64,000 bases of DNA from Terriglobia bacterium (GCA_963555775.3 CAUVWY020000005.1:332855-396854), one strand, 5' to 3'. Shown: positions 1 to 64,000, counted from the stretch's first letter. Notes: a model not told the origin generated them from the sequence alone. A program made the numbers and translations.

Positions 1-55
1 CCTGTCCCACAAATAACGTGCCTAACGCCGATGGGTCTTGGCCGGCGAGGTTTAA

Positions 56-106
56 CAGCCCCTGGCAGAACCCTGGGCGCGACCCCGCGGGGATCTGCCA
101 CGGGCG
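56..106. repeat. Degenerate short copy of MITE family A (CAGCCC..GGCAGAACCCT / TCTGCCACGGGC)
   Basis: Ends resemble the TIRs of 1216-1573 and 11571-11610. Confidence 0.55.
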
Positions 107-157
107 CTTCGGTGACGTGGGTGCCGAGTGACCGGAATGTGGTAAGTTCGGGGTGCG

Positions 158-1228
158 ATGAACCGCGTGCATGCGAATATGCCGAGTCCCCGGCGAATCC
201 TCGTCATCAAATTCGGATCCCTGGGAGATATCGTCCACTGTCTTCCCTCGGTCCGCCAGCTTCTGGAACGGTTTCCGGAGGCCGAAATCGACTGGCTGAT
301 CGAAGGCAAGAACAGAGCGGTCGTCGAAATGAGCGGCCTCGGCGTTCGCCTCGTTCCGATCGACACTTATCATTGGCGGTACAGTCCGGGTATCGGGAGC
401 GCCAGGGAAATCCTGGAATTCGTATGGGCGCTGCGAACCGACGGTTACGACTGCACCATCGATTTCCAGGGTCTGCTGAAATCCGCCTTCGTCGGATACC
501 TGTCGGCGGCGCCGGTTCGGATCGGTTGGGAGCGGGACTTTCTGAAAGAATCCACCAGCCGCTTTTTCTATACCGAAGTCGTCAAACCACGGCGCGTCCA
601 CATCATCGACCAGCAAATGGAACTGCTCAAACCGCTGGGCATCGAACCCAACTGGGACACCGTTGCCGAAATCGAAGCGCCAGCGACCGCGAGAGCAAGC
701 ATCCAGCGCAAGATCGGCGATAGGCGCGGCTTCGTTCTGATCAATCCCGGCGGCAACTGGGAGACCAAGCGATGGGAACCGTCCCGGTTCGGCGCGCTCG
801 CCCGGCGCCTCATGGATGAGGGTCTCGATGTGGCGGTGACCTGGGGCCCCGGAGAAGAAGACGCCGCCAGAACGATTCGCGAGATCGCCGGCGACGATCT
901 CCTGATGGTCGATTCGACACTTCCCGAACTGGTTGCGCTCTGCGAGCGGTCCTGTCTTTTCGTGGGCGGTGACACCGGCCCGATGCACTTTGCGGCTGCG
1001 ACGGGAACGCCGATCGTTTCGCTTTTCGGACCGACGTCGAGCGACCGAAACGGGCCGTTCCAACGTGAAGACGTGGTCGTCGAGTTGCGGATGCCCTGCC
1101 GCCCCTGCTATGAACGCGACGCCTGTCCACTGGAACACCTGGAATGCATGGGAAACATCACTGTCGATATGGTTCACGAGGCCTGTCGCAAACGATTGGC
1201 TTTCGAGGCGTCTAACAGCCCATGGTAG
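158..1228 (+). CDS. Lipopolysaccharide heptosyltransferase-like glycosyltransferase (GT9); start may be ATG 179
   Basis: ILVIKFGSLGDIVH N-terminus, DFQGLLKSA, INPGGNWETKRW, GGDTGPMHFAAA and LFGPT motifs typical of WaaC/WaaF. Confidence 0.9.
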   Translation: MNRVHANMPSPRRILVIKFGSLGDIVHCLPSVRQLLERFPEAEIDWLIEGKNRAVVEMSGLGVRLVPIDTYHWRYSPGIGSAREILEFVWALRTDGYDCTIDFQGLLKSAFVGYLSAAPVRIGWERDFLKESTSRFFYTEVVKPRRVHIIDQQMELLKPLGIEPNWDTVAEIEAPATARASIQRKIGDRRGFVLINPGGNWETKRWEPSRFGALARRLMDEGLDVAVTWGPGEEDAARTIREIAGDDLLMVDSTLPELVALCERSCLFVGGDTGPMHFAAATGTPIVSLFGPTSSDRNGPFQREDVVVELRMPCRPCYERDACPLEHLECMGNITVDMVHEACRKRLAFEASNSPW

Positions 1229-1573
1229 AACCCTTCAGGGTCGCGCGCGGGGGTCTATCGGGTCTCAGGCGCGAAGAGAGGAGCGGAGCGATGGTTTCAC
1301 ATCGTGACCGACGAACGACAAAGTCTGTGACCCGAACCCCCCTGCGCCCTATGGGTTACGGCGGCATCGGGCCATCTGCCACGTTGCCCCTCCTCGATCG
1401 ATGGTGTCATCGACTTGATCGATGCGGGCATCGACCAAGTCGATGGAGGGCATCGACCAAGTCGATGGAGGGCATCGACCAAGTCGATGGAGGACATCGA
1501 CTTCGTCGCGGCGCCTCGCATGCGGCCCAATGGCGCTCGTAACGCGATCCCTGCAGGGTTCTACCACGGGCTG
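1216..1573. mobile_element. Non-autonomous MITE (family A), ~30-bp imperfect TIRs, 4-bp target duplication CTAA
   Basis: Left CAGCCCATGGTAGAACCCTTCAGGGTCGC vs reverse complement of right end CAGCCCGTGGTAGAACCCTGCAGGGATCGC; CTAA at 1212-1215 and 1574-1577. Confidence 0.85.
1426..1491. repeat. Tandem 22-bp palindromic repeat x3 (GGGCATCGACCAAGTCGATGGA) with degenerate flanking copies, inside the MITE
   Basis: Three exact units at 1426, 1448 and 1470; each folds as CATCGAC-CAA-GTCGATG. Confidence 0.95.
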
Positions 1574-1605
1574 CTAATGTATCCAAACGCCACGACTATT
1601 GAGAC

Positions 1606-2127
1606 ATGACCCTTTCCCGCATACGCGTCCCGCTCGGGTTCGCCGTCGGGGCCCTGGCCCTGTACCTGTCCACACCCGCGCTGAAACTGATCGTTGCCGG
1701 AATACCTCTGGCTCTGTTCGGACTGCTTTGGCGCGCAACCGCAGCCGGAGTCATCCGCAAGGATCGTAACCTCGCGACTGACGGGCCCTATCGCTTCACC
1801 CGCAACCCCTTGTATTTCGGCAGTTTCCTGCTGGCTTTGGGCGTCTCCGTCATGAGCGGCAACCTGGTCTGTGCGCTATTGATCCTGGTTCCGTTCGGAC
1901 TGGTTTATCCCGGCGTCATGAGGCGGGAAGAATCGCACCTGTCACAATTGTTCGGCGAAGAATACGAACGGTTCAGGCGGAGCGTGCCCGTCTTTTTCCC
2001 GCGCGGGATTGGATCCGAAATCCTCGAATCCTTTTCGTTCGAACGGTATCGAGCCAACGGCGAGTACAACGCCGGAATCGGACTTCTCGCCACAGTTATC
2101 CTGCTGGTGCTCAAGGCCCTTGTGTGA
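1606..2127 (+). CDS. Isoprenylcysteine carboxyl methyltransferase/PEMT family membrane protein
   Basis: LATDGPYRFTRNPLYFGS and REESHL..FGEEY..F...VP.FFP motifs; hydrophobic helices. Confidence 0.85.
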   Translation: MTLSRIRVPLGFAVGALALYLSTPALKLIVAGIPLALFGLLWRATAAGVIRKDRNLATDGPYRFTRNPLYFGSFLLALGVSVMSGNLVCALLILVPFGLVYPGVMRREESHLSQLFGEEYERFRRSVPVFFPRGIGSEILESFSFERYRANGEYNAGIGLLATVILLVLKALV

Positions 2128-2138
2128 CCATTAACAGG

Positions 2139-2167
2139 TTGCTTTAACCTACGTCGGAACCTATAAT
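2139..2167 (+). promoter_or_regulatory. sigma70-type promoter of the rimP operon
   Basis: TTGCTT-17nt-TATAAT. Confidence 0.7.
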
Positions 2168-2181
2168 TTCGAGTTGGGCCG

Positions 2182-2210
2182 AAGAGTGGGCGTTTCGCCC
2201 ACTTTTTTGT
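2182..2210 (+). promoter_or_regulatory. rimP leader hairpin (terminator-like)
   Basis: AGTGGGCG-TTT-CGCCCACT followed by a T-run just upstream of rimP; matches the known rimP-leader pattern. Confidence 0.75.
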
Positions 2211-2224
2211 TGTGGGGCTTTTTT

Positions 2225-2716
2225 GTGGGAGTCGAACTGGATCGAATACGCAAGGTTGTCGAGGATGTCGTCGAATCCGAGGCCTATGAACTCGTAGACT
2301 TGGAGTTGAAGGGAGCGGGCAAACACCGCATCCTCAGAATCTTCATCGACCGTGAAAATGGCATATCGCACGAGGATTGCAAGTTGATCAGCGAGCAGGT
2401 GGGAACAGTTCTGGATGTCGAGGATCCGATTCCGTTTGCCTATACGCTGGAAGTTTCCTCGCCGGGCCTGGATCGCAAGTTGGTGAAGAGGAGCGATTTC
2501 ACTCGCTTCAAGGGACACCTCGCAAAAATCCAGACCACGGTGCCGCTTCACAACCAGAAGATTTTCAGGGGCCGGATCGAGGGTCTGACCGATGACCGGA
2601 TCCATTTGGTTTCACCGAACGGGAACGTCGTCGAGATACCGATGGACGTCGTTCGGGAGACTCGGCTGGAAATCGACTGGGAAATGGAAAAATCTCGGAG
2701 TTCAAGGAGTCGATAG
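2225..2716 (+). CDS. rimP: Ribosome maturation factor RimP
   Basis: LRIFID..GI...DC..IS and YTLEVSSPGLDR motifs; precedes nusA; GTG start at 2225 inferred. Confidence 0.95.
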   Translation: MGVELDRIRKVVEDVVESEAYELVDLELKGAGKHRILRIFIDRENGISHEDCKLISEQVGTVLDVEDPIPFAYTLEVSSPGLDRKLVKRSDFTRFKGHLAKIQTTVPLHNQKIFRGRIEGLTDDRIHLVSPNGNVVEIPMDVVRETRLEIDWEMEKSRSSRSR

Positions 2717-2718
2717 CG

Positions 2719-4278
2719 ATGTCTTCGAATCTGCTGTTTCAGACAATCGACCAGATCAGCCGAGAGAAAGGGATCGACCCCCAGATCGTTATCGATGCGA
2801 TCGAGGATGCCATCGTTGTCGCCTCGCGCAAGTACTTCAAGACCAACGAAGAACTCCGTTCCCGCCTCAACCACGAGAACGGGGAGATCGAAGTGTTCGC
2901 GGTACGCAAAGTGGTCGACACCGTTGAAGACGAGACGTTGGAGATTTCTCTGCAGGAAGCACAGTCCCTGAAGGACAACGTGCAGGTCGACGACGAACTG
3001 GAGTTCCCGAAACCGACCGATGGCCTTGGCCGAATCGCGGCGCAAATGGCCAAGCAGGTGATCTTTCAGAAGGTTCGAGAAGCCGAACGGGAAAGTGTGT
3101 ACCAGGAATACCGCGAGCACGTCGGCGAGGTCGTCAACTGTGTGGTCAAGCGGTTCGAGAGCGGCGACATCATCGTCGATATCGGAAAAACCGAAGGCCG
3201 GCTGCCGCGCCGCGAACAGTCCAGGCTGGAAAACTACGCCCCGGGCGAGCGGATGCGTGTGGTGATCATCCGGGTCGAAAAGACGACTCGAGGGCCCCAG
3301 ATCATCGTTTCCAGGGGCGATGCCAGCCTGGTACAGCATCTTTTCCAGACGGAAGTGCCCGAGATCTACGACGGCACGGTCCAGATCCGCAGCATCGCGC
3401 GCGAATCCGGAGAACGAACCAAGATCGCCGTGGCTTCACGAGAAAGAGACGTCGATCCGGTCGGGGCCTGCGTTGGCATGAAGGGTAGCCGGGTCCAGTC
3501 CATCATCCGCGAACTGCGGGGAGAAAAGATCGACATCATCCAATGGTCCGATGACATCGTGACGTTCGCGACCAACGCGATCAGCCCGGCTCAGGTCAGC
3601 CGGGTCTCGATCCTGGATGGACCCGCGACCGACTACGAAACGATGGGTGGCGAAGACGCGGAGTCGCCCGTACGCGTCATGGAAATCATCGTCGAAGAGA
3701 GTCAGCTATCGCTGGCTATCGGCAAGAAGGGACAGAACGTCCGCCTCGCGTCCAAACTCATCGGCTGGCGGATCGAAATCAAGAGCGATGAAGAAAAACG
3801 GGCCGAGATCGAAGACGAGATCGAGAGAATGCAGGCGGCGACGCCTCTGGAATCCATCAAGGGCCTGACTCCCGGGATCATCGCCAAGCTGAATTCCGCA
3901 GACATCACCACTGTGGAGCAAGTGGCCAATCTCTCACCCGAGGATCTGGAGGCTTTGCCGGGTATCGGCGGAAAGACCATCGACAAGATCCGTGACGAAC
4001 TGTCGGAGTACTACGCCACGATGCCGACCTACCAGGACGACCTGGAACGATCGATGCAGGAACGGATGTTCTCGAAAGACAAAGAAGCGGTCGAGGACGA
4101 CAGCGCGGCCGAAGAGCACATCGAGACATCATCCGATGAAACCGGACCCGCGGGCGAAGCCGAGGTTTCGGCGAGCGGCGACGGCACCGCGATCGCCGGC
4201 GATGCTTCCGCCGAAGCGGCAAGCGCGGAAGACGAAGACGAGGTAAAAACGCCAATACCTGAGGGCGGCTCCGGCTGA
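2719..4278 (+). CDS. nusA: Transcription termination/antitermination factor NusA
   Basis: GRIAAQMAKQVI, S1/KH domains, SLAIGKKGQNVRLA; acidic C-terminal tail. Confidence 0.98.
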   Translation: MSSNLLFQTIDQISREKGIDPQIVIDAIEDAIVVASRKYFKTNEELRSRLNHENGEIEVFAVRKVVDTVEDETLEISLQEAQSLKDNVQVDDELEFPKPTDGLGRIAAQMAKQVIFQKVREAERESVYQEYREHVGEVVNCVVKRFESGDIIVDIGKTEGRLPRREQSRLENYAPGERMRVVIIRVEKTTRGPQIIVSRGDASLVQHLFQTEVPEIYDGTVQIRSIARESGERTKIAVASRERDVDPVGACVGMKGSRVQSIIRELRGEKIDIIQWSDDIVTFATNAISPAQVSRVSILDGPATDYETMGGEDAESPVRVMEIIVEESQLSLAIGKKGQNVRLASKLIGWRIEIKSDEEKRAEIEDEIERMQAATPLESIKGLTPGIIAKLNSADITTVEQVANLSPEDLEALPGIGGKTIDKIRDELSEYYATMPTYQDDLERSMQERMFSKDKEAVEDDSAAEEHIETSSDETGPAGEAEVSASGDGTAIAGDASAEAASAEDEDEVKTPIPEGGSG

Positions 4279-4357
4279 GTTCCCGGAACGCCCCGCATGT
4301 TATTCTGTTGGTTTCCATTGCTCACATGAGCACTGCTGAAGGGGAAAACGTAGTCCG

Positions 4358-6868
4358 ATGCCAAAGATTCGTGTCTACCAGCTAGCGCGGGAGTTGAACC
4401 GCGACAATAGCGAAGTGATTCGAGAGTTGCAGCACCTTGGCGCCCCGGTGACCTCGCACTCGAACACTGTGGAAGACCGCATGGCCAAACATCTGCGCAA
4501 AACCCTTGGAGTACTCGAGTTTGACGAGAGCATTGTGATTGCAACGGAAGACAAGGCCAGCCAGGCAAAGCCAAGAACCGACATGCCGGAACCCAATCTG
4601 GTCAAGGCCCGGCCCAAGCCCATGGAAGCGGCGCCGGCTGAAGCGCCTGCCATGCCGCGGCCCGTAGCATCTGTCGCACAGGCGCGAACCGTACCTCCGC
4701 CAGTTCCTCAGGTCGCAACCGCTCCTCCGGCCCGTCCCGCCGCATCGATTGCGCCACCCGCCGCTCCCATCAAGCCGAAGGCAGCGCCCGCACGGCCCGC
4801 GGCCGCGACCGCGCCGCCACCGGGACAACGGAAAACCATGCAGCAGTTGGCTCAGGAGCGGCTGCGCCAGCAAAATCGACCGATCCCCAAGGCGCCTCCG
4901 CATCCCTCCAGGGACACGCGCCCCACCCAGCGACCGACCCATGCGCGGCCCATCCCACCGCGCCAAACGGCGCCTCCGGGACCGCGACGGGATCCAAGAC
5001 GAGACAGGCCGCGGCCGACTCGCGCATCGAGAGTGGAACGCACGATGAATCGGCGCCCGATGCCGCGCCCGCAGCCCAAGGCCGAGGCCCCGCGAGAACA
5101 CCGTACCATCACCCTGACCGACAACATCACCGTGAAGGAAATCGCAGAAAAGCTGGACGCTCGATCCAAGGACGTTATCAAGAAACTGATGGACCGCGGC
5201 ATGTTTGCCACAATCAACCAGACGCTGGACAAGGAACTCGCCGAACAGATCTGCAAGGAATTCAACGCCGATATCGACTTCGTCACGTTCGAAGAGGCCG
5301 TCCAGTTGGAAGCCGTTGAGAAGGTCATCGAATCGGGAGAAAGTGGCGCCCTGTCTCCCCGGCCGCCGGTGGTTACGATCATGGGGCACGTCGATCACGG
5401 AAAGACTTCCCTGCTCGATGCCATCCGCAAAACACGCGTGACCGAATCCGAGCACGGAGGCATCACCCAACATATCGGCGCGTATCAGGTCGAAACCGGA
5501 GATCGCAAGATTACGTTCCTCGATACGCCCGGCCACGAGGCCTTCACGTTGATGCGTGCCCGCGGCGCTTCAGTCACCGACGTGGTCATTCTGGTAGTCG
5601 CGGCCGACGACGGAGTCATGCCGCAGACCATAGAATCCATTTCGCATACGCGTGAGGCCAAGGTGCCGCTGATCGTTGCCATCAACAAGATCGACGTGCC
5701 GAATGCCAACGTCGACAAGGTCAAGCGGGATCTGGCCGAGAAGGGAGTCCTGGTCGAAGACTGGGGCGGCGATGTCGTCAGCGTGGAAGTCTCGGCAAAG
5801 AAGAAGACCAATCTGGGACAGTTGCTCGAAATGATTCTTCTTGTCTCGGACATGCGGAACCTGAGAGCCGACCCCAACTTCCCGGCGATGGGAACAGTGC
5901 TGGAAGCCAAGCTCGACAAGGGCCGGGGCAACGTTGCCACCGTTCTGGTTCAGAACGGCACACTGAGGGTGGGCGACAACTTCATTGCCGGATCGGTCTA
6001 CGGCAAGGTCCGCGCGATGTACGACGAGAAAGGCGTCCCGGTTATCGAAGCCGGGCCGTCGGCTCCCGTCGAAACGCTCGGCCTTCAGGGATTGCCAATG
6101 GCCGGGGATTCGCTGCAGGTGATTACCGACGACAGCAAGGCCCGCCAAATCGCCAGCTTCCGTCAGGATGCCCAGAGAGAACGGGATCTGGCGAAGAAGT
6201 CGCGGCTCACGTTGGATCAACTTCATGTCCGGATGGCGCAGGGCGAGGTCAAGGAAGTCCCAGTCGTTCTCAAGGCCGACGTTCAGGGTTCAACCGAAGT
6301 ACTCAGCGAAATGCTGGTCAAACTCGAGACCTCCAAGGTGCGCATCAGGATCATTCATTCCGCGGTCGGCGCCATCACCGAATATGACGTGCTCCTGGCT
6401 GCCACCTCCAACGGGATCATCATCGGTTTCAACGTCCGGCCCGAAAAGAAGGCTTCCGAGATCGCCACTCGCGAGAAGGTCGATATTCGATTGCACACGG
6501 TGATCTACAACGTGGTCGACGAACTGAAGAAAGCCATGGCGGGCGTGCTCGACCCGGTGACCAGAGAAGTCTTCCAGGGAACGATCGAGGTGCGGGACAC
6601 GTTCAAGGTTCCGAAGGTCGGAACGATCGCCGGTTGCTACGTGACCGACGGTCTGGTTTCGCGCAATGCCCAGGTTCGGTTGCTTCGCGACAACGTCGTG
6701 ATCTTCGAAGGCAGGATTGCTTCGCTCAAGCGGTTCAAGGACGATGCTTCCGAAGTGCGGTCCGGATACGAATGCGGCATCGGAATTCAGGGATACAACG
6801 ACATCAAGGTCAGTGATGTGATCGAAGCGTTCACGACAGAAAAGGTTGCCGCGGATATCGGAGTGTAG
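4358..6868 (+). CDS. infB: Translation initiation factor IF-2
   Basis: RPPVVTIMGHVDHGKTSLLD, DTPGHEAF, SLKRFKDD; Pro/Ala-rich linker. Confidence 0.99.
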   Translation: MPKIRVYQLARELNRDNSEVIRELQHLGAPVTSHSNTVEDRMAKHLRKTLGVLEFDESIVIATEDKASQAKPRTDMPEPNLVKARPKPMEAAPAEAPAMPRPVASVAQARTVPPPVPQVATAPPARPAASIAPPAAPIKPKAAPARPAAATAPPPGQRKTMQQLAQERLRQQNRPIPKAPPHPSRDTRPTQRPTHARPIPPRQTAPPGPRRDPRRDRPRPTRASRVERTMNRRPMPRPQPKAEAPREHRTITLTDNITVKEIAEKLDARSKDVIKKLMDRGMFATINQTLDKELAEQICKEFNADIDFVTFEEAVQLEAVEKVIESGESGALSPRPPVVTIMGHVDHGKTSLLDAIRKTRVTESEHGGITQHIGAYQVETGDRKITFLDTPGHEAFTLMRARGASVTDVVILVVAADDGVMPQTIESISHTREAKVPLIVAINKIDVPNANVDKVKRDLAEKGVLVEDWGGDVVSVEVSAKKKTNLGQLLEMILLVSDMRNLRADPNFPAMGTVLEAKLDKGRGNVATVLVQNGTLRVGDNFIAGSVYGKVRAMYDEKGVPVIEAGPSAPVETLGLQGLPMAGDSLQVITDDSKARQIASFRQDAQRERDLAKKSRLTLDQLHVRMAQGEVKEVPVVLKADVQGSTEVLSEMLVKLETSKVRIRIIHSAVGAITEYDVLLAATSNGIIIGFNVRPEKKASEIATREKVDIRLHTVIYNVVDELKKAMAGVLDPVTREVFQGTIEVRDTFKVPKVGTIAGCYVTDGLVSRNAQVRLLRDNVVIFEGRIASLKRFKDDASEVRSGYECGIGIQGYNDIKVSDVIEAFTTEKVAADIGV

Positions 6869-6926
6869 CGGCGGGTTTCGAGCGACATCCGCTCGACATA
6901 TCTTCGGACTTCCCGCCCTTTTCCCC

Positions 6927-7208
6927 ATGCATGTTGCCCTGCTCGAACTCGACCTTCATATCCCGCACGCACATTCCCTGAAAGACAAGCGAATGGCGGT
7001 CAGGAGCCTGAAGGACCGCTTGCGAAAGCGTTTCAACGTGTCTGTCTCCGAAGTCGACTACCAGGACCTTTGGCAACGGGCCGCGATCGGAGTCGTCAGC
7101 ATCGGCCCAGACTCCGCCTACCTCGAACGGCAACTCGCTCTGGCTCTTGAAGAAGCGGAACGGACCTTGCCCGACTGCGAGATAAACAGCAGGATCGGAT
7201 TCCTGTAA
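6927..7208 (+). CDS. DUF503 (YlxP-like) protein
   Basis: SLKDKR..VRSLKDRLR.RFNVSVSEV..QDLWQRA; usual position between infB and rbfA. Confidence 0.9.
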   Translation: MHVALLELDLHIPHAHSLKDKRMAVRSLKDRLRKRFNVSVSEVDYQDLWQRAAIGVVSIGPDSAYLERQLALALEEAERTLPDCEINSRIGFL

Positions 7209-7564
7209 TGGCTGAGAAACGGAGACTCGACCGGGTGGGGCAACAGGTTCGGACCGAACTCGGCTTTCTGATCGAAACCGGACTGGACGATCCGCGAATC
7301 GGTCCGGTGGGCGTCACCCATGTCCGGATGTCGAAGGACCTGCGCCATGCCCGTGTTTACGTCAGCGGCATGGGGAGCCAAACCGACCGCGAGGAAACGA
7401 TGGCCGGACTCCACTCCGCACGCGGGTTTCTGCGCCAGCAACTCAGCCTGCGGTTGCCTCACCTGCAAAGAACGCCCGAGTTGACTTTCGATTACGACGA
7501 TACGGTCGAAAGTGGAATGAGAGTCGAAGAGATCCTCGCCGAGATACGCGACGACCAGGAGTGA
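7208..7564 (+). CDS. rbfA: Ribosome-binding factor A
   Basis: DPRI..V.VT.V.MSKDLRHARVY, RTPELTFDYD. Confidence 0.95.
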   Translation: MAEKRRLDRVGQQVRTELGFLIETGLDDPRIGPVGVTHVRMSKDLRHARVYVSGMGSQTDREETMAGLHSARGFLRQQLSLRLPHLQRTPELTFDYDDTVESGMRVEEILAEIRDDQE

Positions 7565-7573
7565 GCATCGCCA

Positions 7574-8464
7574 TTGAAAAATTCGAATCCGGACGATTCC
7601 TCCGTGGCGCCGATCGGATTTCTTGTCATCGACAAACCGGCCGGCATCACCTCGCACGATGTCGTCAGCCGCATACGAAAGCGGTTCGCGACGCCGAAGG
7701 TGGGTCATCTTGGCACGCTCGACCCGATGGCGACCGGGGTTCTTCCGATCGCAATTGGAAAAGCCACACGTCTGGTGCGGTTCGTCTCGGGATCGCCAAA
7801 AGAGTACACGGGCCGAATCCGACTGGGGCAGGACACATCCACTTGCGATGCCGACGGAGAGCCGGCAGGAAAGCCCCGCCCTGTCGAGGTGACCGGCAAA
7901 CAGGTTGCCGAAGCAATGGCTTCGTTTCTTGGGAACCTCCAGCAGATTCCGCCGGCTTACTCGGCAAAGAAGATTTCGGGGGTCCGGGCACATCGGTTGG
8001 CACGCAGGGGCGTCGACGTTCGGATGAAGCCGGTGGAGGTGTTCGTCGAGACGTTCGAAATGCTCGGCTGGACCTCCCCGGAACTCCATTTTCGCGCTGT
8101 TTGTTCGCCCGGAACCTATATCCGAAGCCTGGCTCGAGATCTGGGATCGATGCTGGGAACCGGAGGGCACCTGGGGTCGTTGCGCCGCATCCGGTCCGGT
8201 CCCTTCAGGATCGAGGATGCCGCCGGGCCGGACCAAGCCGAGCCGGCCGACATTCTGCCGCCCGAGCATGTGCTCTCGGATCTGCCGCGAATTCAGGTCG
8301 ACGATGCGGGCGCGGAATTCATCCGTCATGGAAGACCGGTGGACATCGGCATGCAAGAGCAAGGGAAAGGTGCGGAGGTCTGCATCTTCAACAGCAAAGA
8401 TCGGCTGATCGCCGTCGGTACCCGAAATGAGGGTTGGGCGAACCCTGAAGTTGTGCTACTGTAA
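7574..8464 (+). CDS. truB: tRNA pseudouridine(55) synthase
   Basis: DKPAGITSHDVV, KVGHLGTLDPMATGVL, GTYIRSLARDLG. Confidence 0.97.
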   Translation: MKNSNPDDSSVAPIGFLVIDKPAGITSHDVVSRIRKRFATPKVGHLGTLDPMATGVLPIAIGKATRLVRFVSGSPKEYTGRIRLGQDTSTCDADGEPAGKPRPVEVTGKQVAEAMASFLGNLQQIPPAYSAKKISGVRAHRLARRGVDVRMKPVEVFVETFEMLGWTSPELHFRAVCSPGTYIRSLARDLGSMLGTGGHLGSLRRIRSGPFRIEDAAGPDQAEPADILPPEHVLSDLPRIQVDDAGAEFIRHGRPVDIGMQEQGKGAEVCIFNSKDRLIAVGTRNEGWANPEVVLL

Positions 8465-8500
8465 GCGCTCCAAATTACTGGAGGAAGAAGAAAGAATAGA

Positions 8501-8770
8501 ATGGCTCTGACGAGGGAATCAAAGGGCTCGATCATTGACCAATATCGTATCCATCCTTCGGATACGGGGTCGCCGGAAGTTCAGGTCGCAATCCTCAGTG
8601 AACGAATCACTTACCTGACCGAACATTTCAAGACGCACAAGAAGGACCATGCTTCCCGGCGCGGGCTTCTGAAGCTCGTGGGGCGGCGGCGGCGATTGCT
8701 CGAATATCTGAAGAGCCACGAAGTCGGCCGTTACAAGGAAATCATTCAGAAGCTTGGCCTTCGAAAGTAG
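8501..8770 (+). CDS. rpsO: 30S ribosomal protein S15
   Basis: [32 protein letters not shown]. Confidence 0.99.
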
Positions 8771-8939
8771 CCGGACACGGTACTGTCCCCGAACTCCCAG
8801 CAACGGCCCAACCTCAAGCATGACGCCCCGAAACCTGTTTTGGCCGAAGTCTACCTGCGACACCATCATGAGTCGATAGGTGGCTGGATCCCGCCTCGTC
8901 ATTCCCTCGTCATACTGACGAAAGGACGTATCGAACACT

Positions 8940-11195
<2,256 letters not shown>

Positions 11196-11222
11196 TTCGA
11201 TCGCGTTTCAATCGACGCGGCC

Positions 11223-11249
11223 GGGCGACGACAATCGGTTGTCGCCCGA
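11223..11249. terminator. Hairpin between convergent pnp and small ORF
   Basis: GGGCGAC...GTCGCCC inverted repeat; no clear U-tract. Confidence 0.4.
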
Positions 11250-11250
11250 T

Positions 11251-11541
11251 TCAGTCGAGGTCGATGTCGCGGATGGGCATTTCCAGTTCGTCGATGTGTT
11301 CCATGGCTTCCTGAAACTTGGCGTCGATCAGATCTTTTCGGCCCTTTTCCTTCTGGAATGCCTCGTCGAAACGATCCATGGCGGTTGCCTGCCGATGCTT
11401 CACCTGCGACAACGCATCCTCGAACGAAACCGATTTCTTGTCGGGCTGTCTGGTGAAGAGCACTTCACCGCTCCCGGCATCGACGGTCAGCGTCGCATCG
11501 CAGCAGGTGCACCTGACCTGAAGTTTTTTCCTGTCGGACAT
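11251..11541 (-). CDS. Small hypothetical protein, N-terminal CxCC zinc-ribbon-like motif plus helical C-terminus
   Basis: MSDRKKLQVRCTCCDATLTVD...IRDIDLD; TATAAT 6 nt upstream of ATG. Confidence 0.75.
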   Translation of the reverse strand: MSDRKKLQVRCTCCDATLTVDAGSGEVLFTRQPDKKSVSFEDALSQVKHRQATAMDRFDEAFQKEKGRKDLIDAKFQEAMEHIDELEMPIRDIDLD

Positions 11542-11570
11542 GGCGGCATTATATAGCGATCCGTCGCGAA

Positions 11571-11610
11571 CAGCCCGTTGTAGAACCCTGAAGGGTCCTG
11601 CCACGGGCTG
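11571..11610. repeat. Minimal 40-bp MITE family A element (TIRs only)
   Basis: CAGCCCGTTGTAGAACCCTGAAGGGTCCTGCCACGGGCTG followed by CTAG. Confidence 0.75.
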
Positions 11611-11629
11611 CTAGGGTTCAGCCCCTCGT

Positions 11630-13375
11630 CTACTTCCAGTACTCCAACCACCGGCGATCCACCAGACCGGCAATGGAGTCATCCATTTCGAGGGGTTTCG
11701 GATAACTTTCCTTCCAGGTTGCATCGATGCCCACGGTTCCGCTGTACACGGGCCGCGCACCGACAAACTCCTGCGACTCGAAAATCATGTCGCGCACGGG
11801 ATCGAACCGGGTGAATATGCCCCATTGCAGATTCTCGTCGTCTTCGATGTCCACGTCCGGACTCACGGTAACGATAATCCGCACGCCGAGCGAAGCCGCG
11901 ATGAGGTTCCCGATCACCTCGCGCGGTTCCCCGCGAACCACGACAACCAGAAAACCTCCTTCAAGCAACTTCCACCGATCGATGCGGGCGTCGAACCGGT
12001 CGGGATCGTCGCGCAGGCGGCAAGGTTCGGGTTGGATCGCATCCCCGGTGGCATCGATGATCAGCTTGCTGCCTACATGCATGGTGCCGGAAGTGAAATC
12101 CAGCGTATCGAGGGGGGCAACGGGCAATAAATGGAAGTGATCTTCCGCTCTCGAGCGATGCCATATGTCGGACAAAACCGCACGAAAATCCTTCGGATCC
12201 CGATCCTCGTGAACCAGTATCATCACCTTCGTGAGCGACAACTGCCCGGTACCGAGCAGGGACATCGCGGTTTTGAGCACCTCTCTGGGGTGTCTTTCCT
12301 GGAGCGCCACCACCAAAAGGTTGTGGAACCCCGCACCCACATACGCGGACAGGTCCACGATGTTGGGATTGATGAGCCGGATCAGAGGGCCGATCATCTC
12401 GCCAGCGGCGATTCCCATGAACTTGTCTTCCTGCGGCGGTTTTCCAACCACGGTTGCCACGTAGATCGGGTTTCGCCGCCGCGTGATTCTGTTGATGTGG
12501 AAAACGGGAAACTCGGCCGCTTCGGAGTAGTGACCGAAGTGATCCCCGAACGGCCCTTCCATACGCCGTTCGCCCGGACGTACCACCCCCTCGAGAATGA
12601 ATTCGGCGCCGGCGGGGACAACCGCGTCGATTGACGCGGCGCGTGCCATCCGCACGCCCTTTCCACGCAGGAAACCTGCAAAGAGGATTTCGTCCACGTC
12701 TTCCGGGAGAGGCAGGATCGAAGCCAGCATGAGAACGGGATCGCACCCGATAACCACCGCGACAGGCAGGTCTTCGCCCCGCCGCTCCGCCTCCCAGTAG
12801 TGTCCGCGTCCTCCCTTCATGCTCTGCCAATGCATGCCGGTCGAGGTGTCGTCGAACACCTGAAGCCGGTACAATCCCAGGTTGCGACGGCGGGTTTCGG
12901 GATGTCTGGTAATCACCATGCCGTAGGTAATGAACCGGCCCGCGTCCCCCGGCCAGCAATGCACAACGGGCAGCCGCCCCAGTTTCGGGGCTTCCACGAC
13001 GTCCTGGCAAAGTGCACGGCCGGATACGCGGGGTTGGGCGAAAAGGCCCTTCCAGATGGTGTGCCTGGATTCCCAGAGGCCTCCAACCGAAGGCGGGTTC
13101 ACACGCGCAATGGTTTGGAGCAGTTCTTCGGCAACGCCGGAGGGTTCACGTCCGATGGCGGCAACCACCCGCTCCCGCGTCCCGAACAGGTTCATCAGGA
13201 GCGGAAAATCGGCGCCCTTGGGATGTTCGAAAAGCAAGGCGGGCCCGCCTTCCCTCAGAACCCTCTGTGCGATCTCGGGGGCCTCGAGAACAGGATCGAC
13301 CTCGGCCGAAATGCGGCAGAGCCAACCCTGGCGTTCGAGATGATTCACGAAATCTTGCAGTGTGTCGAAACGCAT
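11630..13375 (-). CDS. UbiD-family (prFMN) decarboxylase, menaquinone-pathway (MqnL-like) long form
   Basis: NLFGTRER, RRNLGLYRLQ, EGPFGDHFGHYS, VGKPPQED, GIDATWK. Confidence 0.9.
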   Translation of the reverse strand: MRFDTLQDFVNHLERQGWLCRISAEVDPVLEAPEIAQRVLREGGPALLFEHPKGADFPLLMNLFGTRERVVAAIGREPSGVAEELLQTIARVNPPSVGGLWESRHTIWKGLFAQPRVSGRALCQDVVEAPKLGRLPVVHCWPGDAGRFITYGMVITRHPETRRRNLGLYRLQVFDDTSTGMHWQSMKGGRGHYWEAERRGEDLPVAVVIGCDPVLMLASILPLPEDVDEILFAGFLRGKGVRMARAASIDAVVPAGAEFILEGVVRPGERRMEGPFGDHFGHYSEAAEFPVFHINRITRRRNPIYVATVVGKPPQEDKFMGIAAGEMIGPLIRLINPNIVDLSAYVGAGFHNLLVVALQERHPREVLKTAMSLLGTGQLSLTKVMILVHEDRDPKDFRAVLSDIWHRSRAEDHFHLLPVAPLDTLDFTSGTMHVGSKLIIDATGDAIQPEPCRLRDDPDRFDARIDRWKLLEGGFLVVVVRGEPREVIGNLIAASLGVRIIVTVSPDVDIEDDENLQWGIFTRFDPVRDMIFESQEFVGARPVYSGTVGIDATWKESYPKPLEMDDSIAGLVDRRWLEYWK

Positions 13376-13486
13376 GAATTTCCAATCGATCGCCGTCGGG
13401 CCGATCCAGGACAGGAACGGATCTGGGCATCTTACAACATGATTGCCGAGCCACCTCCGGAACCCAGCAAAACAATGGGGCGGCTA

Positions 13487-13662
13487 CCCCGCCTTTCTCA
13501 CGGGTTTTCGTCGCGAAGAGTCGGAGACGCCGTCAGAGCTACGGCGCGTTCCCCGCGCCGGGCGCGTAGCGGCGCGTTCGTCGCGCCGGATCAAGCGCGT
13601 CAGGGGGCGCACTGGCGGATGGATCCGGCACTGTAGCAGACAACTCGTGAGAAATGCGGGGC
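13487..13662. mobile_element. MITE family B, copy 1
   Basis: TIRs CCCGCCTTTCTCACG / CGTGAGAAATGCGGG, TA-flanked; near-identical to 17812-18070. Confidence 0.8.
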
Positions 13663-13851
13663 TAAGGCGAATGCGTCCAGACCATTCACCGGAAGAGGAA
13701 GTCGCGATCGGAAACATTTGCTTCTTCGATGACCGCCCGCGGAGTTCCCGAACACGGTGCGGTGGGGTGTGTTATGTTTCACCGTCGCTACGACTGTATC
13801 GATTGGCAGCCAGTGGCAAAAACACCGCAGTCTGGTGTTTCAGAGGAAGCC

Positions 13852-14850
13852 GTGGGCAAGAAACGAGCGTTAATTACGGGCATTACCGGCCAGGATGGAA
13901 GCTATCTGGCCGAATACCTTCTTGAGAGGGATTACGAGGTTCACGGAATCGTTCGCCGCGTCGCCATCGAGGACCCCGAGCACCGTCTGTGGCGAATCCG
14001 CCACATCCTGCCGAAAATTCAGCTTCACGCGGCATCCCTGGAAAGCTTTCCCAGCATATTCCAGGTCGTGAATCGCGTGCAGCCGACCGAACTCTACCAC
14101 CTCGCCGCACAGAGCTTCGTCGGTTATTCGTTCGAGGACGAGTTTTCGACCCTGACGACAAATATCGACGGGACCCACCATGTTCTCGCCGCGCTCAAGG
14201 AAGTGTCTCCGAAGACTCGATTCTATTTTGCCGCGTCGAGCGAAATGTTCGGGAACGCACCGTCTCCGCAAAACGAAAGCACGCCTTTCAATCCGCGTTC
14301 GGCATACGGCATTTCAAAGCTGGCGGGCTACCACCTGTCGAAGAACTATCGGGAAGCGTACGGTTTGTGGACATCCAACGGCATCCTGTACAACCATGAA
14401 TCGCCGCGGCGTGGATTCGAATTCGTCACACGCAAGGTCACCTCTCTGGCCGCCAGGATCAAACTCGGGATCGAAAGTGAAATCCATCTGGGCAATCTCG
14501 ACTCGAAAAGAGACTGGGGCCATGCCCGCGAGTACGTCCGGGCGATGTGGCTGATGCTGAACTGCGACGAGCCCGGGGACTACGTCATCTCCACGGGAAA
14601 AACCCGGTCGGTTCGCGAACTGCTTGAGTTGGCGTTTGGAATGGTGGATCTGGACCCCTACGCGCACCTCGTGGTCGATCCCGGCCTTCTTCGGCCCGCG
14701 GAAGTCCACACGCTTGTGGGCAACAGTTCGAAAGCCCGCGAAAAGCTTGGATGGACCTGCGGTCTCACGTTCGAAAACCTGATTCGCGAAATGGTCCAGG
14801 CCGATCTCGATCACTACGGCCGCGGCGCCCAACACCGGGAATCAGGGTAG
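13852..14850 (+). CDS. gmd: GDP-mannose 4,6-dehydratase
   Basis: ALITGITGQDGSYLAE, YGISK, NHESPRRG..FVTRK, LGNLDSKRDWGHA; GTG start inferred. Confidence 0.95.
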   Translation: MGKKRALITGITGQDGSYLAEYLLERDYEVHGIVRRVAIEDPEHRLWRIRHILPKIQLHAASLESFPSIFQVVNRVQPTELYHLAAQSFVGYSFEDEFSTLTTNIDGTHHVLAALKEVSPKTRFYFAASSEMFGNAPSPQNESTPFNPRSAYGISKLAGYHLSKNYREAYGLWTSNGILYNHESPRRGFEFVTRKVTSLAARIKLGIESEIHLGNLDSKRDWGHAREYVRAMWLMLNCDEPGDYVISTGKTRSVRELLELAFGMVDLDPYAHLVVDPGLLRPAEVHTLVGNSSKAREKLGWTCGLTFENLIREMVQADLDHYGRGAQHRESG

Positions 14851-14911
14851 CGGCGGGCAAAGTTTAGGAACCGGTGTGCGATCGAGTCAGGGTGCTGCCA
14901 CGGGGGCACGC

Positions 14912-16243
14912 TCAGTATTCGGTAATCGCGATCGGGACGTACGGAAAGGACCCGGCGGCGTCCATGATCGCGCCCGTGTCGTAAAGAATTCCGGTTCCGC
15001 CACCGCCGTTGAAGTCCGCCATCACGTCTCCCCGCGTCGCGCGCATGGGTCCCATCGGCGCAAGCGCCGTCGCTCTGTCACGGGTTTTCGCGATGAACAT
15101 CCCTCCACGGATGCTGCCGTTGCTCCCTCCGTTCCAGTGGATTTCGCCCTGGCCGATCGCCAGAACCAGCCCATTCCACGAAAAGTTGCCCACGAATTTT
15201 GCCACGCCCCGGACCAGGAGAATCCCGTAACCGTTTCCGGGCCCGAAATCGGTATCGCCGTGGACCACGACGACCCGGCGGTCGGACGCCGAACCGATAT
15301 CGCCGATCGCGGCCTTGTTGCCGAAGCCGGGCGTATAGGTGTCCGTAGCAAGATTGGAGATCGCATCGACCATCGATTCCAATCCGGACACCGTCGTCAG
15401 CGTTCCTGACAGATCGCCGCCAACATCGGCGACATCCGGTGTCAGGCCGCCGTCGCCCGTGTAGTTCGCAACTCTGTTGAGGGGAATCGCGTTCCTCACT
15501 CCCCTGTCATCGCCGTCGGATATCACGCCGATCGCTTTCCGGCTGTCACCGCTTCCACCATGGTCGTTTCCGTCGAACTGAAACAGGATGGCATCGGGCG
15601 GAGCGAAAAGTCCGACGCCTCCGTCGAGCGTCAGGGCCGCGGGGATGGGCGGAAAGGAACCTCGCTTGACCAATGCCCCGATCGTCCTGGACGCATTGCC
15701 GACCCGGCCCACCGACAACAACGCCACAACGCCGTTGCCATCGACCGTCGCCGTCTCTCCATCGGCGGAATCGTTGCGGATGAACACATGATACGTTCCG
15801 ATCGCGTTTCCGGTGGAATCGATCATGGACAACCCGTCCATCCGCAGGGCGCCCGCCTCAGGCAACAGAGGCGCGTCGTCCGAAGCCAGGAGCGCTCGCA
15901 GACTGCCCGATGTCGACAGCGTTCCGTCGGCGCCGGCGGCGGTCGTCAGGTTCGCCGACAGGCTGCGGGCCGAACCCCGCAATGTCGCGCGCGCGACTTC
16001 AATACCTGCTTCGGCAAGGTATTGAGCCTGGGTTCGCGTGACGTAGTTGTGGCTGATTCTGGTGTCGATCTGGATCGTGGTCAGCAACGCTCCTCCCAGG
16101 ATCGTCAAGAAGGCCAGCGCCATCAGAGCCGTGATCAGGGCAAGGCCACTCTCGCAGGAGGCGGATCTCTCCATGCCGTTCCACCGATGTCGCGAAATGA
16201 CCCGGGGCCGCTGGCCCGCGTCTTTCGAAATTCTCATGTCCAA
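14912..16243 (-). CDS. PilX-like type IV pilus assembly protein
   Basis: ESGLALITAL hydrophobic N-helix and QAQYLAEAGIE (PilX N-terminal motif). Confidence 0.8.
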   Translation of the reverse strand: MDMRISKDAGQRPRVISRHRWNGMERSASCESGLALITALMALAFLTILGGALLTTIQIDTRISHNYVTRTQAQYLAEAGIEVARATLRGSARSLSANLTTAAGADGTLSTSGSLRALLASDDAPLLPEAGALRMDGLSMIDSTGNAIGTYHVFIRNDSADGETATVDGNGVVALLSVGRVGNASRTIGALVKRGSFPPIPAALTLDGGVGLFAPPDAILFQFDGNDHGGSGDSRKAIGVISDGDDRGVRNAIPLNRVANYTGDGGLTPDVADVGGDLSGTLTTVSGLESMVDAISNLATDTYTPGFGNKAAIGDIGSASDRRVVVVHGDTDFGPGNGYGILLVRGVAKFVGNFSWNGLVLAIGQGEIHWNGGSNGSIRGGMFIAKTRDRATALAPMGPMRATRGDVMADFNGGGGTGILYDTGAIMDAAGSFPYVPIAITEY

Positions 16244-16248
16244 AGCCG

Positions 16249-17172
16249 CTATCGATAGATCTGGATGTTCCGGGGATACACGGTCATCTCGATCTGGAAC
16301 GTTGCGAAATTTCCGGTCGAGGGAAGTGCCTCAGCCGTTTGCGCCGCAAGGGTAAAGTCCACACGCCGGATGGCCGCCCGGTCGTCGAGATTCGTAACGG
16401 TCACGACATTGTTCGATATGTCGCGGTAGACGAACGACAATGCCGTAAAGTTGCCCCCAACCGTGGCATATCTGAGGGCCGGCGCGGTTGGCGTCGTGAA
16501 AGCGCCGGAGGTGGCCCGCTGAATATTGCCGGAGTTCAAACGATAGGCCAGGGCTTCCTCCGCATTGATGTTGGGCACTCGAGGGAACGTCCCGCCACCT
16601 GCCGCGATGGCCACCGGGGTCAGTGCGATGGTATCGGCCCGTCGGTCAATCGCGTCGATCCTTGCCCGAACCCAGGTCCACGAACCCGCCGTCTGGCCCC
16701 AAAGAAAGACGAAGCGGTCGGTGTTGTCGCCCACGATCCCGGATATCGCGGCCACGTCGTCCACGGCGACCGTCGTCGGGGTCAGGACCAGGTACGCCAG
16801 GGGCGGCGGACTCGTGATTGCCGCGATCCCGTTTCGGACACCCGCTCGAAACACGATCGTATCGGCATCGGTACCGTTCAGGAACGTCTGGACGGATTCG
16901 ACGGCCGTCGTATCCATCGACGCCGCAAACGCCGGCACACCCTGACCCGCCATCCGGATCTCGTCGGCCATCATGGACGCAACGGCCCGCGCGCTCTGCT
17001 GCATTTCGATCGTCAGGTTCCGGTCACGGAACAGATTCTGGTTCTGAAACAACAGGGTGAAGACCACCGCCCCCATCCCAACGGTAATCGCCATGGCAAT
17101 CGACAGTTCAAGGAGCGAGAAACCGCTGTCTTGCCTCCGGTCGGGCATTGCCTTGGACAGTGCTTCAGACAT
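16249..17172 (-). CDS. PilW-like minor pilin
   Basis: Prepilin site GFSLLEL; MQQSARA...DEIRMAG. Confidence 0.85.
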   Translation of the reverse strand: MSEALSKAMPDRRQDSGFSLLELSIAMAITVGMGAVVFTLLFQNQNLFRDRNLTIEMQQSARAVASMMADEIRMAGQGVPAFAASMDTTAVESVQTFLNGTDADTIVFRAGVRNGIAAITSPPPLAYLVLTPTTVAVDDVAAISGIVGDNTDRFVFLWGQTAGSWTWVRARIDAIDRRADTIALTPVAIAAGGGTFPRVPNINAEEALAYRLNSGNIQRATSGAFTTPTAPALRYATVGGNFTALSFVYRDISNNVVTVTNLDDRAAIRRVDFTLAAQTAEALPSTGNFATFQIEMTVYPRNIQIYR

Positions 17173-17188
17173 TGCTTTGGAGATTGCT

Positions 17189-17659
17189 TCAGAATCCGTC
17201 GGTCAGGCTCGTCGCCGCACGAAACAACTCAACCCGATTTCCAGTGACGCCGCTGCGCATTGCGTATACCGCAACGGTAATCAGACGGGGATCGGTCCCC
17301 GAGACCTGCCACAGCCGCAAATACGGGCTCGATCCGGCCGTCGCGCCGGTCGTAATCGTCCCGGAAGGCGTGATCTCAACGTATTCAAAGAAACCGGCCG
17401 TGGGGTTGGCCGCGTCGAGTCCGCCGCCTGGGGTTAATTCGCGGATCGGCGTAACGGATCGAAGATCCTCGATCTTGGATGCCCCCAACAAGGCGGCTAT
17501 CGTTCGCTGCTCGGTCAACAGGTTGGTGCGGGACGAATAGGCGAAAATGGACGCCACGGAAACCAGCGCCGGCACCATGATCGCGGTCGCGATCATGGTT
17601 TCGATGAGCGTAAAGCCGCGGCCATAGGAAATACCTGAATCTGTATTTATCGTCGACAT
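17189..17659 (-). CDS. PilV-like minor pilin
   Basis: Prepilin site RGFTLIETMIA; KIEDLR motif. Confidence 0.85.
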   Translation of the reverse strand: MSTINTDSGISYGRGFTLIETMIATAIMVPALVSVASIFAYSSRTNLLTEQRTIAALLGASKIEDLRSVTPIRELTPGGGLDAANPTAGFFEYVEITPSGTITTGATAGSSPYLRLWQVSGTDPRLITVAVYAMRSGVTGNRVELFRAATSLTDGF

Positions 17660-17714
17660 CTGGCGCAATCCCGTTGGGATTTGTAACCGCCGGGACGGAT
17701 TACCGCCTTCGAAT

Positions 17715-17730
17715 AGCACGTCCGATGCCA
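17715..17730 (-). promoter_or_regulatory. sigma54 -24/-12 promoter of the pilin operon
   Basis: TGGCATCGGACGTGCT on the minus strand (GG-N10-GC). Confidence 0.65.
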
Positions 17731-17811
17731 AACGTTGCGAAGCCGGCGGTTGCCCTACAACCGCGGTTCCACCGGAATCCGGAGTTCCCGAATCGGCGCC
17801 TTGGAAACTTA

Positions 17812-18070
17812 GCCCGCCTTTCTCACGGATTTTCGTCGCGAAGAGTCGGAGACGCCGTCAGAGCTACGGCGCGTATCCTCGCGCCGGGCGCGTAGCGGCG
17901 TAATTCCTTGCGCCGGATCAAGCGCGCCAAGGGGCGTGCCTGAAAGTTTCTGATTGAATTGAACGAAGACGCAGTCGATGGGTGGGAAAGGCAGGACGAT
18001 GCGAGCCAGGCACCCCGGCACTGGCGGATGGATCCGGCGCTGTAGCAGACAACTCGTGAGAAATGCGGGC
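17812..18070. mobile_element. MITE family B, copy 2, with ~80-bp extra internal segment
   Basis: Same TIRs and body as 13487-13662; extra 17936-18013 bounded by GTGCCTG/CAGGCAC. Confidence 0.8.
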
Positions 18071-18191
18071 CAGGTCGTCTTTGTCGCGGACTACCCGGAC
18101 AAGATCGTCCTGCGGAACGATACGTATCAATGTGCGGAAGTGGAACAGGAGTTGCCGGACCGACATCGGCCCCCGCGGCCGCGAACGGTCG

Positions 18192-21100
18192 TCAACCGCG
18201 AGTGATCTGGGCGTGATATTCCTGAAGCGTTCGGACCGTCAGCGACTCGCGCTGGAGTTCACGGATACCGTTGACCGCCGCGGTTCCGCCCGAAAACGTC
18301 GTGATGCACGGAATGCGGTAACGCATGGCGGCACGCCGGATAGCCTTTTCGTCAAAGAAGGATTCGCGTCCAAGGGGCGTGTTGATTACCAGATCCACCT
18401 CGCCGCTCTTGATCTTGTCCACCACATGCGGGCGGCCCTGGTTGACCTTGTAGACCGGGGTGGCTTCGACTCCGGCGGCGTTGAGGACGGCCGCGGTCCC
18501 GGAAGTCGCCAGGATCGTGAATCCCATCGCTTTCAGTTCGCGCCCAAGCTCGCTCACGAACCTCTTGTCCTGCTGGTTGACGCTCAGGAACGCGGTTCCC
18601 GATCGGGGCAGAACGGTACCGGCACTGATCTGCGCCTTGACATACGCCTTGCCAAACGTATCGTCGATCCCCATCACCTCGCCCGTGGATTTCATTTCGG
18701 GCCCAAGGATCGGATCGACTCCGGCGAAACGGGAAAAGGGAAACACCGGAGATTTGACGAAATACTGGTACACCGGCAGTTCATCGGGAAGGTTGAAATC
18801 ATCCAGCTTCGCGCCCACCATCACGCGCGCCGCCACTTTCGCCAGCGGAACACCCGTCGCCTTGCTGACGAAGGGAACGGTCCTCGAAGCGCGTGGGTTC
18901 ACTTCAATGACGTATACGGTTTCTCTCTGCACCGCAAACTGGACATTCATCAGCCCGATCACGTCGAGCGCTCCGCCAAGCTCCACGGTGTATTTCCTGA
19001 TCTGCTCCCGATGCTCCTCGCTCAACTGATAGGCGGGCAGGACGCAGGAACTGTCGCCGGAATGGACTCCGGCTTCTTCGATATGCTCCATGATCCCGCC
19101 GATCACCACGCGGTCGCCGTCGGATAACGCATCGACATCGATTTCCATGGCGTCTTCCAGAAACCGGTCGATCAGAATGGGACGCTCCTGCGACACCTCG
19201 ACGGCTTCTTTCATGTATTCGTCGAGGGCCCGCTCGTCATAGGCAATGACCATCGCACGCCCGCCCAGGACGTACGAAGGCCGAACCAGAACCGGATAAC
19301 CGATCTCGTCGGCAATCGCACGGGCTTCTTCCAGCGAAACGGCCGTTCCGTTCGCAGGTTGGGGAATATTCAACTCGGTCAACAACTTGCCGAATCTTTT
19401 TCGATCTTCGGCCAGGTCGATGGACTGGGGAGAGGTGCCGACAATGGGTACACCGGCCGCCTGCAGATCCAACGCCAGATTCAGCGGCGTTTGCCCCCCG
19501 AATTGCACGATCACCCCGGTCGGTTTCTCCGCCTCGACCACGTGCAGCACGTCTTCGAGCGTTAACGGTTCGAAGTACAGACGATCCGCCGTGTCGTAGT
19601 CGGTTGAAACCGTTTCGGGGTTGCAGTTGACCATGATCGTTTCGAATCCGTCGTCCTTGAGCGCGAACGCGGCATGGCAGCAACAATAGTCAAACTCGAT
19701 GCCCTGCCCGATCCGGTTCGGGCCGCTGCCCAGGATCATGATCTTCTTTTCGGTCGTCGGCTCGACCTCGTCTTCGTCTTCGTATGTGGAGTACATGTAC
19801 GGCGTGAAGGATTCGAACTCGGCCGCGCAGGTGTCCACCCGTTTGTAGACCGGTCTAAGACCGAGTTCGCGGCGGCGCCCGGCAATCGCCGCCGTATCGA
19901 CGCCGAGCAGTTTCGCAATCCGGCGGTCCGAGAAACCGCTGCGTTTCGCCGTTTCAAGCAATTCGGCGGACAGCTCCCCGCCTTGCTGCGCGGCAAGCTG
20001 CTGGTCCAGCTCCGCCACCTCGCGCAGTTCGTGCAGAAACCATGGATCGATCGAAGTAAGCCTGGCAACCTCAGCGATCTCCATTCCGTTGGAGAGCGCG
20101 TGGATCACGTAATGAATCCGCTCCGGATTCGGAGTCGTCAGATGCTGCATCAACTTGTCGGGATCGACGCGTTCGGAGCCCATCCGGCCACCGATCTCAA
20201 GCGACCGAAGACCCTTCATCAGAGCTTCCTTGAACGTCCGTCCAATCGCCATCACTTCGCCCACCGACTTCATCTGCGTGCCGAGGATGGGTTCGGCCTC
20301 CTTGAACTTTTCGAAGGCCCATTTGGGGATCTTGACGACAACGTAATCCAGCATCGGCTCGAACGATGCCGGCGTCTTTTTGGTGATGTCGTTGGGAATC
20401 TCGTCGAGAGTGTATCCGACGGCGAGCTTGGCCGCGATCTTGGCGATCGGGAATCCGGTGGCTTTCGATGCCAGAGCCGAGCTTCTGGACACTCGCGGAT
20501 TCATTTCGATGACCACCACGCGGCCGTCTTCCGGGTGCACTCCGAACTGAATGTTGGAACCCCCGGTCTCGACGCCAACCTTGCGGATCACCCGTACCGA
20601 GGCGTCGCGCAGCCGCTGATATTCGCGATCGGTCAGAGTCTGTGCCGGGGCGACCGTGATGGAGTCGCCCGTATGGATTCCCATCGGATCGAAGTTCTCG
20701 ATGGAGCAAATGATGACGACGTTGTCCTGGAGGTCGCGCATGACCTCCAATTCAAATTCCTTCCACCCGAGGACCGACTCTTCGATCAGAACCTGATGAA
20801 CCGGGCTCAAGTCCAACCCGTTCTGGACGATGTCGGCATACTCTTCACTGTTGAACGCGATACCTCCGCCGGTTCCTCCGAGGGTGAACGACGGCCGAAT
20901 CACGGCCGGAAAGCCGATGTGGTCGATGATCCGCTCGGCATCGCGCATGTTGTCGACGACCGCGCTTTCGGGCGTGGCCAGCCCGATTTCCTTCATCGCC
21001 TCCTTGAAGAGCAACCGGTCTTCGGCCACCTTCACGGCGTTGAGCTTTGCGCCGATCATCTCGACGTTGTACTTGTCGAGCACTCCGTCTTCGGCAAGCT

Positions 21101-21401
21101 TGACCGTAATGTTCAGCGCGGTCTGCCCGCCAACGGTCGGCAGAATCGCATCGGGCTTTTCACGCTCGATCACCTGGGCGACAAACTCGGCAGTCAGCGG
21201 CTCGACGTAAGTCCGTTCGGCCAGTTCCGGGTCCGTCATGATCGTCGCCGGATTCGAGTTGACCAGAACCACCTCGTAGCCTTCTTCGCGCAAGGCCTTG
21301 CAGGCCTGGGTCCCGGAATAGTCGAACTCGCAAGCCTGCCCGATGACGATGGGGCCCGACCCGACGATAAGGATCCTGGAGATGTCGTCGCGTTTAGGCA
21401 T
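18192..21401 (-). CDS. carB: Carbamoyl-phosphate synthase large subunit
   Basis: [28 protein letters not shown]; duplicated ATP-grasp domains; MGS domain. Confidence 0.99.
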
Positions 21402-22515
21402 CGCGCATCATGTCGATGAACTTCTGGAATAGATAAAAGGAATCGTGCGGCCCCGGGGACGCTTCAGGGTGGTATTGCACGCTGAACGCCGGCAGGTTTC
21501 GATGCTCCAGTCCTTCGATTGTCATGTCGTTCAGGTTCAGATGGGTAATGCGGACCTCGTTGTCGTCAAGGCTGTCCGCATCGACCGCGAAACCATGATT
21601 CTGCGCCGTGATTTCTACTCGTCCCGTATCGAGATTCCGGACCGGCTGGTTTCCGCCGTGATGACCGAAGTTGAGCTTGAAGGTACGTCCGCCCAACGCC
21701 AGCCCCATGATCTGATGACCCAGACAGATGCCAAAAACCGGTTTCTTGCCCAGAAGCGCCCGGACGTTCCGGACGGCGTATTCCACAGGTTCCGGATCTC
21801 CGGGACCATTGGAGAGAAAGATCCCGTCGGGATTGAGCGCCAGAACGTCGGCGGCGGAGGTGGACGCCGGAACCACCCGTACATCCGCGCCAACGTGGAT
21901 CAGATCGCGCAGAATGTTGGTCTTGATTCCGAAGTCGTAGGCCACGACACGATAGCGGCGGCCCTCGACTTTTGCGATGTCGGCAAACTCAACGAAGTCG
22001 AGCGCCTCGCCCGATGCCTCGTAACCCTCGTCCGTGGTCACCACGCTGGCCAGGTCCCGCCCAATCATTTCGGGGGCGGCACTCACCTTTTGTTTCAGCG
22101 AATCCAGGTCATGGTCCACCAGGGACACCACCGCGCGCATCGCGCCTTTTTCGCGGATATGGCGAACCAGGGCACGGGTGTCGATTTCGGAGATGGCGGG
22201 AATCCTGTTCCGGTAGAGGTAGTCCTGGAGCGATCCCGAGATTCTCCAGTTGCTGGGGTGGGGCGTCATTCTGCGGACCACGAACGCTTCCAGAAACGGC
22301 CGCCGGGACTCGACGTCTTCGAGGTTGACCCCGGTGTTTCCGATCAGCGGATAGGTCATCGTAACGATCTGGCCGGCATAGGAAGGATCGGTCAGGATTT
22401 CCTGATATCCCGACATCGACGTGTTGAACACGACTTCACCGACGGCCTCGCCCTCAAAACCGTGACCTTCGCCATGGAACACCCGGCCGTCTTCGAGGAG
22501 CAACGTCGCTTTCAT
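21394..22515 (-). CDS. carA: Carbamoyl-phosphate synthase small subunit
   Basis: [46 protein letters not shown]. Confidence 0.98.
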
Positions 22516-23102
22516 CAATCGAGGACACCCATCTTGGCGACGGGCCAGTAACGGAATACGGCCTTTCCGTAGATGTTTTCGCGGGGCACCAGACCCCACA
22601 TGCGGCTGTCGTTCGATTGGTTGCGGTGATCGCCGAGCACGTAATAGTGTGCCTCATCCACTGTGACCGCACCGTAGGAGCGTCGATCCATGAAATTCGG
22701 CGGAACGTAGGGTTCATCGAGGAGAGCGCCGTTAACGACGAGGCGTCCCGACCGAATCTCGACGACGTCTCCGGGCAGACCGATCACCCGTTTGATATAG
22801 GAGCGGGAAGGATCGAGCGGATACCGGAAGACCACGATGTCGCCCCGTTCGATGTCGTCGATCCGGTACAGGAACTTGTTGACGAAGATGCGCTCCTGGT
22901 CCACCAGTTCGGGCAACATGCTGGTGCCTTCGACCTTGACCGGCTGGTAAAGGAAAACAACAACAATGACGGCGCCGCCGACCGCGAACAACAAGTCGCG
23001 CACCCACCACCGTATCTCACTTAAAACACTGGATTGATAGGGGTTGTCGACCGCTTCCGGGGCTGCGGATTCCCCCTCGACAGGATGTTCGGGCTTAATC
23101 AT
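22515..23102 (-). CDS. lepB: Signal peptidase I
   Basis: VEGTSMLP (Ser), [11 protein letters not shown] (Lys), [11 protein letters not shown]. Confidence 0.95.
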
Positions 23103-23268
23103 CGGGCAAGAAGGTTCATTCTAGAGGATTTGGGAGAGAATCGAAAGAGCGGCGCCGGTTCGGGCACGGACTATTTCAAGTCAGGACCAGTCCTCGGATG
23201 AGGAGGGAAGGCGGCATGTTATTATATTTTTACAGTGCAGGCCCTGCACCAAACCCAAGGTAGAAACA

Positions 23269-23466
23269 ATGAATCAGGAACCGATCGGCATCATTCTGGT
23301 ACTGGTCACAATTATTGGGACTGGAATTACACTCGCCCTGCTACTTGTTCCAGGACAGCGCGAGTTGCAAAGACAGGTAAGCGACTTGCGCCAGCGTATG
23401 GCCCGACTGGAGGGACTGTTCGAAGGATTCACCAGACGAACCGGAACTCAGGGAACTCCGGAATGA
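23269..23466 (+). CDS. Small membrane-anchored coiled-coil protein
   Basis: One TM helix followed by LQRQVSDLRQRMARLEGLFEG; opposite strand to neighbours, lower GC. Confidence 0.6.
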   Translation: MNQEPIGIILVLVTIIGTGITLALLLVPGQRELQRQVSDLRQRMARLEGLFEGFTRRTGTQGTPE

Positions 23467-23524
23467 AATCGGTAATCGAACCCTCGGCATTGTTCTTTGG
23501 TCATTGTCCATTCGATGGACAGCG

Positions 23525-24355
23525 TCATTGCCAGAGCGTGAATCTCCGTGTCGTGCCGATGACAAAACCCACTCGGTGATCCACGCCGGTCAATCCCGCG
23601 GTCAATCCCGCGTCCCATCTCATGCCAAGAGCTTCCCACTGAATCCCTATCCTTGTCTGTGCCCGATCTTCGCCGCCGCGGGTGGGATAGGACTGCGGGT
23701 TGGTCAGACCGTTGATCTCCGCCGCAACGTGCACACGTTCGGAAACTGAAACGATCGCCGCGATACCGTAGGTCATGACATCCTGTTGCGCCGCGGCGCG
23801 CTCAGCATCGTCCAGAATGCCCAGCCCGATGTTGCCGAAGATATAGGCCGGTCCGGCGGACTTGCCGACGAGGATCTCCGCAAAGAAATGCGTACCGTCG
23901 GTGCCCAATCCGTCTTCGTTGCTCGCGTTGGGCAACACCACCGTGGGCTGGAAACTCACGTCGGGGCGCCTTCCCGACCCGGTCAGGAGCGCTATCTTCG
24001 TCGAGATCTCGCCGTCACCCCAGTCCGCGCGCAACCCGTCCCCGCCTTCGGTGAGCCAGACGTTGTTCCGCAGCGTCCCCCGCATCTGGAATTCAGCGCG
24101 CCCGAACCCGAAATGAGCGCCGCCATCGAGAATGGACAACTGGTTTCCACCCAGGCCGGTCACCGGGAACCGGGCTCGGTTGAAGTAACCGATACCGTTC
24201 TCCAACTCCATCGCACCTTCGGGTATGAGCCGTGGATCTTCAGTCAACAATGGTCTTTGTTGACCGCGCACGGGCGCCGGATTCCATAACGCGGCGGCAA
24301 GACATACGCACGCGCAGGTAAGGATCTTCGTGACTTTCACGCTATAGAATTCCAA
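23525..24355 (-). CDS. Hypothetical exported/outer-membrane beta-barrel-like protein
   Basis: Signal peptide, QQRPLLTEDP start, alternating beta-strand pattern, aromatic C-terminus. Confidence 0.65.
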   Translation of the reverse strand: MEFYSVKVTKILTCACVCLAAALWNPAPVRGQQRPLLTEDPRLIPEGAMELENGIGYFNRARFPVTGLGGNQLSILDGGAHFGFGRAEFQMRGTLRNNVWLTEGGDGLRADWGDGEISTKIALLTGSGRRPDVSFQPTVVLPNASNEDGLGTDGTHFFAEILVGKSAGPAYIFGNIGLGILDDAERAAAQQDVMTYGIAAIVSVSERVHVAAEINGLTNPQSYPTRGGEDRAQTRIGIQWEALGMRWDAGLTAGLTGVDHRVGFVIGTTRRFTLWQ

Positions 24356-25043
24356 GTTGCCGCGCGATCAAAGCCGGGGCAACGATTGCCGCCGTCTCGG
24401 CGCGCAGGATGTGTGAGCCAAGCCGAACGGAACGAAACCCGGCCGCGGAGGCGGCTTCGACTTCATCGTCGGTCCATCCGCCTTCCGGACCGATGAGATA
24501 CAGCACCGGCGCGCCCTGGACTGCGGAATCCAATTGCCCTTCCCGCCCTTCGGTAAAGATGATCTTCGAACGGGCATCGGACCGGATTACACCCTCGAAG
24601 TCCGTCACCGGATCGAGCCGCGGAAGATGATAACGCTTCGACTGTTTGGAGGCCTCGACAATGATCTTCTTCCAACGCGCGGCGCGCCCATGCCCCCGGT
24701 CGTTCGACCTGTGGGCCCGGAACGGAATAATCCGCGTCACGCCGATCTCGACGGCTTTTTCCAGAACGCGTTCGAAGACGGCGTTCCTGATCAGACTCTG
24801 GCCCCAGGCAAGTTCGGTTTCAGGCGCCGGGACAAAACGTTCGTCCAAGATGCGAAATCGCGTTTCGGCCCGGCCGCCTCCAACCATCTCGCCGGTCCAC
24901 ACCCGACCCGCTCCGTCGAACAGTTCGACGCGCTCGCCGGGCACTGTTCGGGATACACGCAAATGCCGGTGCTCATCGCCTGTCACGCGAACCAGATCGT
25001 CGCGAATTTCAAGGCCGGGCCAATATACCGACTTGATTGCCAT
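24342..25043 (-). CDS. rsmE: 16S rRNA m3U1498 methyltransferase
   Basis: EKAVEIGV, EASKQSKR, IGPEGGW, LGSHILRAETA. Confidence 0.95.
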   Translation of the reverse strand: MAIKSVYWPGLEIRDDLVRVTGDEHRHLRVSRTVPGERVELFDGAGRVWTGEMVGGGRAETRFRILDERFVPAPETELAWGQSLIRNAVFERVLEKAVEIGVTRIIPFRAHRSNDRGHGRAARWKKIIVEASKQSKRYHLPRLDPVTDFEGVIRSDARSKIIFTEGREGQLDSAVQGAPVLYLIGPEGGWTDDEVEAASAAGFRSVRLGSHILRAETAAIVAPALIARQLGIL

Positions 25044-25136
25044 TGCTCACCGGCACGGCAGGGCTGGCGGATACGACCTCGATCGCGTCATCAATTCTTC
25101 GAAAACCAAGAGTGATGGCGGCTTGCGGGACACGCA

Positions 25137-26249
25137 TCAACCGAAGATGTCCTTGACCTTCTCCAGGATCTTCTTCTGAATTGGGTGATTTTCGGTGTTT
25201 TCGGTATCGGCCAATTTCGAAATGATCTCGCGCTGCGCCTTCGTGAGCTTTCGGGGCACCTCGACGCTGACGTTGACGTAGAGATCGCCGACACCGCGGC
25301 CGTCGGTGCGGGTTATACCGGCGCCTCGAATCCTGAACACCGTGTCGGGCTGAGTACCGGCCGGAATCTTCACTACCTCTTCGTCGACCAGGGTCGGAAC
25401 ATCGATCCTGGTGCCCAGCGCGGCTTGCGCAAACGAAATAGGAATTTGACAGTAAAGATCGTCGTCGCGACGTTCGAAAAACTCGTGGTCGGCAACATGG
25501 ATGATAACGTAGAGGTCTCCCGGACGCCCCCCGCGACCACCGGCATCGCCTTCGCCCGTGAAGCGCAGGCGCGAACCCGTGTCGACTCCAGGCGGGATCG
25601 TGAGCTCGAGGGTCTTTTCCTTCGCGATACGTCCATCCCCGTGACACTTCTTGCAAGGATCTGTGATCAGATTGCCGCTTCCATGACACGAGTTGCACGT
25701 CCGTGTGATCGAAAAGAAACCCTGTTGATACCGGACCTGTCCGTGTCCGTTGCAGGTGGAACAGGTGGTGGGGCCCTTCCCGCGTGCAACCCCGTTACCG
25801 CCGCATTCAGTGCAACCCTCATGGCGAGGCACCTTGATTCGAGTCTTTCTCCCGAATGCCGCCTCCTCGAAACTCAACTCCAGGTCGTAGCGAAGATCGG
25901 CGCCTCGATTGGCCGCGGGTCCGCCGCGCCGGGATCCACCGCCGAACAAATCGCCAAGAATATCGCTGAAATCCGAAAACACGCTGGGATCGAATCCCGC
26001 ACCGGGCCGACCCGTGGCCCCGGCGACGCCGGCATGGCCGAAACGGTCGTACTGGCTTCGCTTCTGTGCATCGCTCAGCACGGCATAGGCATCGGCAGCT
26101 TCCTTGAACCTTTCTTCGGCCTCGGTATCTCCGGGATTGCGGTCGGGGTGGTACTTGAGAGCGAGTTTGCGGTAGGCGCGCTTGATGTCCTGCTCGGATG
26201 CGCCGCGGGATACGCCCATGACTTCGTAGTAATCGCGGATTGAGCTCAC
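25137..26249 (-). CDS. dnaJ: Chaperone DnaJ
   Basis: J-domain HPD, four CxxCxGxG repeats; GTG start inferred. Confidence 0.98.
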
Positions 26250-26259
26250 AAGGCGTTCC

Positions 26260-26823
26260 TCAATTGCCACCATCCACACCGGCTGCCTCGGATACGGTCA
26301 CCATGGTGGGACGCAACAGTTTTCCGCGGAGCATGTAACCCCGGCGGAGGTCCGCCAGCACCATGCCTTCGCCGACGCCTTCGGGCGCGGGCTGGGTGCT
26401 GACAGCTTCATGAAAGTTGGGATCGAAGGGCTTGCCTTCGGCATCGATCACTTCAAGTCCCCCGCGCGACAGGCTGTCGACCAATTGCTTGTAAATCAAC
26501 TCGAAGCCCTTGTAGCTGGCCGCGGCCTCGGCATCGCCCAATTTCAAGGCGAGTTCGAACGAGTCGAGAACGTTAAGCATCTCGCGCATCACTTCCGCCG
26601 TCGCGTACTGGACGAAATCGGACCGCTCCCGCTCGGTTCGCTTCCTGAAATTTTCGAACTCGGCTTGCTTGCGAAGCAGAAGATCCTTGAGTTCGTCTCG
26701 TTCCCGTGTCAGTTCATCGATGCCTTCCGGCACCTCGAGCGCATCGGGTTCGGTCGGCATTTCGACGATGCCGTCCGACTCGGACTCCATCGCCATTTCC
26801 TGGTTTTCGAGCTTTTCTGCCAT
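26260..26823 (-). CDS. grpE: Nucleotide exchange factor GrpE
   Basis: [23 protein letters not shown]...LLRP.MV.V. Confidence 0.97.
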
Positions 26824-26928
26824 CGTTTCCTGAAAGGTGTTCCTGTTTGGGCGGTATTCAACAACTGGACCGATCAAACATTATAGCAGGGGAAAAACAG
26901 GTGAGGGAACGTAGAGCGTTGGACGCCC

Positions 26929-28011
26929 TCAGGCATTGATCATGCGTCCGCAAACCCCGGCGAGATAGCTGACAACGGAAATACTTTTCCGGTATTCCAT
27001 CCGGGTCGGCCCGATGATACCCATGAAGCCGGTAGAGGATTCCCGGCGCAGGTACGGAGAGGTGATGACCGTGAATCCCGCCAGGCAGGGATCGCCCAAC
27101 TCGGAACCGATCATGATCTGGACGCCGTCGTCGGATTCCGATCGCAGGCACTCGTTCAGAATCTTCACCAACCGGCCCTTCTCTTCAAGAACCCTGAACA
27201 GTTCCTGCATTCTGGACACGTCGAAAGGTTCCGCGTTCGACAGGATGTTTCCCGTGCCATGGACATAGACCGAGTTGGCCGCGGAATCCGTCTCATCGAG
27301 CGTCTCGCTCCAGGATTCGATCAGGTCCCGCATCATTTTTTCGTACCTGTCGTGATGCCTGTTGTACTGCTTGCGATCTTCCTCCATGAGACGAACAAGC
27401 TCCCGGCGAATTTCGGGCAACGTGCTGCCTGAAAACTGTTCCACGAGGTAATTTCCGGCGCGAACCAATTCGTCGTGACTGTACCGCACGTTGACACGAA
27501 TGACCTTCTGCTGGACCAGGCCGGATTGCGACACCAGGATCACCAGGATTTTGGCGTCATCCAGCCGAACGAACTCGATGTGCTGAAGCACGCTGAGATC
27601 GATCGGCGCGGAGACGACGATGCCCACATGGTTGCAGATGTCGGACAGCAGACAGCACGCCGTCGACATCAACTCGTCGGTAGTGCTGGCCCGGGCCAGC
27701 TTGTCGTTGATGTATTCCTCGGCCGAAGGAGTGGGCTTGGGCGAACTGCCAAGGCAATCGACGTAAAACCGGTAAGCTTTTTCGGAAGGCACGCGGCCCG
27801 CGGAAGTATGCGGCTGACTTAGATAGCCGGCGTCTTCAAGGTCGGACATGATATTGCGGATCGTTGCGGGAGACAGACGGCGATCGATGGTTTTGGAAAT
27901 GGTGCGCGAGCCCACTGGTTCACCCGACTGGATGTACAACCCCACCACGAGCTTCAGGATTTCGCTTTCCCGATCCTCGACTTCGCCGATTCGTGACCTG
28001 GCAACCATCAT
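26929..28011 (-). CDS. hrcA: Heat-inducible transcription repressor HrcA
   Basis: GEPVGSRT, SPATIRNIMSDLE..GYL.QPHTSAGRVP, GIIGPTRMEY. Confidence 0.97.
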   Translation of the reverse strand: MMVARSRIGEVEDRESEILKLVVGLYIQSGEPVGSRTISKTIDRRLSPATIRNIMSDLEDAGYLSQPHTSAGRVPSEKAYRFYVDCLGSSPKPTPSAEEYINDKLARASTTDELMSTACCLLSDICNHVGIVVSAPIDLSVLQHIEFVRLDDAKILVILVSQSGLVQQKVIRVNVRYSHDELVRAGNYLVEQFSGSTLPEIRRELVRLMEEDRKQYNRHHDRYEKMMRDLIESWSETLDETDSAANSVYVHGTGNILSNAEPFDVSRMQELFRVLEEKGRLVKILNECLRSESDDGVQIMIGSELGDPCLAGFTVITSPYLRRESSTGFMGIIGPTRMEYRKSISVVSYLAGVCGRMINA

Positions 28012-28014
28012 GCA

Positions 28015-28043
28015 CCTATAACATCAGGGTCGGTGGGTGTCAA
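28015..28043 (-). promoter_or_regulatory. sigma70 promoter of hrcA (probably leaderless transcript)
   Basis: TTGACA-17nt-TATAGG; ATG at 28008 lies 6 nt downstream. Confidence 0.65.
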
Positions 28044-28151
28044 ACCGTGTCAGGGTTCCCCTATGCGGGCGGGGCCGCGAGCACACCGCCTTCGGAATCC
28101 CCTGTTTTGCCCGCCAGCATGGTGAAACCGTCGATTGGCGGCAACCCACGT

Positions 28152-28895
28152 CTACGAACTGAAATCGCGCACGCGGAATCGCACATCGAAACATTCCGAA
28201 AAAGCCTGCACGAAAACGTCCCTGATCGCGTCGCGCGCCGGCCGGTCGGGAAGACACTCGGCCAAACCCGCCATCTCGTCGTCCAGGATGTCGCTTCCCA
28301 CCATCCGGGTCGCACCTGCCAGAAGCTCCCGGTCGCAAGTGATCGGCATCGAGCCGTGCTGCAGAAAACTCCGGCGCAGCCGGCGTTGCGCGCTTCCGGC
28401 AATCTTGCGTCCCCCGCACATCAACTCGTATCGCGACGGAGAAACAAAACACGGGTCTTCGAGACCATCGGGAGATCCCGTCGGCCGCTTCGTGTCCGGC
28501 GCAAGGACCGCATCGACTCCCAGTCGGCGATAACCGGCCATGAGCGCTTCGGAGATCCTGCGATAGGTTCCATACACGGAACCTCCGTCGAACTGCGCGG
28601 GATCGTTGGACGCAACCGCGTACGTCAGTTCGTCGTCGTGCAATACGGCGCGTCCGCCGGTGGGGCGGTGGACGACGTCCATGCCTTGCCGGCTGCAGAA
28701 GTCCAGGTCGACCGCCCTTTCCCTTTTCTGATTGCGGCCGAGCGATACAGTCGGCCGGTTCCAGGAGTAGAAGCGAAGAATCGTCAGCGGGGAGTCCGAC
28801 GCTTCGACCTCGGCAAGCAACCGCTCGTCCACGACCATGTTCGTCTTGCCGTCGAGCGGAGGATCGAGAATGAGGTCCCAGGCACGGTTCGTCAT
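28152..28895 (-). CDS. Lipoate-protein ligase A / LipM-family protein
   Basis: LRFYSW..PTVSLG..Q, RPTGGRAVLHD.ELTY, RKIAGSAQ, LQHGS. Confidence 0.92.
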   Translation of the reverse strand: MTNRAWDLILDPPLDGKTNMVVDERLLAEVEASDSPLTILRFYSWNRPTVSLGRNQKRERAVDLDFCSRQGMDVVHRPTGGRAVLHDDELTYAVASNDPAQFDGGSVYGTYRRISEALMAGYRRLGVDAVLAPDTKRPTGSPDGLEDPCFVSPSRYELMCGGRKIAGSAQRRLRRSFLQHGSMPITCDRELLAGATRMVGSDILDDEMAGLAECLPDRPARDAIRDVFVQAFSECFDVRFRVRDFSS

Positions 28896-28904
28896 AACAC
28901 AAAC

Positions 28905-28928
28905 AAGGGGCGCCCGGAGGCGCCCCTT
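28905..28928 (-). terminator. Intrinsic terminator after the DegP-like gene
   Basis: AAGGGGCGCC-CGGA-GGCGCCCCTT with T-rich tail on the minus strand. Confidence 0.6.
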
Positions 28929-28953
28929 CGTCAGGTCAAAAAACAGGCTGTCA

Positions 28954-30447
28954 TTATGGAATCGTGGCGGGCAGATAGGTCTGCACCAGTGTGTTGTCCT
29001 GTTCCCTGAGGGTGTGCACCCGGAACGCCACTATCATTCCCGACTCCAGGGATTGCGCGGCGAGGCTGAAATCATCGACGCTGCCGATTTCGAAACGTCG
29101 GCCGGCGGCGACAAATTCCGAAATGACCATGTTTCGCCGCAAGCCCGCCTGGTCGGCCACGCTACCCGGTTCAGCCGAGACGACCATCACTCCTTCAAGG
29201 TCCCCGATTCCCAGCAATGAACGCAACTGAGAGGTCACCGGGGCCACCCGCACACCAAGGCGGGTGGGCACGATATCGATGGCCCGGTCGGGGGCCGGTG
29301 AAGGCTCGCGGTCAAAGCGTGCCGCCAGTCCCTCGGCGCGGTCGGCAACCCTGACGTTGAGCGTCAGTTCCTCACCCTCGCGCATGACCCGCACAGGGAT
29401 CGTATCCCCAACGGTCTGGCTGGCTACGGCCAACAGCAGAGCGGTATTGTCGGGTGTGGGATTTCCGTTGACGTCCACGATGACGTCGCCCACCTGCATC
29501 CCGGCCTGGTCGGACGGTCCGCCAAGCGTCACCTCATCCACTACAACGCCTTCTTCCACGCCGAAGGCCAGAGAGGCGTCGACGCCCGGATTCATCGAAA
29601 TCCCGATAAATCCGCGGCGTACACTGCCCGTTGCGACGATCTGGTTGTAGACGTCGACAACGACGTTCGACGGCATCGCGAAACCGATTCCTGAAAATTG
29701 CCGCGTCCCGGAGACAATCGCGGTATTCACGCCGATCACTTCCCCGGCCATGTTCACCAATGGTCCGCCGCTGTTTCCGGGATTGATTGCCGCATCGGTC
29801 TGAATAAAGCGCTGGAACGGTTGCCTACCGGCGTCCCGTCCCTTGGCGCTGATGATGCCCGCCGTCAGACTCTGCTCGTATCCGAACGGGCTCCCCAGGG
29901 CCAGAACCCAGTCACCGATGCTCGTGGCATCGGAATTGCCCATGGGCACGGTTGGGAGCCCATCCGCTTCGATCTTGATGACGGCCAGGTCGGTCTCCTC
30001 ATCGGTGCCCACAACCGTGGCTTCGTACTCGCTTCCGTCGGGTCGCTGGACGACGATGCTCAAGGCGTTGTCAATGACATGGTTGTTCGTGATGATGTAG
30101 CCATCGGCATCCACAATGAATCCGGAACCAGTACTCCGGCGCGGGGTGGTTTCCGGGTCGGGGATGTCGGGATTGAGACCGAACGGATTGCCGCCGAAAA
30201 AATCGAAGAATTGATCCGAAATGTCGTTCTCGACCTCGGTCTCGACTTCGATATTGACCACGGTGGGTCCCAACACCTCGGCGATCGCCGCAAAACCGTT
30301 CGACAGCGCGACAGGGTCGGGAATGACCAGGGGCGCGGGGCCTTCCTGAGTCGCTGTCGCCCGTTCGGATACGACGGTCCCGATCGCCACTCCCATCGCG
30401 AGGGTCAACGCGATCAAGCCGAAATAAAGTAGTCGTGGTTGTTGCAT
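28954..30447 (-). CDS. DegP/Do-family serine endoprotease with two PDZ domains
   Basis: GSGFI, TNNHV, DLAVIK, QTDAAINPGNSGGPL. Confidence 0.95.
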   Translation of the reverse strand: MQQPRLLYFGLIALTLAMGVAIGTVVSERATATQEGPAPLVIPDPVALSNGFAAIAEVLGPTVVNIEVETEVENDISDQFFDFFGGNPFGLNPDIPDPETTPRRSTGSGFIVDADGYIITNNHVIDNALSIVVQRPDGSEYEATVVGTDEETDLAVIKIEADGLPTVPMGNSDATSIGDWVLALGSPFGYEQSLTAGIISAKGRDAGRQPFQRFIQTDAAINPGNSGGPLVNMAGEVIGVNTAIVSGTRQFSGIGFAMPSNVVVDVYNQIVATGSVRRGFIGISMNPGVDASLAFGVEEGVVVDEVTLGGPSDQAGMQVGDVIVDVNGNPTPDNTALLLAVASQTVGDTIPVRVMREGEELTLNVRVADRAEGLAARFDREPSPAPDRAIDIVPTRLGVRVAPVTSQLRSLLGIGDLEGVMVVSAEPGSVADQAGLRRNMVISEFVAAGRRFEIGSVDDFSLAAQSLESGMIVAFRVHTLREQDNTLVQTYLPATIP

Positions 30448-30563
30448 GGCTTCATACCCTCAGTTTCATCGAATTCGGTAACGGCGATTATATGCCACGA
30501 GTAGTTGGACGGGCCAATTTCGGAATCGTAGCGTCATTTGCATCCCGGAATGGCTCCGGGCTG

Positions 30564-31742
30564 TCAATGCCGGGGAACCGGCGCCTGGACACCCTTCAAT
30601 CGGGCTTCCGCCAGGGCCAATGTCTCTTCACTCTTGCAAAACGTAAAACGAATCAGATCGCGCCCCGATTCGGGGTTCTTGAAGAAGCTGCTACCCGGAA
30701 CAGCGGCAACGCCAATTTTTTCGATCAGGTAGCGGCAAAAATCGACATCGCTGGGGATGTCCCGGTTCGAAATCCCGCACATCAAATAATAAGCGCCTTC
30801 GGGGACCATGACATCGAAACCCGCTTCACGGAGAATTCCGATCAGGCGGTCGCGGCGGACCGTGTAGTCGGCGGCCAGCTTGCGGTAATACACTTCGGGA
30901 AGCCCAACCGCGACGGCGCCGGCATCCTGGAGCGGCGCGGCGGCGCCGACCGTCAGAAAATCGTGCATCTTCCGGATCGAATCGCTCAGATGCGGCGCGG
31001 CGATCACCCATCCCACGCGCCAACCCGTCACGCTGTACGATTTGGAAAGGCTGTTGACCACGACCGTGCGGTCGCGCATTCCATCGACCGTAATGATCGA
31101 GACATGTTTGCGGCCGTCATAAAGGATGTGTTCGTAGATTTCGTCGGTAATGGCCAGGGCATTCCACTTCTGGCAGTTCCAGGCGATTTGCTCAAGTTCT
31201 TCGATCGTGAACACCTTGCCCGTCGGGTTGTTCGGCGTGTTAATGATGATGGCCTTGGTACGGTCGTTGAACGCGGCCGCGAGTTCAGCGGGATCGAACG
31301 ACCAGTCCGGACGCCGTAACTCGACATATCGAGCCTTCGCCCCGGAGATGATCGTGTCCGGACCGTAGTTTTCGTAGAACGGTTCGAAGATGATGACCTC
31401 GTCGCCGAGGTTGATCAGTCCGAGCATCGATGCCACCATCCCCTCGGTGGAACCGCACACCACGGTGATCTCCCGTTCGGGATCGACATCGATCCCGAGG
31501 AAACGTCGAGTCTTGCTTGCCAACGCATCGCGGAACTTCTTGGCGCCCCATGTGAGGGTGTATTGGTTGATGTCGGCGAAGATGGCATCGGATGCGGCCT
31601 GCTTGAGCATTTCCGGCGCCGGAAAATCGGGATACCCCTGGGACAGGTTGATCGCGCCATGCTCGAACGCCAGGCGCGTCATCTCGCGGATGACGGACTC
31701 GGTAAAACGATCGGTTTTGTCGGATGTCAGCTTTTTGGGCAT
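30564..31742 (-). CDS. PLP-dependent aminotransferase class I/II
   Basis: INLSQGYPD, NTPNNPTG, DEIYE, SLSKSYSVTGWRVG. Confidence 0.95.
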   Translation of the reverse strand: MPKKLTSDKTDRFTESVIREMTRLAFEHGAINLSQGYPDFPAPEMLKQAASDAIFADINQYTLTWGAKKFRDALASKTRRFLGIDVDPEREITVVCGSTEGMVASMLGLINLGDEVIIFEPFYENYGPDTIISGAKARYVELRRPDWSFDPAELAAAFNDRTKAIIINTPNNPTGKVFTIEELEQIAWNCQKWNALAITDEIYEHILYDGRKHVSIITVDGMRDRTVVVNSLSKSYSVTGWRVGWVIAAPHLSDSIRKMHDFLTVGAAAPLQDAGAVAVGLPEVYYRKLAADYTVRRDRLIGILREAGFDVMVPEGAYYLMCGISNRDIPSDVDFCRYLIEKIGVAAVPGSSFFKNPESGRDLIRFTFCKSEETLALAEARLKGVQAPVPRH

Positions 31743-31768
31743 GAAGATTTTTTCGACATGAAGCCAGA

Positions 31769-32635
31769 TCAGGCGTTAGCCACGGGGCCCGGATAGTCCG
31801 CACCCAACCGCGAAGCCGTGTTGCCGGCAAGGCTCCGGACGACTTCTTCGTGAAAGTAGTCCCGGTCCGGCGGTGAGGACAGTTGCCGATCATAGGTAGC
31901 CCGGCCTTCATCGATTCCCTTCCGGAAGCGTCGGTAGAGATCGGAGTGAAGCCGCCCATCGAGAATTTCGGTCTCGTGTCCCAAGGCGATCCCCGAAACG
32001 ATGGCCTGCGCCAACTGCCGCGGTCCCGCATCGGCCGGAGCGGGTGGTTCCGGCGCCGCTTTTTCGACCGGCGTCAAGAGCAATGCATCGGAATCGCTAT
32101 CCGCCAGAAAGCGCAGGCGCAAGCCAAAGTTCTCGATGGCGCGCCTCAACGCGTCGGCCATGATGGCCAATGACTCGAGGTCGGACGGTCCGGCCGCCCC
32201 CACCCCGGCCACAATCCTGCCGCGGACGACGACGCGCGAGAAGAACCAATCCAGGTCGATCGTCTCGTCGTCGACCGCTTCGGGAAAGACGCCGGACTCG
32301 CCATCGAAACCCCATAGAGTCAGACCGTCATTCTTGTTCAGATATACGGCGGAACTCTCGGCAAACCGGACGGCGGTACGTAGGAACTGGCGAAGAATCT
32401 GCGATTGCGAAGTTGCTTCGCCGATCTTCTGCTGATATTCGGCGAGGGCTCTCCAGCGCCGGGTTTCCTCGTCCAGAAGGGCCTTTCGAAGTCGCTCGGT
32501 CGTTTCCGCCTCGATGGACTCGCGAAAATCCTGGAACATCCTGCCGAGTTCGTCCGATAGCGCAGGCTCGGCCGCATTCAGAAGACGATCCGCGGAAAAT
32601 CTGGTATCGCTGGACTCGGAAGGCTGGGCGGACAC
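31769..32635 (-). CDS. Hypothetical protein (coiled-coil, degenerate GAF-like middle, DYFHEEVVR.LA C-terminal motif)
   Basis: Long ORF with GGAGG RBS and upstream TATAAT; C-terminal motif recalled from acidobacterial hypotheticals. Confidence 0.7.
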   Translation of the reverse strand: MSAQPSESSDTRFSADRLLNAAEPALSDELGRMFQDFRESIEAETTERLRKALLDEETRRWRALAEYQQKIGEATSQSQILRQFLRTAVRFAESSAVYLNKNDGLTLWGFDGESGVFPEAVDDETIDLDWFFSRVVVRGRIVAGVGAAGPSDLESLAIMADALRRAIENFGLRLRFLADSDSDALLLTPVEKAAPEPPAPADAGPRQLAQAIVSGIALGHETEILDGRLHSDLYRRFRKGIDEGRATYDRQLSSPPDRDYFHEEVVRSLAGNTASRLGADYPGPVANA

Positions 32636-32952
32636 GTGGACTACCTCCGGCGAAAGCGTGGATTATAGCATGAGGAAACGCGTAAACCCTGCCGGGGCAG
32701 GCACTTGATTGGCATTGGTCGACGGGGGATTCAGGTAGCTCGATTGCCGGATCGGAAACCGGGAACATGCGCCTTCGGAACAATCTGGAATGCGGCAATC
32801 CGAAGATCTCCAATTTCCGATGCCATCTTCAATGAATAGACAACCTGCCGCATTGGGTAGATAGCACTCGGCGTTGGTTTGACAGTCTTCAGCGGAGGCC
32901 TGTACATTGAATGTGAACTGCTGAAACGTTTGTTCGTGGAACATTCTTGCCA

Positions 32953-33302
32953 GGGGGCGTCCTGGATTCGACGGATGCGATGATGCAGGAGATGCATACC
33001 GAGGCCCGTGCTCCTCGTTAAAAACATGGAAAACAATCAAACGCTGACAATCAGTTAGCACTGGCCGCCTAACACCGGCCAGCGTCCCCGGTCGATTCGC
33101 CTGTAGGTTGGCCGACGGACGTCATTCATGCAGGATGGCTTTCCGTTGCTGGCCCGGCGGCGGAGGCGAGATCAACGGGCTGGTGTTTCGACCGGGTTGC
33201 AGGTGCCTTCGGGTCGAGGCATGAGACAAACAGGAACCTGACAAGTATGTAGATTCTTCTGTTGAACGTATTCGGACGCGGGTTCGATTCCCGCCGCCTC
33301 CA
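32953..33302 (+). ncRNA. ssrA: tmRNA
   Basis: 5' GGGGGCG pairs with 3' CGCCTCC-A (G3:U alanine identity), T-arm GCGGGTTCGATTCCCGC, tag ORF ADNQLALAA* at 33043-33072. Confidence 0.95.
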
Positions 33303-33456
33303 TCATTTCTTCTTGTCCAAGTGGCGCCCGTAGAGTCCCAATAAAACCATTAGACTAATGGTTTTATTGGACTTAATCGTTAAATTGAGGCTTGTAACGT
33401 TCGTTCTATTCCCAAAATATCCCTGATAGAACGTTGGAAATAACGTGGGATAAGAC

Positions 33457-34656
33457 TTGGGAAGGCTGACGGTCGCTAAGGCAAAATCAATCCAAAAACC
33501 GGGCATACACGGCGATGGCGCCACATTGTTTTTGCGCGTCGCGGCCGACGGATAGAAGAGCTGGGTGCAGCGACTGACCATTGACGCCAAGCGCCGCGAC
33601 ATTGGTCTTGGGGGTTTTCCGCTGGTGAGTCTGGCAGAGGCGCGGGAGGCCGCATTCCGGAATCGCAAGCTCGCGCGAACCGGCGGCGATCCGCTGGCCG
33701 AGAAACGCAAGGCGAAGACGCCAACGTTTCGACAGGCCATTGACAAGACCCATGAGACGCTCAAGCCGCGCTGGCGCAATGACCACCACGCGATTTCCTG
33801 GATACAAACACTTCAACGTCACGCCTTCCCAGTATTGGGAGATATGCCTGTAGACCGGATCGGCCGGGAGGATGTCCTGCGCGTCCTGACGCCGATCTGG
33901 GGCACCCGCATGGAAACCGCTGGCCGCGTTCGGCAGCGTATTCGAACCGTCTTGCGGTGGTGCGAGGCTCACGGCTATATCGATCGTAACGTCGCCGGTG
34001 ATGCGATCAGCGGCGCACTACCCGCCATGCCTGCCGTTAGGGATCACTTTCAGGCGCTCCCCTATCAGGATGTCAGCGCGGCGCTCGAAACCGTGGAAGC
34101 GTCCGGGGCGTCCATGTCCGCAAAACTGTGCCTTCGGTTTTTGGTACTGACGGCGGCACGATCCGGCGAGGCGCGATCGGCGCACTGGGACGAGATCCAC
34201 ATCGATCAAGCCATGTGGACGATCCCGGCAACGCGCATGAAGTCCCAGCGAGAGCATCGCGTGCCGCTCAGCGATGCCGTGCTCGGCGTGCTCGAACAAG
34301 CGCAGGCACTCAATGATGGTTCCGACTTGGTCTTCCCGTCACCGCTGAGGCGGAGAAAGCCGCTGAGCAACGTGACATTGACAAAGGTGCTGAGGGATCG
34401 AGGTCTCGCGGACAAGGCGACCGTACACGGATTCAGATCGAGCTTCAGGGATTGGTGCGCCGAGACGGGCAAGCCGCTCGAGATTGCCGAGGCGGCTTTG
34501 GCGCACGTTGTCGGCGGCGTCGAGGGGGCTTACTTCCGTTCCGATTTGTTTGTGAAGCGCCGCCGGTTGATGGACCAGTGGGGCGCTTTCCTGACCGGTG
34601 CAACCAGGGACAATCCAAGAAACCAAGTGCGGTACAGACGTGATTCCGTCGCCTAA
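33457..34656 (+). pseudogene. P4-like tyrosine integrase with premature TAG at 33553-33555
   Basis: TTG-GRLTVAKAKSIQKPGIHGDGATLFLRVAADG*KSWVQR arm-binding domain; LTAARSGE, HRVPL, HGFRSSFRDW, LAH and AY catalytic motifs. Confidence 0.85.
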
Positions 34657-34808
34657 GCATACGAGTGGGCAGACTCGATGGCCACGCGGAGCGCCTTCGG
34701 CGTAGCTTGGGCCTTGAATTCGGCGACGATGCGGCCGACCGGTGCGCGCCACTCGAGATTGGGATCACCTGACACTGCCGCCTCCCGCGCCGGCAACGAT
34801 CTCAACGC

Positions 34809-34908
34809 TCACCTCTTCCACCATTTGATGAAACTGGTCCACAAGTTCTCCCTACTTGGTTTTCCGGTGATCTCCTCAGCTTCACGCTTCTTCGTCGCAC
34901 TAGCTAGT
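34809..34908 (-). pseudogene. 3' fragment of the DUF6527 gene cut off by IS1380
   Basis: Reads LASATKKREAEEITGKPSRENLWTSFIKWWKR* in frame with ...QRRELA once the IS and one GCTAGT copy are removed. Confidence 0.8.
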
Positions 34909-36760
34909 CCCTGAATAAGCGCGATTGAGGAAGTATCGATAGTGAAAAAGTAGCGGAAGTACCCGAAATGTCCCCGTCCCGTGCGAAAAGGAATTTGCAG
35001 AATCCTGACGGAAAATGAGGCATTTCGGATGAACGATTATACGCGCAAGAACATGAGGAATCGCAAGCGGCGAATCGAGCGTCGGCTTGGAGAGCGGCAT
35101 TGGAAGGATCAGTCGGCACCGATGTTTTCGGCGAGTAACATGCACTATGAGATGGGCAAGCGGACGCGGGGGACGGCGGTGGGCGGTCTTGGGGCGATGC
35201 ATCGGGTGGCGCGGCAGACGGGTCTGATCGAGGCCATCGACGCGCGGGTGGATGTGCTGAAGCGGCATCTGCCGTATCACGAGTCGGATCACGTGTTGAA
35301 CATCGCCTACAACGCGTTGACGGGAGGGACGTGTCTGGAAGACATCGAGTTGCGGCGCAACGACGAAGTGTATTTGGATGCGCTGGGAGCGCAGCGGATA
35401 CCGGACCCGACCACGGCGGGCGACTTCTGCCGGCGATTCGAGCCCGGCGACGTGGAGAACCTGATGGAGGCGGCGAATGAAGTGCGGCTGAATGTGTGGC
35501 GGCAGCAACCGGCCGGTTTTTTCGACGAGGCGGTGTTGGACGCGGATGGGACCCTGGCGCCGACCAGCGGGGAATGCAAGGAAGGGATGGATATCGCCTA
35601 CGACGGGACATGGGGCTATCACCCGTTGTTGATTTCACTGGCGAACACCGCCGAGCCGTTATACCTGGTGAACCGGAGCGGCAACCGGCCCTCGCATGAA
35701 GGCGCGGCCCCGCGGTTCGATCAGGCGATCGGGTTGTGCCAGCGCGCCGGGTTCCATCGGATCCTGCTGCGCGGGGACACCGACTTCAGCCAGACCCGGC
35801 ATCTGGATGGATGGGACGGCCAGGGCGTGGACTTCATCTTCGGTATCGACGCGAGGGCGAACCTGGTGGCGCGGGCCGATGCGCTGGAGCCGGACTGCTG
35901 GGCAGTTCTGGAGCGTGAGGCCAGATACGAGGTGGCCACCCAGCCCCGCCAGCGTCCCGACAAGGTCAAGGAACGGATCGTTCGGGAACGCGGTTTCAAG
36001 AACGTTCGCTTGCGGGGCGAAGACGTGGCCGAGTTCGCCTACCGGCCCGGCGCCTGTAAGCGGGACTACCGCGTCGTGGTGGTGCGGAAGAATCTGTCGG
36101 AGGCCAAAGGGGAGTGGGTGTTGTTCGACAAGATCCGGTACTTCTTCTACATCACGAACCGTGCCGGTCCCGCCGACCGGATCGTGAAGCGCGCGAATCA
36201 ACGGTGCAATCAGGAGAATCTCATCGAGCAACTCAAGAACGGCGTCCGGGCCTTGAAAATGCCGGTGGGCGACCGGACCGGCAACTGGGCCTACATGGTG
36301 ATGGCGTCGCTGGCCTGGACCCTGAAGGCGTGGTTTGCGCTGCTGCTTCCCGAAACCGGACGCTGGGCCCCGAAGTATCGGGCCGAGAAGCAGACCGTTC
36401 TACGCATGGAGTTCAAGACGTTCCTGAACGCCTTCATCCTCCTGCCGTGCCAACTCGTGCGTACCGGCCGGCGCATCGTCTTCCGGCTCATGGCCTGGAA
36501 CCCGTGGCTGTCCGTCTTGTTCCGTGCCGTGGATGTGTTGCGTCGTCCCCTGCGATGCTGACCCGATCATGGATCTGAGCCCGGGCGGTCGAGGTCCCGG
36601 TTGCTGTCAACCCTTCAAACAGACACGGCGAGGCCCCCACTGGAACAGACGCAACTCGAACCGGAGGCCGGGACAAAACGATCCCGGAACGGAAGGTTAT
36701 GCCTCCAACTTTATGGCTGGGAACCGGCCGTTCGCCATCTGGTTATGCGCTTGTTTTGGG
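34909..36760 (+). mobile_element. IS1380-family insertion sequence
   Basis: Imperfect IRs CCCTGAATAAGCGC / CCCAAAACAAGCGC; GCTAGT directly repeated at 34903-34908 and 36761-36766. Confidence 0.85.
34981..36561 (+). CDS. IS1380-family DDE transposase
   Basis: HLPYHESDHVL, RIPDPTTAGDFCRRF, LDADGT, LRGDTDF, RCNQENLIEQLK. Confidence 0.9.
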   Translation: MRKGICRILTENEAFRMNDYTRKNMRNRKRRIERRLGERHWKDQSAPMFSASNMHYEMGKRTRGTAVGGLGAMHRVARQTGLIEAIDARVDVLKRHLPYHESDHVLNIAYNALTGGTCLEDIELRRNDEVYLDALGAQRIPDPTTAGDFCRRFEPGDVENLMEAANEVRLNVWRQQPAGFFDEAVLDADGTLAPTSGECKEGMDIAYDGTWGYHPLLISLANTAEPLYLVNRSGNRPSHEGAAPRFDQAIGLCQRAGFHRILLRGDTDFSQTRHLDGWDGQGVDFIFGIDARANLVARADALEPDCWAVLEREARYEVATQPRQRPDKVKERIVRERGFKNVRLRGEDVAEFAYRPGACKRDYRVVVVRKNLSEAKGEWVLFDKIRYFFYITNRAGPADRIVKRANQRCNQENLIEQLKNGVRALKMPVGDRTGNWAYMVMASLAWTLKAWFALLLPETGRWAPKYRAEKQTVLRMEFKTFLNAFILLPCQLVRTGRRIVFRLMAWNPWLSVLFRAVDVLRRPLRC

Positions 36761-37092
36761 GCTAGTTCCCGTCTCTGAGCCTGTTCCGTTGCCCACTCCT
36801 GCATCGGCGCGCACCACCGGATTTCGTTTCGGCGGATCCAGTAGTGACTGCGACACTGTAGATTAGAGTTCCCTATTGACGGATCGAACGTCACGCTTTT
36901 GCCGTCATACTCGATCCGAAATCGGATTGGATCTAACATAAATTCTGAGAGTTCTCCGCATCCACAGGGGCACCGATGTACAACCGTCTTGTGCTTCATA
37001 CTGATGTACACAATTCCCGGTACCAACTCTTTTCCATCTGCCGGGATGTGCTCGACGAATTCCGGGGTCACCGACTTCAGCCGTCCTCTCAT
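36761..37092 (-). pseudogene. DUF6527-family gene, 5' part (interrupted by IS1380)
   Basis: PEFVEHIP...PGIVYIS....VHRCPCGCG...PSIGN..LQCRSHYWIRRNEIRWC. Confidence 0.85.
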
Positions 37093-37190
37093 GGTTGTTC
37101 TGTTTTCTTCAGTAGGTCGTTGTTTTCGACCCGGTATCGAATGAGCCAGTCCTTCTTCTCTTCTTCATACTGCTCTATGTGTCGCCGCCA
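37089..37190 (-). pseudogene. Possible C-terminal remnant of a ThiF/E1-like gene
   Basis: WRRHIEQYEEEKKDWLIRYRVENNDLLKKTEQP* overlaps the DUF6527 start (ATGA); W-x6-Y-x10-Y-x4-N-x-LL spacing recalls ThiF partners of DUF6527. Confidence 0.45.
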
Positions 37191-37372
37191 TGGGAGGTGT
37201 TCCCCATTCTTCGGACAGAAAATCCCGGTTCTTAAGGTGGATCGCTGCCGTTGAAATGGGTTGATATTTGGCCCGTCGCCGAGCCTGTGGTAACTGTGAA
37301 AAAGCCGAGTCTCCGAGGCTGTTTTCAAGCAGCGGTGGGAATCCGCGTCGTGTGCGGATTTCCACAGCTGCG

Positions 37373-38248
37373 TCAGTTTCCACAGGCCCCTGGCGCGCGC
37401 TGAAAGTAAACGGCCTCTGGTGTCCGATAATCGAATGCTTCGTGGCCGCGTTCCTGATTGTAAAACCTGAAATATAGGTTCAGGTTTGAGATCGCCTCGG
37501 GAACGCTCAAGTAGTCCTTCAGGTACACTTCCTCGTACTTCACCGTTCGCCATAAGCGCTCGACGAAGATGTTGTCCAGGAACCGGCCCCGGCCGTCCAT
37601 GCTGATCGTGATGCCGCGGTCTTCGAGCCGGCGCGTGAAGACATCGCTGGTGAACTGCGCGCCCTGATCCGAGTTGAAAATCTCGGGTTGCGCTTTCGTC
37701 AGCGCCCAGTCCAGTGCGGACACGCAAAACCCGCTGTCCATCGACGTGGACACTTCCCAGGCCAGCACGTACCGGCTGAACCAGTCCATGATCGCCACCA
37801 GATAGATGAATCCTTGCCGCAGTCGGATATACGTTATATCCGTGGCCCAAACCTGATCGGGACGCACAATCTCCAGATGGCGCAACCGGTACGGGTAAAT
37901 CCGGTGTCCCGGGGCCGGCATCGACAACCGCGGTTTGGGATAGATCGCGTCCAATCCCATTTGCCGGAGCAGTCGCCGAACCCGCTTCGCATTGACCGGC
38001 CGACCTTGCGTCGCCAACCACCAGGTCATCCGCCGAATCCCGTAATACGGGGTTCGCGTATACTGCTCGTCCAACAGACGCATCAGCGCGATGTTCTCGG
38101 CGCTCTCGCCCACCGGTGCGTAGTAGAGTCCCGATCGGGACACTCCGCTCAACCGGCACTGCTCCACGATGCTCAACTCGTCGTGATTGGATTCGATCCA
38201 TGGCCGTCGTTGCTCTAACGGGAAAGTCCCGACTTTTTTTTGAGCCAC
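37373..38248 (-). CDS. IS3 OrfB integrase-core transposase (made by -1 frameshift)
   Basis: WATDITYI, FNSDQGAQFTS, DNIFVERLWRTVKYE; A8G slippery run at 38233-38241. Confidence 0.92.
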   Translation of the reverse strand: MAQKKVGTFPLEQRRPWIESNHDELSIVEQCRLSGVSRSGLYYAPVGESAENIALMRLLDEQYTRTPYYGIRRMTWWLATQGRPVNAKRVRRLLRQMGLDAIYPKPRLSMPAPGHRIYPYRLRHLEIVRPDQVWATDITYIRLRQGFIYLVAIMDWFSRYVLAWEVSTSMDSGFCVSALDWALTKAQPEIFNSDQGAQFTSDVFTRRLEDRGITISMDGRGRFLDNIFVERLWRTVKYEEVYLKDYLSVPEAISNLNLYFRFYNQERGHEAFDYRTPEAVYFQRAPGACGN

Positions 38249-38508
38249 TCCACCTCGACCTGTAATCTCCCGATCTGTTGGTAGAGTTCGGCCTGCGCTT
38301 GCTCATCGGCTTCACTGGCCTGGGCCCGGCCATTGGAGAAGATCTCCGGTACGCCGTCGAGCACTTGCTTTTTCCACTTCGTCACCATGTTCGGGTGAAC
38401 TTCGTAGTGGGACGCGATCTCCTGGATCGTGCGCTGCCCTTTGACCGCTTCCACCGCGATCTTTGCCTTCAAATCCGCGCTGTACTGTTTCCGCCCTCGC
38501 TTCTTCAT
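38215..38508 (-). CDS. IS3 OrfA HTH protein
   Basis: RKQYSADLKAKIAVEA...WKKQ...LYQQIGRLQVEVEWLKKK. Confidence 0.92.
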   Translation of the reverse strand: MKKRGRKQYSADLKAKIAVEAVKGQRTIQEIASHYEVHPNMVTKWKKQVLDGVPEIFSNGRAQASEADEQAQAELYQQIGRLQVEVEWLKKKSGLSR

Positions 38509-38657
38509 CTGCCTCTCCCGAGGCAGCGATTTTACACCTTAGCGACCTGTCCGAATTTTGGGGATCCCTTCACCAGGCACGACCGCCCATATCGACATTC
38601 GGTGGAGAGTGTCTTCGACCTGTGCAAGGCCTTCAATGTCCGTTCTCGCGCTTTCAG

Positions 38658-39047
38658 CTAGCTTTGCGTCAACTCGACGGTACCATCCCCGAGGCCAAGA
38701 AACAGTGTGAGGCCTTGGTCGATGTTGGCAAGTTCGCCCGGGGACAACTGTCCGAAAATCCTCCGGATGCGGCGTTTGTCGATGGAACGGAGATGGTCCA
38801 CGAGGGCGCACGACTGTTTCGTGAGGCCACTGACTCCCGGGCTTAACGTGGGATACAGTGCGCCCGCTCCTTCGGTACCGGTGACCGGGACCACTGCAAT
38901 CAAGGGAAACCGCTGATCCTCATTCACGGTCGGATCGCTAACCGCGATGCAAGGGCGAAAACCACGTTGCTCGTGGCCGACGGTCGGATCAAGCTCAACG
39001 AGAACAACGGTGCCTCGCGCAAACTTCACGTCGGTTCTTTCAACCAA
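38658..39047 (-). CDS. PemK/MazF-family endoribonuclease toxin
   Basis: RG.VVLVELDPTVGHEQRGFRPC, VVPVT, DHLRSIDKRRI. Confidence 0.92.
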   Translation of the reverse strand: MVERTDVKFARGTVVLVELDPTVGHEQRGFRPCIAVSDPTVNEDQRFPLIAVVPVTGTEGAGALYPTLSPGVSGLTKQSCALVDHLRSIDKRRIRRIFGQLSPGELANIDQGLTLFLGLGDGTVELTQS

Positions 39048-39331
39048 CCGCGGTCTTCAATCCAGCGGACGGCGGTTCCGCCTCTTGCATCGACGAGGCC
39101 CTCATCATCGTTGGGCAGGTCCGAAGTCCAGTCGGCCAAGCCTATGTCGGCGAGTTCGATGATCTCTGGATGTGGGCTGCTGAGCGACTGGAGGAGGGCA
39201 TCGCGCTGCCGCCGGGCCAACTCGTGCTGGACAGCTTCGGCGATGAAGCGGCTACGATTCCGAGCAAGCCGATCGATCCCCTCGACGAGGTCGCCGGAAA
39301 GCGTGATGGTGACGCGAGCACTATTACTCAC
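39026..39331 (-). CDS. Ribbon-helix-helix antitoxin
   Basis: RVTITLSGDLVEGIDR..RNRSRFIAEAV; overlaps the toxin start. Confidence 0.85.
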   Translation of the reverse strand: MSNSARVTITLSGDLVEGIDRLARNRSRFIAEAVQHELARRQRDALLQSLSSPHPEIIELADIGLADWTSDLPNDDEGLVDARGGTAVRWIEDRGWLKEPT

Positions 39332-39337
39332 CCAAGA

Positions 39338-39366
39338 AGTATGATTCAAAGTATGATCATACTCAA
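39338..39366 (-). promoter_or_regulatory. TA promoter/operator
   Basis: TTGAGT-17-CATACT overlapped by palindrome AGTATGATCATACT and a repeated AGTATGAT. Confidence 0.65.
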
Positions 39367-39529
39367 CAGGCAATACCTTGAGACGTTGTTGTCAAGTGGA
39401 ACTCACTCCTCCCGTAAAGCGCATCTTTCTGTTCGAGAATATCGTGGACCTTCTCCTCACTTGCAATTTTTAGGGACCGGAATCGTCCGGGTGGTGTAGA
39501 AGCTGGTGGAAGGTGAGTGCGCCATCGGG

Positions 39530-39640
39530 ATGGGACGGAAGCGACAGCGTCAGGAGACGTTGTGGGTGGCGACCGAGGAGTTGCCGCGGCGGAAGGAACA
39601 CGTGTTCTACGACCGCGTGAACCGGATACTGGAAGAATAG
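39530..39640 (+). pseudogene. N-terminal remnant of an IS1182/IS5-like transposase
   Basis: MGRKRQRQETLWVATEELPRRKEHVFYDRVNRILEE* resembles the W.AT..LP....H.FY..LN..L start of such transposases. Confidence 0.55.
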
Positions 39641-39847
39641 TGTAAAGCAGCACAGCCCATGAGACGGCGAAAAAAGAGAGTAATCATCAAGTATGGCCGA
39701 GAATTCCCTTTTCGGCGCAGGTCGGAAGCCGAGTATCCCTGAAGGGGCACTTCGACGTGCCGGTGATCCTCGAGGATGTACGACCCCTCGGTACGGATGG
39801 GTCCGCGGGCTACGACTGCCAAGTCCGCCTGCCCGGCGGCGCACACG

Positions 39848-42800
39848 ATGACGAGCTTATCTCCTCACGAGGAAGCCGCTTCGAAATTTTCTCACCTTAA
39901 CTGCATCTCGCTGGACCTCGAGGTCGGCAAGGCGGACAGCCGGATTCACGCCTTTGCCGGAGTGCGCCCGGATACCGGCCGGCGCTTTGTGTTTACCGGT
40001 GGCAACGTGGCGGCGGCGTTGGCGAAACTGGACGACCTCGCCAATGGGGCGTCCTTTGTTCTGGGCCACAACCTGATCGCCTTCGATCTACCGCATCTGA
40101 GGGCGGCGAAGCCCGATTTGCGGCTGCTGACACTCCCGACTATCGATACGTTGCGTCTCAGTCCCCTCGCCTTTCCCCGCAATCCCTATCACCACCTCGT
40201 CAAGCACTACAAGGACGGCGGGCTCAAACGCGGACAACTGAACGACCCGGAACTCGACGCCCGTCTCGCTCTGACGGTCTTCGGCGATCAGCGGCAAGCG
40301 CTGCGGGAAGCCGCGCCGGACCTGCTGGCGGCGTGGCATTGGCTGAGCACGCCGGAGCCGGAGGGCAAGGAGCGCGCCCTCGACGATCTCTTCTCCGAGC
40401 TTCGTGCCTCGCGCCGCCCCTCGGACACCGAAGCCCTCGCCGCGATCGGCAAGCGGCTTGAAGGCACCGCCTGCGCCGCCCAAGGCCGTCAGATCGCGGC
40501 GGAAGCCCGGGCCTACGGGTGGTCGCTGTCCTATGCGCTTGCATGGCTGTCGGTGGCGGGCGGCAATTCGGTCATGCCGCCGTGGGTGGGTCACCAGTTC
40601 CCGGAGGCGGGCCGCCTGGTGCGTCGGCTCAGAGACACCGCCTGCGCCGATTCCGCCTGCGGCTGGTGCCGGGAACGCCACGATGCGCCGAAGGAGCTCA
40701 GGCGCTGGTTCGGCTTCAGCGATTTTCGCCCGGAACCAGCAGGCGTCGACGGGCGCCCCATGCAACGGTCCATCGTCGAGGCTGCAATGGCGGGAGAACA
40801 CGTTCTCGGAATTTTGCCCACCGGTACGGGCAAATCACTCTGCTATCAGATTCCGGCCCTGTCGCGTTACGACAAGACGGGCGCGCTGACGGTGGTGATC
40901 TCACCCCTGGTAGCGCTGATGGCGGATCAGGTGGCGGGATTGGAAGCACGCGGTGTCGGCTCGTGTGTGACGATCAACGGGCTGTTGTCGATGCCCGAGC
41001 GGGCCGACGCGCTGGACCGTGTCCGGCTGGGCGACGCCGGCATTCTCATCATCTCTCCGGAACAACTTCGCTCCCGTTCCCTGCGCCGGGCGCTCGACCA
41101 GCGCGAGATCGGCGGCTGGGTGCTGGACGAGGCGCACTGCCTGTCGAGATGGGGCCACGCTTTCCGACCCGATTACCGCTACGTAGGCCGCTTCATCGGG
41201 GAGAGGGCGGGCTCGGGGCCGATGCCGCCGGTGTTGTGCCTGACCGCAACCGCGAAGCCGGACGTGACCGAGGACATCGCCTGTCATTTCCGGGACAGGC
41301 TCGGTATCGGGCTGACGGTTTTTGACGGCGGCGCCGAGCGTCCCAACCTGACGTTCGAGGTGGTCCCGACATCGGGAGGCGAGAAGTTCGCGCACATCCA
41401 CCAGATTTTTGCGTCGTACCTGCCACCAGAGATGCCGGGCGGCGCCATCGTCTATTGCGCGACGCGCCGTCAGAGCGAGGAGGTGGCGGAGTTCTTGCAG
41501 TTGAAAGGCGTAGCGGCGGAGCATTTTCACGCAGGCCTCCCGCCGGAGACGAAGAAGGATGTGCAGCACCGCTTCGTCGGCGGCGAGTTGCGCGCGATCG
41601 TGGCGACCAACGCCTTCGGCATGGGCATCGACAAGCCGGACGTGCGGCTGGTGGTCCACGCTGACATTCCGGGATCGCTGGAGAACTATCTTCAAGAGGC
41701 CGGGCGCGCCGGACGGGACCGCGCATCGGCTCGCTGCGTATTGCTTTACACGGCGGACGACGTGGAGCATCAGTTCGGCATGTCGGCCTACTCGCGCCTC
41801 ACGAGGGCCGAGATCCACGGCATCCTCAGAGCGCTGCGCAACCTCGACCGCAAGAAGCGCCTGGGCGGCGAGGTGGTGGCCACAGCAGGCGAGATACTCG
41901 GCGAGGACGAGGACAAGGCTTTTGAGCGCGACTCCGTCACGGACGATACCCGCGTGCGTACCGCCGTCGCCTGGTTGGAGGAGGCGGAGTTGCTGACCCG
42001 GGAAGAGAACGTGGTCCAGGTGTTCCCTTCATCTCTCCGGGTAAACTCGGTCGAAGAAGCCCGCGCGAAACTGGAGAGGAGATCCGTCGCGGCGACCTAT
42101 CGCGAACGGCTCCTGAGGATCACCGAGTCGCTGATGGAGGCCAGTGCCGACGAAGGCGTCACCACCGACGAGTTGATGGGCGTATCGGGACTGAGCTCCG
42201 AGGGCGTTCGCCGCGCGCTGTACGATTTGGAACGGCTGGGCATCGCCAGCAACGACACAGTTCTGACCGCGTTCGTCCACGCCGGCGTGGAGCGCGCCTC
42301 ACTCAAGCGTTTCGAACAGGCGGCGGAGTTGGAGACCGCCCTGATCGCTCACATGCGCGAAGCTGCGCCTGACCTGGGCAAGGGAGACACGTCATCGCTT
42401 CATCTGCGCGTCGCCTCGCAGGTCCTGCGGGACGAAGGTCTTGCCGATCCCCTGCCCGAGCGGTTGTGGCGCATTTTACGGAGCATCGCCTACGACGGCC
42501 GCGGAGAGGATGGCGCCGCGGGGAGCCTGACTGTGCGAAAGCAGGACGCGGAAACGGCGCGGGTGACGCTCCAGCGCGAGTGGCGCGCGTTGGAGGACAC
42601 CGCCCGGATCCGGCGTGAGGCGGCGTGGCGCTTGCTGAATCATCTGCTCGCCTGCCTCCCGGCCGGAAGCCGGGGCACGGATCTGCTGGCCGAGACCACG
42701 CTCGGCAAGCTGAACGAGGCGATTGAGTCCGATTTGATTCTAAAGGCAAAGGTCAGGAACTTTAGCAAGTTGCTGGACCGCGCCCTGCTATGGCTGCACG

Positions 42801-44998
42801 AGCAGGAAGTCATCCGCCTCAACAAGGGCCTCGCGGTGTTCCGACCGGCGATGACCATCCGCCTGGAGCGGCGGGACCGCCGTGGCTTCGCGAGTACCGA
42901 CTTCGAGCCGCTCGCCCTTCATTACAAGGGACAGGTTCTGCAGATCCACGTGATGGTGGAGTTCGCCGAGCGCGGCCTCGCCGCCATGACCGACGCGCTG
43001 CGCCTGGCGATGGATTACTTCACTCTCAAGGCGGACGAGTTCCGCCGCCGCTGGCTGCCGGGCCGCGACAGTGAGATCGGCCGGCAGACCACTCCCGAGT
43101 CATGGCGGGCTATCGTCGAAAGCTTAAAGAACCCCGTCCAGCAGCGCATCGTCGCGGATGACCGGGAACAGACGAACGTGCTGGTGCTGGCGGGCCCGGG
43201 CTCCGGCAAGACGCGGGTGCTGGTGCATCGCATTGCCTATCTGGTCCGCGCAAGACGGGAGAACGCCCGCGGCATCTTGGCACTGGCCTACAACCGGCAC
43301 GCGGCAGTCGATATCCGCCGCCGCCTGAGGGACCTGATCGGCCGCGATGCGCGGGGAGTGACCGTCCTCACCTGCCACGCGCTGGCGATGCGTCTGGCCG
43401 GCGCCAGCTTCACCGGTCGGGCGGAGCGCCCGGACGACGATGTCTTTCGCCAAGTGCTTCAGAAGGCGGTAGCGCTTCTTCGCGGCGAGGGTCTTCCGCC
43501 CGAGGAGGCAGACGAACGGCGGGAGCGGCTGCTGGCGGGGTTTCGCTGGATTCTGGTGGACGAATACCAGGACGTTGGCCCGGACCAATACGCCTTGATA
43601 TCGGCCCTTGCGGGGCGAACGCTCGATGACGATGCCGGCAAGCTGACCTTGTTTGCGGTCGGCGACGACGATCAGAACATATACGCCTTCAACGGCGCAT
43701 CGGTAGAGTTCATACGTCGTTTCGAGGCGGATTACGGACCCCGACCTATTTACCTTACCGACAACTACCGCTCCCCCGGCCATATCCTCGCCGCGGCCAA
43801 CGCGATGATCGAGCCAGCGCGGGAGCGGATGAAGGCCGGACATCCCATTCACATTAACCGTGCGCGTGCGAAGAACCCGCCGGGCGGAACGTGGCAGAAA
43901 CTGGATCCGGTCGCGCGTGGGCGGGTGCAGATCCTGCCCTCGGGTCGCGATTCGGTCTCGCAGGCGCGAATCACCATGGCCGAGTTGCTGCGCCTTGCCG
44001 CCCTGTCGTCAGATTGGGACTGGTCACGATGCGCCGTGATCGCGCGCGAGTGGGAGTATCTGGTTCCGGTGCGGGCGTTCTGCGAGATGCACGATATCCC
44101 GGCGCAGATGGGGAACGAGGAGATCCCCGGTTTCTGGCACCTGCGCGAGACCCGTGCATTCGTGGAATGGCTGCGCAGCCGGGAGACTGGCGTCGTCGAC
44201 GGCCGAACCCTGCGCCGCTGGGCGGATGCATGCGCGTCCGACCCCTGGAACGAGTTGTTGCGGCAAGCCATCGACGAGCATGCCCTGGAGACCGATGGGG
44301 CCGAAACCCCTGTGGGCCACTTCATTGAATGGCTCGCCGAATGGGGCCAGGAAATCCGCCGGCGTCAGCGCGGGCTGCTGCTGCTGACTGCGCACCGCGC
44401 CAAGGGTCTAGAGTTCGACCATGTGGCCGTGCTGGACGGCGGTTGGAACCGCGTCGGACACGGCGAGGACCCGGACGAGACTCGGAGACTCTATTACGTA
44501 GCCATGACGCGCGCCAGGGAGACCCTGGCGCTCGCGCGGTTCAATGGGCATCATCGGTTGCAGGGGGCGTTGCTCGACAATCCCTTTGTCTTTCATCGCG
44601 AACCGAGTGAGCTTGGGCCCGCCCCCGCGGCACTGGAATACCACGTTGTCCAGCCCAGCCTTGGAGACGTCGATATCGGTTTCGCGGGACGACAGGACGC
44701 CCGTCAACCGGTGCATCGCGCCATCGCCGCGCTGTCGTCAGGCGACCCACTGCAAACGCGCGTCGTGAACGCCGGGCGCTGGGAACTGCTGAATAGCGAA
44801 GGCACGCTGGTGGGGCGCTTGGCCAAGAGCTTCGCCCCCCCGGGCGGAACACGGTGCCGGTCGGCCACGGTACTGGCCATCGTGGGACGGAGCCGCGAGG
44901 CATCGAAGCCGGAATATCGCGACGGCGTGAAATGCGATACCTGGGAAGTGATCGTCCCGGAGCTAACGTTCGAGCCGGATCGAGGGATAGCCTCCTGA
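39848..44998 (+). CDS. DEDD-exonuclease-like + RecQ (SF2) + UvrD (SF1) fusion helicase
   Basis: LDLE/GHN..FD/NDPELD; PTGTGKS, DEAH, ATNAFGMGIDK, QEAGRAGRD; AGPGSGKT, VDEYQD, GDDDQNIY, HRAKGLEFD, YVAMTRAR. Confidence 0.9.
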   Translation: MTSLSPHEEAASKFSHLNCISLDLEVGKADSRIHAFAGVRPDTGRRFVFTGGNVAAALAKLDDLANGASFVLGHNLIAFDLPHLRAAKPDLRLLTLPTIDTLRLSPLAFPRNPYHHLVKHYKDGGLKRGQLNDPELDARLALTVFGDQRQALREAAPDLLAAWHWLSTPEPEGKERALDDLFSELRASRRPSDTEALAAIGKRLEGTACAAQGRQIAAEARAYGWSLSYALAWLSVAGGNSVMPPWVGHQFPEAGRLVRRLRDTACADSACGWCRERHDAPKELRRWFGFSDFRPEPAGVDGRPMQRSIVEAAMAGEHVLGILPTGTGKSLCYQIPALSRYDKTGALTVVISPLVALMADQVAGLEARGVGSCVTINGLLSMPERADALDRVRLGDAGILIISPEQLRSRSLRRALDQREIGGWVLDEAHCLSRWGHAFRPDYRYVGRFIGERAGSGPMPPVLCLTATAKPDVTEDIACHFRDRLGIGLTVFDGGAERPNLTFEVVPTSGGEKFAHIHQIFASYLPPEMPGGAIVYCATRRQSEEVAEFLQLKGVAAEHFHAGLPPETKKDVQHRFVGGELRAIVATNAFGMGIDKPDVRLVVHADIPGSLENYLQEAGRAGRDRASARCVLLYTADDVEHQFGMSAYSRLTRAEIHGILRALRNLDRKKRLGGEVVATAGEILGEDEDKAFERDSVTDDTRVRTAVAWLEEAELLTREENVVQVFPSSLRVNSVEEARAKLERRSVAATYRERLLRITESLMEASADEGVTTDELMGVSGLSSEGVRRALYDLERLGIASNDTVLTAFVHAGVERASLKRFEQAAELETALIAHMREAAPDLGKGDTSSLHLRVASQVLRDEGLADPLPERLWRILRSIAYDGRGEDGAAGSLTVRKQDAETARVTLQREWRALEDTARIRREAAWRLLNHLLACLPAGSRGTDLLAETTLGKLNEAIESDLILKAKVRNFSKLLDRALLWLHEQEVIRLNKGLAVFRPAMTIRLERRDRRGFASTDFEPLALHYKGQVLQIHVMVEFAERGLAAMTDALRLAMDYFTLKADEFRRRWLPGRDSEIGRQTTPESWRAIVESLKNPVQQRIVADDREQTNVLVLAGPGSGKTRVLVHRIAYLVRARRENARGILALAYNRHAAVDIRRRLRDLIGRDARGVTVLTCHALAMRLAGASFTGRAERPDDDVFRQVLQKAVALLRGEGLPPEEADERRERLLAGFRWILVDEYQDVGPDQYALISALAGRTLDDDAGKLTLFAVGDDDQNIYAFNGASVEFIRRFEADYGPRPIYLTDNYRSPGHILAAANAMIEPARERMKAGHPIHINRARAKNPPGGTWQKLDPVARGRVQILPSGRDSVSQARITMAELLRLAALSSDWDWSRCAVIAREWEYLVPVRAFCEMHDIPAQMGNEEIPGFWHLRETRAFVEWLRSRETGVVDGRTLRRWADACASDPWNELLRQAIDEHALETDGAETPVGHFIEWLAEWGQEIRRRQRGLLLLTAHRAKGLEFDHVAVLDGGWNRVGHGEDPDETRRLYYVAMTRARETLALARFNGHHRLQGALLDNPFVFHREPSELGPAPAALEYHVVQPSLGDVDIGFAGRQDARQPVHRAIAALSSGDPLQTRVVNAGRWELLNSEGTLVGRLAKSFAPPGGTRCRSATVLAIVGRSREASKPEYRDGVKCDTWEVIVPELTFEPDRGIAS

Positions 44999-45267
44999 AC
45001 TGTCATTGACTCCGATCAGCGCGAGAGCGAGGGCGCGCCTATTTGCCGCGACAGCGTCAGATGATGCAGGCTTCGGTCGAATACCTCGGCGGACTGAAAG
45101 CGAGGGCCGAGATTATACCGATAAACCAGAGAGCCCCTTGTGCGGACGGAACCGCGTCCGGTCCGATGCGCCCGTTCAAGGTCCATCCCGGAAACCATCT
45201 CAGGGCTACTGGCCCATGAACAAACGGCTTGCAGAATGGTACCTGGTTTGGTACTAAATTGATTGTC

Positions 45268-45522
45268 ATGCGCGCCAAACACCAGCGCACTTTGGAGAGC
45301 ATGTTCAAGAGGCCCACGCCGGCTGGCATTCGGTGGGCGGATCTCGTCGCCATGCTGGAAGCGGCAGGCGTGGAGGTCACCCAGCGTTCGGGGTCGCGCG
45401 TGCTTCTGAAAAAGGGAATGGAACGGATGGTGGTTCACCGGCCCCATCCGGAGACAGAGACTGGCAGAGCGACGGTGCGCGACATCGTCGCGTTTCTCGA
45501 AGCCGTAGGAGTCACCCCATGA
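45268..45522 (+). CDS. hicA: HicA-family toxin
   Basis: KHQRTL..MF..P....IRWAD...L...G......GSRV, HRPHP. Confidence 0.9.
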   Translation: MRAKHQRTLESMFKRPTPAGIRWADLVAMLEAAGVEVTQRSGSRVLLKKGMERMVVHRPHPETETGRATVRDIVAFLEAVGVTP

Positions 45523-45851
45523 TGGAATACAAGGGATACGCTGCCGAAGTAGAATTCGACGATTCCGTGGGCCTGCTTCACGGGCGGGTCGTCAACAGCG
45601 GCGCCTATCCGATCGCCACCTTTGAAGCGACGGACGTCGAAGGAATTCGGCGTGAGTTACATCGATCCATCGACGAATACCTCGCTTCCTGCAAGGAAGA
45701 TGGCATTGAGCCCAGGAAGCCTTTCTCAGGCAAACTTAACGTTCGGCTCGGGCCAGACTTGCATCAACGCGTTGCGCTCTCGGCATCGGAGAGCGGCCTG
45801 AGCCTGAACAGATGGATCGTGCAAGCGCTGGAGAAAAGCGTATCTCGATGA
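45519..45851 (+). CDS. hicB: HicB-family antitoxin
   Basis: MEYKGY, SIDEYL..C...G.EP.KPFSGKLNVR, SLNRW. Confidence 0.92.
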   Translation: MMEYKGYAAEVEFDDSVGLLHGRVVNSGAYPIATFEATDVEGIRRELHRSIDEYLASCKEDGIEPRKPFSGKLNVRLGPDLHQRVALSASESGLSLNRWIVQALEKSVSR

Positions 45852-46418
45852 TCTGAAACCTGTTATGGGCAGGGATTAAGGGAATCTTCGTCCATGCCCC
45901 TGCCCTCCCATACAGCGGCTCCTCTCCGGTTTTCTCTTGAGCTTTCTCCAGCAAGCCAGACAGTGTGAACGAGCAGAGGAAAACCAAACTGGCGAAACCG
46001 GATAATTGCTCCCCAATCCTCACGGGAAAGTTTGCCTGGACTTCAATGCGAACGCCCTTGCCCATTTGCCCCTTCAACGTAGCCGCCATCATAACAACGC
46101 TGTTCGAATTCATTGATCCACGTCTCCATCGTCTCGAAGTCGAATGGGTCCGCTGTCGCCGTGTCCCATGATCGTGATCGCCGACGCCCGTGATGGCGAA
46201 CGCTTGCCGATGTGAGCGGCTCGATTCGATCGACTAGATTCCTCCGCCAAGGTTGAGTAGCTCTATTGCCAGCGACGGGCGTCTACCCCGATCGAGGCCG
46301 GACTCAACCAAAACACGTCTCTGGAAAATCCGAGACAGTTCAGTACTGCGCTACCAAGGATCGTCAAGTATCCGGACTTATCGTATGAGACTAATCGTGG
46401 GGCGGAGTGCCCGGCCCT

Positions 46419-47345
46419 TCAAATTGCTTTCAGGAGTTGTTCGAATTCGTCTCTCTGGTGTGCGTAGGCATACTCGTGTGCATCGTTGGCGAGCACCTTG
46501 TTGAATATGAGAATCCCTTTTTCGTTGGCAGCGTGATACGACAGGCGGTCAACTGGCTGTTGTTCAGGGTTCATACTATCAGGGCGTCCCGTCTCAATGA
46601 GGATATTGGGCGTGAGGGCGAGAAGGTGCCTCCGGTCCATGAAGGTCACGGGAATTAGTCCTGTTCCAGGTGGAATCCACGCCGCAACCGGATTGTCAGA
46701 CGTGATGAAGTGGTAGGGTCCCTCCGAGAGATATATTCGCCACTTCTTCGCCAACAGGAGGTTGCAGAATCCATTGACCCGCTCCTCGCCGATGAAGTTT
46801 AGGTGTTGGGCGTTGTTGGTTTCTCGAAAGTCGTATTCACCTGATTCGATGAGTCGGTTCACGGCCTCTTTCAACTCCTCCTCCGATATCTCGTGCGCCT
46901 CGGCCGTTTCCTGGATGTGGTCTTGAAATCGCGCGGAGTGGGCTGCTCGCACCTGGATAATCCACTTCATTTCTTCCGACTGTATCTTCCGCAGCCGCTC
47001 CCGGAAGGAGGGCGTCCGAAGCCACTGGAGGCCCATGAAATACGCGAGCTTATACAAGTCACCGTTGGTTAGTTGCTGGGCGACAGCACGTTCGATGATT
47101 CCTGGTAGAGCATCCCCAATCAGAGTCTCGATTTGGCCGAACACATCTTCGAATGCTCGGCTGATTTCATCCTGAACGCCGGTCTCGGCGGCGTAGAAGA
47201 ACTTCTTGTAGCACACCGACCCGTAGGGGCGGGGCGTTCCGATTCGCTCAGCCCGCACATCGAAGACCTGAATCTGTCCCTCGCTTGCAAAGCGCTTGAG
47301 ATAAAACTCTGGAACGAAGTGTTGTTTTTTCGTGATCTGTTTCAT
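46419..47345 (-). CDS. DUF4238 domain protein
   Basis: KKQHFVPEFYLKRF N-terminus and FITSDNPV motif. Confidence 0.85.
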   Translation of the reverse strand: MKQITKKQHFVPEFYLKRFASEGQIQVFDVRAERIGTPRPYGSVCYKKFFYAAETGVQDEISRAFEDVFGQIETLIGDALPGIIERAVAQQLTNGDLYKLAYFMGLQWLRTPSFRERLRKIQSEEMKWIIQVRAAHSARFQDHIQETAEAHEISEEELKEAVNRLIESGEYDFRETNNAQHLNFIGEERVNGFCNLLLAKKWRIYLSEGPYHFITSDNPVAAWIPPGTGLIPVTFMDRRHLLALTPNILIETGRPDSMNPEQQPVDRLSYHAANEKGILIFNKVLANDAHEYAYAHQRDEFEQLLKAI

Positions 47346-47448
47346 GAAATGAACCGCCCCGAGTTTACCGGAGACAGTTTTAGTCGATTCCGGCCTCAAT
47401 GAGGCCGGACCGGTGATCCTGATAGTACATCTGCTCAAACTCCGCAGG

Positions 47449-47683
47449 AAGGAACCAGCAGACCCAAAAGTCCTTCTCGATGACGGCTGCGCTCACGCCA
47501 CGCCGGTTCGCAGTTTCCTGAAACAGATCTCAGTGCTCAGCGGAGGAGAGCTGAGCAACCTTATTCATCCGAGTTCTCCCGCGCAATTCGTTTGATTGCG
47601 GCAAAGATCCAGCCTGTGGCCGTTACCGTGTCTGCGAGGACCTTCCGTCACATTTTGGGATCCAGTCACTCTCGAGCTTTTGC
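47449..47683 (-). pseudogene. Eroded type IV TA pair: DUF6088 antitoxin C-terminus + AbiEii nucleotidyltransferase N-terminus
   Basis: AKARE*LDPKM*RKVLADTVTATGWIFAAIKRIARENSDE* overlapping MNKVAQLSSAEH*DLFQETANRRGVSAAVIEKDFWVCW (ATG 47568). Confidence 0.7.
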
Positions 47684-47879
47684 GGTGACCAGGGGCGTGA
47701 TCCGAAATCCGGACAGCGATCGAACTGCCCGGCGACACGCTCACCCCATCCCATCCGACATTTATGTTCGGCATTTTGGAACCCCGCGACAATTTTGTAA
47801 GCGCGGTATCCGTCTCCACGTGGCTTCGCCTTAGCGAATTCCCTTTTTAATTCATACACATAGGCCTAAGGCCTCGGAC

Positions 47880-47895
47880 TGGCAGCCTGCGTGCT
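47880..47895 (+). promoter_or_regulatory. sigma54 promoter of the nitrate operon
   Basis: TGGCAGCCTGCGTGCT (GG-N10-GC), AT-rich tract upstream, candidate UAS at 47785-47798. Confidence 0.65.
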
Positions 47896-47957
47896 AAACA
47901 AATGGGCGGAGGAATCGGTGCGATCCGCCGCTTCGACGGAAAACCGATCTACTGAAA

Positions 47958-49034
47958 GTGAAATACTTCGACCGTAAAGCGTTTTGGATTGGGGTGGCTG
48001 CCGCTCTCGCGGTCATCGCCGTGATCTATCTGGGCTCTCGGGGCCTGCGGAATTTCGATTGGGCTCTGACGACATACGCCGTCGCCAGTATTTTTGCGGC
48101 TTTCGCGGTCGTATACCGGTATGCCGTATGGGCCCAGCGCCCGCCCACCTGGATGTATCTGAAACGCGGCCTCGAAGCGTTCATTCGCCGCAGACGTTCG
48201 GGCTTCCAGCAACCGGCCAGCCGCCGGATGGTGTCTCTCACCCGAAACACGGGCCGACTCGGCCGGTTGCTCCTCGACAACTTCCTTCTGCAGAAGTTCA
48301 TCACTCAACGCGGCCGCGAACGGTGGGTAATGCATGCGTGCCTGTCCTGGGGAGGGATGCTGGCTTTCGCCGTCACGTTCCCTCTTGTATTTGGATGGAT
48401 CCACTTCGAGACCCTGCCCGATAACGCCGAAATTTATCGGGTTTTCATGTTCGGGTTTCCGGTCGAACAGTTTTCGGTAAACAGCCTGAGAGCGTTCCTC
48501 CATTTCAACGTCCTCAATTTTTCGGCCATCGTAATGCTGGTGGGTCTGGCGCTGTCGGTGAAGCTCCGCATGAGCGACCGGGGCGAGTTGGCCATCCAGA
48601 CATTCGCGGACGACATATTCCCGTTGTTCATACTGTTCACCGTATGCGTGACGGGATTGATGCTGACCGTCAGCGCCAAGTTCATGGCCGGTTACGGTTT
48701 TGCGTTCATCGGTCTGGCCCATGCCGCCAGCGTGATCGGCCTGTTGTTGTACCTGCCGTTCGGAAAGCTGTTTCATGTCGTACAACGGCCTTTGTCTCTC
48801 GGCGTTTCCTTTTACAAGCAGGCAGGCGAGACCGGCGAGCGCGCGTCCTGCCACCGGTGCGGCGAAGACTACGCGTCGCGTCTGCACATCGACGACCTCA
48901 AGACCGTGCTGGACCAACTCGGTTTCGACTACAGATTCTCGACGCCTTCGGGCGAGGTGCACTACCAGGATGTGTGTCCCGCTTGCCGCCGGCGTCTTCT
49001 TGCACTGAATCAGGGGGCCGCGCTCGGGCGCTGA
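47958..49034 (+). CDS. NarI/DsrM-like polytopic membrane protein with C-terminal CxxC..CxxC
   Basis: Multiple TM helices; RWVMH, LAH...LPFGKLFH histidines; CHRC and CPAC. Confidence 0.75.
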   Translation: MKYFDRKAFWIGVAAALAVIAVIYLGSRGLRNFDWALTTYAVASIFAAFAVVYRYAVWAQRPPTWMYLKRGLEAFIRRRRSGFQQPASRRMVSLTRNTGRLGRLLLDNFLLQKFITQRGRERWVMHACLSWGGMLAFAVTFPLVFGWIHFETLPDNAEIYRVFMFGFPVEQFSVNSLRAFLHFNVLNFSAIVMLVGLALSVKLRMSDRGELAIQTFADDIFPLFILFTVCVTGLMLTVSAKFMAGYGFAFIGLAHAASVIGLLLYLPFGKLFHVVQRPLSLGVSFYKQAGETGERASCHRCGEDYASRLHIDDLKTVLDQLGFDYRFSTPSGEVHYQDVCPACRRRLLALNQGAALGR

Positions 49035-49043
49035 AGCAATCCC

Positions 49044-51224
49044 ATGGCAATCCCAACGTTAAACGAACAACAATTCATCGCCGAATTCGGTCCGAGCCTC
49101 CACTACGAACCGGCCGAGGGCTGGTCGTCGCAAGAGCCCGACAAGTTGGTCAAGACGCACTGCTGCTTCTGCGGTATCCAGTGCGGCATTCAACTCAAGG
49201 TCAAAGACGACAAGGTGGTCGGATTCGAGCCGTGGGAGGAGTTTCCCGTCAACCGTGGAATGCTTTGCCCGAAAGGCGTCAAGCGTTACATGCAGAACGA
49301 TCATCCGGACCGGCTGCTGTCCCCGTTGATCCGGGACAACTCGGGCTTCAGGGAAGCGGCTTGGGATGAGGCCATGGAACGCCTGGTTGGGGACATGCGG
49401 CGGATTCAGGCCCAGCATGGACCCGACTCGTTCGCCATCCTGGGCGGGGCCTCGATGACGAACGAAAAGGCGTACCTGCTGGGCAAGCTGGCCCGCGTCG
49501 CCGTCAAGACGGCCAACATCGATTACAACGGCCGGCTCTGCATGGTCAGCGCCGGAGCGGCGAACAAGATCGCTTTCGGAGTCGACCGGTCGGCGAACCC
49601 CTGGAGCGACATTCCACTGGCCAAGGCGCTCATCATCAGTGGCGCCAACATCGGCGAGTGTTTTCCGATTCTGACCGACTACGTCTGGCGCGCCCGCGAC
49701 AACGGCGGAAAGATCATCGTGATCGACCCTCGCATGACCCCGATTGCTCGGACAGCCGACCTCTTCTTGCCCGTCCGGCCGGGACGCGACAGCGCGCTGG
49801 CCAACGGAATCCTCCACGTGATGATCCAGCGCGGATGGATCGATCCGGAATTCATCGAAGCCCACACCGAAGGCTTCGACCAGGTACAGGAAGTCGTCCG
49901 CAACTTCACTCCCGGCGTAACCGAGAAGATCACGGGGGTGCCCGCATCGAGCATCCTCAAGGCGGCCGAAATCTGGGGGACTGCCGAGACTTCGATGCTC
50001 TTGCACGCACGGGGTGTCGAACACCATACCAAGGGCGTCGAAAACTGCCTCTCCTATATCAATCTGGTGCTGGCATCCGGCCGCATCGGCAAGCCGGGCT
50101 GCGGTTACGGGACCTTGACGGGACAGGGCAACGGGCAGGGCGGCCGCGAGCACGGGCAGCGCTGCAACCAGTTGCCCGGCGGCCGCGACATCGAAAATCC
50201 CGAACATCGCCAGTTTATCGCCGATTTCTGGAAGGTGCCCGAGCCCGAAATCCCGCACACCGGGTTGACGGCCTGCGAAATAATCGACTCCATCGAATCG
50301 GGCGAGATCAAGGGCCTCCTGGCGATCAGCTTCAATCCGCTGGTCTCCATTCCGGACGCGAACCGAACGCGCGTGGCCTTGGAGAAACTGGAACACTTCA
50401 CGTGCATTGACTTCTTCCTCTCCGAAACGGCCCGCTATGCGGATGTCGTGCTTGCCGGATCGCTCCAGGAGGAGGACGAGGGCACGGTCACCACGGGAGA
50501 AGGGCGCTGTGTCCGGTTGCGACAGTCCGTGCCACCGCCGGGCAATACCCGCGTGGACTGGGAGATTCTGGTCGACCTGGCGCGCCGGTTGGGATACGGC
50601 GAACATTTTCCATATGCCATCACCAAGGACATCTTTCGTGAACTGTGCGCCGCTTCCGAGGGCGGGAACGTGGACTACAGTGGAATGGACTACGCCCGAA
50701 TCGAAAAGAATATGGGCATTTTCTGGCCCTGCCCAGCCCGGAACCATCCGGGCACGCCGCGTCTGTTCGAAGGCGGCCGGTTTCACCATCCCGACGGCAA
50801 GGCACGGTTCCGGGGATTCGAATACCGGCCTCCAGCCGAAGACGTGGATGTGAAATATCCCCTTTTTCTGACCACTGGACGCGTGGTCTCGCAGTACCTG
50901 AGCGGCAATCAGACGCGCCGGATCGGCGGTCTGGTCGATCAGTATCCCGAGCCGCTGTGCGAGATGCATCCGCGGCTTGCGACCCGCCTTGGAATCGCGG
51001 ATCGCGACCCCGTGCGTGTCGTGACGCGAAGAGGAGAAATCGTTGTCCCGGCCAGCGTCGTGAAGACGATACGGCCCGACACGGTCTTCTTGCCCTACCA
51101 CTGGCCAGGCAACAAGTCTGCCAACCTTTTGACCAATCGCGCCCTGGATCCGATTTCGAAGATACCCGAATTCAAAGTCTGCGCGTGCCGGGTCGAGAAA
51201 GCATTGGGAGCCGAACATGATTGA
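49044..51224 (+). CDS. Mo-bisPGD nitrate reductase catalytic subunit (Nas/Nap-type, no export signal)
   Basis: [15 protein letters not shown] Fe-S motif, NGRLCM Mo-Cys ligand, [21 protein letters not shown]; next to nirBD and nitrate transporter. Confidence 0.88.
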
Positions 51225-51852
51225 ATCCGAATTCTTCATCGATCCTTCCCGGTGCATCGGCTGCGAGGCGTGCGTGGCCGCCTGCATGGAATGCGACACG
51301 CATCGAGGCCAATCGTTGATCCACCTGGAGTTTGTGGACCGGGCCGTCAGCACGCAGACCGGACCCGTGGTTTGCATGCACTGCGAAAACCCGACGTGCG
51401 CCCAGGTATGCCCGGCCGACGCGATCAAGCAGTCCGAGGAAGGCGTGGTCCACAGCTCGATGAAATCGCGGTGCATCGGCTGTTCCAACTGCGTGTTGGC
51501 GTGCCCGTTCGGTGTGCCCCGCTACGTCGCGGCCATCGACCAGATGGTCAAGTGCGACATGTGCTACGACCGGACCAGCATCGGCAAGAAACCGATGTGC
51601 GCCACGGTTTGCCCCAGTCAGGCGCTCTACTACGGTACCCGCGAAGAACTTGTGCGCCTTCGCCGCGAGACGCCGGTGAACAAATTTCAATTCGGGCGCC
51701 AGACGGTGCGGACCAAGGTGAATTTGATGACTTCAAGTGAAAGCGAACGGTTCGACTTCGACGTCGTCGGGTTCATGGCCGATGCCAAACCCGATGTCGA
51801 TCTCGAGGACCTTGCCGTTTGGACGGAGGAATATGCCGAAACAGGAGTATGA
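51217..51852 (+). CDS. Four-cluster ferredoxin subunit (DmsB/NrfC-like)
   Basis: [48 protein letters not shown]. Confidence 0.92.
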
Positions 51853-52378
51853 CGCCTTGGGCCATGGGTCCCATCCGTCAGGCCCGGTCCGCTGGCGGCA
51901 GGATTTTCCGATTTCTTCCGATGACGACAGCTACGCCACACGGCTGGAATTTACCAAGTTCCTGGGGTTGACCTCCATCGCTTTCCTCTTCGGAACCTTT
52001 GTCGCTGCCGGGCGGAAGACATGGCGGCGGTGGGCGGCCCGACAGTCAGCAAGCACGTCCGTCGCCGGGATTTCCGAGTTGGAAGTCGGCGGCTACAAGC
52101 TCTTTCGTTATCCGAGCGTGGACGATCCCTGCATTCTGCTGCGCCGGGGTCCGTCCGAGTTCGTCGCGTTCAATCAGAACTGCAGCCATCTGGCCTGTCC
52201 GGTCCACTTCGAAGCTGCCGCCGGACAGCTTTTGTGCCCCTGTCACGTCGGCGTCTTCAGCGCCGATGACGGGCGTCCCCTTGCCGGGCCGCCCAGGCGG
52301 GGACTTGAAAAATTCACGGTGTCGGTGCGGGACGGCCAGGTGTGGGTCGAGCCCCCTTCGGCGGAGGAATTCGCATGA
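51833..52378 (+). CDS. Membrane-anchored Rieske [2Fe-2S] protein
   Basis: CSHLAC and CPCH boxes, GPP.R.L, N-terminal TM after TRLEFTKFL. Confidence 0.9.
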
Positions 52379-52608
52379 GTCCACATACCCGCCTGCGTCA
52401 TCGGATGCACGTCGTGCTGCACATGGCCATGACCTTTGTCATCACCATTCTACTGGCGCAGCTCTGGCTGTTTACCGTTGCGCTCGAAGCCATGGAGAGC
52501 CGGGACGCGCCGGAGACGATCGTCGTGGCCGCGCTGGTTGTCTCGTTCCTCGGCTGCTCGGCGGTGTGGCTGTTGATCCGATTCTTTTTACGCGCGGAGA
52601 AGTCATAG
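52375..52608 (+). CDS. Small two-TM protein (DUF6755-like)
   Basis: LLAQLWLFTVALEA motif; ATGA-coupled to the Rieske gene. Confidence 0.7.
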   Translation: MSPHTRLRHRMHVVLHMAMTFVITILLAQLWLFTVALEAMESRDAPETIVVAALVVSFLGCSAVWLLIRFFLRAEKS

Positions 52609-52636
52609 AGATTCAACTCGGGAGCGCCTTCATATT

Positions 52637-55144
52637 GTGAACAGCAAGAAGCAGAAACTGGTGGTGGTCGGCAACGGTATGGCCGGAGCTCGTGTCGTCG
52701 AGGAGATTCTGCGACGGGCGCCGGAGCGTTTCGACATCGTAATGTTCGGGGCCGAACCGTACGGCAATTACAACCGCATCCTGTTGAGCAACGTGCTCAA
52801 CGGCAGCCAGAACGCAACGGACATCTTCATGAACTCGTTGGCGTGGTATCGGGACAACGGCATCCGGCTGCACGCCGGTGTCAAGGCAATCCTGATCGAC
52901 CGCGAGCGCGGTGTCGTCGTGGGCGTGCCGCTCCAGAAAGACGCCATGGCCTACAGTGTCGACGCGGCCGCAGAGTGGGGCGTGCCCGAGATCGAAGAGC
53001 CTTACGACAACGTCATCATCGCTACCGGCTCGCGGCCCTTTGTCCCGCCGATGGAGGGTTTCGGCGGACCCGGAACTTTCGTGTTCCGCACCATCGACGA
53101 TTGCGCGCGCATCGCCGACTATGCCCGCGCCAGCCGGCGTGCCGCTGTCATCGGCGGTGGCTTGCTGGGGCTTGAAGCCGCGCGCGGGCTCATGACGCAT
53201 GGAGTCGAAGTCACGGTACTGGAAGCAGCGCCGCAGTTGATGGGCGCTCAACTCGACTCCGAAGCGGGCGACATACTTCGCAAGACAATCGAATCGATGG
53301 GTATCAAGGTGCTGTGCAACACCATCACCACCCGCATCGTCCGTCCGAATGGCCGCATCACCGATCTCGAATTCAGGGATGGCGCCACCCTGGACACCGA
53401 CATGGTCGTTGTCAGCGCGGGCATTCGTCCCATTACGGAAACCGCTGAAGCCTCGGGGTTGAAGGTGAACCGGGCTATCGTCTGCGACGACCAGATGCGA
53501 ACCAGCGACCCCGCCATCTTCGCTCTCGGAGAATGCGTCGAGCACTGCGGTCAGCTCTACGGCCTTGTGGATCCGATCTGGGAGCAGGCCGAGGTGCTGG
53601 CGGACGTGATCACCAGCACCCGGCCCGATGCCGCGTATCGCGGTTCCAAGCTGGGCACGAAATTGAAGGTCATGGGCGTGGAACTGGCCTCCATGGGAGA
53701 GACCCGGCCGGCGGGTCCGGATGACGAAGTGGTTGTCTATCGCGAACCCGTCGGAGGCATCTACAAAAAGCTGATCGTTCGGAACAACCGGATTGCCGGG
53801 GCCATTCTCCTTGGGGACATCGAGGCCGCCGATACCCTGCTGCAGATGTTCCGGGCGGGGGTCAAGGTGCCCGCACGCCGGGCCGATCTGCTGTTCGGCA
53901 CCCCCACGGGCGTCGGTTTGCTGCAGGTATCGGATTTGCCCGACAACGCGCAGATCTGCAATTGCAACGGCGTCAGCAAGCGCCAGGTCGTGGAAGCGAT
54001 CGAGACCGGCGGCTGCCAGAGCGTCTCCAGGGTGGGCGCGGCGACCAAGGCCGGGACGGGATGCGGTTCGTGCAAGACCCTGGTGGCCCAGTTGCTCGAA
54101 TCGTGTCTGGGCGAGGTGGGCTTCGATCCAGGAGAACATTACTACGTTCCCGGCATCGCCCTTGAGAAATCCCAACTCGTCGCTGAGATCAAGAACCGCG
54201 GTCTCAAATCCGTGAGTGACGTGTTCCGCGAACTGGCCGGCGGAAATGAAGACGCCGCCAGCAAGGTCGGTCTGGCTTCCCTGTTGAAGACCCTGTGGCC
54301 CGGTGAGTACGAAGACGAGCGCGACGCACGCTTCATCAACGACCGCGTCCACGCCAATATCCAGAAGGACGGAACGTTTTCCGTTGTCCCGCGCATCTAC
54401 GGCGGTGTCACGACACCGGACGAACTTATGCGCATCGCCCAGGTTGCCGTCAAGTACCAGGTGCGGATGGTGAAGTTGACCGGGGGACAGCGCATCGACC
54501 TGCTGGGCATCAAGAAAGAAAACCTGCCGGGCGTCTGGAAAGAACTCGGCATGCCCAGCGGCCACGCCTACACCAAGGCGTTCCGAACCTGCAAGAGTTG
54601 TGTCGGCACCGACTTCTGCCGGTATGGCGTGGGCGATTCGATCGCGATGTCCCAGAAGATCGAACGCCGCTTTCAGGGTGTCGAGTCGCCTCACAAGATG
54701 AAGCTGGCCACCGCGGGATGTCCCCGCAACTGTTCCGAGGCCTACGTCAAGGATCTCGGGGCGGTTGCCATCGAAGGCGGACAGTGGGAAATCTACGTTG
54801 GAGGCGCCGCGGGCGGCAGCGTGCGCAAGGGCGACCTGCTGACGACGGTCAACACCGACGACGAGGTGCTGCTGTACATGGGCCGGTTCATGCAGTACTA
54901 CCGCGAACACGGCAAGTACCTGGAACGCTCCTACGGCTTCGTTGAACGGCTCGGTATCGAAAATCTGCGAAAGATTCTGGTCGAGGACAGCCTCGGCATC
55001 TGCGAACAATTGGATCGAGAGATCCAGAAGGCAGTCGACGCCTACCATGATCCGTGGAAAGAAGCGGATCTACCCGATCATCCCGCGCAGTTCAGCGGGC
55101 CGGAATTGGCGTACGTGCTGGATGTGGCTGAAAACAATGGCTGA
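52637..55144 (+). CDS. nirB: NAD(P)H nitrite reductase large subunit
   Basis: VVGNGMAG, GGGLLGLEAA, CNCNGV..GCGSC, NDRVHANIQKDGT, siroheme ligands CKSCVG..FC / GCPRNC. Confidence 0.95.
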   Translation: MNSKKQKLVVVGNGMAGARVVEEILRRAPERFDIVMFGAEPYGNYNRILLSNVLNGSQNATDIFMNSLAWYRDNGIRLHAGVKAILIDRERGVVVGVPLQKDAMAYSVDAAAEWGVPEIEEPYDNVIIATGSRPFVPPMEGFGGPGTFVFRTIDDCARIADYARASRRAAVIGGGLLGLEAARGLMTHGVEVTVLEAAPQLMGAQLDSEAGDILRKTIESMGIKVLCNTITTRIVRPNGRITDLEFRDGATLDTDMVVVSAGIRPITETAEASGLKVNRAIVCDDQMRTSDPAIFALGECVEHCGQLYGLVDPIWEQAEVLADVITSTRPDAAYRGSKLGTKLKVMGVELASMGETRPAGPDDEVVVYREPVGGIYKKLIVRNNRIAGAILLGDIEAADTLLQMFRAGVKVPARRADLLFGTPTGVGLLQVSDLPDNAQICNCNGVSKRQVVEAIETGGCQSVSRVGAATKAGTGCGSCKTLVAQLLESCLGEVGFDPGEHYYVPGIALEKSQLVAEIKNRGLKSVSDVFRELAGGNEDAASKVGLASLLKTLWPGEYEDERDARFINDRVHANIQKDGTFSVVPRIYGGVTTPDELMRIAQVAVKYQVRMVKLTGGQRIDLLGIKKENLPGVWKELGMPSGHAYTKAFRTCKSCVGTDFCRYGVGDSIAMSQKIERRFQGVESPHKMKLATAGCPRNCSEAYVKDLGAVAIEGGQWEIYVGGAAGGSVRKGDLLTTVNTDDEVLLYMGRFMQYYREHGKYLERSYGFVERLGIENLRKILVEDSLGICEQLDREIQKAVDAYHDPWKEADLPDHPAQFSGPELAYVLDVAENNG

Positions 55145-55475
55145 AACATTAGACAAGGTCCGCCCGATCGATGTGGGCGAAATCACCGCAATCCCGATGG
55201 GGCAGGGCCGCTGCTACATTGTCGGCACCGAGGAAATTGCCCTATTCCGGCAGCGTGACGGCCGGTTGTTCGCCGCCCAGAATCGCTGCCCGCACCGCTC
55301 GGGTCCACTGGCCGAAGGCTTGCTCGGGGGCAATCACGTTATCTGTCCGTTGCACGCCCACAAGTTCAATCTGGACACCGGCAAGGGAACCGAGCCCAAC
55401 GAATGCCTGCGCGTCTACACCGTACGGGAAGTCGAGGGCAAGATCCTGTTGAGCCCGGAAGACGTGGACAGTTGA
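55137..55475 (+). CDS. nirD: Nitrite reductase small (Rieske-type) subunit
   Basis: NRCPHRSGPLAEG and CPLH; directly after nirB. Confidence 0.88.
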   Translation: MAETLDKVRPIDVGEITAIPMGQGRCYIVGTEEIALFRQRDGRLFAAQNRCPHRSGPLAEGLLGGNHVICPLHAHKFNLDTGKGTEPNECLRVYTVREVEGKILLSPEDVDS

Positions 55476-55595
55476 TACATTTTTGTAACTCCACCCCTGA
55501 TTTCGCTACTTTCTTGTATTTCCGCCAATTCGACAAAATTGTCGCGCTCCAGCTATCCGACTGACTGACAGAGAGATACCGCCTTGCCGTGGAAA

Positions 55596-55611
55596 TGGTT
55601 CTCCGTTTGCA
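55596..55611 (+). promoter_or_regulatory. sigma54 promoter of the nitrate transporter gene
   Basis: TGGTTCTCCGTTTGCA (GG-N10-GC); UAS-like CGACAAAATTGTCGCG at 55531-55546. Confidence 0.6.
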
Positions 55612-55676
55612 AATCGATGAGGCATTCGAGTGCCCTGAGAGCGGGGACGCACTGTTGAACTGTTGAAAGGAAAGAC

Positions 55677-57017
55677 ATGGAATTCAAGAACAAAGCCACG
55701 AAGATCAAACTATTCAGCCTGAACAGCATTCCGATGCGAACGTTTCATATGACCTGGTTCGCGTTCTTCCTTTGTTTCTTCGGTTGGTTCGGTATCGCCC
55801 CGCTCATGGCGGTGGTGCGCGAGGATCTGAACCTGACTGCCCAACAGGTCGGCAACACCGTAATCGCGTCCGTACTGATCACGGTCTTTGGCCGCATCCT
55901 GGTCGGATGGTTGTGCGACAAGATTGGGCCACGGAAAGCGTACACCTACCTTCTGGTGCTGGGCGCCCTGCCCGTCATGGGCATCGGCTTGTCAACGAAC
56001 TACGAAACTTTTCTATTGTTCCGGCTCGCGATCGGCGGAATCGGCGCTTCATTTGTCATCACGCAGTACCACACCTCGGTCATGTTTGCGCCGAATGTCG
56101 TCGGCACGGCGAATGCCACGACAGCAGGGTGGGGAAACCTGGGGAGCGGTGTGACCCAGGCGACCATGCCTCTGATCCTTTCAATGATCCTGATGTTTGT
56201 AGCGTCCGAGTCGCTCGGCTGGCGCATCGCCATGGTGATTCCCGGGATTGCGCTCCTGGTGACAGCGTATATTTACTGGCGGTTCACGGTCGACTCACCC
56301 GACGGCAACTACGCGGACCTGCGCAAGCGCAAAGCAATGGCGTCCGGAGAGTCGGTCAACGGCACGATTTGGGAGGCTGCCGGGGACGTCCGCGTCTGGG
56401 CGCTATTCGTCATCTACGGTGCGTGCTTCGGGATAGAACTGACGATGAACAACATCGCGGCCCTCTACTACTTCGACTATTTCGGCCTCAACCTGCAGAG
56501 CGCCGGTTTGGTTGCGGCGCTATTCGGTGGCATGAACATCTTTACCCGTACCCTCGGAGGAGTTACCGGGGACCGGTGTGGCAGACGCTGGGGTTTGAAA
56601 GGCCGCGTTCGATTCATGGGAATTATCCTTTTCCTGGAAGGCATCGCACTGATGCTCTTCTCGCAGATGACCACCCTTCCCCTGGCAATCGGAACCATGA
56701 TGTTGACGGGCCTGTGCGTACAGATGTCGAACGGGGCCACGTTTTCGGTCGTTCCGTTCATCAACAAGCGGGCGCTGGGGTCGGTGGCGGGAATCGTCGG
56801 CGCGGGTGGAAATGCCGGGGCGGTTGCGGCGGGTTTTCTGTTCCGAAGCCCCGATTTGCCATGGCCGACAGCGCTGTTCATCCTGGGCGTTGTGGTGGTC
56901 TCGGTGTCGAGTCTTGCTTTGCTGGTACGTTTTTCAGAGGCCGAAGAGACCGCCGTCAAGATGGAGATTACAACCCGGATGCAGGCCGCTTCCGCTTCCG
57001 TCGGAGTCGAAACATAA
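55677..57017 (+). CDS. NarK/NRT2-family nitrate/nitrite MFS transporter
   Basis: MRTFHMTW..FF.CFFGWF, GTANATTAGWGNLG, YGACFGIEL, GIVGAGGN. Confidence 0.93.
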   Translation: MEFKNKATKIKLFSLNSIPMRTFHMTWFAFFLCFFGWFGIAPLMAVVREDLNLTAQQVGNTVIASVLITVFGRILVGWLCDKIGPRKAYTYLLVLGALPVMGIGLSTNYETFLLFRLAIGGIGASFVITQYHTSVMFAPNVVGTANATTAGWGNLGSGVTQATMPLILSMILMFVASESLGWRIAMVIPGIALLVTAYIYWRFTVDSPDGNYADLRKRKAMASGESVNGTIWEAAGDVRVWALFVIYGACFGIELTMNNIAALYYFDYFGLNLQSAGLVAALFGGMNIFTRTLGGVTGDRCGRRWGLKGRVRFMGIILFLEGIALMLFSQMTTLPLAIGTMMLTGLCVQMSNGATFSVVPFINKRALGSVAGIVGAGGNAGAVAAGFLFRSPDLPWPTALFILGVVVVSVSSLALLVRFSEAEETAVKMEITTRMQAASASVGVET

Positions 57018-57183
57018 CAGACGCCGGATGCCGCCGCCGGATTACGGGCGAGGCGGTCACACCGCGATCACATCGCGATCACATATCCTCCCCGGCACAC
57101 TTGATTAGTGCTTACGCCGCCGGTCTTTGGCATAATCGGATCGCTCCACGCCAATGTACGAACGTTCTCGAGGTGTGCCATCG

Positions 57184-57657
57184 ATGAATGATGCCATAGC
57201 AAAGAAAGCGCGCGCGAAGGACAGGAGTTCGGAGGCGCGTGTCGTCATGGTCCGTAAAGGTACAGGAGACCTGGGACAGGAGATCGTCGTGGGGACCCAC
57301 ATCCTGACCGCCGACGAACCCGAACCGTTGGGTACCGACACGGGCCCAACCCCTTACAACCTGTTGGCAGCCGCGCTTGGCGCGTGCACGTCGATGACGC
57401 TCACGCTGTATGCCCAGCGCAAGGAGTGGCCCCTGGAAAGCGTCACCGTGGTGCTCCGCCACGACAAGATTCACGCCGAAGACTGTGCGGATTGCGAAAC
57501 CCGGGTAGGCAAGGTCGACCGCATCGAACGGGCCATCGAACTGGAAGGCCCGTTGACCGAGGAACAACGTCAACGGTTGCTGGAAATTGCCGAGAAATGT
57601 CCCGTCAAGCGGACACTGAGTTCGGAGATCAGTATTCGGTCGCGGTTGGTGGACTAG
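57184..57657 (+). CDS. OsmC/YhfA-family protein
   Basis: ADEP...G.DTGPTPY.LL.AALGACT, IAEKCPV. Confidence 0.9.
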
Positions 57658-57680
57658 CGTCTATCGAACCGTCCGTCCGC

Positions 57681-58949
57681 CTACCGGCTCTCGGCGGGTT
57701 CTTCGCGCAGTTCCCCGGTGCCCTGCATGCTCGAAACCGTTTCGTGTGCCGGGGTCGAATCCGAAACCCTCAGAGACAGCACGATCACCACACCCGCTAC
57801 CAAGGCACCCCCGAAAAAAGGCGCGCCGTGCGCAACTTGCTGAAAAAGCGCGCTCGAGATCAATGGTGAAACGGTTCGCGCCATCCCGGCGAATGACTGC
57901 GCGGTACCCATCATCGTCCCCAACTCCGACTGGTCCGACCAACGCGAAATCAAGGCTGTGGTCGAGGGAAAGGCCAGTGCCGTTCCGACGGGAATCAGCG
58001 ACATCAGGGCCATGAACAGCCAGAAATTGCCGACAAAGGGAAAGCTCAGGAAGCCCGCCATCAGGCTCAACGCTCCAAGCCGCATCGTCCATGCCTCGCC
58101 AACACGATTGACGATCGGACCCAGAAGCAGGGATCGCAACACAACGGAGAGGAAGCCCGTGTACAGGAACACGTATCCGATGTTTCCGGCGTCGATCCCG
58201 AATTCGGCTGCCATATAAAGCGTCACCACCGCGGTAAAGGCGGAAAACGCAAACATGCCCAAACCGTAGATCCACACCAGGCGCGACGCGATTTTCCGGG
58301 GCCGGCGCACCACCACCCAAGCCGTATGCCATACCGGTTTTCGCTTTCGGGTCCGGCTCACCTCTCCGGCATCGGAGGATTCCCTGAGCCAGGTCCAGGC
58401 AAAAATCATGTTCACGACACACAGGCTGGCGGCGATAAGCCCAGGTGCGGCGTGCCCCCAGGCCGAGGCGGTCGAACCGATGACGGGCCCCAGCATCGTA
58501 CCGGCGGAAGTCGCCGCCGACAACCAACCCAACGAACGCGTCCGGTCCCTGGGCGGAACGGTGTCGGCAACATACGCATGCAGCACACCCGTGGTTCCGC
58601 CTCCCGCTCCCTGGATCATCCGAGACAACAGGAGCCCCCAAAAGGAACCGGCGAATCCAAAAACGACGAACGACACGGCGGACGCGCCAAGGCTGATCAG
58701 AATGGCGGGGCGGCGTCCATACCGGTCGGAAAACCGTCCCCAGAGAGGCGAAGCGAGCAACTGGGCGAGCGAGAACGACGCGATGACGATGCCCAGCCCG
58801 AACGGAGAAATATTGAAATCGAGGGCGTAGAACGTCAACAACGGAAAGATCATCGCGAAGCCAAGCATGTCCATGCAGGCGACCGCGATGAGGACCGCGA
58901 GCATTCTGAACTGCGCCGATTTTGAAGATCGGATTGGCTCTGTACTCAC
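57681..58949 (-). CDS. TetA-like MFS transporter
   Basis: DMLGFAMIFP, WGRFSDRYGRRP, AYVAD, LGPVIG; GTG start inferred. Confidence 0.88.
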   Translation of the reverse strand: MSTEPIRSSKSAQFRMLAVLIAVACMDMLGFAMIFPLLTFYALDFNISPFGLGIVIASFSLAQLLASPLWGRFSDRYGRRPAILISLGASAVSFVVFGFAGSFWGLLLSRMIQGAGGGTTGVLHAYVADTVPPRDRTRSLGWLSAATSAGTMLGPVIGSTASAWGHAAPGLIAASLCVVNMIFAWTWLRESSDAGEVSRTRKRKPVWHTAWVVVRRPRKIASRLVWIYGLGMFAFSAFTAVVTLYMAAEFGIDAGNIGYVFLYTGFLSVVLRSLLLGPIVNRVGEAWTMRLGALSLMAGFLSFPFVGNFWLFMALMSLIPVGTALAFPSTTALISRWSDQSELGTMMGTAQSFAGMARTVSPLISSALFQQVAHGAPFFGGALVAGVVIVLSLRVSDSTPAHETVSSMQGTGELREEPAESR

Positions 58950-60124
58950 CCGCCTGACACCAGGGCTTCGGCCGCCACGCCGGGCGGCGTCGCATCGTCG
59001 AGACCGTCGAGGTATCCTTCGGGAAGGGCCACCTTCTGGATGCCTCCCTTCTTGCCCCGCTTCACGCGCATCGCGGCAGGCGGGAACCTCTGATGCCGGT
59101 CCACCCCGTCGAACAGGTCTTTCAGTTCCCGAACTGTCCGGACTCGCATCATGTTCTGCCGGGTCCCGGAGTCGAGGCTGAAACCTTTCGTATACCAGGA
59201 AATGTGACGCCGAAATCCGGTCATGGCCCCGGGCTCGCCGAACCACTCTGCCAGAAGGTTTGCGTGTTCGAACATGATGTCCAGAACTTCGGCAAACCCG
59301 GGCGGATCGACCGGGTCTTGTCCGTCGAACACGTCCACCAGATCCCGGAAGAGCCAGGGCCGGCCCAGACAACCCCGTCCCACGATCACACCGTCACAAC
59401 CGGTTTGCCGCATCATCCGGAGCGCGTCGTGCGCCTCCCAGATATCCCCATTACCCAGGACGGGTATTCCCACCGATGCCTTCAGTTCCCCGATGGAATC
59501 CCAGTGCGCCTCGCCTGAATACAGTTCGGCAGCCGTTCGGGCGTGGAGCCCGACGGACGCGCATCCTTCGTCTTCGGCCACGCGGCCTGAATCGCGATAC
59601 GTCATGTGCGCGTCGTCGACGCCGAGCCTGAACTTGATGGTGACCGGCACATTGCCCGCGCTCCGGACCGCGGCCCGGACGATCGACGACAGCAGCCGCG
59701 GTTTCAGGGGAATGGCGGCGCCGCCCCCCTTGCGGGTAACCTTGCGCACAGGACATCCGAAGTTCATGTCGATATGATCGACCCTTCCCTCGCCCACCAA
59801 CCGCAGTACCGCTTCGCGAACGTAGTGGGGGTCGGTCCCGTACAACTGCAAACTTCGCGGTTTTTCGTCAGGGCCGAAATCCGCCAACTTCAATGTTTTT
59901 TTACTACTACCCACCAAGGGACGGGCGGCGATCATTTCACTAACGTACAGCCCGGCGCCAAAACGGCGGCAGATCGAGCGAAAAGGATAGTTTGTGACCC
60001 CGGCCATCGGCGCCAGCACCACGGGCGGCCACACCGCGATCGGACCCACTTCGAGCAGCGGAAATTCGCCGGGTTTCGCTGCGGGAACGGACCGATTCAA
60101 TTCGCTCTTGTAGACCGAATCCAT
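58946..60124 (-). CDS. dusB: tRNA-dihydrouridine synthase
   Basis: LAPMAGVTN, IDMNFGCPV.KV, LHART, GNGDI, GRGCLGRPW. Confidence 0.93.
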   Translation of the reverse strand: MDSVYKSELNRSVPAAKPGEFPLLEVGPIAVWPPVVLAPMAGVTNYPFRSICRRFGAGLYVSEMIAARPLVGSSKKTLKLADFGPDEKPRSLQLYGTDPHYVREAVLRLVGEGRVDHIDMNFGCPVRKVTRKGGGAAIPLKPRLLSSIVRAAVRSAGNVPVTIKFRLGVDDAHMTYRDSGRVAEDEGCASVGLHARTAAELYSGEAHWDSIGELKASVGIPVLGNGDIWEAHDALRMMRQTGCDGVIVGRGCLGRPWLFRDLVDVFDGQDPVDPPGFAEVLDIMFEHANLLAEWFGEPGAMTGFRRHISWYTKGFSLDSGTRQNMMRVRTVRELKDLFDGVDRHQRFPPAAMRVKRGKKGGIQKVALPEGYLDGLDDATPPGVAAEALVSGG

Positions 60125-60213
60125 CGAGTCGATCTTAGCACGGCCGCTTTGTGCCCAATGTTGGACGACCGGGCGAGGGGAACCGCCAATTCGAATGTGC
60201 TATTCTCGCCCGA

Positions 60214-61314
60214 ATGGGGCGGCTGCTGATCCTCACTTCCGACACCGGCGAAGGTCACAACTCCGCCGCCGCGGCGATCATGGGATCGGCGCTCGAAGCC
60301 GGATGGCAGGTTTCGATCAAGAAACCTTCCGAAGATTCTTCTGCCGGGAATCGAACGCTCAACGGTTTCTACAACTTCCTTCTCACGCATCGCCCCGGAC
60401 TGGTGGGAGTGCTGTTCAAGGCGATCGATCTTCTGAAACCCAACGAAGTCGATTTCTGCTATCGCCGGGTCCGCGACTACATCGGCCGATTGATCACTCG
60501 AGAAGCGCCGGATTCGATCCTGTCGGTGCACCCCATGCTCAACCACTTCATTCAGCGCTGGGTCGTCGAGCACGATCTCGGAATCCCCTGCTACACCTTC
60601 GTTACGGATCCGTTCCCTCCATTCTGGAAAGGATGGAGTTCACCGTACATCGATCGCTATTTTGTGCTGACTGAGGAAGCGGGAGAGGCTTTGGCAGAAA
60701 ATGGGGTCGACAGGGATCGTATCGAGCAGGTTTCGATGCCGCTGCGCCGGGTATTTCGGCCGCATACGCCCGAGGAAGTGGCCGCCCTCCGATCGGACCT
60801 TCGGATCGAGGGAGACGTCATTCTGGTCAACGGCGGCGCACGCGGAGGAGGTCCCGTGGAACGGCTGATCCGCACCATCCGCGAGTGCCGTCCCAACCTC
60901 AACGTCCTGGCGGCGTGCGGCCACAATGCCGCTTTGCGACGCCGGTTGGATCGAGCCGGGGATCCCGGAATCCGAACCTTCGGCTACGTCGACGAGATCC
61001 ACTCGCTGTTGGGCGCGGCGGATCTGGTCGTGACGAAACCCGGCGCCCTCACCACCTACGAGTCTCTGGCCTCCCGTGTTCCGGCAGTGCTGACGGCCAT
61101 CGGCGGTCTGATGCCGCAGGAATCGGGACTTTTCGATGCGGCCCGCAATCGGGGATTCGGATTCGCGGTCCGGACCCTGGATGAACTGCGGAGCGTCGTT
61201 TCCAGGGGTGTGGACGACTGGCAAAAAAAACGCGACGCCATCGCCGATTTTTATCGTCCCGGCGCAGCGCCCGAACTGATCGAAAGGATCCTACCGTCTC
61301 ATGTCCGGCCCTGA
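60214..61314 (+). CDS. MGDG-synthase/UgtP-like glycosyltransferase (GT28)
   Basis: TGEGHNSAA, SVHP, VTD, CGHN..L, VTKPGALT..E..A, PQE. Confidence 0.85.
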   Translation: MGRLLILTSDTGEGHNSAAAAIMGSALEAGWQVSIKKPSEDSSAGNRTLNGFYNFLLTHRPGLVGVLFKAIDLLKPNEVDFCYRRVRDYIGRLITREAPDSILSVHPMLNHFIQRWVVEHDLGIPCYTFVTDPFPPFWKGWSSPYIDRYFVLTEEAGEALAENGVDRDRIEQVSMPLRRVFRPHTPEEVAALRSDLRIEGDVILVNGGARGGGPVERLIRTIRECRPNLNVLAACGHNAALRRRLDRAGDPGIRTFGYVDEIHSLLGAADLVVTKPGALTTYESLASRVPAVLTAIGGLMPQESGLFDAARNRGFGFAVRTLDELRSVVSRGVDDWQKKRDAIADFYRPGAAPELIERILPSHVRP

Positions 61315-62446
61315 ACGCGTCCTCGTGACTGGAGCGACCGGTTTCCTCGGGAGCCACCTGGCGTACTCGCTGCTTCGGGACGGGCATCAAGTGGTCGCGC
61401 TCGCGCGCTCATCCGAAACCCGGTCCGCCGGCGACCGGCTTGTCGAGGCCCTCGGCCGGGTTCCCGCCGACCCGGACGAAGCATCCGAGGTCCTCGGCCG
61501 GCTCCAGACCGTCGAAGGGGATATCGCGGCGCCAAACGCCGGTCTCGACCGAAGGACGCGCCAAGCGCTCGCGGACGGCATCGATGAAGTGTGGCACTCC
61601 GCGGCCTCGCTGTCCTTTATTGATGAGCATCGACCGGAAATCTTCAGGATGAACGTCGACGGGACACGGAACATCGTCGAATTGACTTCGCGGACACGAA
61701 GCCGAAGATTGCAGCATGTCAGCACGGCGTATGTCGCGGGAATGCGTTCGGGCACCGTTCGCGAATCCGAACTGGACGTGGGCCAGGAGTTCAGAAACCC
61801 GTACGAGGAATCCAAGTGCCGGGCCGAAACCATGATCCGGCGGGACCACATGGACGGACGCATCGTCGTGACGGTGCATCGGCCGAGCGTCGTCATCGGC
61901 GAGTCCCAAACCGGGCGGGCGACGCACCTGCACGGCGTATACGCTTTCATTCGCGGACTCTGGTCGGTAGTGGATCGGACGCGAAAAAAGACGGGCGAGG
62001 AGGTGGTGGAGCTTCCCCTGCGAATACGCGGCTCCAGCAACGAGACGCTCAACTTCGTTCCGATCGACTACGTCACCGCCGCCATGCGGCATGTCGGCTC
62101 GATGGAAGAAAGCGCGGGACAGACCTATCACATGGCCAATCCCGAAGCGACATCGAATGGCAACTGGCTGGGGATCGTCTGCGAACAACTGGGCGTTTGC
62201 GGGATCGAACTGGTTGGAGACGACGCCTTCGACAAGCAGCCCATGACCCGGCTTGAAACGATCTTCCACCGTCAGATGGCGTTCTACTATCGGTATCTGA
62301 CCGGAGAACCCCGATTCGATTGCAGCAATACCCTCGGCGCGCTGGAAGGTACTGGAATCGCTTGCCCTCGGGTGACCGAAGAATTCAGCCGCAAGATGAC
62401 CGACTGGTACGTGGATCGACTCAATTCAGCCGGCGCGTCGAGTTGA
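61301..62446 (+). CDS. Extended SDR, fatty acyl-CoA/thioester reductase-like
   Basis: VTGATGFLGS, HSAA, HVSTAYVAG, YEESK, RPSVVIG, NFVPIDYV. Confidence 0.85.
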   Translation: MSGPERVLVTGATGFLGSHLAYSLLRDGHQVVALARSSETRSAGDRLVEALGRVPADPDEASEVLGRLQTVEGDIAAPNAGLDRRTRQALADGIDEVWHSAASLSFIDEHRPEIFRMNVDGTRNIVELTSRTRSRRLQHVSTAYVAGMRSGTVRESELDVGQEFRNPYEESKCRAETMIRRDHMDGRIVVTVHRPSVVIGESQTGRATHLHGVYAFIRGLWSVVDRTRKKTGEEVVELPLRIRGSSNETLNFVPIDYVTAAMRHVGSMEESAGQTYHMANPEATSNGNWLGIVCEQLGVCGIELVGDDAFDKQPMTRLETIFHRQMAFYYRYLTGEPRFDCSNTLGALEGTGIACPRVTEEFSRKMTDWYVDRLNSAGASS

Positions 62447-62632
62447 CTACAGTCGATGCGTCCAACGGGCGTATCGAGCAGACTACAGTCGATGCGTTCA
62501 CGCATCGAGCAGACGAAATGGCGATGCGGTTCGGCCGGCGCATCGCGCAAACCAAAGGCGATGCCGCCCAACGGACGCATCGAGCAGAACAAAGGCGATG
62601 CGTTCACGCATCGAGCAGTACAAGGTAATACG
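62435..62632. repeat. Array of six ~27-bp palindromic units (CGCATCG...CGATGCG) with 4-10 bp spacers
   Basis: Units start near 62435, 62470, 62501, 62539, 62576 and 62607. Confidence 0.8.
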
Positions 62633-62695
62633 GCCCGCGAAAAGGCGCGAATCTCGTGTTCGCGCCCGACGGAGTGGCAGTTATAATCTGGATGG

Positions 62696-62793
62696 GGGAG
62701 TGAGTAGGGTCCGGTGACTCTCCTGGCCTTCAAAGCCAGTGGGACGTCGGGGAACCGGCGTTCGGTGGGTTCGACTCCCACGCACTTCCGCCA
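62696..62793 (+). tRNA. selC: tRNA-Sec (UCA)
   Basis: 98 nt, anticodon arm CTGGC-CTTCAAA-GCCAG, long variable arm, GGTTCGACTCC, 3' CACTTCC-G-CCA; TATAAT at 62682-62687. Confidence 0.93.
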
Positions 62794-62835
62794 GCTCCCG
62801 TCCGGGATCGGATTTCCCCGATCTCGACTCCATCG

Positions 62836-63183
62836 TCAGCCCTTGGCTGCAGCGATGGCCTTGCTTTCGTCGTCGTAGGTATCGAAAACGGTAAGCAGCT
62901 TGGTGACCTGCAACAAGCCCTTCACCTTGGCGGTCAGATGCAGCAACTTGACGTCGCCTTCCCGGTTGCGAATGGTCGTATAGGTCGACACCAATTCACC
63001 GAGGCCCGAACTGTCTATATATCCCACGTCTTTCAGGTTCAGCACAAACCGTTTGTCACCGTCATCCGCAAATCCTCGAACGGTTGACCGAAGGGACTGG
63101 ACCGGTTCGCCAATCGTCAGCCGCCCCGACAGATCGACGACAACGATGTCATCGACCTTGCGGGTCTTGATCCCTAGACTCAT
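62836..63183 (-). CDS. STAS-domain anti-sigma-factor antagonist
   Basis: VDLSGRLTIG, YIDSSGLGELV, LLQVTKLLTVF. Confidence 0.92.
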   Translation of the reverse strand: MSLGIKTRKVDDIVVVDLSGRLTIGEPVQSLRSTVRGFADDGDKRFVLNLKDVGYIDSSGLGELVSTYTTIRNREGDVKLLHLTAKVKGLLQVTKLLTVFDTYDDESKAIAAAKG

Positions 63184-63485
63184 TCCGCTTCCTCCTTGAA
63201 CGACATCCAAAATCGTCTGCAAACGTCAACGCATGAACAACCCTCAACTATAGCTTAAGTTTCAAGAAAGTTTCGGATGCTTTCACTTTTCATCGTGCCA
63301 AACACCTCTGAAATTCACAAGGATTCCAGAGAGTATCGAAGCTCCGGCGCCGAAATCCGGATGGCGCGCGGGACGAATCCGATGTCGCGTTGAGGTAAGG
63401 TCGGATGGATTACTGGCATCCGTCACGACGAAATGAAACAATCTCAATTGAAACCATTCTCTGAAACCATTGTCAGGAGATCCCA

Positions 63486-64000
63486 ATGCATGCATGGACT
63501 GTGCTGGCGGCGATGACGCTCTTCGTTCAGCAGCCGGACGCCGAAACGCGGGTTGTTGAATATTTGAGGGATAGTGTGGAGCAGGGTCGACGCGTCGAAC
63601 CCTCCCAGTTGGTCAACGAGGTATTCACGACCCCGGAAGAAATGGCCGCGGTCGGACGGCTCTACGACACGTTTTTCAAGGTGCCGATGTTCCTGGTTCA
63701 ATACCAATCCAGCAGTGGAGAAATTCCGACACTGCGGGAGATCGCCGAACAGTTCGCATTCAACGGTCCGGAAACGGCCGATGTCATTCTTGCGCTGATG
63801 GAGGCGGATCCACGAGTTCCCAGGTTCTTCGAACGCGGCGGCGATGGAGAAATCGCCAGTATCGACCCCCAGCCTGTGATCGACCATCCGCAATTCGGGC
63901 AGGCGATCGAACGAACTCTGACGGGATGGGAAGGTCGATCGATGCCCGAGTTCGCGACAGAGACTTTCGACGGACGACCGTTCGTTTCCGATGACATTGC
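63486..64000 (+). CDS. Exported protein running off the window end, possibly TlpA/redoxin-like
   Basis: AGGAG RBS; open frame MHAWTVLAAM... to WEGRSMPEFATETFDGRPFVSDDI, which resembles the start of a redoxin fold; absent from the ORF track because it has no stop. Confidence 0.6.
   Translation, partial: MHAWTVLAAMTLFVQQPDAETRVVEYLRDSVEQGRRVEPSQLVNEVFTTPEEMAAVGRLYDTFFKVPMFLVQYQSSSGEIPTLREIAEQFAFNGPETADVILALMEADPRVPRFFERGGDGEIASIDPQPVIDHPQFGQAIERTLTGWEGRSMPEFATETFDGRPFVSDDI

Follow-up and report, generated by a model that had tools for sequence, protein, structure and literature searches.

The locus considered here, in a 64,000-nucleotide stretch of DNA from a Terriglobia bacterium (the window), raises the question of whether five closely spaced genes encode a single redox complex and, if so, which reaction it catalyzes. 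The initial annotation described these genes as tightly coupled, placed behind one sigma54 promoter and directly upstream of nirBD. All five reading frames are real and occupy the + strand positions in Table 1, two of them with revised start codons. Homologues place the start of g4 at about 51833 rather than at 51737 as called earlier, and the true start of g5 is at about 52375, in an ATGA overlap with the g4 stop codon. The g1/g2, g2/g3, g3/g4, and g4/g5 spacings are 9, -8, about -20, and -4 nt; after a gap of 28 nt, the next genes 3′ of g5 are nirB, nirD, and narK, as identified by profile matches. For the promoter, the sigma54-like site TGGCAGCCTGCGTGCT has the GG/GC core, a sensible position, and two mismatches relative to the consensus. 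However, the window contains 14 sites that match equally well, no real excess over the 11.9 expected by chance, and we regard the site as a plausible candidate promoter.

Table 1. Features of the locus, numbered from the first nucleotide of the window
Feature	Position	Strand	Length, profile match, or remark
g1, NarI-fold membrane protein	47958..49034	+	358 aa
g2, NasC-like Mo-bisPGD catalytic subunit	49044..51224	+	726 aa
g3, four-cluster [4Fe-4S] ferredoxin subunit	51217..51852	+	211 aa
g4, membrane-anchored Rieske [2Fe-2S] protein	51833..52378	+	PF00355
g5, two-helix membrane protein, DUF6755	52375..52608	+	PF20540
nirB, NAD(P)H nitrite reductase large subunit	52637..55144	+	TIGR02374, 815.9 bits (above cut-off 578)
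nirD, nitrite reductase small subunit, start inferred	55131..55475	+	TIGR02378, 74.9 bits (cut-off 74.65)
narK-family nitrate/nitrite MFS transporter	55677..57017	+	TIGR00886, 284 bits (cut-off 311.7); MFS_1
sigma54-like -24/-12 site, TGGCAG-N5-GTGCT	47880..47895	+	63 nt upstream of g1

A synteny search for the gene set found it to be conserved. In 79 of 80 related loci g2 follows g1, and g2, g3, and g4 are all present beside g1 in 61 of the 63 loci that have at least 3.9 kb of DNA downstream. A reading frame similar to g5 and carrying a QxWL motif is located 3′ of g4 in 52 of 61 loci. The loci come from at least six phyla (Acidobacteriota, Verrucomicrobiota, Planctomycetota, Chloroflexota, Armatimonadota, and others), and 38 of the 301 genomes sampled from the host phylum contain g1. 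These counts support the conclusion that the five genes are one conserved module, not a chance neighborhood. In 31 of the 80 loci the gene immediately upstream encodes an MFS protein. The assimilatory setting suggested earlier holds for the host, where nirBD are adjacent, but nirB is near the module in just 6 of the 80 loci, some of the others adjoining RIC and Crp-type genes instead; assimilation may therefore not be the general role of the family.

The catalytic subunit had been described as Nas-like, lacking both an export signal and a BFD tail, and this description is borne out. g2 carries the Pfam domains Molybdop_Fe4S4 (PF04879), Molybdopterin (PF00384), and Molydop_binding (PF01568), with a [4Fe-4S] domain at its N-terminus, a Cys in the ligand position, and an RLCM motif. 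Pfam gives no Fer2_BFD domain, the protein ending 12 residues past the last domain, and no twin-arginine motif is visible by eye in its N-terminus. The best NCBIfam match is NasC (802.2 bits, full length), ahead of Fdh-alpha (604), NapA (271-285), and NarG (51.3), with the NasC score falling below the equivalog cut-off of 1100 (NF047855). The closest solved structures are formate dehydrogenases, no Nas enzyme being among the matching structures, and Cys166-Met167 aligns with Sec-His of F420 formate dehydrogenase. The host genome, which is 98.4% complete, has three PF00384 matches, one of which is g2. Nitrate is the putative substrate because NasC is the best match, because of the Cys-Met pair and the NarK-type fusions (see below), and because nirBD and narK are adjacent.

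g1 was first read as a membrane protein with NarI/DsrM-like His positions. It scores 19.2 bits against the Pfam NarI profile PF02665, below the gathering score of 22.9, and weakly matches QmoC (36.6 bits) in a profile search; Pfam reports no PF00033 cytochrome b match. The AF2 model (pLDDT 93.7) has six helices and a cytoplasmic C-terminal four-Cys domain, and its best structural matches are EtfD (9ojn_A, Z 11.6) and NarI (1q16_C, Z 10.4, rmsd 4.9 over 184 aligned residues), the next match having Z 7.8. In the hhalign alignment with E. coli NarI (94.6%), which covers the heme-binding last helix, H255 pairs with H187 and H273 with H205, and the NarI heme motif PFxKLxH lines up with g1, while the pairing of H126 with NarI H56 is by helix position only. 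Among 38 sequences, H255 is present in all, H126 and H273 in 37 each, and the tail Cys in 35-38, whereas H149 is His in just 21 and position 184 in 19. Hence, g1 has the NarI fold and three of the four NarI ligands for two b hemes are conserved among these 38 sequences, but the equivalent of the fourth is absent, so that a two-heme wire is not assured. Structure search and hhalign both found the NarI fold, and the possibility that g1 is an MFS carrier was rejected. Taken together, g1 is probably a cytochrome b. At least 1372 relatives of g1 are fused behind an NNP/NarK-type MFS transporter, which fixes its N-terminus inside; with six helices, the four-Cys tail is placed inside too.

g3, initially called a DmsB-like ferredoxin, is a four-cluster protein of the DmsB/FdnH/HybA type. 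It matches Fer4_11 in Pfam (74.8 bits) and DmsB (103 bits) and HybA (105.8 bits) in NCBIfam, each of the latter two under its own cut-off; all of its 16 Cys are invariant in 36 sequences, and neither a signal peptide nor a membrane helix was seen in it. In g4, a conserved peptide at the N-terminus is followed by a signal anchor of the Tat type (RL in the host copy) and by a minimal Rieske domain (32.8 bits against PF00355) with the cluster ligand and disulfide pattern CSHLAC...CPCH. C117, H119, C122, C135, C137, H138, and W21 are invariant and R38 is found in 36 of 37 sequences (alignment A3). The extra disulfide Cys pair, noted at the outset, is present in 61 of 61 Rieske homologues. The fold resembles that of the Chlorobaculum Rieske protein (TMt 0.80) and of AioB (TMt 0.70-0.72, 20-27% identity). 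It was also stated that the cluster has no cytochrome b gene, and the sole PF00033 gene of the genome is indeed elsewhere (contig C9, C9:282542-283138), beside another Rieske match. g5 matches DUF6755 (PF20540) with 30.7 bits at a cut-off of 27, and its residues Q29, W31, L32, and S57 are invariant.

The Tat motif of the Rieske family had been missed by the earlier reading and is degenerate in the host copy. RRxFxK occurs in 59 of the 61 homologues; the host strain has RL where its relatives have RR, as seen in contigs of two runs. Leu in place of the second Tat Arg may impair assembly in this strain.

How would these subunits fit together? In the predicted complex, the Rieske protein is positioned across the membrane against g1 and g5, with a score of 0.83 relative to 0.41 for the best control. 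Of 157 solved complexes, 116 attain this mark, and of 215 mismatched pairs, 2 do so. No solved complex of this type turned up, and the score is therefore unlikely to come from the model's memory. Three runs share at least 91% of contacts, with partner pLDDT of at least 75. The g4 helix is antiparallel to helix 2 of g1, and the g4 cluster loops 118-126 and 136-140 form an interface with the g1 outer loops 149-160 and 239-249; the lowest-error contacts are those of g5 with the g4 helix. Residues 59-79 of g3, at the membrane-proximal cluster end, touch a part of g4 that is not specified. The modeling shows a predicted g1-g4-g5 membrane subcomplex. Given the Tat motif in the family and the helix orientation in the model, the Rieske domain most likely faces outward and the complex spans the membrane.

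Collectively, we favor, with a probability of roughly 0.6, the reading that the products of all five genes assemble into a single membrane complex, which oxidizes quinol and reduces nitrate to nitrite at a cytoplasmic active site. That they form one complex is argued by the occurrence of g2, g3, and g4 with g1 in nearly all loci with sufficient downstream DNA. We infer nitrate as the substrate, the quinol donor, the cytoplasmic placement of g2 and g3, and the number of hemes; quinol oxidation, energy conservation, and the electron bifurcation suggested earlier would likewise be conjectural properties of the complex. In this scenario, g2 and g3 would be situated on the cytoplasmic face and dock on g1 at the cytoplasmic heme (H126/H273) and the four-Cys tail. 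g4 would cross the membrane once, leaving its N-terminal peptide in the cytoplasm and placing its [2Fe-2S] domain on the other side, against the outer loops of g1, and the g5 hairpin would clamp the Rieske helix. Quinol would be oxidized on the outside of the membrane, where g1 and the Rieske cluster would together form the site, with protons released there, and electrons would pass through g1 across the membrane to g3, to the [4Fe-4S] cluster of g2, and to Mo. Such a scheme would amount to a redox loop of the NarGHI kind, with a Nas-type protein as its catalytic subunit. NarK would supply nitrate, and nitrite would go to the NirBD encoded downstream for assimilation, with NADH-recycling ammonification as a possible additional use.

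A different topology would result if the Tat anchor of g4 exported folded g2-g3, with nitrate reduced outside. Electrons would then pass from quinol via the Rieske protein to g3 and g2, as proposed for haloarchaeal pNar, and a NarK-type importer would bring nitrite to NirBD; g4 would act much as AioB carrying AioA. The Tat motif of the g4 family agrees with this arrangement, as do the lack of own signals in g2 and g3, the modeled g3-g4 contact, which would suit a Rieske-to-FS4 contact, and the resemblance of g4 to AioB in fold and in profile score (NCBIfam arsenite_ox_S, 41.4 bits). AioA is also close to NasC/NasA in the phylogeny, as presented in PMC7331816. However, no NarJ/TorD-family chaperone (PF02613) is found in the 98.4% complete host genome, and fusion with a nitrate importer is easier to explain by a cytoplasmic active site. 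The N-terminal peptide of g4 is conserved (W21, DFP), which is not usual for a peptide serving only as a signal and hints at a partner on the inside. Known NarI-fold proteins pass electrons to partners on the cytoplasmic face, and g1 has retained the His pair on this side, along with an additional conserved four-Cys domain in the cytoplasm. We therefore consider export of the catalytic subunits unlikely.

The neighborhood of nirBD raises another option, namely ordinary NADH-dependent assimilation in which NirB would feed g2 via NirD, itself a Rieske-type protein encoded with nirB on the same strand shortly downstream. g1, g3, g4, and g5 would then be accessory or form a separate redox module, possibly for redox balancing or sensing. 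NirB-NirD could feed electrons to g2, as in NasB-NasG-NasC of Paracoccus. That precedent is described in PMC3475470; by that account, the Paracoccus-type enzyme has a BFD-type extension at its C-terminus, which is absent from g2. Moreover, g3 and g4 accompany g2 far more regularly than nirB does (61 of 63 against 6 of 80 loci), and g1 through g5 are more tightly coupled in translation than nirB is to them, making this route improbable. That g2 acts on formate, chlorate, selenate, or another oxyanion, the link to nitrate being contextual, is very improbable: its NasC score below the cut-off, its Fdh-alpha score, and its closest solved structures would allow it, but g2 has Cys-Met where formate dehydrogenases have Sec/Cys-His, NasC tops the full-length scores, and the NarK-type fusions and neighbors together with nirBD indicate nitrate.

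Returning to the quinol-oxidizing complex with a cytoplasmic active site, its relationship to known systems can be considered. It would resemble NarGHI in that its Mo subunit faces the cytoplasm, its Fe-S subunit has four clusters, its membrane subunit has the NarI fold, and a NarK-type transporter accompanies it. It differs in that g2 is Nas-type (Cys ligand, 726 aa; NarG TIGR01580, cut-off 1084 against the 51.3 bits given above) and g3 is a DmsB-like protein of 211 aa (NarH TIGR01660, 41.6 bits, cut-off 524). In addition, g1 carries one more helix at its N-terminus, an outer loop with a beta-sheet, and the four-Cys tail, and lacks the fourth heme His. The module further includes a Tat-type Rieske protein and DUF6755, and the genome has no NarJ-family match. 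The Nas enzymes known so far are soluble, their donors being NAD(P)H, ferredoxin, or flavodoxin. NasC/NarB/NasA are the best-scoring family for g2 and share its N-terminal [4Fe-4S] domain, Cys ligand, lack of an export signal, and, in the host, the nirBD-narK context; yet g2 is below the equivalog cut-off and the module brings the membrane partners g1, g3, and g4. According to PMC7331816, no member of the Nas/Aio/Nap clade is tied to four-cluster or membrane-anchor subunits, whereas both are conserved partners here.

With bc1/b6f and with NarB/NarC of haloarchaeal pNar, the module shares a disulfide-bearing Rieske protein, with a Tat motif in the g4 family but RL in the host copy, that is predicted to sit outside on a probable b-type membrane protein. 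In pNar, the corresponding pair (NarB the Rieske protein, NarC the cytochrome b) is proposed to feed a nitrate reductase. Here, however, the protein partnering the Rieske subunit in the membrane is folded like NarI and not like cytochrome b, the catalytic Mo protein belongs to the Nas rather than the NarG type, and a c-type cytochrome subunit is missing: of 80 loci, one has a clear cytochrome c reading frame next to the module. The residues after CPCH in g4 are Gly and Phe, where bc1 has Ser and Tyr, which raise the cluster potential. AioAB also joins a MopB enzyme from the Nas/Aio/Nap clade to a small Rieske protein of the Tat type, but g2 is not AioA (TIGR02693, 138.3 bits against 359) and g4 scores below AioB (TIGR02694, 41.4 against 95.65). 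Aio is fully periplasmic and is not known to have a four-cluster subunit or a membrane cytochrome. As for Nap, g2 reaches 271.4 bits with NapA (TIGR01706) against 930.55 and has no visible Tat signal of its own.

Full-text literature searches returned no paper describing the five-gene complex, which is most likely an undescribed membrane-bound nitrate reductase combining a Nas-type Mo enzyme with a Rieske protein. The nearest account is that of Heylen and Keltjens (2012; PMC3475470), in which a short NasC (729 aa) of Bacillus bataviensis is linked to genes for an Fe-S protein, called a hybrid-cluster protein, and a Rieske-type protein. The passages on this cluster name no membrane cytochrome or small membrane protein and report no biochemistry, and the authors read it as an alternative assimilatory system. 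Judged by this description, the B. bataviensis cluster is probably the same module.

Five open reading frames lie head to tail in the window (see the table) and appear to encode a widespread complex iron-sulfur molybdoenzyme, a predicted nitrate reductase, with an undescribed subunit set. The genes code for a NarI-fold membrane protein (g1), a NasC-like Mo-bisPGD subunit (g2), a four-cluster ferredoxin (g3), a membrane-anchored Rieske protein (g4), and a small membrane protein that a domain search assigns to DUF6755 (g5). Reading of the frames confirmed this arrangement, which the initial annotation had interpreted as a quinol-linked, possibly electron-bifurcating or energy-conserving, nitrate reductase that feeds assimilation. 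nirB begins 28 nt past g5 (TIGR02374, 816 bits), and nirD and a gene for a NarK-family transporter are next in line. All the motifs named in that annotation were found as well: g2 contains RLCM and [10 protein letters not shown] and lacks a BFD-type extension, g4 has CSHLAC and CPCH, and g1 has a C-terminal CxxC...CxxC. As for the proposed sigma54 promoter, the GG/GC core is found at 47880-47895, but matches of equal quality are not above chance in the window (14 versus 11.9 expected), so that the site is no more than a plausible candidate. Scans of the window gave one sigma70 promoter-like site (2.9 expected) and five terminator-like sites (9.4 expected).

Open reading frames of the module, in window coordinates
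Gene	Position	Strand	Length
g1	47958-49034	+	358 aa
g2	49044-51224	+	726 aa
g3	51217-51852	+	211 aa
g4	open from 51737; start ~51833 by aligned homologues	+	181 aa
g5	open from 52342; likely start 52375, ATGA overlap with g4 stop	+	77 aa

The interpretation is partly supported. The gene set is conserved. At least 4502 g1 relatives are of similar length (1040 clusters at 50% identity), and a locus search with an alignment of 12 g1-type sequences, taking one genome per species, gave at least 579 confirmed loci. The best 80 of these were examined; they belong to Acidobacteriota, Verrucomicrobiota, Planctomycetota, Chloroflexota, Armatimonadota, and others, and include Herpetosiphon and Pelagicoccus isolates. 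g2 follows g1 in 79 of the best 80, the remaining locus ending right past g1. Where at least 3.9 kb is available downstream, g2, g3, and g4 are all present (61 of 63 loci; the exceptions are L010 and L039), and 52 of the 61 also have a g5-like ORF with a QxWL motif after g4. Six of the nine lacking it are verrucomicrobial. At the verrucomicrobial loci L003, L004, L007, L008, L012, and L014, where no such ORF follows the Rieske gene, the Rieske anchor region is divergent (…RRxFAKVACCSALA…), and verrucomicrobial modules may use another small subunit or none. Closer to the window, g1 is carried by 38 of 301 sampled genomes of the same phylum, and nine of 40 closer relatives have a full-length g4 match at E < 1e-30.

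A domain search finds the three domains of Mo-bisPGD enzymes in g2. Its classification follows NCBIfam scores: the top model is NasC (802 bits over the full length, under the 1100 cut-off), with lower scores for formate dehydrogenase alpha (604), haloarchaeal NasA (402), NapA (271-285), and NarG (51). A His after Sec is a hallmark of formate dehydrogenases. Cys166-Met167 of g2 aligns with the Sec-His of F420-dependent formate dehydrogenase, and this hallmark His is thus missing. The genome has three PF00384 (MopB) matches in total, among them g2, for which NasC scores best. g3 is a DmsB/FdnH/HybA-type four-cluster ferredoxin with 16 invariant Cys.

The g1 sequence matches NarI and QmoC only below threshold and, searched against solved structures, gave no match up to E 10. 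Its structure model is confident (pLDDT 93.7), and in a VIA search the top matches were mycobacterial EtfD (Z 11.6) and E. coli NarI (Z 10.4, rmsd 4.9, 184 residues), with the next row at 7.8. Foldseek with the same model found nothing at E <= 0.001 and reached NarI and EtfD only at E ~0.03-0.1. Profile comparison with E. coli NarI (94.6%) equates H255 with NarI H187 and H273 with H205, within a common PFxKLxH motif. H126, at the cytoplasmic start of helix 3, is kept in 37 of 38 sequences and, from its position, could pair with H273. The fourth NarI haem ligand is without a conserved counterpart (H149 is His in 21/38, position 184 in 19/38), so that the NarI-like His positions claimed for g1 hold for three out of four. 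A His from g5 was considered as the missing ligand and rejected, as g5 has no conserved His. g1 is a probable cytochrome b and may bind one or two haems. The four tail Cys are conserved in 35-38 of 38 sequences. In the model, this tail (residues 293-350), a possible Fe or Zn site, superposes on a portion of 7z0t chain F, from E. coli formate hydrogenlyase (Z 6.3, rmsd 1.8, 52 residues, 21% identity).

The orientation of g1 can be deduced from its relatives. In at least 1372 longer ones, an NNP/NarK-type MFS transporter is fused ahead of g1, and an MFS gene lies immediately upstream of g1 in 31 of the best 80 loci; because of these fusions and neighbours, sources label g1 "MFS transporter". NarK-type transporters end in the cytoplasm, and this C-terminus together with the order of the fusion places the g1 N-terminus inside. 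With six modelled helices, the basic loop 60-125, H126, H273, and the four-Cys tail are then also inside, and the beta-sheet loop 148-173 and H255 are toward the outside. Apparent fusions of g1 to the Mo subunit (P0227, P0229) seem to reflect frameshifts or poor read quality where the two parts meet, and they were not used as evidence for the side of g2.

g4 is a small Rieske protein whose ligands and disulfide pair are invariant in an alignment of 37 sequences. The model of its domain (pLDDT 87.3) superposes on minimal Rieske domains, those of the Chlorobaculum bc-type Rieske protein (TMt 0.80) and of AioB (0.70-0.72). A disulfide pair of this kind is typical of outward-facing Rieske proteins, and RRxFxK precedes the anchor helix in 59 of 61 g4 homologues; the Tat motif and the disulfide pair point to a cluster on the outer side. 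The genome has one TatC. Conservation extends to the segment before the Tat motif (W21, DFP), unusually for a signal peptide, and this suggests an inner partner. In bc1 Rieske proteins, a Ser and a Tyr raise the cluster potential; at the same positions, after CPCH, g4 has Gly and Phe, and this replacement suggests a middling potential.

The window itself departs from the near-invariant Tat motif. In the alignment, R37 is invariant and R38 is found in 36 of 37 sequences, the sole exception being the window (T-R-L-E-F-T-K), where g4 codon 38 (51944-51946) is CTG (Leu) at the second Arg. RR is present in a sister genome from the genus, at 98% identity. T at 51945 occurs on contigs of two runs of one study (depths 2.8 and 2), which may be the source of the assembly, and G, giving Arg, on contigs of two runs from two other studies (depths 20 and 3.9). 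RL is thus polymorphic among strains rather than an isolated assembly error, and in the window's strain the Rieske domain may be exported less well. The RR/RL strain pair is a natural experiment that could show whether Tat targeting is important for the Rieske protein.

g1, g3, g5, and g4 were folded jointly, with g4 as the scored partner. The model scored 0.83 versus 0.41 for the best control. Among solved complexes, 116 of 157 reach that mark, as do 2 of 215 mismatched pairs; these counts are only rough for a four-chain job with user-made alignments. Three runs share at least 91% of contacts, with partner pLDDT at least 75. The most certain modelled contacts are those of the g4 helix with g5 and with g1 helix 2, to which it is antiparallel (g1 50 at g4 43, g1 42 at g4 51), putting the g4 C-terminal domain on the side of the g1 outer loops. 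The interface includes the cluster-binding loops of g4 (118-126, 136-140) and g1 outer loops 149-160, 174-183, and 239-249, as well as the g4 N-terminal peptide and g1 inner residues 3-8, 60-61, 215-217, and 264-269. g4 also contacts residues 59-79 of g3, a stretch that separates Cys groups II and III and that by analogy with NarH we take to be the membrane-proximal end; the output does not specify the contacting part of g4, and the side of the membrane for g3 is one that we infer.

The simplest model is a redox loop of the NarGHI design that differs in having a Nas-type catalytic subunit. Quinol would be oxidized outside, at a joint site of g1 and the Rieske cluster, electrons would cross via g1 to g3 and g2, and nitrate would be reduced inside, next to the transporter. 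Since nirBD and narK are adjacent in this genome, nitrate assimilation is the likely role of the module here; NADH-recycling ammonification as in E. coli is possible. The role of the family may be wider than assimilation, nirB being nearby in only 6 of the best 80 loci. The Pelagicoccus locus has nirBD with sulfite/nitrite-reductase-like and CysJ-like genes. A RIC/ScdA-hemerythrin gene adjoins the module at L020:3695-6515 and L017:5855-6562, and the L020 module also adjoins a Crp-type regulator and a NapH-like Fer4_5 protein. The RIC and Crp context suggests nitrosative stress or anaerobic regulation, not assimilation. In an Anaerolineae MAG, a gene for a SLAC1/TehA-type anion channel (L019:12937-13992) follows the module in place of the NarK-type transporter, with MobA and FmdE-like genes upstream.

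In a second reading, the Rieske cluster and the outer side of g1 would together make up a Qo-like, electron-bifurcating quinol site, on a fold with no relation to that of cytochrome b. One electron per quinol would fall to the Rieske cluster, and the second would be raised to low potential and pass via g1 and g3 to the Nas-type Mo centre. Mo centres of this type reportedly operate well below the potential of the quinone pool, according to work on cyanobacterial NarB, and aerobes with such a site could assimilate nitrate from quinol and not from NADH or ferredoxin. On this reading the module could also link NasC, in evolution, to the Rieske-bearing arsenite oxidase. A true bifurcating site, however, needs an outer acceptor, and a conserved cytochrome c or other outer acceptor beside the module, looked for in the 80 loci, was seen in one: the gene for a monohaem cytochrome c that immediately precedes g1 in a Thermoanaerobaculia MAG (L062:7484-7825), the only possible outer Rieske partner among them. 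This counts against bifurcation, which we consider unlikely. Another contig of the window's genome encodes a Rieske/cytochrome b pair of its own (C9:282542-283735).

g2 and g3 could instead be exported by hitch-hiking on the g4 signal, by analogy with AioA, which rides the signal of AioB, but the cytoplasmic four-Cys tail of g1, the polarity of NarI, the fusion to a transporter, and the absence of a NarJ/TorD-family chaperone from this genome argue for the inside, none of them amounting to proof.

No description of the five-subunit complex was found in the full-text literature searched, which excludes subscription journals, and the name "DUF6755" is in no paper of that literature; PMC5449189 and PMC8808070 were false leads, and passages of PMC10100899 contributed nothing further. 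According to passages of PMC7331816, four-cluster or membrane-anchor subunits occur with no member of the Nas/Aio/Nap clade, a generalization that the module contradicts, and AioA probably arose within NasC/NasA. Passages of PMC3475470 describe, for Bacillus bataviensis, a linkage of a short NasC to an Fe-S protein and a protein of Rieske type and interpret it as an alternative assimilatory system; this cluster probably represents a portion of the module described here.

In gene surveys, such genes count as ordinary soluble "assimilatory" nasA/nasC or go under the names "MFS transporter" and "hypothetical". Should the enzyme prove to be bound to the membrane and linked to quinol, the wiring, and possibly the energy coupling, of nitrate reduction would differ from what narG/napA/nasA surveys assume for Acidobacteriota, Verrucomicrobiota, Planctomycetota, Chloroflexota, and further phyla of soil and water. 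The pairing of a Rieske protein with a NarI-fold cytochrome would also offer a second, independent setting in which to study quinol oxidation by Rieske clusters.

Just upstream of the nitrate cluster (45229-45851, forward strand), two small overlapping ORFs resemble by eye a HicA-like toxin and a HicB-like (ribbon-helix-helix) antitoxin. A 1740-aa ORF at 39776-44998 (forward strand) combines, also by eye, exonuclease-like, RecQ-like helicase, and UvrD-like helicase parts; G+C is raised in this stretch (0.655-0.666 versus ~0.58-0.62 in the surroundings), which may represent an acquired island or hold a gene for defence.
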